DNA of 30,826 bases from a virus (taxonomy: Duplodnaviria > Caudoviricetes). The notes below the pieces were generated by a model. The model was given only the letters and a program-made list of their open reading frames with translations. It did not search any database and had not been told where the DNA came from. A program made the translations under genes and the position numbers. Positions 1-30,826 of this stretch are shown in pieces; position 1 is the stretch's first letter; every line of letters begins with the position of its first letter. The stretch spans positions 1 to 30,826 of the IMG/VR virus record IMGVR_UViG_3300025723_000127; one strand, given 5' to 3'.

Positions 1-150
1 GGTGATTTAGGATTTGGATTAGCAGCAATGTTTGTTCCATTGATAGTTACTGCTGTTTGGGATCAATCCAAACAGCAAGTTGAAAGCCAAATTTATAACG
101 AAGAACGGTTAATTGACACTCTCAGTAAAAATCATGAGCCAAGAATATGA
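1..150 (+). CDS. Partial (5'-truncated) hypothetical protein with a hydrophobic segment
   Basis: Frame 1 is open from base 1 (GDLGFGLAAMFVPLIVTAVWDQSK...HEPRI) to TGA at 148-150, overlapping the next ATG as ATGA. Confidence 0.6.
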   Translation, partial: GDLGFGLAAMFVPLIVTAVWDQSKQQVESQIYNEERLIDTLSKNHEPRI

Positions 151-551
151 CAATGCATCTTGAGAAGGCCTTTCTAACTACTACTCGCTATAGCGGCAAG
201 AAGAAGAAATCAAATTCTAAGCGAGTTGCTGAATCTGAGGCTAAACACAATGCCTGGTTGGCTAAGCAAGGGCTTACACCCAATCAGATTCAATTAAAGA
301 AAGCATTTGCAGGCAATGTTAGAATCAATAATAGGCCAGATCTTACCACTAGTAATCCTTATCAACTTAGCAATAGCGTTGTTGGCAACGGTTACAAGAA
401 AGGTATAATGGAGAACCTACACAAGGAATCTCCTCAAGTGCAGAAGGAAATTATGGCTAAAGCTGCTAGAACTGCACCAGCTTATTCTAAAGGTGCATAC
501 CAATATATTACTCCTGGGGCTGATCTGTCAGATGTCGGCAGAAAAAAATAA
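147..551 (+). CDS. Basic phage hypothetical protein
   Basis: 134-aa Lys-rich ORF coupled to the upstream ORF by an ATGA overlap. Confidence 0.75.
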   Translation: MTMHLEKAFLTTTRYSGKKKKSNSKRVAESEAKHNAWLAKQGLTPNQIQLKKAFAGNVRINNRPDLTTSNPYQLSNSVVGNGYKKGIMENLHKESPQVQKEIMAKAARTAPAYSKGAYQYITPGADLSDVGRKK

Positions 552-553
552 AA

Positions 554-582
554 TTGCTTTATATATTAAAATATATTAAACT
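554..582 (+). promoter_or_regulatory. Sigma70-like promoter
   Basis: TTGCTT (554-559), 17 nt, TAAACT (577-582); AGGA precedes ATG 602. Confidence 0.5.
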
Positions 583-601
583 ATAGAAAATTAGGAAGAA
601 C

Positions 602-1162
602 ATGAATCCCTCATATAATCTTTTACAGAAACATGCTGAGACTAACAAGCAAATTTATACATTGTTACGTTTTGCTTGTCGTTGCAATCATGTGTCATCA
701 TTGACAATGAACACATGGGAACCTGCTATTGCTTTTCTAGCAGGAGAAATTGACATTATCAGAATGTACAATCTCGGTGACATTGATAACAAAGCAGTAG
801 AAACATATAATGAAATAGCTAAAAATATTAGTATCGACTTTCAAGTTCGTAAAGTAGAAGAAGACATTGAGGATACAGACTTGCTTTATATTAATACTCC
901 ATCAGAAGGAAACTATCGTGCTATGGAGTTAAACAAGTATGCAGCAAAAGTTCGTAAGTACATATTGCTTCCTAATACCGTAGCTTATGCTCATCAAGCT
1001 ATTCCAAACATTAAGTTATCAGCTGATGTTAAGCCAATTGGATTAGTTTTTGGAATTAATCATTTTATTCAACATAATGACAACTGGTTCATCTTAGAAC
1101 ATGATGATGTATTACCTGGAATGACTATATTAGTTAATAAGGATAACGTCGATGCTGCGTAA
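602..1162 (+). CDS. Class I SAM-methyltransferase-fold protein (Methyltransf_24-like), probably degenerate
   Basis: IEDTDLLYINT...ELNKYAAKVRKYILLPNT...GMTIL resembles the phage pattern IEETDLLFIDT...EL..HA.KV.KYI.FHDT...GLTIL. Confidence 0.5.
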   Translation: MNPSYNLLQKHAETNKQIYTLLRFACRCNHVSSLTMNTWEPAIAFLAGEIDIIRMYNLGDIDNKAVETYNEIAKNISIDFQVRKVEEDIEDTDLLYINTPSEGNYRAMELNKYAAKVRKYILLPNTVAYAHQAIPNIKLSADVKPIGLVFGINHFIQHNDNWFILEHDDVLPGMTILVNKDNVDAA

Positions 1163-1628
1163 TAAAGATATCGATCGACTAAAGGTTTTAGATAGACTTA
1201 TAAATTTAGAAAACGATACTATCGACGATCTCATTGAACAAGCAGTTACAGTTGCAAGAATGATCGAACCAAAGCTCGACGATATTGCTTCATATGGTCC
1301 AATTGAACGTATGGTAATGCAAGTTCAAGAAATGCAAAAAGATGTAAAAGAACTTAGGGATACCGTAAGAGTTCTAAACATGAGACTTGCAAGTAATGGA
1401 ACAACGCCAACTTGGCCATCTAATCCAGGCTTTGCACCAGCATATCCTCTAACAACAACAGGAATCAGTACGTATCAAGGAGATGTAATGATGAATAATT
1501 CATTTTCAATTCCTCCGTTAACTGCTACTCAAATAAATGAAAGTACATGGTCGGAACAGGTTCAGAAGATAATATCATCAGCTGATCCTAAAGATTATGA
1601 TATTGATCCTGTTACGGATGCTAAGTAA
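1152..1628 (+). CDS. Hypothetical protein with a coiled-coil N-terminal half
   Basis: 158-aa ORF overlapping the previous gene; GGA upstream. Confidence 0.7.
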   Translation: MLRNKDIDRLKVLDRLINLENDTIDDLIEQAVTVARMIEPKLDDIASYGPIERMVMQVQEMQKDVKELRDTVRVLNMRLASNGTTPTWPSNPGFAPAYPLTTTGISTYQGDVMMNNSFSIPPLTATQINESTWSEQVQKIISSADPKDYDIDPVTDAK

Positions 1629-1633
1629 GCTAG

Positions 1634-1849
1634 ATGTCAAAAGAAGAATTATTAAAAATTGAAGGGGTCGTTTGTGAAGTATTATCAAATGGAATGTATA
1701 GAGTAAACATCAACGAAAATATTATCATTGCTTATATTAGTGGCAATATTCGAAAGAATAGAATACGTGTATTACAGAATGATAGAGTTGAAGTTGAAAT
1801 GAGTCCATATGACCTTACAAAAGGCAGAATTACTTACCGGTACAAATAA
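1634..1849 (+). CDS. infA: Translation initiation factor IF-1
   Basis: [24 protein letters not shown]...[39 protein letters not shown], canonical IF-1 sequence and length. Confidence 0.95.
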
Positions 1850-1850
1850 A

Positions 1851-2198
1851 ATGACAGTTGTAAACATTACAGACGCAGCTAGAAAGCATATTGTTAATGT
1901 GTTATCTACTGTAGATAAACCTTATCTCGTGTGGGGTCTTAAAGGCGGCGGCTGTGCAGGATTTGAATATTTCTGGGAACCTGCAGATGAAGAACTTTAC
2001 GCTAAAAATGGCACTCCCGGACGTGACGAAGTAATCGAACTAGCCGAAGGTAAAAAGCTAATTGTTGATTGCACTAGCTTAGTTTATACACTCGGTAGCA
2101 CTATAGATTATAAAAGTGATCTTATGAGCAGCCAATTAGTAGTTGATAATCCTAATTCTAAAGGCGGATGCGGCTGTGGAACAAGCGTAGCTTTTTAA
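1851..2198 (+). CDS. iscA: A-type Fe-S carrier protein (IscA/HesB/SufA family)
   Basis: ITDAA...KGGGCAGFEY...NPN...CGCGTS with all three conserved Cys. ATG 1851, just after the infA stop, is preferred over 1809. Confidence 0.88.
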   Translation: MTVVNITDAARKHIVNVLSTVDKPYLVWGLKGGGCAGFEYFWEPADEELYAKNGTPGRDEVIELAEGKKLIVDCTSLVYTLGSTIDYKSDLMSSQLVVDNPNSKGGCGCGTSVAF

Positions 2199-2222
2199 TA
2201 TCTATTTAACTACACTTCTCAT

Positions 2223-2259
2223 AATCTCCCTCTGTAATAAATAAACAGCAGTGGAGATT
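2223..2259 (+). promoter_or_regulatory. Late promoter ATAAATA in the loop of an RBS-sequestering hairpin
   Basis: AATCTCC-CT-CTGT pairs with ACAG(c)AG(t)GGAGATT; the loop holds ATAAATA (2237-2243); GGAG 2253-2256 is the SD of ATG 2264. Confidence 0.7.
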
Positions 2260-2263
2260 TTGA

Positions 2264-2896
2264 ATGACCCGTCAAATTATTAACGTAGGTGCAGGCCTAA
2301 ACGATGGCAAAGGCGATGACCTTCGCACTGCATTTATTAAAGTTAATCAAAATTTTACTGAATTATTCACTGGCGGTGTAGCCGGAACTAATTTACAGAT
2401 AGTAAACAATACTATTTCGTCAATTCAGGGAAACATCTATCTTTCACCTGTTGGCACAAATCCTGTAGTCATTGGCAATTCAAATACATTACAAGTAACT
2501 GCTTCAACCGTGAGTGTCAGTCCTTATACTGGCTCATTGGTAGTGTCAGGTGGTATCGGTTTAGCAGGCAATATTAATGCCGCTGGCAGAATTAATACTC
2601 CTACATTAGCTGCTTCGTCGGTATACGGCGACAATTTTTATTATAGTAATGGTGTTGCTTTTAGTAGTAGTAACTACGGTGATTCTAATGTTAACGCCGT
2701 ATTAAATTCACTTGGAAATTTATCAGCAATTAACTTTGTGGCACAATCAGCTGTATACAGCGCCGAATATTTTTATTCTAACGGGCTTGCATTTGTTGGC
2801 GGCGGAACTACCAGCGGCTTAAATATACTAGACGGAGGCACCGCTTCCACTACTTTCGATTTTACAGACAAAATAATAGATGGGGGCGGAGCCTAA
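2264..2896 (+). CDS. Short tail fibre/baseplate-attached protein with a T4 gp9/gp10-like N-terminal motif
   Basis: RQIINVG..NDGKGDDLRTAFIKVNQNFTELF N-terminus; GSLVVSGGIG fibre repeat; C-terminal DGG motifs. Confidence 0.7.
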   Translation: MTRQIINVGAGLNDGKGDDLRTAFIKVNQNFTELFTGGVAGTNLQIVNNTISSIQGNIYLSPVGTNPVVIGNSNTLQVTASTVSVSPYTGSLVVSGGIGLAGNINAAGRINTPTLAASSVYGDNFYYSNGVAFSSSNYGDSNVNAVLNSLGNLSAINFVAQSAVYSAEYFYSNGLAFVGGGTTSGLNILDGGTASTTFDFTDKIIDGGGA

Positions 2897-2899
2897 ACA

Positions 2900-5800
2900 A
2901 TGTCTACACAAATTAAATTTAGAAGAGATACAAGCACTAATTGGGCAACGGTTAATCCAATACTGGGGTCAGGTGAACCTGGATTAGAAACAGATACCGG
3001 CAAGGTTAAAATTGGTGATGGTGCAACAGCTTGGAGCTCTCTAAGTTATGTATTCAATGGATTTGTAGCATCTTATTCTAATATAAATGTTGCTCAATAT
3101 CTCCCAGCATATACTGGAAACTTGAAAGCAGGCAATGTAAATGCTTTAAATGCTGTTTATAGTCCTGCTTATTATTATTCAAATGGTATTGCATTTGTTG
3201 GTGGAGGCGGCGGAACTACTTATAGTGATTCTAATGTTGCTGCTTATCTTCCAACATATGCTGGGAATGTAAATGCTGCTAATTTTGTTAGTAGTACTGC
3301 TGTATATGCTCCTGCATATTATTTTGCAAATGGTGTTGCATTTACCACTGGTTCTACATATTCAAATGCAAATGTTGCTGCTTATCTTCCAACATTTAGC
3401 GGCTCGGTTGGTGGTACATTATCAACAGCAGCGCAAAATAATATTACTTCAGTTGGTACATTGGGTTCACTTTCAGTAACTGGTGCAGTAACTGGCAATA
3501 CATTTACTGGAGTTGCTGTATACGCCGGTACTATTGGTAATACGAGTTCAATATTAACTGGTACATTGTCAACCGCAGCGCAAACTAATATTACTTCAGT
3601 TGGTACATTGGGATCTTTAGGTGTTGTTGGTACTATAGCTGCAAACACGTTAAATGCAAGTACAATCGGTAACGCAGGTGCTTCACTACAGGGTTCTACG
3701 GTTAATGCTACTGGTGCTGTTCAAGGAAACACACACGTAGGCGTTGCTGTATATGCAGGAACCATTGGTAATACAGGTGCTAATTTAGTAGGAACCATTG
3801 ATACAAATGCTCAGCCATATATCAATAGTGTTGGCACATTAACTGGATTAACTAGTTCAGGTATTGTAACCGTTACCAACGGCACAAATACAATCAGTAG
3901 CTCAACTGGCGCTGTTGTAGTATCGGGCGGTGTTGGAATTGCTGGTAACTTATATGTTGCTGGTAATATAACAGCTGGAAATGTAAATTATGTTAATACA
4001 ACAACATTAAGTGCTACAGCACCAGTGCTTTATCTAACCACTGGTTCTGTTTATCCATACAATTATGAAATTGGATTCTATAGTAATATGTTTGGTAGTT
4101 CAAGCAATGTACTTGCTTATACTGGATTTGTTAGAAATCACGTTGATAATGTATGGCATTTGTTTAGTAATATTGGCGGCCCCATTGGAAGTGCATTTAA
4201 TCTAGCTAATGCTGCAATAATATATGATACTATTAAGACTGGCGGACATATTTTAGCTAATACAACTAGTTCAACTAGTTCAACTACAGGTGCATTGCAA
4301 GTAGCAGGCGGCGCTGGCATTGTTGGGAATCTTAATGTTGGGCAAGGAATTATTGCTGCAAACGGTGCAGTATCAACTGGTATATTTGTAGGTAATTATT
4401 CAGATGGTATTATTTTGGATTACCAAAATAATAACGGTCGTATTAGTGTTGGAACAGGAGATTCACTTAGTTTCTATACCGGTGGACCATCGGGACCTCA
4501 AACAGCAACTATAGCTGCCAATGGCGCTTTTATCAGCACAAGCATACAAAATACTCCAATTGGTAATGCAACTGCTTCAACTGGTGCATTCACTACATTA
4601 ACTGCAACAGGCGGAACTTTTACTACATTAGGGGCCACTGGTACTAGTACCTTAGGTGCAGTAACAGCATCGACTATAAGTTCTGGTACTATTGGTAATG
4701 CAGGTGCAAGTCTTCAAGGATCGAGTGCTGCATTAACTGGTGCAGTAACTGGCAATACATTTACTGGTATTGCTGTTTATGCAGGAACCATTGGTAATAC
4801 AGGTGCAACATTAACTGGTACATTATCAACTGCTACCCAAACTAGTATTACTTCAGTTGGTACATTAACTGGATTAAGCGTAAGTGGTAGTACTAACTTA
4901 CAAGGTACTACTAACGGAGCAACTATTAATGCCAGCACAATACAAGCAGGCACAATCGGAAATACAGGAGCAACACTTGTTGGCACGTTGGGAACTGCAA
5001 GTCAAACTAATATTACCAGTGTTGGACAACTTGGTTCTCTTGGCGTTAGTACTATTATAACTACTGGCTCATTGAATGCAGGCACGATTGGTAATGCAGG
5101 TGCTAATTTTATAGGTGCTAACTTAACTGTTTCGGGTAATATATTTGCAAACACTTATGGTGTATATGCAGGAAGTTATTATTGGGCAAATGGTACATCA
5201 TTTAGTGGTAGTGGTGGATCATCTTACAGCAATACTAATGTTGCTGGATATTTGCCAACATATAATGGTAATTTAAATGCTGGTAATTTAAACTTATACA
5301 GCAATACAACTATTGCAGCTACTCCTATTAACTCTAGTACATATGGCGAAATTCAAAGCAATCGTATGATGGGCAGATATAGTACTGCTACACAAGGATA
5401 CTTTGAACTTACTGGAACTGGAACAGTTGATAGCAATGATGCGTCAGTCGCTAGTCGTATTCCTACTCGCTTAGACACTGTTACTGGCAGTGAAATACTA
5501 CAGCCGGCATATGGCGCAGGATATGGCAACAAGAAAGTTGGTCTTGGATTCCACACTGGTACTTACAATGATATAACAACTGCTTCAGTAAGTGGTACAC
5601 CAAATTATTCTAATAATGTTAATGCTGTTGTTTTGGGATATATGAACAACGGCCCACGTTTATCAATAATGGATTACTCACTAGTAGATGATACTCCAAA
5701 CGTAATGGCATTTACAAGTAGTGTTTATAAATTCTATAGTGCTACAGGATCAACTATTGCAACTATGGATTCAACTACTAAGAACATTACTGCTACTGGC

Positions 5801-7444
5801 AACATATTTGCCAATTCAGGAACAATTCAAAGTAATATATTCACTGGTGTTGCGGTATATGCAGGTACCATTGGTAATGCAGGCACTGACTTTAATGGTG
5901 CAACTTCAGAATTAACCGGTGCAAGTCAAGCAGCTAGTTATACTACAATAAATGGCGGACAAATAACAGGATACTTAACAGGTGCAATTGGTGCCAATAC
6001 TGCTAACAGTGGCACATTTACCAGCGTAACTACTACCAGTGGCGGGCAACTAACTGGATATCATACTGGTGAGATTGGATCTAATATTGCTAATATTGGT
6101 ACGTTTACTACATTAACTGCAACTACAACGTCATCAACTAATTTAGTATCCACTGGTGCATTTTACTCAAATGGTACCGCAAATGTCAATTCAATGACTG
6201 CTAATATTATTACAGCGGGAACAATTGGTAATAGTGGTGCAGTAATTTATGGAACTTTAAATACTGCAAGTCAACCAAATATTACAGGCGTTGGTACATT
6301 AGGCGTATTAGCTGTAACTGGAACTATCAGTGCAGGTATTCATGCTGGTGCATTAAATGGCCCACATAATGGAACCGTTGGCGCATCAACTCCAAATACT
6401 GGTGCATTTACAACATTAACAACTACCGGAGATGTTACGGTTGCTGGTAGCTTATATGTCAATGGCAACAGCACAATAATTAATGCTAATAATGTTTCAA
6501 TCAATGATACTTTGATATATCTTGCAAATGCAAATCCGGCGAATAGCTATGATATTGGATTTGTTGGTCACTTTACTGCTGGTACCTATCAACATACCGG
6601 TTTAGTACGCCAAGCATCAACTAATACTTGGACATTCTTCAGTAACGTATCAACTGAACCTTCAGGCAACGTATTAACATTTGATGCTAACACAGCATAC
6701 GATGCTATTAAAGTTGGAAATGTAAGTACTGTAAATGGTATTTATTGGGCAAATGGTACTAATTTTGCAAGTACCATCTCTGGCACATATGGCAACACAC
6801 AAGTTGCTGCATACTTACCAACATATAACGGTGTTGTTCAAGGAAACACACATGTAGGTGTTGCTGTATATGCAGGCACAATTGGTAATACAGGTGCTAA
6901 TTTAGTAGGAACTATTGATACAAATGCTCAGCCATATATTACTAGTGTTGGTACGTTAACAGGATTAACTGTAAGTGGAGCAATAGTTCCAAATGCAAAT
7001 AACTCAGTTAACTTAGGCTCAACTAGTGCTTGGTGGAGTACAATATACGGTGTGGCTATTCAAGCAAAATATGCAGACTTAGCAGAGTGTTATGCATCTG
7101 ATTCAGAATATGCTCCCGGCACTGTACTTGACTTTGGTGGCACAAATGAAGTTACATTAAGCACAGCAGATGCAAGTCGTCGTGTTGCTGGTGTTGTAAC
7201 GACAAATCCTGCTTACTTAATGAATAGTCAAATTGAAGCTGAGTTTATTGCTGCTATTGCACTTCAAGGTCGTGTTCCAACATTAGTTCAAGGTCCTGTT
7301 ATGAAGGGTGATACAATGGTATCAGCTGGTAACGGTCGTGCTCGTGCAGAAGCCGATCCAAAAATTAGTACCGTAATTGGTAAAGCACTTGAAGATTTTA
7401 ATGGCGACATTGGTGTCATTGAAGTTGTAGTGGGACGTAACTAA
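2900..7444 (+). CDS. Long tail fibre: Mtd_N-like N-terminal domain, G/T/N-rich repeats, C-terminal intramolecular chaperone (peptidase G2-like)
   Basis: IKFRRDT..NW...NPILGSGEPGLETDTGKVKIGDG.TAW..L.Y; many AAQTNITSVGTL and AGTIGN repeats; C-terminal YADLAECY...VAGVVTTNPAYLMN...ALQGRVP...IGKALEDF. Confidence 0.85.
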   Translation: MSTQIKFRRDTSTNWATVNPILGSGEPGLETDTGKVKIGDGATAWSSLSYVFNGFVASYSNINVAQYLPAYTGNLKAGNVNALNAVYSPAYYYSNGIAFVGGGGGTTYSDSNVAAYLPTYAGNVNAANFVSSTAVYAPAYYFANGVAFTTGSTYSNANVAAYLPTFSGSVGGTLSTAAQNNITSVGTLGSLSVTGAVTGNTFTGVAVYAGTIGNTSSILTGTLSTAAQTNITSVGTLGSLGVVGTIAANTLNASTIGNAGASLQGSTVNATGAVQGNTHVGVAVYAGTIGNTGANLVGTIDTNAQPYINSVGTLTGLTSSGIVTVTNGTNTISSSTGAVVVSGGVGIAGNLYVAGNITAGNVNYVNTTTLSATAPVLYLTTGSVYPYNYEIGFYSNMFGSSSNVLAYTGFVRNHVDNVWHLFSNIGGPIGSAFNLANAAIIYDTIKTGGHILANTTSSTSSTTGALQVAGGAGIVGNLNVGQGIIAANGAVSTGIFVGNYSDGIILDYQNNNGRISVGTGDSLSFYTGGPSGPQTATIAANGAFISTSIQNTPIGNATASTGAFTTLTATGGTFTTLGATGTSTLGAVTASTISSGTIGNAGASLQGSSAALTGAVTGNTFTGIAVYAGTIGNTGATLTGTLSTATQTSITSVGTLTGLSVSGSTNLQGTTNGATINASTIQAGTIGNTGATLVGTLGTASQTNITSVGQLGSLGVSTIITTGSLNAGTIGNAGANFIGANLTVSGNIFANTYGVYAGSYYWANGTSFSGSGGSSYSNTNVAGYLPTYNGNLNAGNLNLYSNTTIAATPINSSTYGEIQSNRMMGRYSTATQGYFELTGTGTVDSNDASVASRIPTRLDTVTGSEILQPAYGAGYGNKKVGLGFHTGTYNDITTASVSGTPNYSNNVNAVVLGYMNNGPRLSIMDYSLVDDTPNVMAFTSSVYKFYSATGSTIATMDSTTKNITATGNIFANSGTIQSNIFTGVAVYAGTIGNAGTDFNGATSELTGASQAASYTTINGGQITGYLTGAIGANTANSGTFTSVTTTSGGQLTGYHTGEIGSNIANIGTFTTLTATTTSSTNLVSTGAFYSNGTANVNSMTANIITAGTIGNSGAVIYGTLNTASQPNITGVGTLGVLAVTGTISAGIHAGALNGPHNGTVGASTPNTGAFTTLTTTGDVTVAGSLYVNGNSTIINANNVSINDTLIYLANANPANSYDIGFVGHFTAGTYQHTGLVRQASTNTWTFFSNVSTEPSGNVLTFDANTAYDAIKVGNVSTVNGIYWANGTNFASTISGTYGNTQVAAYLPTYNGVVQGNTHVGVAVYAGTIGNTGANLVGTIDTNAQPYITSVGTLTGLTVSGAIVPNANNSVNLGSTSAWWSTIYGVAIQAKYADLAECYASDSEYAPGTVLDFGGTNEVTLSTADASRRVAGVVTTNPAYLMNSQIEAEFIAAIALQGRVPTLVQGPVMKGDTMVSAGNGRARAEADPKISTVIGKALEDFNGDIGVIEVVVGRN
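3717..6970 (+). repeat. Dispersed ~135-nt in-frame repeat (about 3717-3853 and 6835-6970)
   Basis: Both copies encode VQGNTHVGVAVYAGTIGNTGANLVGTIDTNAQPYI(N/T)SVGTLTGLT, with mostly synonymous differences. Confidence 0.85.
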
Positions 7445-7452
7445 TATTACAG

Positions 7453-7484
7453 CTCCTGCTTTGTTAATAAATACAAAGCAGGAG
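7453..7484 (+). promoter_or_regulatory. Late promoter ATAAATA in the loop of a perfect 12-bp hairpin containing the SD
   Basis: CTCCTGCTTTGT (7453-7464) / ACAAAGCAGGAG (7473-7484); ATAAATA 7467-7473; ATG 7491. Confidence 0.8.
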
Positions 7485-7490
7485 ATTTAG

Positions 7491-9428
7491 ATGTCACAGC
7501 AGTTTATTAATATTGGATCTACACCGAATGATAGTACAGGTGATCCGCTACGTACAGCATTTGATAAAATAAATCAAAATTTCAATGAAGTATATTCTAA
7601 CGTAGCTGGTAGTAATTTTAAATTCCAAGTTAATACAATGACAACTAAATTAGGAAATATTAATATTTCACCAATTGGTTCTGCTGTTATTGTAGGCACA
7701 AATAATCAACTTTATCTTCAAGGAACGGCAGCTAGTACTAGTACATCAACTGGTACACTAGTAGTTAACGGCGGGGTTGGCATTGCTGGAGACTTGCACA
7801 TTGGCGGATATTTTGTTGCGCCATATGCTTCTTTCTCTCAACTTCAAAATACACCAATTGGCACAATTACTCCTACATTGGGATCATTCACTACATTAGG
7901 CGCAACAGATCTTAGTGTTTCCAATAGTGTTTCAATAAACAATACTCTATCAGTAATCAATAATTTTTCGGCTGGCAGTATCTCCACTGGTGCTCTTACA
8001 GCAACTAGTGTTACTGCGGGTAGTGGGTCAGGAACTTTCCAAAATTTATACAGCATAGAGAGTATTTTCTCAAATGCATTTGTTAATGGTCTTACTGCAA
8101 TTAATCTTCTTACATCTAATGCTTACATAACAGGTGGTACTATAAGTGGTGTAAGTATTTCAATTAATGGCGTCGATAATACACCAATTGGTGCTACAAC
8201 TCCTAACACTGCTGTATTCACAAAAATGACAACTGCGAATGCACAGATTACAGGGGGTAATATATCCGGAGTAACTCTTAGTGTTACTGCATTAAACAGC
8301 ACCCCAATTGGCAATGCAATTCCCAGTACCGGTGTGTTTACAAATGTTACTACTTCAAATGGCGGTCAGCATATTGGATATCATACTGGTGCAATTGGAG
8401 CTAATATTGCCAACACCGGTGTGTTTACAAATGTCACTACTTCAAATGGTGGTCAGCATATTGGATATCATACTGGTGCAATTGGAGCTAATGTTGCTAA
8501 TAGTGGGGCATTTACTACAGTTACAACATCTGGAAACTTAACAACAGCAAATGTAGCAGTAAATGGTAATCTAAGCACTAACTATCTAATTGCAAACACT
8601 ATTACTACAACTGCTGGATTAGGCGGTAACTTAATCATTGATCCGGATGGCTCAGCAGATTTAGTTATTTCTCCATTCACCGAAGTTTACATACAAAGTA
8701 CTGCCAGTTCAAATTCTACATCAAACGGTTCACTTATCGTTAGTGGAGGCATTGGTGTTGCAGGCAATGTATATGTAGGTGGTCAGCTTGTTGGATATCA
8801 TACCGGTGCGATTGGAGCCAATATTGCCAACACCGGTGTATTTACAAATGTCACTACTTCAAATGGCGGTCAGCTTTTTGGATATCACACTGGTGCAATT
8901 GGAGCTAATGTTGCTAATAGTGGTGCATTTACTGAAGTTACTATATCAGGTAATTTAATTGCTAGTAATTTCACCATAATAGGCAACATTAGCGGTTCTG
9001 CTGCAACATCAGTTTCTGCAACAACTGCCGGTACTGCAACTTATGCAACTACTGCTGGTTTAGCAGGATCTGCTACAACTGTCGTTCAACCCTATCAAGG
9101 AAATATTACTGGTACTGGCACACTGGCTAATCTTTTTGTTAATTCTACTGCAACTGTTGGTAATTTAAGTACATCGGGAAACATAACTGCAACAGGAAAT
9201 ATTACCACTGGGCAAACTTTTTATGCAGGAACAATTAACGTAGGTAATGTCAGAGTAACAGGTGGAAATTTAAATATCTACGACAGTTATACTATTAATG
9301 ATAGTATAGGATCTCCAGGCGATGTTAAAGGTAAGATTGTATGGAGCAACAATTACATTTATGTATGTGGTGCTGACTATACTGGAACAGGTTCAATTTG
9401 GTTTAGGGCAAATCTCAACAGTTTCTAA
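7491..9428 (+). CDS. Tail fibre-like protein with a gp9/gp10-like N-terminal motif
   Basis: QQFINIGSTPNDSTGDPLRTAFDKINQNFNEVY; N-terminus paralogous to 2264..2896; NTPIG and GYHTGAIGAN repeats; C-terminal G.PGD.KG.I.W..NYIYVC...W.R module. Confidence 0.8.
   Translation: MSQQFINIGSTPNDSTGDPLRTAFDKINQNFNEVYSNVAGSNFKFQVNTMTTKLGNINISPIGSAVIVGTNNQLYLQGTAASTSTSTGTLVVNGGVGIAGDLHIGGYFVAPYASFSQLQNTPIGTITPTLGSFTTLGATDLSVSNSVSINNTLSVINNFSAGSISTGALTATSVTAGSGSGTFQNLYSIESIFSNAFVNGLTAINLLTSNAYITGGTISGVSISINGVDNTPIGATTPNTAVFTKMTTANAQITGGNISGVTLSVTALNSTPIGNAIPSTGVFTNVTTSNGGQHIGYHTGAIGANIANTGVFTNVTTSNGGQHIGYHTGAIGANVANSGAFTTVTTSGNLTTANVAVNGNLSTNYLIANTITTTAGLGGNLIIDPDGSADLVISPFTEVYIQSTASSNSTSNGSLIVSGGIGVAGNVYVGGQLVGYHTGAIGANIANTGVFTNVTTSNGGQLFGYHTGAIGANVANSGAFTEVTISGNLIASNFTIIGNISGSAATSVSATTAGTATYATTAGLAGSATTVVQPYQGNITGTGTLANLFVNSTATVGNLSTSGNITATGNITTGQTFYAGTINVGNVRVTGGNLNIYDSYTINDSIGSPGDVKGKIVWSNNYIYVCGADYTGTGSIWFRANLNSF
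8328..8933 (+). repeat. 87-nt (29-aa) tandem repeat, re-duplicated downstream
   Basis: Units start at 8328 and 8415 (TGVFTNVTTSNGGQHIGYHTGAIGAN(I/V)AN); a further ~155-nt copy lies at 8778-8933. Confidence 0.9.
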
Positions 9429-9442
9429 TCAATGATATAGCA

Positions 9443-9449
9443 ATAAATA
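9443..9449 (+). promoter_or_regulatory. Late promoter motif ATAAATA
   Basis: Intergenic ATAAATA followed by GGAG and ATG 9464. Confidence 0.7.
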
Positions 9450-9463
9450 TCTATGGAGATGTA

Positions 9464-12400
9464 ATGGGATACCCAGTTTGGATTTCACCAAATCAAGGTG
9501 ATCTAGATAAAGTTGCTGCTCAGCAATATTATAATCTAGAGTTAGTAGCTACGGATCTAGATGATCCTACAAATCAAGAAGCAGTGTCCTTTCAGCTAAT
9601 TGCGGGCCAGCTTCCGCGTGGATTACAAATATCCCCTAAAGGACAAATTATAGGACAAACAGAAACAACATTTACTTTAAATGGCGTACCATTCAGTGTT
9701 AATGTTGATGTTACTAGTGAATTTACTATCAGAGCTACAAGTTATACAGATGGTAAAATTACAGATAGAACATTTAGTATAACCATTACTGGTAATTTCC
9801 CACCTGAAATTTTAACTATTGCGGATCCACTTGGGATTTATCTAGACGGTACTCATGTGAATTTACAACTAGAAGCAATTGATCTTAACAATGATCCACT
9901 TACTTGGACTTTAGAAGATGGACAACTACCAGCTGGATTAAGTTTAAGTAGCACAGGGTTAATTAGTGGGTTTGTAATTCCACAATTTTCGGATTTAAAT
10001 CCAAATGCAAATGGGTGGAGTGAAGATAAATGGAGCGGAGATCCGTGGGAATTTGCTGTTAAGAGCAATAATTTTATCTATAACTTTACTGTTGGTGTAA
10101 GTGATGGTAAGATTAAAACACTTAGACAATATAAAATAGAAGTATATGCTCATAATGATTTGAGAACAGATAATATTGTTATTATGGCTGATAATACTAA
10201 TATTACAGCTGATATGGATTACAATAGACCCCCTATATTATTAACTCAAACATTGGGTGATAATGCAATAGTTAATAGTGGCGGCTATTTTGCTTTTCAA
10301 TTTCAAGGTGTTGACTATGATGGTTATCCTGTACAATATAATATTAATACAGGTAATAATTTTGGGTGGGATGGTGATATAAATTGGGATATGACCTCAT
10401 GGGATATAGATGCTTTAATACTCCCACCAGGATTAACATTGGATACAAATACAGGATGGTTAACTGGATATATCCCTCGTCAAGCAGAAACAAAAATTAA
10501 TTATACATTTGGAGTTTATGTTAATAGTACAGTTGGATATTATGTTGAAAGCACACCTATATTATTCACCCTTACTATATTAGGAGATTTAGATCTTTCA
10601 GTACAATGGATCACTAGTCCTGGATTAGGAACTATTTTTGCAGGGGGTATTAGCAATTTAAAAGTAGAAGCATTTGCACCTTCGGGAAAAGAACTTACCT
10701 ATACTTTGGACATTAATAGTAAACTCCCACAAGGGTTGACTTTATTAAGTGATGGTACAATATCAGGAAGAGTTAGTTTTCAAGCTATGGCATATGATCA
10801 AGGTAAAACTACCTTTGATAAAATATTAGCTAGTCAGTCTGTATATAATAACAATACTAATTTTGATAATAACTTTCAATTTAATGTTACAGCCAGTAAT
10901 TTTTCTATTTCGAAGATTAATATTGCACCCGAAGTTGAAACAGCCGGCCAGTGGCAGCCGATGACTGCTTATCTATCGAGTCAATACATATCATATAATG
11001 GAAGTATATATACAGTTGTACGAAATTTCACCAGTGGCACTGGGTTTGATACTACCAATTTAAGTTTATATTGGGGTTACTCAGTTGAACAAGTAAATGA
11101 GATAAGCAGCACACAAACATTCACTCTTAGAGTAAATCCTGTAACATATGAGCCATACGAAAATCTATATATTAGATGCTTACCCTCAGCTAATAACAGA
11201 CAGATACTCGAACAAATTATTAATAATACTGATATATTTGATCCAGCAGATGTTTATCGTCCAAATGATCCTTATTTTGGTATATCAACTGAATTAAAGA
11301 TGCTAGTTAATTATGGCATTAAAGCCAGTGATATGAGTGCATATATCTCAGCAATGCAAACAAGACACTTTAACAAGAAATTCTACTTTGGTAACTATAA
11401 ACTTGCACAAGGCAAAGATATAAATGGCAATGTTTTATACGATGTAATTTATGTTGATATGATTGAAGATACTAAAATATACACTTCAGTTAACGGTGTC
11501 CCAAAGAAATTAATACCAGCTTCTTCAACTGATATGAATCGAAAAAATCCAAATTGGAGAAATCCAAGAGCAATAAATGCTACACAAAACATACTGAATG
11601 TAGATAGTTCTAATACAGTCGATGCTGGGTACATTAAAATAAATGACACTTATTACCTTAGAGATCCATTGAATCAAATTGCACCAAATGATTTAACACT
11701 AATGCAACTTGATATTACTAATAATCTAGAAAACACTAATTTAAACAGCTTGCCTGAATGGATGATCAGTATACAAAGCAATGGCAGAATACTAGGATAT
11801 ACCAGTGGTGCAGTACTGGCTTATTTGAAACCAGGTACAGGTGCAAGAGCATTATATAGAATGAATAGATATGCACCATACGATATTAAAGTCGTTCCAT
11901 TCGTTACTGATCGATATGTATTGAATAATAGTTACACAACCAATTTTGATTTAAACACAAGAAAATTTGTTGCTAAAAGTTATACAACATTCGATAGACT
12001 TAGTGGTGGCAGCAGTTACATAACTCCTGCTGCAACTGTAGATTTTGCAGTAAATAGACCTTTCAGTAGTATAAACAATCAATCGTTAGACTATATGATT
12101 GAAACAAATGGACTGGACGGTGTCACTTATAATTTAGATCAAAAATATATAATTTTTGCTACTCAAGAGGCCTTTAATGAAAATCAATGGGGTCTTTTAC
12201 CAAATGATGGGTGGAATATTGTTCCATTGGAAACAGGAAATTATCGATGGGATGATACAATAGCATGGGATATGGATGTTTGGGACAAATATAATCCTGT
12301 TAATAGTACACCAGTTCCTGGTTATTTAGAAAAGATAAATTTATTAAGTTTTGTTAATCAACGGGCAGGTGTATGGAAAATAAATGTTGATGCTAACAAT

Positions 12401-12694
12401 TATATTTCGTTAACTTTCGTGAAGGAAATTAATCCTGGTAATTATGTTTTTGTTAATAGTGGGGTAACACATAGTAACAGCTATCAATTATATGATCCTG
12501 CTACATTAAGTTTAGGATACTCTGTTCCACAATATTCTCAGAGCTTTAATGGAGTATTGAAACCTAGATCTATAACTACGTTTGATCGTACAAACACCGT
12601 ATTCATTAATAATGTTGACAAATATACTATTCCATTACAGGGAGACAAGTATTTGAAATTTCCAAAACAAGAGATATTTTTGAATGGCCAGTAA
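9464..12694 (+). CDS. Large virion/baseplate protein with putative Ig-like (He_PIG-type) domains
   Basis: Repeated G.LP.GL.L...G.I.G motifs (GQLPRGLQIS, GQLPAGLSLSSTGLISG, LPPGLTLDTNTGWLTG, KLPQGLTLLSDGTISG); Trp/Asp triplet motifs; TTFD repeats. Confidence 0.8.
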   Translation: MGYPVWISPNQGDLDKVAAQQYYNLELVATDLDDPTNQEAVSFQLIAGQLPRGLQISPKGQIIGQTETTFTLNGVPFSVNVDVTSEFTIRATSYTDGKITDRTFSITITGNFPPEILTIADPLGIYLDGTHVNLQLEAIDLNNDPLTWTLEDGQLPAGLSLSSTGLISGFVIPQFSDLNPNANGWSEDKWSGDPWEFAVKSNNFIYNFTVGVSDGKIKTLRQYKIEVYAHNDLRTDNIVIMADNTNITADMDYNRPPILLTQTLGDNAIVNSGGYFAFQFQGVDYDGYPVQYNINTGNNFGWDGDINWDMTSWDIDALILPPGLTLDTNTGWLTGYIPRQAETKINYTFGVYVNSTVGYYVESTPILFTLTILGDLDLSVQWITSPGLGTIFAGGISNLKVEAFAPSGKELTYTLDINSKLPQGLTLLSDGTISGRVSFQAMAYDQGKTTFDKILASQSVYNNNTNFDNNFQFNVTASNFSISKINIAPEVETAGQWQPMTAYLSSQYISYNGSIYTVVRNFTSGTGFDTTNLSLYWGYSVEQVNEISSTQTFTLRVNPVTYEPYENLYIRCLPSANNRQILEQIINNTDIFDPADVYRPNDPYFGISTELKMLVNYGIKASDMSAYISAMQTRHFNKKFYFGNYKLAQGKDINGNVLYDVIYVDMIEDTKIYTSVNGVPKKLIPASSTDMNRKNPNWRNPRAINATQNILNVDSSNTVDAGYIKINDTYYLRDPLNQIAPNDLTLMQLDITNNLENTNLNSLPEWMISIQSNGRILGYTSGAVLAYLKPGTGARALYRMNRYAPYDIKVVPFVTDRYVLNNSYTTNFDLNTRKFVAKSYTTFDRLSGGSSYITPAATVDFAVNRPFSSINNQSLDYMIETNGLDGVTYNLDQKYIIFATQEAFNENQWGLLPNDGWNIVPLETGNYRWDDTIAWDMDVWDKYNPVNSTPVPGYLEKINLLSFVNQRAGVWKINVDANNYISLTFVKEINPGNYVFVNSGVTHSNSYQLYDPATLSLGYSVPQYSQSFNGVLKPRSITTFDRTNTVFINNVDKYTIPLQGDKYLKFPKQEIFLNGQ

Positions 12695-12757
12695 AATAAT
12701 AGAAGAAACAAAAGCAACTAAATAATATAAAAGGAATCATATCCCAATGGCCAGTAA
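12683..12757 (+). repeat. 12-bp direct repeat AATGGCCAGTAA flanking a promoter/RBS segment
   Basis: Copies at 12683-12694 and 12746-12757; CTAAATA (12718-12724) and AAGGA lie between them. Confidence 0.75.
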
Positions 12758-13673
12758 TATAAATGCCAATAATATAGACGGTACATATCCAGTAGCAGGT
12801 GTCGATAATGATAGCCAAGGATTCCGTACTAACTTTACTAATATTAAGACTAATTTAACATATGCCAAGTCAGAACTTGAAGATCTGCAAAGCAAAGTGT
12901 TGTTAAAGAGCGCATTAACAGGCACAACACTTAACAATAATCTATCAGGTACAACATTAAGCGGTGCTGAAATATATAATTTTAGAGAGACTGAAGTTGA
13001 TTTGGCAACTACTTCTGGCACACTAACTTTAGATCATAGTTTAGCTCATAATTATATTGTCTCTACAAATGGCTCAGTGAGTTTAGCATTTACAAATTTC
13101 CCATTGGCTGGTAAAGTTGGAAGAATTAGACTTAAGATAAATGTCCAAAGCGACACCTATACTATGACTTTACCAGCAGCGGTAACTTTAGGTACTGATG
13201 GTATTAATGGATACAGTAACAGTATTATTAGCTTTGCCTCTGCTGGTGTATATATCTATGAATTTTTAACAGATGATCAGGGTGCATCTATACATATACA
13301 GGACCTTTCACGTCCTAGAATACCTACAGCAACTAATACAGAATGGCATAATACTTCTGGAAACTTTTTAAATTATTCATATCAAAATGTAAGCAGTAAC
13401 TTCAATATAGCTGCTTTAAATTCATTATATATTGACAGCACATCGACATTATCAATAGGCAATGTTTACTTACCAAATCCTGCAAATGATGGGCAGATCA
13501 TTGCTATTAATACAAACAATGCAATTTCAACTCTGCATATTTCTTCTAATGCGGGTACATTGATACTTGGTAATGTTACATCATTATCGGCTAATACGTC
13601 AGTTGCTTTCCAATACATTGGAGATGCTACACCATCACCCAAGTGGTTTCGCATTAATAAATCAAGTACTTAA
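12747..13673 (+). CDS. Putative virion structural protein
   Basis: MASNIN..NIDGTYPVAGVDNDSQGFRTNFTNIK followed by a coiled coil and a beta-rich remainder; follows the baseplate-like gene. Confidence 0.7.
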   Translation: MASNINANNIDGTYPVAGVDNDSQGFRTNFTNIKTNLTYAKSELEDLQSKVLLKSALTGTTLNNNLSGTTLSGAEIYNFRETEVDLATTSGTLTLDHSLAHNYIVSTNGSVSLAFTNFPLAGKVGRIRLKINVQSDTYTMTLPAAVTLGTDGINGYSNSIISFASAGVYIYEFLTDDQGASIHIQDLSRPRIPTATNTEWHNTSGNFLNYSYQNVSSNFNIAALNSLYIDSTSTLSIGNVYLPNPANDGQIIAINTNNAISTLHISSNAGTLILGNVTSLSANTSVAFQYIGDATPSPKWFRINKSST

Positions 13674-13686
13674 TACTGCAATTTAA

Positions 13687-13728
13687 TTGACTCCTACTAT
13701 GTATTACTTTACTATACATAGTAGGAGT
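13687..13728 (+). promoter_or_regulatory. Sigma70-like promoter embedded in a perfect 15-bp hairpin (RBS sequestration and/or terminator)
   Basis: TTGACT (13687-13692), 17 nt, TACTAT (13710-13715); ACTCCTACTATGTAT (13690-13704) / ATACATAGTAGGAGT (13714-13728), followed by ATTTTT. Confidence 0.75.
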
Positions 13729-13734
13729 ATTTTT

Positions 13735-14181
13735 ATGACTATTGACCTAAACCGTTATACAGAATTTGTCGCAGCAGTTACCAGCAAAGAATCAACTGAT
13801 CTAACAGCATTTATGAATCGCTTAGATAGGCTTGATACAAATTATGAAGTTAATGCACCCACTGGAATTTCAGAATATGGCCCACAAATTAACGTGCCAT
13901 TACTTATTACAAGTGGCATTGGACTTAGCAGTGAGTGTGGCGAGTACAATGAAATCATTAAGAAGATGCTATTTCAAGGTAAGCCACTGACCGATGAGAA
14001 CGTGTTTCATATGAAGCGTGAGCTTGGCGATATCATGTGGTATTGGGCTAATGCTTGTAGGGCACTGGGTTTTGATCCAAATGATGTCATTGAAGAAAAT
14101 GTACGTAAGTTGGAAGCACGTTATCCTGGCGGCAAGTTTGATGCTCACTATAGTGAAAATCGCAAAGAAGGTGACTTATAA
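13735..14181 (+). CDS. mazG: MazG-like nucleotide pyrophosphohydrolase
   Basis: GLSSECGEYNEIIKK...RELGDIMWY...N.RKL.ARYP; AGGAG SD supports ATG 13735 rather than TTG 13687. Confidence 0.85.
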   Translation: MTIDLNRYTEFVAAVTSKESTDLTAFMNRLDRLDTNYEVNAPTGISEYGPQINVPLLITSGIGLSSECGEYNEIIKKMLFQGKPLTDENVFHMKRELGDIMWYWANACRALGFDPNDVIEENVRKLEARYPGGKFDAHYSENRKEGDL

Positions 14182-14435
14182 TGTCCATGTATCATCCATT
14201 GGTTGGTAAATTGGATGATCTTACTTTAGATGATCTTCTTACTAAGATTAGTGATTTACATACAAAATTAGGACAATCTAATAGATTTGGTAATTTTCAA
14301 ATGTCAAATCAAATTCGCGCTGCACTAACAATGCATCAAGAAGAATACCAAAAACGACTAACAGCAGAATCTGAAAAAACTAAAAATCACAAACTACTTA
14401 AAGATAAGGTTAATGTAAACAATGACAGATCTTAG
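14181..14435 (+). CDS. Small helical hypothetical protein
   Basis: 84-aa ORF, TAATG-coupled to mazG. Confidence 0.75.
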   Translation: MSMYHPLVGKLDDLTLDDLLTKISDLHTKLGQSNRFGNFQMSNQIRAALTMHQEEYQKRLTAESEKTKNHKLLKDKVNVNNDRS

Positions 14436-15063
14436 TTATGACTGCACATGGAATTCGGTTATTGCATTAGATGATTGGATTGCACCAAGTAATTATAAAT
14501 GTAAAATCTATTTCGATATCGAGACAGACGATGGAGAACAACAAAATATTGCATTTGAACGTTGTAAGATAATGATTGAAACAATCTTTGAACATAGTTT
14601 AATAATCAATATTAATAATCCTTTATTGCAGGTTTTAGCTAAAAAATCTAAACAGAGAATAATCACTTTACCTTCGGAACCAATTGATGTCATAATGGCT
14701 GCTGTATTGTATAGCAAGCTAAATGCAGTATCAGAAGGTCGTCTATCTATTAGAAAGATCAAAATATCCAGTAGTCAAGGCGATAATATTTGGGTTCATT
14801 TTGACGAAGATTTTGCAGAAGATTTTGGTAGTTTAGAATGTGAACTTTATAAAACAATCGATGAAAAGCCATGGTGGATTCGCCCCGATCCCAGTATTGG
14901 CGATTGGTTTGAATTTGGCAAGAAAGATATTAAGTTTCATTATCAAAAGTCCTCATGGGACAAGAGTTTGTTATGGGAAAAAGCTAACGATAATAAAGGC
15001 GGAAAGTCGAAGTCAAATTGGAATCCAAAGGTTATAGATGGCGGCAAAGAAACTAAACATTGA
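14422..15063 (+). CDS. Hypothetical protein, weak resemblance to the QueD/T-fold layout
   Basis: 213-aa ORF overlapping both neighbours; NYKCKIYF...FERCK..IE.IFEHSLI spacing recalls QueD without its His motifs. Confidence 0.65.
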   Translation: MTDLSYDCTWNSVIALDDWIAPSNYKCKIYFDIETDDGEQQNIAFERCKIMIETIFEHSLIININNPLLQVLAKKSKQRIITLPSEPIDVIMAAVLYSKLNAVSEGRLSIRKIKISSSQGDNIWVHFDEDFAEDFGSLECELYKTIDEKPWWIRPDPSIGDWFEFGKKDIKFHYQKSSWDKSLLWEKANDNKGGKSKSNWNPKVIDGGKETKH

Positions 15064-15565
15064 CAAATATAGTCGTAGTATAGTTACAGAATCTGACATA
15101 TGTCAGCAGCTATACTACGACTCAAAATTTGACTATAGTAAAGTTGCCTTACGAGATCCTAGTAAGTACAACTCTGCTATAGATCGGTTGTTCTTATATG
15201 AACCAAAGTTAGAAACACTTGAAGAAATTGCTGTTGATCCTGTAGCATGGCATGAATCAAATCAAAATATTTGGTTCATGCCTGAAGAATATAAGAACAT
15301 GGACATTGCGAAATGGCTCTTGGACCAGGCTAAAAATGATACTGAACTCCAGCGCACTGGCGCAGAATTACTAATGTTTGCAGAGCGTGACTTGTTAGAC
15401 CTGTTACGTTATCTTAAATATTTTGTTGATACACTTAGAACCAACAATATTGTTTGGGGAGTTGGCAGAGGTAGTAGTGTAGCTAGTTTCGTTCTTTATT
15501 TAATTGGTGTTCATAAGATCAACTCAATCTCCTACGGCTTAGATATCAATGAATTCATAAGGTAA
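15038..15565 (+). CDS. dnaE: Stand-alone fragment of DNA polymerase III alpha (C-family)
   Basis: R...EL.M......L.YL.YFVDTLRTNNIVWGVGRGSSVASFVLYLIGVHKINSISYGLDINEFIR matches DnaE GPGRGSAAGSLVAY.LGIT.IDP..Y.L.FERF. Confidence 0.85.
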   Translation: MAAKKLNIDKYSRSIVTESDICQQLYYDSKFDYSKVALRDPSKYNSAIDRLFLYEPKLETLEEIAVDPVAWHESNQNIWFMPEEYKNMDIAKWLLDQAKNDTELQRTGAELLMFAERDLLDLLRYLKYFVDTLRTNNIVWGVGRGSSVASFVLYLIGVHKINSISYGLDINEFIR

Positions 15566-15585
15566 TTGGTATTCATAAGATAAAT
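15563..15585 (+). pseudogene. Left half of a duplicated dnaE 3' end (IGIHKIN), containing the late promoter ATAAATA
   Basis: TAATTGGTATTCATAAGATAAA (15563-15584) versus TAATTGGTGTTCATAAGATCAA (15501-15522); ATAAATA at 15580-15586. Confidence 0.75.
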
Positions 15586-15605
15586 AAGTTCGTAGGAGTA
15601 GTTTT

Positions 15606-16253
15606 ATGTTTTACGTTTATCAATATTTGAGAGAAGATGGCACACCTTACTATGTAGGGAAAGGGAAAGGCAAAAGAGCATTTGTTAAAGGAAAACATGA
15701 AAGAATCAAAAAACCCAGTAATCCTAATAATATAATAATAGTTAAAGATAATTTAACTGAAACTGAAGCTTTTAAGTTAGAAACACAATTAATAGAACAA
15801 TATGGTCGCAAAGATTTAGGCACAGGTATATTACAAAACTTATCTAACGGCGGAGATGGACCATCTGGAGCAGTTTATGGTCCGATACCTGAAGAAAGAA
15901 GAAAGAAAATTTCAGAAAAGCTTACTGGCAGAAAAGTTAGTGACGAGACTAAACAAAAGTTAAGTTTATCACATAAAGGTTTAAAACAATCAGATGAGAC
16001 AAAGAAAAAGAGATCTGAAAAACTAAAGGGAATTGAAAAGTCAATTGAATATAAAGAGCATCTATCAAAAAGTAGGATGGGTGAAAACAACCCAATGTTT
16101 GGTAAAATTTCTCCAAATAAAGGAAAGAAACTTTCTGATGAAATCAAAAACAAGATTAAAGAAGCACGATCAAAACAAACTTTTAGTGAGGAAACCAGAT
16201 TGAAAATGGCAGAATCGCAAAGATTAAGGCATGCTAACAAGCGTAACCTATAA
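15606..16253 (+). mobile_element. Free-standing GIY-YIG homing endonuclease with NUMOD3 repeats
   Basis: FYVYQYLREDGTPYYVGKG...R...EAFKLETQLI..YGRKDLGTGILQNLSNGGDG; repeats SDETKQKLS, SDETKKKRS, GENNPMFGK, SEETRLKMA; AGGAG SD. Confidence 0.88.
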
Positions 16254-16281
16254 TCTAGATATTGAAGAATTTATACGTTAA
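16240..16281 (+). pseudogene. Right half of the duplicated dnaE 3' end (SVTYNLDIEEFIR*)
   Basis: AGC GTA ACC TAT AAT CTA GAT ATT GAA GAA TTT ATA CGT TAA parallels SISYGLDINEFIR* at the end of dnaE. Confidence 0.8.
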
Positions 16282-16303
16282 ATATAATAAAAGGAATAAA
16301 CAA

Positions 16304-16723
16304 ATGGTTGGAGTTTATACTACAAGCCGCGGCAATAAAGTTGACATGAATAGTATAAAAATTAAAAATGAGATGGTTGTTGCAGTGGGTAACGCTGGGA
16401 CAAATGCCAGAGGTGATTTAGTTAAAGGCGGACAGATTATTAAAACTAGAGAACAGATAATGCGGGAACAATATAGTATTAGAGGAAATAATATTCCTAA
16501 GGATAGTACGGGATACGAATCATTAGCAGATATTAAAGCTGATGAACCAACTCCTGTAAATTTCGATTCACCTTATGATTCATTAAAAAATAATAACAAT
16601 AACGCTTTAAAAACAGTAGAACAACCTGTATTAGATAATGTACCTCGCGGCGGGTTAGCAAATGCAGTTAGTAAAAGTCAAGAAATTGCAGAAGTATTAG
16701 AACAGCAGAGAAAGAGAATTTAA
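16304..16723 (+). CDS. Phage hypothetical protein
   Basis: TTAAATA (16278-16284) and AAGGA precede ATG 16304 (MVGVYTTSRGNKVDM...AVGNAGTNARGD); preferred over TTG 16262. Confidence 0.75.
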   Translation: MVGVYTTSRGNKVDMNSIKIKNEMVVAVGNAGTNARGDLVKGGQIIKTREQIMREQYSIRGNNIPKDSTGYESLADIKADEPTPVNFDSPYDSLKNNNNNALKTVEQPVLDNVPRGGLANAVSKSQEIAEVLEQQRKRI

Positions 16724-16725
16724 CC

Positions 16726-17106
16726 ATGGCATTTACTGCTCGAATTCATATTAAAGCTAATTGGAAAAAGATTAAGCCAACTCATAGTAATATTTTAGTT
16801 ACTGATATGGAATTTGGCGAACGTTTATCGGCAGGTGGAATTATCCTAATAGGTGATGATAGCGAGGAACGCGGTATTCGCCCACGTTGGTGTCATGTTC
16901 TAGCAGTTGGCCATGAGAATAAAGATGTTAAAAAAGGTGAATATATACTTGTAGCACATGGCCGCTGGACACGCGGAATAGATTTGACTGATGACCAGGG
17001 CCATGCTACTACTGTTCGCATGGTTGATCCAAAAGATGTGCTACTTGTATCAAAAGAATTGCCAGTTGATGACTATGTAGCTACAACTTATCATCAACGC
17101 GATTAA
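16726..17106 (+). CDS. groES: GroES/Cpn10-like co-chaperonin
   Basis: IKPTHSNILV...SAGGIIL...VLAVG....DVKKGEYILV...VRMVDPKDVL. Confidence 0.8.
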   Translation: MAFTARIHIKANWKKIKPTHSNILVTDMEFGERLSAGGIILIGDDSEERGIRPRWCHVLAVGHENKDVKKGEYILVAHGRWTRGIDLTDDQGHATTVRMVDPKDVLLVSKELPVDDYVATTYHQRD

Positions 17107-17135
17107 TTGACATTTATTTAATTTCTGTATATATT
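17107..17135 (+). promoter_or_regulatory. Sigma70-like promoter
   Basis: TTGACA (17107-17112), 17 nt, TATATT (17130-17135); GAGG SD before ATG 17153. Confidence 0.75.
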
Positions 17136-17152
17136 AATGCTAGAGGTAAAAC

Positions 17153-18073
17153 ATGGCAATTGAAAAATTATGGGTTGAGAAGTATCGACCAGTTAGCGTC
17201 ACTGATTATGTTTGGCGAGATGAAGATCAACGTAATCAAGTTATGCAGTGGGTCTCAAATAAAAGTATTCCACATCTGTTGCTAAGTGGTAGTCCTGGTG
17301 TGGGTAAAACTACATTAGCTAAAGTTTTGTTAGCCGAGCTTGAAGTTGATAGCTATGATATACTTGAGATTAATGCCAGTCGCGAAAATAGTGTCGATAC
17401 TATCAGGGACAAGATCACTGGATTTGTTCAAACAATGCCATTTGGTGACTTTAAAGTAGTACTGCTCGATGAAGCTGATTATCTTACTCACAATGCACAA
17501 GCCGTATTACGTGGGTTAACCGAAACGTATGCGGATACAGCTAGATTTATTCTAACCTGTAATTATCCAAACAAGATCATGTCTGCACTACATAGTCGAT
17601 GCCAAGGGTTTCATATTGAAAAGCTAGATCGTGTAGAATTTACAGCCAGAGTTGCTACTATTCTAGTAGAAGAAAACGTAATTTTCGATCTTGACGTATT
17701 AGATAGCTATGTAACAGCAACATATCCAGATCTTCGCAAATGCATTAATAGTTTGCAAATGGCATGTGTTAATAGCATACTGGAAAAACCTACAATTGAT
17801 AATAAATCTGGGATTGATTATAAGATCCAAGTTGTTGAATTATTCAAAGAAGGCAGAGTTCGTGATGCCAGGAAGCTAATGTGTAGCAGTATACGACCGG
17901 ATGAAATTGAGGAAATATTTCGATGGATGTATGACAATCTAGACTTTTGGGGCAGCACACCTGAAGAGCAAGACAAAGCAATTATTATCATTCGTAATGG
18001 GTTGATTAATCATAGTATGGTTGGCGATGTTGAAATCAACCTTGCAGCAACTCTAATAGAATTAACGTCATAA
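17153..18073 (+). CDS. Sliding clamp loader AAA+ subunit (T4 gp44/RFC small subunit-like)
   Basis: WVEKYRP, Walker A GSPGVGKT, LEINAS, Walker B LLDEAD, FILTCNYPNKI, SRC arginine finger. Confidence 0.92.
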   Translation: MAIEKLWVEKYRPVSVTDYVWRDEDQRNQVMQWVSNKSIPHLLLSGSPGVGKTTLAKVLLAELEVDSYDILEINASRENSVDTIRDKITGFVQTMPFGDFKVVLLDEADYLTHNAQAVLRGLTETYADTARFILTCNYPNKIMSALHSRCQGFHIEKLDRVEFTARVATILVEENVIFDLDVLDSYVTATYPDLRKCINSLQMACVNSILEKPTIDNKSGIDYKIQVVELFKEGRVRDARKLMCSSIRPDEIEEIFRWMYDNLDFWGSTPEEQDKAIIIIRNGLINHSMVGDVEINLAATLIELTS

Positions 18074-18081
18074 GGTATAAT

Positions 18082-18357
18082 ATGTCTAATAGAATGTTTC
18101 TAATTGCCAAGCACATACAATCTCCTCGTAATCCTAAAAATCTTGAGGAGGGATATAAGACTGATGAAATCTTTGCTGTTACTAAGAATGTAAAAAATAG
18201 AGAATACGCCGAAGCAAGCATTATTATTGATGTTGCTGAACAGAAGATTATTAAAAATAGATTTACCGAGCGCACATTTGACGAATTATTTGCTTATTTT
18301 ATGACACATTATAAAGATCAAATCAACAAGTGGTTAAATGCCCAAACGCAAAAATAG
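18082..18357 (+). CDS. Hypothetical protein
   Basis: 91-aa ORF with an AAGGT SD. Confidence 0.75.
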   Translation: MSNRMFLIAKHIQSPRNPKNLEEGYKTDEIFAVTKNVKNREYAEASIIIDVAEQKIIKNRFTERTFDELFAYFMTHYKDQINKWLNAQTQK

Positions 18358-18694
18358 AATAACACTTGGTGAGTTTTTAGATTCTAGTTATCCAAAAACT
18401 ACTAAGAAAAAATTTACGCAAAAAGAAAAACAAAAACTAAAACCTATTGCCGAAACACTAGCAATGATAGACGGTAATGCTTTCTTTGGTATGAGCATTG
18501 ATGAAGATGGTGAAGATAATTGGTATGAATGCTATTTAAATGAAGCATGGCGTATATATCGTGCCAATGGCGGAGATAAGGGCTGGGCAAGTGCAGCCAG
18601 CTGGATTAAAGAACAGAAACATGAGAATGAAACTGTTCGAGATGCGTGGCAACAATGGCAGTTGCTAAAAATACTAGCTAAATCTAGACAGTAG
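18338..18694 (+). CDS. Hypothetical protein (Trp-rich)
   Basis: 118-aa ORF overlapping the previous gene. Confidence 0.7.
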   Translation: MPKRKNRITLGEFLDSSYPKTTKKKFTQKEKQKLKPIAETLAMIDGNAFFGMSIDEDGEDNWYECYLNEAWRIYRANGGDKGWASAASWIKEQKHENETVRDAWQQWQLLKILAKSRQ

Positions 18695-18703
18695 GGCCCT
18701 ACT
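18690..18703. terminator. Perfect 14-bp palindrome between convergent genes, possible weak bidirectional terminator or protein site
   Basis: AGTAGGGCCCTACT; no clear U-tract. Confidence 0.3.
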
Positions 18704-18713
18704 AATTTAGAAA

Positions 18714-19439
18714 TTACTCTCCATAGATGTTTAGAATTTCTTCAACAGCAGGATGTCGTTCGATATCTTTGTTGCCAAATTTTACCGAACTAACATATTT
18801 ACTGCCTTCAAATCCTGCCAATAACCTATTAAAATCTAATAGGCCGTTTTCACCTTCTTTTCTATCAGTTTGACGAATATCACCTGTTACTAATATACGG
18901 CTTTCTTCACCAATACGAGTAAGCAGCATTTTCATTTGATTAGGAGTTGCATTCTGCATTTCATCTGCGATAACATAGCAGTTTTTGAATGTACGACCAC
19001 GCATGAAAGCCAATGGGCAAATCTCAATTGTTCCGTTTTCCAACATTGATTGAGTATCACGAGTAGTGTAGTATTCGTGCAACACGTCGAAAAGTGGTTT
19101 TGTCCAAGGTTCCATTTTTTGTTGTAATGTTCCTGGAAGGAAACCATGCTTCTCATCTTCTACTCCCACTGCTGGACGAGTAAGTATTATCTTTGTTATC
19201 TGGCGTTCTTTTAGTGCTTTAATAGCTGCCATCATGGCCAGCAAGGTTTTGCCTGTTCCGGCGGGTCCAGTTGCGATAATAATACTTTTTCTAGAATCTA
19301 GTAATAGGCTTAGATAATGTTCTTGATTTAAGTTTCGGGGGATAATTTCAACCCGATTCTTTTTTGCAGGTTCTTTTAGGTAGTTTTCAATTTGTGTGAC
19401 GTTATTAATGAACTTTTCCTTGTGTCTGCGTTTTTGCAT
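18714..19439 (-). CDS. phoH: PhoH-family ATPase
   Basis: GPAGTGKT, ILTRPAV, GFLPG, LAFMRGRTF, IADEMQNAT, LLTRIGE, GDIRQTD, DIERHP; AGGAG SD; TTAAATA on the minus strand at 19482-19488. Confidence 0.95.
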   Translation of the reverse strand: MQKRRHKEKFINNVTQIENYLKEPAKKNRVEIIPRNLNQEHYLSLLLDSRKSIIIATGPAGTGKTLLAMMAAIKALKERQITKIILTRPAVGVEDEKHGFLPGTLQQKMEPWTKPLFDVLHEYYTTRDTQSMLENGTIEICPLAFMRGRTFKNCYVIADEMQNATPNQMKMLLTRIGEESRILVTGDIRQTDRKEGENGLLDFNRLLAGFEGSKYVSSVKFGNKDIERHPAVEEILNIYGE

Positions 19440-19588
19440 GAACTTTGGTTCTCCTAGAGCATTGTTGATCTTGCTCGAAAATATTTAAGTACTCATGTTA
19501 AAGAGTTAACGATACACTCATTTTTTGAATCAAATGGCATAATTATATTACCTTAAAGTTATCCTGCTGTGTGGATAAATATTATACC

Positions 19589-20179
19589 ATGGACATTATT
19601 GACAACGTAAAAAACATTAAAAAGATTTACATGAGCGATTCCAGTCTAAACATGTTGTTAGACTTTGAACGTGTATTGGACAACATCGACATTTATACTT
19701 TTCCAAATTGGGAATATGGTGAACTTGTTGAAGGCCCAACTATCAATAAGTATTGGGTCAAGTGCAAGTTTATGTGGCCTGAAAAACTAATGCCAGATCC
19801 GGATGGTGCAAAAAGACTTATTCCATATGGTGCAAAAGTCACTTATCAAAAAGATACAGTTAGAATTCCAGTTAAGATTAATAACCCCAGCGACTATAGA
19901 GATGGCAGTAAGAAAGGTAAGCTAGTAGATACCAAAGTTTGGTATGTTGATATTATGCTTCCAAAGAATCTAATGGCCGAAATTAAGCAAGGATCGGTTG
20001 AAATTGCAGGCGAAGATGTTGATCTAAGCGATCTACAGAGTGCTTACGAAAAAGAATTAAGTCAAAAAGCAAGTATGACAGCCATGTCAGGAATAGCACC
20101 AGGTCAGCCACAAGGTCCTGAGATGCAACAAGGTCCCGAAATGGCACCTCCAGGAGCTACTAATGTCCCAGCAGCTTAA
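19589..20179 (+). CDS. Phage hypothetical protein with a Pro/Gln-rich tail
   Basis: ATAAATA at 19575-19581 lies inside the longer ORF call, favouring ATG 19589; LLDFERVLD...NW..GELVEGP motif. Confidence 0.75.
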   Translation: MDIIDNVKNIKKIYMSDSSLNMLLDFERVLDNIDIYTFPNWEYGELVEGPTINKYWVKCKFMWPEKLMPDPDGAKRLIPYGAKVTYQKDTVRIPVKINNPSDYRDGSKKGKLVDTKVWYVDIMLPKNLMAEIKQGSVEIAGEDVDLSDLQSAYEKELSQKASMTAMSGIAPGQPQGPEMQQGPEMAPPGATNVPAA

Positions 20180-20684
20180 TGAAGGCCTACGTAAGAAAGA
20201 TTTAGAATATCTAGTAGGCAATAAGATTCACTTCGACGAATATGACAGTAAGATGGGCGATCCTGAAGATGTCATTACTGTAAGCTTTAAAGTAAAACAA
20301 CGTATGCCAGCAGAAGATCTCACTAGTTTTATTGAGAATGGCTATGATTGGGTACTAGATGCTGATGTCAGCAGCGGTGAAATTGACGATGGTGAATTTC
20401 TTGTATTTGTTGAAATGGAACGTCGTCACAGTATCTTAGGCGACCTTAAAGATCTATTGAACGATCTATCTCATCTAACTGACATTAAGCTAAAAGATTG
20501 GAAGTTTAAATGGTATAAGCAGAAAGAATATTATCCTCTTGATGAGAATAGTCTGGCAGATATTGTGCCAGATAGTCCTGGTAAATATAAGAAATATACT
20601 GAACAATTTGCGGGTGTACAAGAAGACCAAAAAGATTTAGCTGACGAATTGTCAACTATTAAAAAATTAAGCGGAATAGGATAA
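20163..20684 (+). CDS. Acidic phage hypothetical protein
   Basis: 173-aa ORF with an AGGAG SD; LNE near the N-terminus. Confidence 0.75.
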   Translation: MSQQLNEGLRKKDLEYLVGNKIHFDEYDSKMGDPEDVITVSFKVKQRMPAEDLTSFIENGYDWVLDADVSSGEIDDGEFLVFVEMERRHSILGDLKDLLNDLSHLTDIKLKDWKFKWYKQKEYYPLDENSLADIVPDSPGKYKKYTEQFAGVQEDQKDLADELSTIKKLSGIG

Positions 20685-20688
20685 TCAA

Positions 20689-21087
20689 ATGTTTGGAAGC
20701 AGCATGTGGAAAATTGTAGCGTTGGTGCTTGCGATAAGTGCCGCTGTTGGATATTTTAAATATACACAAGATAAACTTGCTGAACTTAATCAGCAGATTG
20801 CAACTAAAGATTTTGCTCTTAAGGCAGATGAAGAAACTATCGTCAAACAGCAAGAAGCAATGAAGAAGCAACAGGAAGTATTAGAGAAGACTACTAAAGC
20901 TTATAATGATGCCAGAGCAGATGTTGACGAACTTGAAGATAAGTTTCGTAAAGATGGCAGAGATTTAGATAAGTTTGCTAATGCAAAGCCAAAAGAAGTT
21001 CAATCCAGAGCTAATGCAGCTACCAAAAAGGTATTCCGTTGCATAGAAGAACAAATCAATAAAGGCAAACAAGATGAGAGTTGTTAA
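20689..21087 (+). CDS. Putative inner-membrane spanin (Rz-like)
   Basis: Single N-terminal TM (IVALVLAISAAVGYF), long coiled coil, C-terminal Cys residues; overlaps a lipoprotein gene. Confidence 0.7.
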   Translation: MFGSSMWKIVALVLAISAAVGYFKYTQDKLAELNQQIATKDFALKADEETIVKQQEAMKKQQEVLEKTTKAYNDARADVDELEDKFRKDGRDLDKFANAKPKEVQSRANAATKKVFRCIEEQINKGKQDESC

Positions 21088-21475
21088 CGTATTAATTGCT
21101 AGTATTATAGCACTATCCCTTGCAGCTTGTGCTGGAACTCCCGCACCAACTACTGCAATTGTCACTGTAGAAAAGCCTACTATGATGGTTCCAAATGTAG
21201 ATCAAATTAGGCTTACTGATGTTGAATGGCATGTTGTCACTAAAGATGCAAAGCCTAATACTGATGGACATATAGATACAGTTTGGAAGAAAACTACCGG
21301 TAACAGCTTATTTGCTGTTACCTCAAGGGGTTACGAAGACATCAGTGTTAATATGGCAAACATGACTAAAATTGTTAAGCAATTACAAGCACAAGTACAA
21401 GCTTACAAAGATTATTATCAACCTGACAATACAAAAAAGAATGATTCAAAGGTTTCTAAAGATGGCAAGAGGTAG
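21074..21475 (+). CDS. Putative outer-membrane lipoprotein spanin (Rz1-like)
   Basis: Signal peptide with lipobox LAAC, Pro-rich linker, C-terminal coiled coil. Confidence 0.7.
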   Translation: MRVVNVLIASIIALSLAACAGTPAPTTAIVTVEKPTMMVPNVDQIRLTDVEWHVVTKDAKPNTDGHIDTVWKKTTGNSLFAVTSRGYEDISVNMANMTKIVKQLQAQVQAYKDYYQPDNTKKNDSKVSKDGKR

Positions 21476-22082
21476 TCCCCCACCATTACCCGAAGATCCT
21501 GCAGATCTTCCAATCAAACCAAAGCACGACGAAGTTTTAGCAATGAATGTTGCTGATCCAATACCGCCTGTAGTTGCTCCGGTAGCTACACCAGTGCCGC
21601 CCGCCCCGCAGCCTGGTTACACACAACAGCCGTCACCTGCATATACTCCAGCTCCGCAAGTTACTATTATTGATAATAATATGGGTGGAATGAACAATGG
21701 CATGGGTCAGATGGGATATATGCAGAACCAAGCAACTGCTCAAGCACAGGCACAAGCAAGTGTTGGACTAGCTCAAACTAACATAGATCAAGAAGTATTT
21801 GAAGAGCAATCTAAGAAAGAAGACGAACATTGGGTCAAAGCTTTTTGGCGTCCGGCAATGGGTTGGCTTTATATGTTAATCTGTTTCATGGATTTCGTTG
21901 GTTTTCCAATGCTTACAATTTTTCTTCCTATTATTTTTAAACCATTTGGATTAACAATGCCATATCAAGCATGGACCAGCTTAACACTTAGCAATGGCGG
22001 TTTAATTCACTTGGCATTTGGTGCTATCTTGGGTGTTAGCGCATTTACAAGAGGCCAAGAAAAAATAGCTGGTAAATCCTAA
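21462..22082 (+). CDS. Putative holin (3TM-holin-like) with a long Pro-rich N-terminal extension
   Basis: WRPAMGWLYMLICFMDFVGFPML...W..LTL..GGLIHLAFGAILGVSAFTRGQEK; ATG 21462 preferred over TTG 21372. Confidence 0.7.
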   Translation: MARGSPPPLPEDPADLPIKPKHDEVLAMNVADPIPPVVAPVATPVPPAPQPGYTQQPSPAYTPAPQVTIIDNNMGGMNNGMGQMGYMQNQATAQAQAQASVGLAQTNIDQEVFEEQSKKEDEHWVKAFWRPAMGWLYMLICFMDFVGFPMLTIFLPIIFKPFGLTMPYQAWTSLTLSNGGLIHLAFGAILGVSAFTRGQEKIAGKS

Positions 22083-22097
22083 AGATAATTACAATAC

Positions 22098-22958
22098 ATG
22101 ACACATTATACAACATTAGGAGTAGCAGATGCTGCTACTCCGGAGGAAGTTAAATCGGCTTATAGAAAGCTTGCCAAACAACATCATCCTGATTTAGGTG
22201 GAGATGTAGCAAAGTTTCAACAGATTAGCGAAGCTTACGAGACATTAGCAGATGCTGATAAACGTGCTCACTATGATCATACATTAAGAAATCCACAACC
22301 ACAATTTCATGGACATCCTGGAGGATTTCATTTTACTCATAATTTTGACGGAAATCCCGAAGTATTTAATCACATCAATGAACAATTTAGTCAAATGTTT
22401 GGGTTTAATTTTAGACATGCACAGACACCCAAGAATAGAAATATTCGAGTACAACTTGAAGTAGATTTCTTAGAAACACTGGATAATTTTCAAAAAACAA
22501 TTGAATATAATTTAACAAATGGAAAAGAAACTATAACATTAGATCTACCATCTGGAATCAATGATGGCACGTTATTACAAGTTGCCGGCAGAGGCGATAA
22601 CGGTAACAGTGCTGTGCCAAGAGGTGCTTTAGAAATTTTAGTTAAGGTTAAACCACATATAAAATTCGCCAAAGCAGACGACCATATATTGTCTGACATT
22701 ACTATAGATTGCTTTCAAAGTATTCTAGGACATAATATTGACATTGATACTCCGCGTGGAAGACGGATAAATTTAAAAATTCCAGCTGGTACACAAAGTG
22801 GAACACAATTTGGAATTACAGATGAAGGATTTGCACGTACTAATCGTTCAATTGGAAAGTTTATTATTAAAATAAATGTCATGATACCTACTGTATTAAC
22901 TAAAGAACAACTTGAACTTGTAGAGCAAATACAAAATATTAAACCTATAAATACTTGA
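22098..22958 (+). CDS. DnaJ/CbpA-like co-chaperone (J domain plus C-terminal domain, no zinc finger)
   Basis: HYTTLGV...VKSAYRKLAKQHHPD...F..ISEAYETL.D; G/F-rich linker; IPAGTQSG. Confidence 0.92.
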   Translation: MTHYTTLGVADAATPEEVKSAYRKLAKQHHPDLGGDVAKFQQISEAYETLADADKRAHYDHTLRNPQPQFHGHPGGFHFTHNFDGNPEVFNHINEQFSQMFGFNFRHAQTPKNRNIRVQLEVDFLETLDNFQKTIEYNLTNGKETITLDLPSGINDGTLLQVAGRGDNGNSAVPRGALEILVKVKPHIKFAKADDHILSDITIDCFQSILGHNIDIDTPRGRRINLKIPAGTQSGTQFGITDEGFARTNRSIGKFIIKINVMIPTVLTKEQLELVEQIQNIKPINT

Positions 22959-22982
22959 CAAAAGTTTTTATAATGTTATATT
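22946..22982 (+). promoter_or_regulatory. Tandem late (TATAAATA) and sigma70-like promoters upstream of clpA
   Basis: TATAAATA 22946-22953; TTGACA 22955-22960, 16 nt, TATATT 22977-22982 with an extended -10 TG. Confidence 0.6.
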
Positions 22983-22989
22983 AGTATGG

Positions 22990-25260
22990 ATGACACAGAT
23001 TTATAGCTCCAACGGCGATATCGACAAAATTGTTAAAGCAGCTCGTGAGTATGCTAAACAACTTAATCATGAATATTTTCAAGTTGAACATCTATTGCAT
23101 AGTTTAATGCATGAAAGAAATTTTAATGCACTACTAGAAAATTTAGGTATTCAAGTTGAACCACTCATTGAAGAAATTGAAGCTTATTTAGAAGCAGTTC
23201 CGTTTCTTGCCAATGAGGATCTGCAGGATGATCCAAAGAAAACAGCAAGTTTAGAACGTGTTTTTAATCGTGCATTCACACAAGTAATCTTCAGTGGCAG
23301 ACAGCAAATCAGTCTAATAGATCTATATCTAAGTATTACAAATGAATCACATAGCCATGCTGCTTACTTTTTAAACAAATATGGTGTAGATAAAGAAACC
23401 GTCGTAAAAGCTTGGACTAAAAATCGTAAAGCAGGTAAAAATAATAAGAATTATGCTGAAAAGATTTTAGAACAATACTGTACTAATATGATGACACTTG
23501 CCGGAGAAGGCAAAGTAGATCCAGTTATTGGACGTAGCAATGAAATTGCCGAAATGGAACAAATCTTAGCTAGAAAAAGCAAGTGTAATGTTCTACTTGT
23601 TGGCGATGCAGGTGTAGGCAAAACTGCTATTGTTGATGGATTGGTACTTGATATTATTGAAGAGCGTATTCCAGAATTCCTAAATGGGTGGGTCGTTTAT
23701 AGCTTAAACATTGGATCATTACTTGCTGGCACAAAGTACCGTGGAGAATTTGAAGAACGTCTTCAAGAAATTCTTGCTGCCGCTCATGAAATGAAGAAGG
23801 TAATTTTGTTCATTGACGAAGCTCATCAAATGCGTGGCGCAGGTGGTGGCAATAATAGTGCTGTTGACTTGTCTAATATGATTAAGCCAGCACTTGCTCG
23901 CGGTGATATTAAAGTAATTGCTGCTACAACATGGGAAGAATATACTCAACACTTTGAAAAAGATCGTGCGCTTATGCGTCGATTTAATCGACTAACAGTT
24001 GATGAACCTACTCCTGCTGTTGCCAAACAAATTCTCGAAGGCATTCGTGACGCTTACGAAAGCTTTCATAATGTTGAAATTACTGATGAAGCTATTAATG
24101 CTGCTGTTGATCTATCAGTTAGATTTCAAAATGATAAGAAATTGCCTGACAAGGCCATTGATTTAATCGATAGTGCTTGTGCATTAAAGCGTAGTACAGA
24201 TGCAGAAGACCGAACAATCAATGAACTTAATATCCAGCGTGAGATTAGTCGAATTACTGGTGTACCAATTGCTGCTATGCAGGAACAGGAAAATAGTTTT
24301 GATATTACAACAGTTGAAAGTGATATTAAGACTCGTGTTTATGGTCAAGATAGTGCTGTTGAACAAATACTAGATAGAGTCTGGGTCAATCGTGCAGGAC
24401 TCAAAAGTAGCAATAGACCAGTTGGTAGTTTCCTATTACTTGGTCCAACTGGTACAGGAAAGACAGAACTTGCAAAATCACTTGCAGAACGTCTAAGTAT
24501 GAAGTTTTTACGATTTGATATGAGTGAATACGGAGAACGTCATAGTGTTAGCCGTTTGATCGGCGCACCTCCCGGATATGTTGGCTATGAAGATGCTAAT
24601 TTAGCAGGCGGCATGCTTATTAGCGAAGTAGCTAAAAATCCACATTCTATTATACTATTTGATGAAGTGGAAAAAGCACACCCTGAAGTTACACAGATTC
24701 TTCTACAAATTATGGATGATGGATTCGTTACAGGTAGTAATAGCAAGCGGGCAGACTGCCGTCAGGCTATTATTTTATTGACCAGTAACTTGGGTGCTGC
24801 TGATAGCGAGCGCAACAACATTGGTTTTGGTAATTTAACTCGAACAGGCGAAGACGACAAAGCCGTTAAAGAATTTTTCCGTCCTGAATTTAGAAACCGG
24901 CTGGATGCTGTTATTAAGTTTAACAAGCTCAATAAAGAAACTATTCGTAAGGTTGCTGAAAAGTTTATTGATGAAATGCATAGTCAGTTGGAAGCTAAAT
25001 CATTAGAACTTGAACTTGATGATACAGCATGGGATTATCTAGTAACCAATGGATATGACTCTACCATGGGCGCAAGACCCATGTCAAGACTTATACATGA
25101 GAAGATTAAGGTTCCTCTTGCTAGAAAAATATTGTTTGACAAAATTGCAGGTCATGCTAAAATAAAAGTTAGCGCCGTTGGTGAAGAATTGGAGTTGGTC
25201 GTTGATAAGTCAGCAAGAAATACTGAATCGATTGAAACCGCGGAAGAAATTTGCGGTTGA
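22990..25260 (+). CDS. clpA: ATP-dependent Clp protease ATP-binding subunit, ClpA-like
   Basis: Clp N-domain (HEY..VEHLL), two AAA+ modules (GDAGVGKT/FIDEAH; GPTGTGKT/LFDEVEKAH), RLIGAPPGYVG, IGF ClpP-docking loop, no ClpB middle domain. Confidence 0.92.
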   Translation: MTQIYSSNGDIDKIVKAAREYAKQLNHEYFQVEHLLHSLMHERNFNALLENLGIQVEPLIEEIEAYLEAVPFLANEDLQDDPKKTASLERVFNRAFTQVIFSGRQQISLIDLYLSITNESHSHAAYFLNKYGVDKETVVKAWTKNRKAGKNNKNYAEKILEQYCTNMMTLAGEGKVDPVIGRSNEIAEMEQILARKSKCNVLLVGDAGVGKTAIVDGLVLDIIEERIPEFLNGWVVYSLNIGSLLAGTKYRGEFEERLQEILAAAHEMKKVILFIDEAHQMRGAGGGNNSAVDLSNMIKPALARGDIKVIAATTWEEYTQHFEKDRALMRRFNRLTVDEPTPAVAKQILEGIRDAYESFHNVEITDEAINAAVDLSVRFQNDKKLPDKAIDLIDSACALKRSTDAEDRTINELNIQREISRITGVPIAAMQEQENSFDITTVESDIKTRVYGQDSAVEQILDRVWVNRAGLKSSNRPVGSFLLLGPTGTGKTELAKSLAERLSMKFLRFDMSEYGERHSVSRLIGAPPGYVGYEDANLAGGMLISEVAKNPHSIILFDEVEKAHPEVTQILLQIMDDGFVTGSNSKRADCRQAIILLTSNLGAADSERNNIGFGNLTRTGEDDKAVKEFFRPEFRNRLDAVIKFNKLNKETIRKVAEKFIDEMHSQLEAKSLELELDDTAWDYLVTNGYDSTMGARPMSRLIHEKIKVPLARKILFDKIAGHAKIKVSAVGEELELVVDKSARNTESIETAEEICG

Positions 25261-25885
25261 ACACGACGGAACTTGGTACGCTAATAAGTTCAAATATAAA
25301 CTAGAATTTGATTTTGGCATATATGACGGATCCGGTCAACGAACTACTTGGCGTTTGAATACTTTATATCAGGATATGCTCATTGAATTTGACAAAAACT
25401 TGTGGGAGTATAGAAAGAGGCGTGAAATACATCAATCTATCTTTACTTCCGATAAGGAATTAATTGAATATGTATTAGATAGTAATCAACTTCTGCATCA
25501 TCTACATACACTTCATTATACTAGCGATCGATATAATTCTAATAAATCTCAACTAGAGCAGAATGGAATTATCACTGATATTAAATTTCGTCGAGAAGTT
25601 GGCGATTATCCATTCCAAGTTTATTTTGGAAATTGGGATTATAGAGATAGATTAGCTCAAGAAAATACTTGTGAATGGATTGCAGACGCTTATAAGGAAA
25701 AAATCGTTTCAGCTTCTGCTTGGAATGAAGATTTAATAAAAAGATATATTAAACACAAAATACCATATATGCATAATGAATTCAATTGTTATATGAAAAG
25801 TGAAGATGATATCATGATGCTTTACTTTATTGCACCAGGACATATTAAAAAAGTTTTTCGGATCTTAAAAAAGGAAACAAAATGA
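25178..25885 (+). CDS. Hypothetical protein (start uncertain, possibly TTG 25232)
   Basis: Long ORF overlapping the clpA end and ATGA-coupled to the next gene. Confidence 0.65.
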   Translation: MVKNWSWSLISQQEILNRLKPRKKFAVEHDGTWYANKFKYKLEFDFGIYDGSGQRTTWRLNTLYQDMLIEFDKNLWEYRKRREIHQSIFTSDKELIEYVLDSNQLLHHLHTLHYTSDRYNSNKSQLEQNGIITDIKFRREVGDYPFQVYFGNWDYRDRLAQENTCEWIADAYKEKIVSASAWNEDLIKRYIKHKIPYMHNEFNCYMKSEDDIMMLYFIAPGHIKKVFRILKKETK

Positions 25886-26223
25886 AGGTAACACTAGCAC
25901 AAGCTTTGATCGAACGTGGAATTCTAGCCAACAATAGCAGGATTATTGCTAAATGTCCAGTCACAGCAATGGGAGACATGCCTACAGAAATGGATATTGT
26001 GTTGACCGTAGACAAGTTTGTTTTAGAAGATGGGACAATTAAATTTCATAGTGTACATAAATCAGGACGTAGGTATAGTGTGCGCTGTGAAGAAATTAAA
26101 GTAATTGATGGTATGGCACCAGAAAGATTAGCTGCTGCTTATGATATTCGCCCAGATGGACTTAAGCGGGCACCAGGCAAAAAGCGTGGAAGAAAGTCTA
26201 AAGAGGATCTTGCTAACGCATAA
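25882..26223 (+). CDS. Hypothetical protein with a basic AT-hook-like tail
   Basis: IDGMAPERLA..YDI motif; C-terminal GKKRGRKSK; AAGGA SD. Confidence 0.75.
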   Translation: MKVTLAQALIERGILANNSRIIAKCPVTAMGDMPTEMDIVLTVDKFVLEDGTIKFHSVHKSGRRYSVRCEEIKVIDGMAPERLAAAYDIRPDGLKRAPGKKRGRKSKEDLANA

Positions 26224-26242
26224 ATACTAGTAGGAGCTTAAT

Positions 26243-26407
26243 ATGGCTAAACTCAATCAAGAGACTATTGAAATCAATATTAGCGAACTGCTAAAAGATA
26301 AAGACGAAGCTGAGATGATTTTAGATAATGATCTAATATCTCAGCTAATTGAAGTTATCGAACAGCTGGTTGGTGAAAAACGACTTGTGGAAGTAACACG
26401 TAAATGA
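26243..26407 (+). CDS. Small acidic protein, 54 aa (not in the ORF track)
   Basis: ATAAATA 26220-26226 and AGGAG SD, then MAKLNQETIEINISELLKDKDEAEMILDNDLISQLIEVIEQLVGEKRLVEVTRK*. Confidence 0.8.
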   Translation: MAKLNQETIEINISELLKDKDEAEMILDNDLISQLIEVIEQLVGEKRLVEVTRK

Positions 26408-26487
26408 AGAAGCCAAGAAAGACACCTAAACTAAGCACAGCAACTAAAATTAAAAGAACTGCCAAGAAAATTATAAAGAGAAAGTAA
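26404..26487 (+). CDS. 27-aa highly basic micro-protein (not in the ORF track)
   Basis: MKKPRKTPKLSTATKIKRTAKKIIKRK*; ATGA overlap upstream and TAATG overlap downstream. Confidence 0.6.
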   Translation: MKKPRKTPKLSTATKIKRTAKKIIKRK

Positions 26488-26855
26488 TGAGCATTGTACC
26501 TATTGTAGTAATTAGTAGCACAGCATTTGGAAATGCTTATGGAGAATATAATGGTACTGATATTAATTGGTACAGCTCTCCTTATAAAGGTGATGGTTAT
26601 TATGGGTATACTGACGGACTGCACACATACAGCTATCAATTAACAGGATTTGTTGGCATACTTGGTTTTCAAGCATCGTTGGCAACTACACCAACTGCTG
26701 CTGATTGGTTTGATATTTCCACTTCTCAAGTGGGAGATAGTATTCATCCTGTAACAGCTACAGGATTTAAGAATTTCAGTGGAAATTTTGTTTGGGTACG
26801 TGTATCCATAACCAGTTTTACAGCAGGTACAATCAATAAAGTACTATATAATTAA
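26487..26855 (+). CDS. Beta-rich hypothetical, probable virion protein
   Basis: KGDGYYG.TDGLHT...F.G....QASLAT.P...DWF...NFSGNFVWVR. Confidence 0.75.
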   Translation: MSIVPIVVISSTAFGNAYGEYNGTDINWYSSPYKGDGYYGYTDGLHTYSYQLTGFVGILGFQASLATTPTAADWFDISTSQVGDSIHPVTATGFKNFSGNFVWVRVSITSFTAGTINKVLYN

Positions 26856-26888
26856 AAACAATTAATCAATTAGAGAAGAGAATCATCA

Positions 26889-27737
26889 ATGACTGAACAA
26901 ATTAATGAAGAAACATTTGGACTCCCCCCTGAAGTTTTAGCTTATCTACGCACAACACACATTCATTTCTGTTTACCTATGTATAATGGTATTTGTAATG
27001 AAGCTACTTTTATCAGTATGATTAAGTTTGGTATTATTGCTAGTAAGTTGGGTATTAACTATAGCATTGATACCATGGTAAACGAATCACTTATTACACG
27101 CGGTCGTAATAACTTGGTCGCTAAGTTTTTATTTAATCAAGCTGCAACACATCTTATGTTCATTGACGTTGATCTTGGATTTGATGCGGAAGCGATTCTC
27201 AGATTGCTTTGTGCAAATCAAGATTTAGTAGGTGGTGTTTATCCAATGAAGCGTATTCCAATTCGCTACGTTATCAATACTGTTCCAAATCCAGTGGTAC
27301 AGGGTGATCTAGTAGAAGTCAGTACACTTGGCACAGGATTTATGCTAATTAGACGAGAAGTCATTGAGAAAATGATTGCTGCACATCCTGAACTAAAGTA
27401 TCGTGATAATATTGGAATTGGTGCTCAGTACGAGCCATTGATGTATGGCTTGTTTGATACAATGATTGATCCTGATGGCAACTACCTATCAGAAGATTGG
27501 ACATTCTGTTATCTATGGCGTTTAATGGGTGGTAAGGTATTTGCTGATACTGGTATTAAGTTAGATCATACTGGATATCACAAGTATGCAGGCGATCTTG
27601 ACGAGCTTAAGCGTGTATTGACTAATCAAATATCAAACGGCGGGCCTATTCATCCCGAAGCAGTTCCTCCGGTAATTGAACTTAATCTAGATGATACAGA
27701 TGATGTTGAAGTTATTGAAAATAAGGAGTTAACATGA
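26889..27737 (+). CDS. GT-A fold glycosyltransferase-like protein
   Basis: ESLITRGRNNLV..FL....THLMFIDVD, VGGVYP, GTGFMLIRR, YLSEDWTFC..WR..GG.V..D..I.L.H.G. Confidence 0.8.
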   Translation: MTEQINEETFGLPPEVLAYLRTTHIHFCLPMYNGICNEATFISMIKFGIIASKLGINYSIDTMVNESLITRGRNNLVAKFLFNQAATHLMFIDVDLGFDAEAILRLLCANQDLVGGVYPMKRIPIRYVINTVPNPVVQGDLVEVSTLGTGFMLIRREVIEKMIAAHPELKYRDNIGIGAQYEPLMYGLFDTMIDPDGNYLSEDWTFCYLWRLMGGKVFADTGIKLDHTGYHKYAGDLDELKRVLTNQISNGGPIHPEAVPPVIELNLDDTDDVEVIENKELT

Positions 27738-28201
27738 GCAAGGAAAATGTTGAAATTGAAGTGCAACTAGCTAGTCAATGGCATAATGATCCTCCAGTAT
27801 TTGAAGTATCTCTTGATGACGAATACGAACTTGGATACGGAAATGTATCAGAAAAAGATGAAGTTGGCGAATTTAAGAGTATCAAGTGGACCGGGGAATT
27901 AGATGAGAATGAACACACTCTGAAGATTCATCTTAAAGGTAAGAACGTTGGGAAAAGTCATACCCTTAAAGATTCTAATGGTAATGTCTTAGATGATCAA
28001 TTACTTTTTATTAAGTCAATTCTCATTGACGGAATTGATTTAGGACATGTGGCTACTCGTTTAAGCAAGTATTATCCTGACAATAGCGATAGGTCTAATG
28101 CTCCAAAACTAATCGAAGGTAAGAATGTTATGGGCTACAATGGGGTATGGCAGCTTACTTTCTCTGTACCTACATATATGTGGATGTTAGAAAATTTCTA
28201 A
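27734..28201 (+). CDS. Hypothetical protein
   Basis: 155-aa ORF, AAGGAG SD, ATGA overlap; C-terminal MGYNG.W.L.F..P.Y.WMLE. Confidence 0.75.
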   Translation: MSKENVEIEVQLASQWHNDPPVFEVSLDDEYELGYGNVSEKDEVGEFKSIKWTGELDENEHTLKIHLKGKNVGKSHTLKDSNGNVLDDQLLFIKSILIDGIDLGHVATRLSKYYPDNSDRSNAPKLIEGKNVMGYNGVWQLTFSVPTYMWMLENF

Positions 28202-28205
28202 CAGC

Positions 28206-28213
28206 TATAAATA
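28206..28213 (+). promoter_or_regulatory. T4-type late promoter TATAAATA
   Basis: Exact consensus, 4 nt before ATG 28218. Confidence 0.75.
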
Positions 28214-28217
28214 TTAG

Positions 28218-29333
28218 ATGCGAGCACAAGAATTCCTAACTGAAGCTGATGAAGCTAACTATAGCTTAGAAAATGCTAGAATATCACATCCTGAAGATAA
28301 GGTTATTGCTACGGGATCAGTGGGAGCTAAAGAAGCCATTGCTGCCATAAAGCAAATGGCTACTAATCCTGAAACTATTTCAATCAAACCAGATGGTAAA
28401 CCTGCCATCTTTTGGGGTAGAGATGAAAATGGATTTGGAATGATGGACAAGCATATGTTTGCTAAAGGCATTATTCCTCATAGCCCGCAAGAATTAGCAC
28501 AAATTTATTCTGAGAGAAAAGGCGGCGGCAGAGAAGAACTATCATCAATGATGACTGCACTATGGCCGCAATTTGAAGCTAGTTTAGCAAGTGGCTTCAA
28601 AGGATGGATGTTTGGAGATTTACTTTATAGTCAACGCCCTCCAGTACAAAACGGATCATTTGTGTTCCAACCTAATACTGTTGTATACTCTGTTCCAGTT
28701 AACGAACCACTGGGACAACAAATTGCCAAAAGCACAAGTGGTATTGTAGCTCACAGCTACTTTGCAGCACCAGGCCAGCCAGGTAAACATATTAATAAGT
28801 TAAGTGGCATAAACACAAATGGACCTTTGCTTGTTATCACTGATCAGTTTACTAGTCCTCCCCGAGTTAAAATTCCACCAGATCTAAAGTCAATTGAGTC
28901 ATTCATTAATAGTAATGGTGCACCATTGGATAAACTTCTAGATCGTAGTGCATTAGCTGCTATGAAAATTACAAGCTTTCCTCAGATATTTCAAAAGTAT
29001 GTTAACTCAAAAGTTAAAGCTCGCGATTTTAGCAATTTTGGATCTGATTTTATCGAATGGATGGCAGGTGCTAAAGTAAGCCCAAGTATGCAACAGAATA
29101 TTGCAGCACACTTAAAAGCTAATGCTGGTGGGTATAAAGTATTATGCCATGCATTTTTGGGAATTATGAAAGTCAAAGATAATATTGTTGCAGCATTGGA
29201 TAATCATCCAGCACCAATGAGAGCAACAATTCAAGGCACACCAGGACAAGAAGGATATCTAGTTCATACTGGCGCCGGGCCGGTTAAAGCAGTTGATCGA
29301 CAACGATTCTCTGCTGCCAACTTTGAACACTAA
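28218..29333 (+). CDS. DUF6267-like protein with ligase-type nucleotidyltransferase motifs
   Basis: ISHPED, SIKPDGKPAIFWG (KxDG), FGDLLY, FQPNTVVY, EGYLV, VKAVDR..FS..NF. Confidence 0.65.
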   Translation: MRAQEFLTEADEANYSLENARISHPEDKVIATGSVGAKEAIAAIKQMATNPETISIKPDGKPAIFWGRDENGFGMMDKHMFAKGIIPHSPQELAQIYSERKGGGREELSSMMTALWPQFEASLASGFKGWMFGDLLYSQRPPVQNGSFVFQPNTVVYSVPVNEPLGQQIAKSTSGIVAHSYFAAPGQPGKHINKLSGINTNGPLLVITDQFTSPPRVKIPPDLKSIESFINSNGAPLDKLLDRSALAAMKITSFPQIFQKYVNSKVKARDFSNFGSDFIEWMAGAKVSPSMQQNIAAHLKANAGGYKVLCHAFLGIMKVKDNIVAALDNHPAPMRATIQGTPGQEGYLVHTGAGPVKAVDRQRFSAANFEH

Positions 29334-29334
29334 G

Positions 29335-29341
29335 ATAAATA
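29335..29341 (+). promoter_or_regulatory. Late promoter motif ATAAATA
   Basis: Intergenic, upstream of ATG 29363. Confidence 0.7.
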
Positions 29342-29362
29342 TTCTATAGACAGGTCCTGCAA

Positions 29363-30826
29363 ATGCGATTAGATGAAATAGATCAGCCAAATAAGAAAGT
29401 TGTTTTTACATTTGGGCGTCTAAATCCTCCCCATTATGGGCATGGCGGTCTGATTAAAACACTACAATTAGTTGCAAAACAACAGGGCGCACACTGGTAT
29501 CTTTTTGTCAGTAGCAAGCATGAACCAGAAAAAAATCCATTAAGTTACGAACAAAAGTGCCATTGGATTAGACTACTGTTTCCAGAAGTTGAAGGTCATC
29601 TTGTTATTGATGCTTCGGTAAAAACTCCACTGATTGCTGCAACTTGGCTTTATAAACAAGGTTTTAGATCAGCTACATTTGTTGCAGGTGAAGATGATAT
29701 GGAATCATATTCTCAAATGATTAAGAGCGGTAACGAACATGGTCGTAAGAATCCAGATGCTGTAAGAATGGGCAAGGGGTTTTATTTTGAACCATTAGAA
29801 TTTTCTGTCAGTGCAAGGATTGCAAGTGCTACTAATTCACGTGCTGCTGTTACCAATAATGATCCAGAAGCATTTGCTCGTAGTATTCTCGGACCTAAGA
29901 TTACTAATCCACAGCTATTAAAAGCTGTTGCTAAAGATATGTTTCCAATGGTGCGTAAAGGTATGCAGCTGGAAAGTATCAATGAGGATACAGAAGAAGA
30001 CGAGCGTCATGCATTTATGATGCGTCCAGAAAATCAAAAACCTACTGCATTGTCACAAGGTATAATGAAATATACCCCAATGGGAGATGTTGCTAAGATT
30101 GGATCTGCTGTTAATCAAGGAAGATATAAAGATGCAATATTACCTGCTGCTCAGCTTGCAACGAATTTAATTCCTGGAAAAGCTGCTGCAACTGCGGCAA
30201 GTACTGCTATTGGTGCCGCAAGAGGTATTGCAGATGAAAGCGAAGAACTTAACAAGCGTACTCCAAACGTAAGAGAACTTGCTAAGAAGTACATGACTAC
30301 TCCTAAAGAAGTACATAAAGCACTAGCCCAGGGCATTAAAGTAGAGTTTGAACATACTAATGATATCGAAGTTGCAACTGAAATTGCAATGGATCATCTT
30401 GGTGAAAAGTTAGACTACTATACCAGACTTGCTAAAGTCGAAGAGAACTTTTCTGATGGTAAAGGGCCTGGACGTTCAGGTGATAGTCAGCGTCATGGTA
30501 TCCCTAAGAAAGCCACAATGGCAGAACTAGAGAAAGCCAGCCATGCCAACGGGCGCAAAGGGCAGTTAGCACGTTGGCAGCTTAACATGCGTCGTGGAAA
30601 GAAAAAAGCAAATGAAGAAATAACTGAATCTCCAAAGATGAGACCATTTCAAATCGTCGGCGGATACGGGTTCGAAACACAAATTCATAAATTTGAAGCA
30701 CCTTCTCAAGCAGATGCAGAAAGATATGCAGAGAAATGGGCTGTTCAAAATGTTGATTTAATTCCTGGAAAAGCAAAGCGTTATTTTGTAAGACCCATTA
30801 CTAAATTTGTTCAACAACCATCATAT
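29363..30826 (+). CDS. Multidomain protein (3'-truncated): HxGH cytidylyltransferase-like domain, DUF5661-like domain and further modules (not in the ORF track)
   Basis: Open from ATG 29363 to the window end: VVFTFGRLNPPHYGH...KNPLSYEQK...VAGEDD...SATNSRAA; later GIKVEFEHTNDIEVATEIAMDHLGEKLDYYTRL; ENFSDGKGPGRSG module. Confidence 0.85.
   Translation, partial: MRLDEIDQPNKKVVFTFGRLNPPHYGHGGLIKTLQLVAKQQGAHWYLFVSSKHEPEKNPLSYEQKCHWIRLLFPEVEGHLVIDASVKTPLIAATWLYKQGFRSATFVAGEDDMESYSQMIKSGNEHGRKNPDAVRMGKGFYFEPLEFSVSARIASATNSRAAVTNNDPEAFARSILGPKITNPQLLKAVAKDMFPMVRKGMQLESINEDTEEDERHAFMMRPENQKPTALSQGIMKYTPMGDVAKIGSAVNQGRYKDAILPAAQLATNLIPGKAAATAASTAIGAARGIADESEELNKRTPNVRELAKKYMTTPKEVHKALAQGIKVEFEHTNDIEVATEIAMDHLGEKLDYYTRLAKVEENFSDGKGPGRSGDSQRHGIPKKATMAELEKASHANGRKGQLARWQLNMRRGKKKANEEITESPKMRPFQIVGGYGFETQIHKFEAPSQADAERYAEKWAVQNVDLIPGKAKRYFVRPITKFVQQPSY

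Follow-up and report, generated by a model that had tools for sequence, protein, structure and literature searches.

A 716-bp cassette carrying a replacement gene end and a GIY-YIG endonuclease gene at the 3′ end of a phage dnaE-like gene

The dnaE-like gene, the nuclease gene and the duplicated pieces

The window (the whole stretch of DNA that was analysed, 30,826 nt) contains a gene for a DnaE-like truncated DNA polymerase III alpha, an endonuclease gene and the gene starting at 16304, and the features of this locus are listed in Table 1. The 175-aa host protein matched PF07733 (E 2.8e-8, Pfam) and phrog_11127 (E 5e-43), and its C-terminal end reads IGVHKINSISYGLDINEFIR before the stop. It spans only positions 15–94 of the 260-position Pfam model, and its counterparts in cultured jumbo phages are equally short (172 aa in CBB; PMC5259590). 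No solved structure was found for the dnaE fragment by the profile search. Homologues were found in the jumbo phages PA5oct, Atu_ph07, GAP32 and CBB, and PA5oct has the same gene order as the window, without the nuclease, so that the window probably belongs to an uncultured member of that group. Freshwater metagenomes were the best-matching runs.

Table 1. Features at the 3′ end of the dnaE-like gene (positions in the window)
Feature	Position	Strand	Basis
Host gene, DnaE-like, 175-aa truncated DNA polymerase III alpha	15038..15565	+	Pfam PF07733, phrog_11127
Native left target half (…IGVHKIN), probable binding half	15501..15523	+	relatives, insert-free joints
Cassette, 716 bp, probably mobile; ends uncertain by a few bases	15524..16239	+	joints in insert-free contigs
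Foreign replacement tail, 13 codons and stop (SISYGLDINEFIR, stop)	15524..15565	+	identity to closest relatives
Predicted RNA hairpin; replacement tail pairs with nuclease Shine-Dalgarno	15529..15598	+	fold
Non-coding copy of the target's left half, candidate operator	15563..15586	+	cassette-borne, 5 distinct cassettes
ATAAATA, predicted nuclease late promoter	15580..15586	+	TAAATA statistics, CBB motif
GIY-YIG/NUMOD3 endonuclease, 215 aa, intact reading frame	15606..16253	+	Pfam, PHROG, motifs, fold
Stranded native right half (SVTYNLDIEEFIR and stop in translation)	16240..16281	+	37–39/42 nt to L001–L003
TTAAATA, predicted to be the late promoter for the 16304 gene	16278..16284	+	overlaps old stop codon
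Next gene, phrog_14844	16304..16723	+	phrog match; adjoins dnaE in insert-free relatives

The nuclease was assigned from motifs, profiles and a structural model. Pfam detected NUMOD3 repeats, which are separate C-terminal DNA-binding modules (E 1e-13), and gave no match to its GIY-YIG model; phrog_314, a homing endonuclease family, was matched with E 7e-20. The N-terminus carries YVY…YVG, and Y3, Y5, Y16, G18, R24, E59 and N78 were invariant in all 24 aligned sequences; Arg, Glu and Asn are the catalytic residues of the GIY-YIG family (PMC2988022). According to Foldseek with the predicted model (mean pLDDT 81, pTM 0.37), the 11 best PDB rows listed were GIY-YIG domains of UvrC or PD-T4-3, the top row having a probability of 0.97 and an rmsd of 2.7 over 73 columns with a weak E of 0.1, and an HMM match to 9u75 was also obtained (E 2e-4). 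By sequence and predicted fold, the product is a GIY-YIG/NUMOD3 homing endonuclease with a presumed cleavage activity. No close nuclease was found in cultured phages (best 44%). The host ORF ends before the nuclease, with only 40 nt from its stop to the nuclease start, and the search for a group I intron or intein gave no Rfam match at the gathering score or at E≤1; an intron, an intein or a structured RNA was ruled out by this result and by the ORF layout.

All of the duplicated pieces named by an earlier note on this DNA were found where it had placed them. The left duplicate (15565–15585) translates to IGIHKIN, and its DNA match begins at 15563 and shares 20/23 nt with 15501–15523, the next-best match on both strands of the window being 16/23. 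The right duplicate, which gives the nuclease ORF its last codons and stop, shares 10 of 14 residues with the upstream tail (next best in six frames, 7/14) and only 25/42 nt at the DNA level (next best, 24/42); it stands out by peptide and position, not as DNA. In assembled contigs of other runs (not raw reads), the left junction was crossed with 0 differences by X3 (15109–15795) and X4 (15263–15721), the right junction by X11 (15515–16284) and X23 (15570–16297), and both junctions by X18 (15231–16286). X3 and X4 may share a 2017 campaign with the source.

Limits of the cassette and origin of its flanks

Joints lacking the insert were found in four of the six runs (X11, X13, X18 and X23), and none among the listed matches of X3 and X4; X11, X18 and X23 contain both occupied and empty forms, in related phages. 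In X11, X13 and X23, exactly 716 bases are missing at the joint, which lies at 15523 or 15527, and the X18 joint skips 720 bases and has 4 other letters. The letters before 16240 in the insert-free contigs are GTTCACAAGATCAAC; insert-free alleles of this lineage have ATC AAC or ATC AAT there, not ATA AAT.

The best 80 of 200 relatives were kept for the comparison of tails, and all 80 have a single tail without a nuclease at the site. Among them, the three closest insert-free relatives (L001–L003; 73–74% identity) end in SITYNLDIEEFIR and a stop immediately ahead of the counterpart of the 16304 gene, their tails being IGVHKINSITYNLDIEEFIR or the LGI variant. Compared with the stranded right half they are identical at 39, 38 and 37 of 42 nt, and compared with the replacement tail at 26, 28 and 28 of 42; for the left half, the values were 20, 18 and 20 of 23 for the upstream sequence and 17, 17 and 17 of 23 for the IGIHKIN copy. 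A weaker trend was observed over the 54 distinct tails (left half: 26 nearer the upstream sequence, 13 nearer the copy and 15 ties; right half: 31 nearer the stranded sequence, 17 nearer the upstream tail and 6 ties). From the joints at 15523/16240 and the matches of the relatives, it follows that the cassette comprises 15524–16239, that its flanks are native and that the IGIHKIN copy is cassette-borne. The host ORF is thus a hybrid of native codons up to 15523 and the tail of the cassette, which sits 13 codons before the end of dnaE and keeps the gene whole with its own respelled copy. The stranded half likely serves as the right homology arm.

These results bear out the main proposal of the earlier note, an intron-less endonuclease insertion in the 3′ end of dnaE. 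The stranded right half is native, and the tail now in use is foreign and respelled, as it had proposed. Its expectation that endonuclease-free relatives would carry a single tail resembling the joined sequence, directly before the 16304 gene, was borne out by the alignment for the right half. Its view of IGIHKIN as the old left half of this phage has to be given up, as the relatives fit the upstream half better, and the excision of 15586–16239 that it had drawn is contradicted by the insert-free alleles, which join 15523 to 16240. The spelling of the target should likewise be corrected to that of the insert-free alleles (ATC AAC, not ATA AAT).

As also claimed earlier, TTAAATA of the next gene lies over the old stop codon, with TAAATA at 16279. 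The same overlap was found in L001–L003, and TAAATA is at or just past the stop in 32 of the 54 distinct insert-free tails; a match to the 16304 gene directly follows the dnaE stop in 79 of the 80 kept relatives. Other nuclease-like ORFs were seen near this gene cluster in relatives (5797–6075 on the minus strand in L077 and L078; 4716–5516 in L081).

Related cassettes, the non-coding copy and the target

The same anatomy was found in four other phages. Four further distinct cassettes occupy the same site (L081, L171, L172 and L174/L175), each with a complete tail, a stop, a copy ending in ATAAATA and a related nuclease (45–65% identity, tblastn). L081 was found by protein search, and the other three were found by a pattern scan that demanded the copy, by which degenerate copies would be missed. 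Nuclease-similarity searches of viral contigs returned 79, 65, 14 and 80 loci, none of them beside dnaE except on the L081 contig. The first pattern scan returned one locus, L081 itself; the second returned six loci, giving three new cassettes after the window itself (L173), the shared sequence of L174 and L175 and a tandem repeat (L176) were discounted; the third returned two loci, neither with dnaE; and the fourth returned 31 loci, namely one known cassette, five native alleles and 25 unrelated sequences. DNA context is available for the five distinct cassettes, and the 42 other rows of the nuclease tree (P0004–P0045) are without context. Stranding is not general, because the old right half is absent from L081, L171 and L174; the L172 contig ends too early to tell. 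Some of the proteins without context have C-termini resembling the dnaE tail read in frame (INEFLK in P0005, EEFLK in P0022), and many of P0004–P0020 have LN and a few further residues at the C-terminus, which looks like reading through TTAAATA and the next ribosome-binding site; these ends hint that the same site is occupied there.

In the dnaE tree (58 rows, from which L171 was excluded as too short), the four cassette-bearing proteins are scattered among the 54 insert-free ones. Four changes are needed, at least three of them forced by well-supported branches, and none of 200 bootstrap trees gave one origin of the cassette. This speaks for repeated spread, although a single ancient gain followed by many losses could also produce such scatter. 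A near-identical cassette was found in a diverged host. The X18 contig, from another study, differs from the window at 41 positions in 245 nt of dnaE (83% identical) and at only 20 positions in 811 nt of the cassette region (97.5% identical; Fisher p 5e-14), and the X11 contig differs at 8 positions in 770. As the essential-looking dnaE has diverged more than the nuclease and spacer, this is the pattern that would be expected of recent homing.

Within the stranded half, X18 carries G16243A, T16260C and T16263C, all as in insert-free L003, and the members of the nuclease cluster end in KHNL or KRNL, matching the spelling of the stranded half; the stranded half therefore seems to be taken from each recipient host. 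One-sided homing with a microhomology joint, as in the T4 td intron (PMC2988022), could have made the right junction of this lineage. One X23 contig (record 25; window 15570–16297) has a 95% identical cassette and keeps the stranded half, and its 649 upstream bases do not align to the window at 85%; it probably has another replacement tail and another host. Taken together, the cassette is real and is probably an end-replacing homing element that is still mobile.

The predicted late promoter of the nuclease gene overlaps the non-coding copy. In the window, 10 of 18 plus-strand TAAATA motifs lie 8–60 nt ahead of a gene start (p 1e-8), one TAAATA being at 15581, and for phage CBB, ATAAATA has been predicted to serve as late promoter (PMC5259590); the sigma-70 promoter and terminator scan gave no excess over shuffles. 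Between pairs of the five cassettes, the copy is alike at 15–19 of 19 nt (mean 16.4/19), compared with a mean of 11.6/19 for their coding left halves. At the six positions free of the scan pattern, 46 of 60 comparisons were identical, as against 148 of 373 at the four-fold sites of the nuclease genes. The copy is therefore far more conserved than the silent sites of the nuclease and is under selection, and this conserved target mimic is the most distinctive feature of the cassette. The 29 nt holding the copy are identical in L172, and in L174 the coding left half has been respelled while the copy keeps the spelling of the insert-free sisters. Over its own late promoter, I-TevI binds a mimic of its homing site (PMC2988022, section 10). 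By analogy, the target-like sequence overlapping the nuclease promoter here (20/23 nt to the left half of the target) may be an I-TevI-type operator, a reading that is modestly favoured.

The leading alternative accepts a tail-replacing homing element and takes the IGIHKIN copy to be a relic that was kept for its promoter and has no operator role; it is a real contender, if a somewhat doubtful one. The copy holds the promoter hexamer and, in four cassettes, a part of a predicted hairpin, both of which could account for some of the conservation, and the pattern-based ascertainment inflates it. Nevertheless, the conservation extends 13 nt upstream of TAAATA, where other promoters of the window share nothing, and the hairpin partners vary between cassettes while the copy is constant. 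The window and L081, which were not found by pattern, are still alike at 15/19 nt, and native spelling in L174 was kept by the copy and not by the coding half. In L081 (2972–3000), the nuclease start lies only 5 nt past ATAAATA and has no Shine-Dalgarno sequence, suggesting a leaderless late mRNA, and a 59-aa ORF follows the nuclease (3744–3923).

The Shine-Dalgarno sequence of the nuclease gene in the window (AGGAG, 15594–15598) falls in a predicted hairpin of −24.9 kcal/mol (z −4.6; none of 200 shuffles reached this stability), the 5′ arm of which is the first part of the replacement tail, its odd codons pairing with the Shine-Dalgarno sequence. The predicted energy for opening the initiation region was 14.9–18.6 kcal/mol on the read-through transcript, as against 2.1–3.7 on the late transcript, the start of which we placed, as an assumption by analogy with T4, 9–12 nt into the promoter region. 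The predicted difference in opening cost was 13.9 kcal/mol for the window, 11.4 and 10.1 for L171 and L172 with other arms, and 4.8 and 4.4 for L174 and L081; the 41 controls had a mean of 3.0 and a maximum of 12.8 kcal/mol. L174 has a weak hairpin (z −1.4) and L081 none (z 0.6), and two of the nine other window genes preceded by TAAATA have an equal effect. With the substitution seen in X18 at 15532, the pair would survive as G-U (one case). On these models, the hairpin may block translation of the nuclease from read-through mRNA. Hairpins that hide ribosome-binding sites on read-through mRNA have been described for some T4 late genes. In two late genes of the host, starting at 2264 and 7491, predicted hairpins around TAAATA (regions 2175–2285 and 7400–7510; z −2.3 and −3.7) would likewise hide the ribosome-binding sites on read-through mRNA, with differences of 12.8 and 11.3 kcal/mol. 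The idea that every replacement tail serves as an anti-Shine-Dalgarno arm was rejected as not general: the window (where 3 of 54 insert-free tails do at least as well) and L174 (2 of 54) are the only cases in which the gene's own tail pairs unusually well, and the tails of L171, L172 and L081 show no unusual pairing.

The positions at which carriers differ from insert-free alleles cluster between +6 and +14 nt, to the right of the junction. Among five carriers that are not fully independent, Tyr at codon +2 was found in none, as against 42 of 57 insert-free alleles (p 0.002, uncorrected), and Asp at codon +4 in one, as against 46 of 57 (p 0.01, uncorrected); the empty allele of this lineage itself has Thr at +2 and Asn at +4. 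This cluster points to the right of the junction as the cleavage side, and the left half kept in the copy is likely the half that the enzyme binds. A natural insert-free target allele is available (L003:3461–3525).

It is improbable that the nuclease is a free-standing gene with its target at another locus, an old illegitimate insertion having left the duplication as a passive scar. Cutting away from their own gene is known for free-standing phage endonucleases (PMC2988022), but here five phages, all with respelled tails, carry the same nuclease clade at one and the same codon, the allele differences lie 6–14 nt from the junction, and in X18 the identity falls off sharply in the dnaE flank.

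Even less credible is the order of events of the earlier note, by which the nuclease split a resident tail at ATA AAT/AGC and a separate, later duplication put the new tail upstream. The net length difference would equally be 716 bp, and TAAATA lies across the Ile-Asn-Ser codons in 5 of 54 insert-free tails, so that the cassette might have had such an origin in ancient times. The insert-free alleles of this lineage, however, read ATC AAC or ATC AAT and match the upstream left half, and the copy recurs in five cassettes and is the same letter for letter in L172, a phage with a dnaE of just 47% identity. The idea that the nuclease promoter was taken from Ile-Asn-Ser codons may hold for a distant ancestor.

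Finally, the insertion is not an assembly artefact, and artefact or chance resemblance can be dismissed: the right half alone hardly exceeds its DNA background (25/42 against 24/42) and the support comes from contigs without raw reads, but three later studies (2020, 2022 and 2023) yielded cassette contigs with substitutions of their own, and the protein cluster has 7 members.

Proposed homing cycle and relation to known elements

The reading that is held with high confidence is that the 716-bp cassette, consisting of a respelled tail, a non-coding target copy and a GIY-YIG nuclease gene, spreads by homing without splicing. During co-infection, the nuclease would bind the left half of an insert-free allele (the …G-V-H-K-I-N codons) and would cut or nick at or just to the right of the Asn/Ser junction. 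Repair would then copy the cassette in, completing the gene with a tail that the enzyme does not cut, and in this lineage the right crossover would fall in or at the stranded old tail, so that each host would keep its own spelling. The non-coding copy would act as an operator on the late promoter, and the hairpin would keep read-through mRNA from being translated, so that the nuclease would be made only late in infection.

The parallel with fungal mitochondria that the earlier note had drawn holds. In the cited parts of PMC3630166, the hybrid mORFs of Allomyces macrogynus (atp6) and Glomus (atp6, atp9, cox2 and nad3) have the same anatomy: the insert consists of a foreign C-terminal piece and an endonuclease, which is a GIY-YIG enzyme in the atp9 case, and the native end lies downstream and is nearer to insert-free relatives than the inserted end. 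The cassette differs in its phage host gene, in its tail of only 13 codons and in a late promoter bearing a conserved copy of the left half of the target; those parts of PMC3630166 make no mention of such a copy for mORFs. WHO elements at the yeast FBA1 gene also home without splicing and replace the 3′ part of the host gene, with the original 3′ part downstream and tails that differ between elements (PMC7282813; bioRxiv 10.64898/2026.08.13.744650). Their enzymes are LAGLIDADG proteins with a zinc finger, and they replace half a gene, occur in clusters and have tested allele-specific cleavage (in the cited parts of the same sources), whereas here there is one element per locus and cleavage is predicted. 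Membership of the WHO family proper was ruled out, as the enzyme is GIY-YIG/NUMOD3 at a phage gene, not LAGLIDADG at FBA1.

Among phage elements, hairpins that hide ribosome-binding sites or operators are described in PMC2988022 (sections 10 and 12) for I-TevI, I-TevII, I-TevIII, segB and Aeh1 mobE. T-even endonucleases resemble the cassette in having a target-like sequence over a late promoter and a hairpin that hides the initiation region on long but not on late transcripts (PMC2988022). The operators in the cited sections belong to intron-encoded enzymes, whereas the cassette has no intron and its operator is predicted; unlike the hairpins described there, that of the cassette has one arm within a coding replacement tail. 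The seg and mob endonucleases of T4-like phages are likewise intron-less, lie beside or inside genes of DNA metabolism and spread with co-conversion of neighbouring sequence (PMC2988022). The seg genes lie between genes, and Aeh1 mobE and T4 mobA split the host protein in two, whereas here the host protein remains one chain and its lost end is replaced (compared with the cited parts of PMC2988022). No paper on end-replacing cassettes in phages was found among open-licence PMC papers and bioRxiv.

A wider reading, offered tentatively as one that may well not hold, is that a WHO-like family of splicing-free cassettes is spreading among PA5oct/GAP32-related phages, and that about 75 bases ahead of the nuclease do four jobs: they would finish the host protein, escape cleavage, provide a target mimic for autorepression and place a hairpin arm in the replacement codons. 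If this is true, the variety of tails would be the record of an arms race fought at one cluster of dnaE codons. The cassette itself would extend the third way of homing, by replacement of a gene end with no intron or intein, from fungi and yeasts to phages. The last codons of a dnaE marker gene can be foreign, which is a warning for its use. The anatomy names the target, the likely binding half and the likely cleavage side of an uncharacterised GIY-YIG nuclease, for which occupied and empty alleles are available from nature. Moreover, a conserved target mimic carried by an intron-less nuclease would show that autorepression of the I-TevI type needs no intron, which bears on how endonucleases gained target-like flanks.
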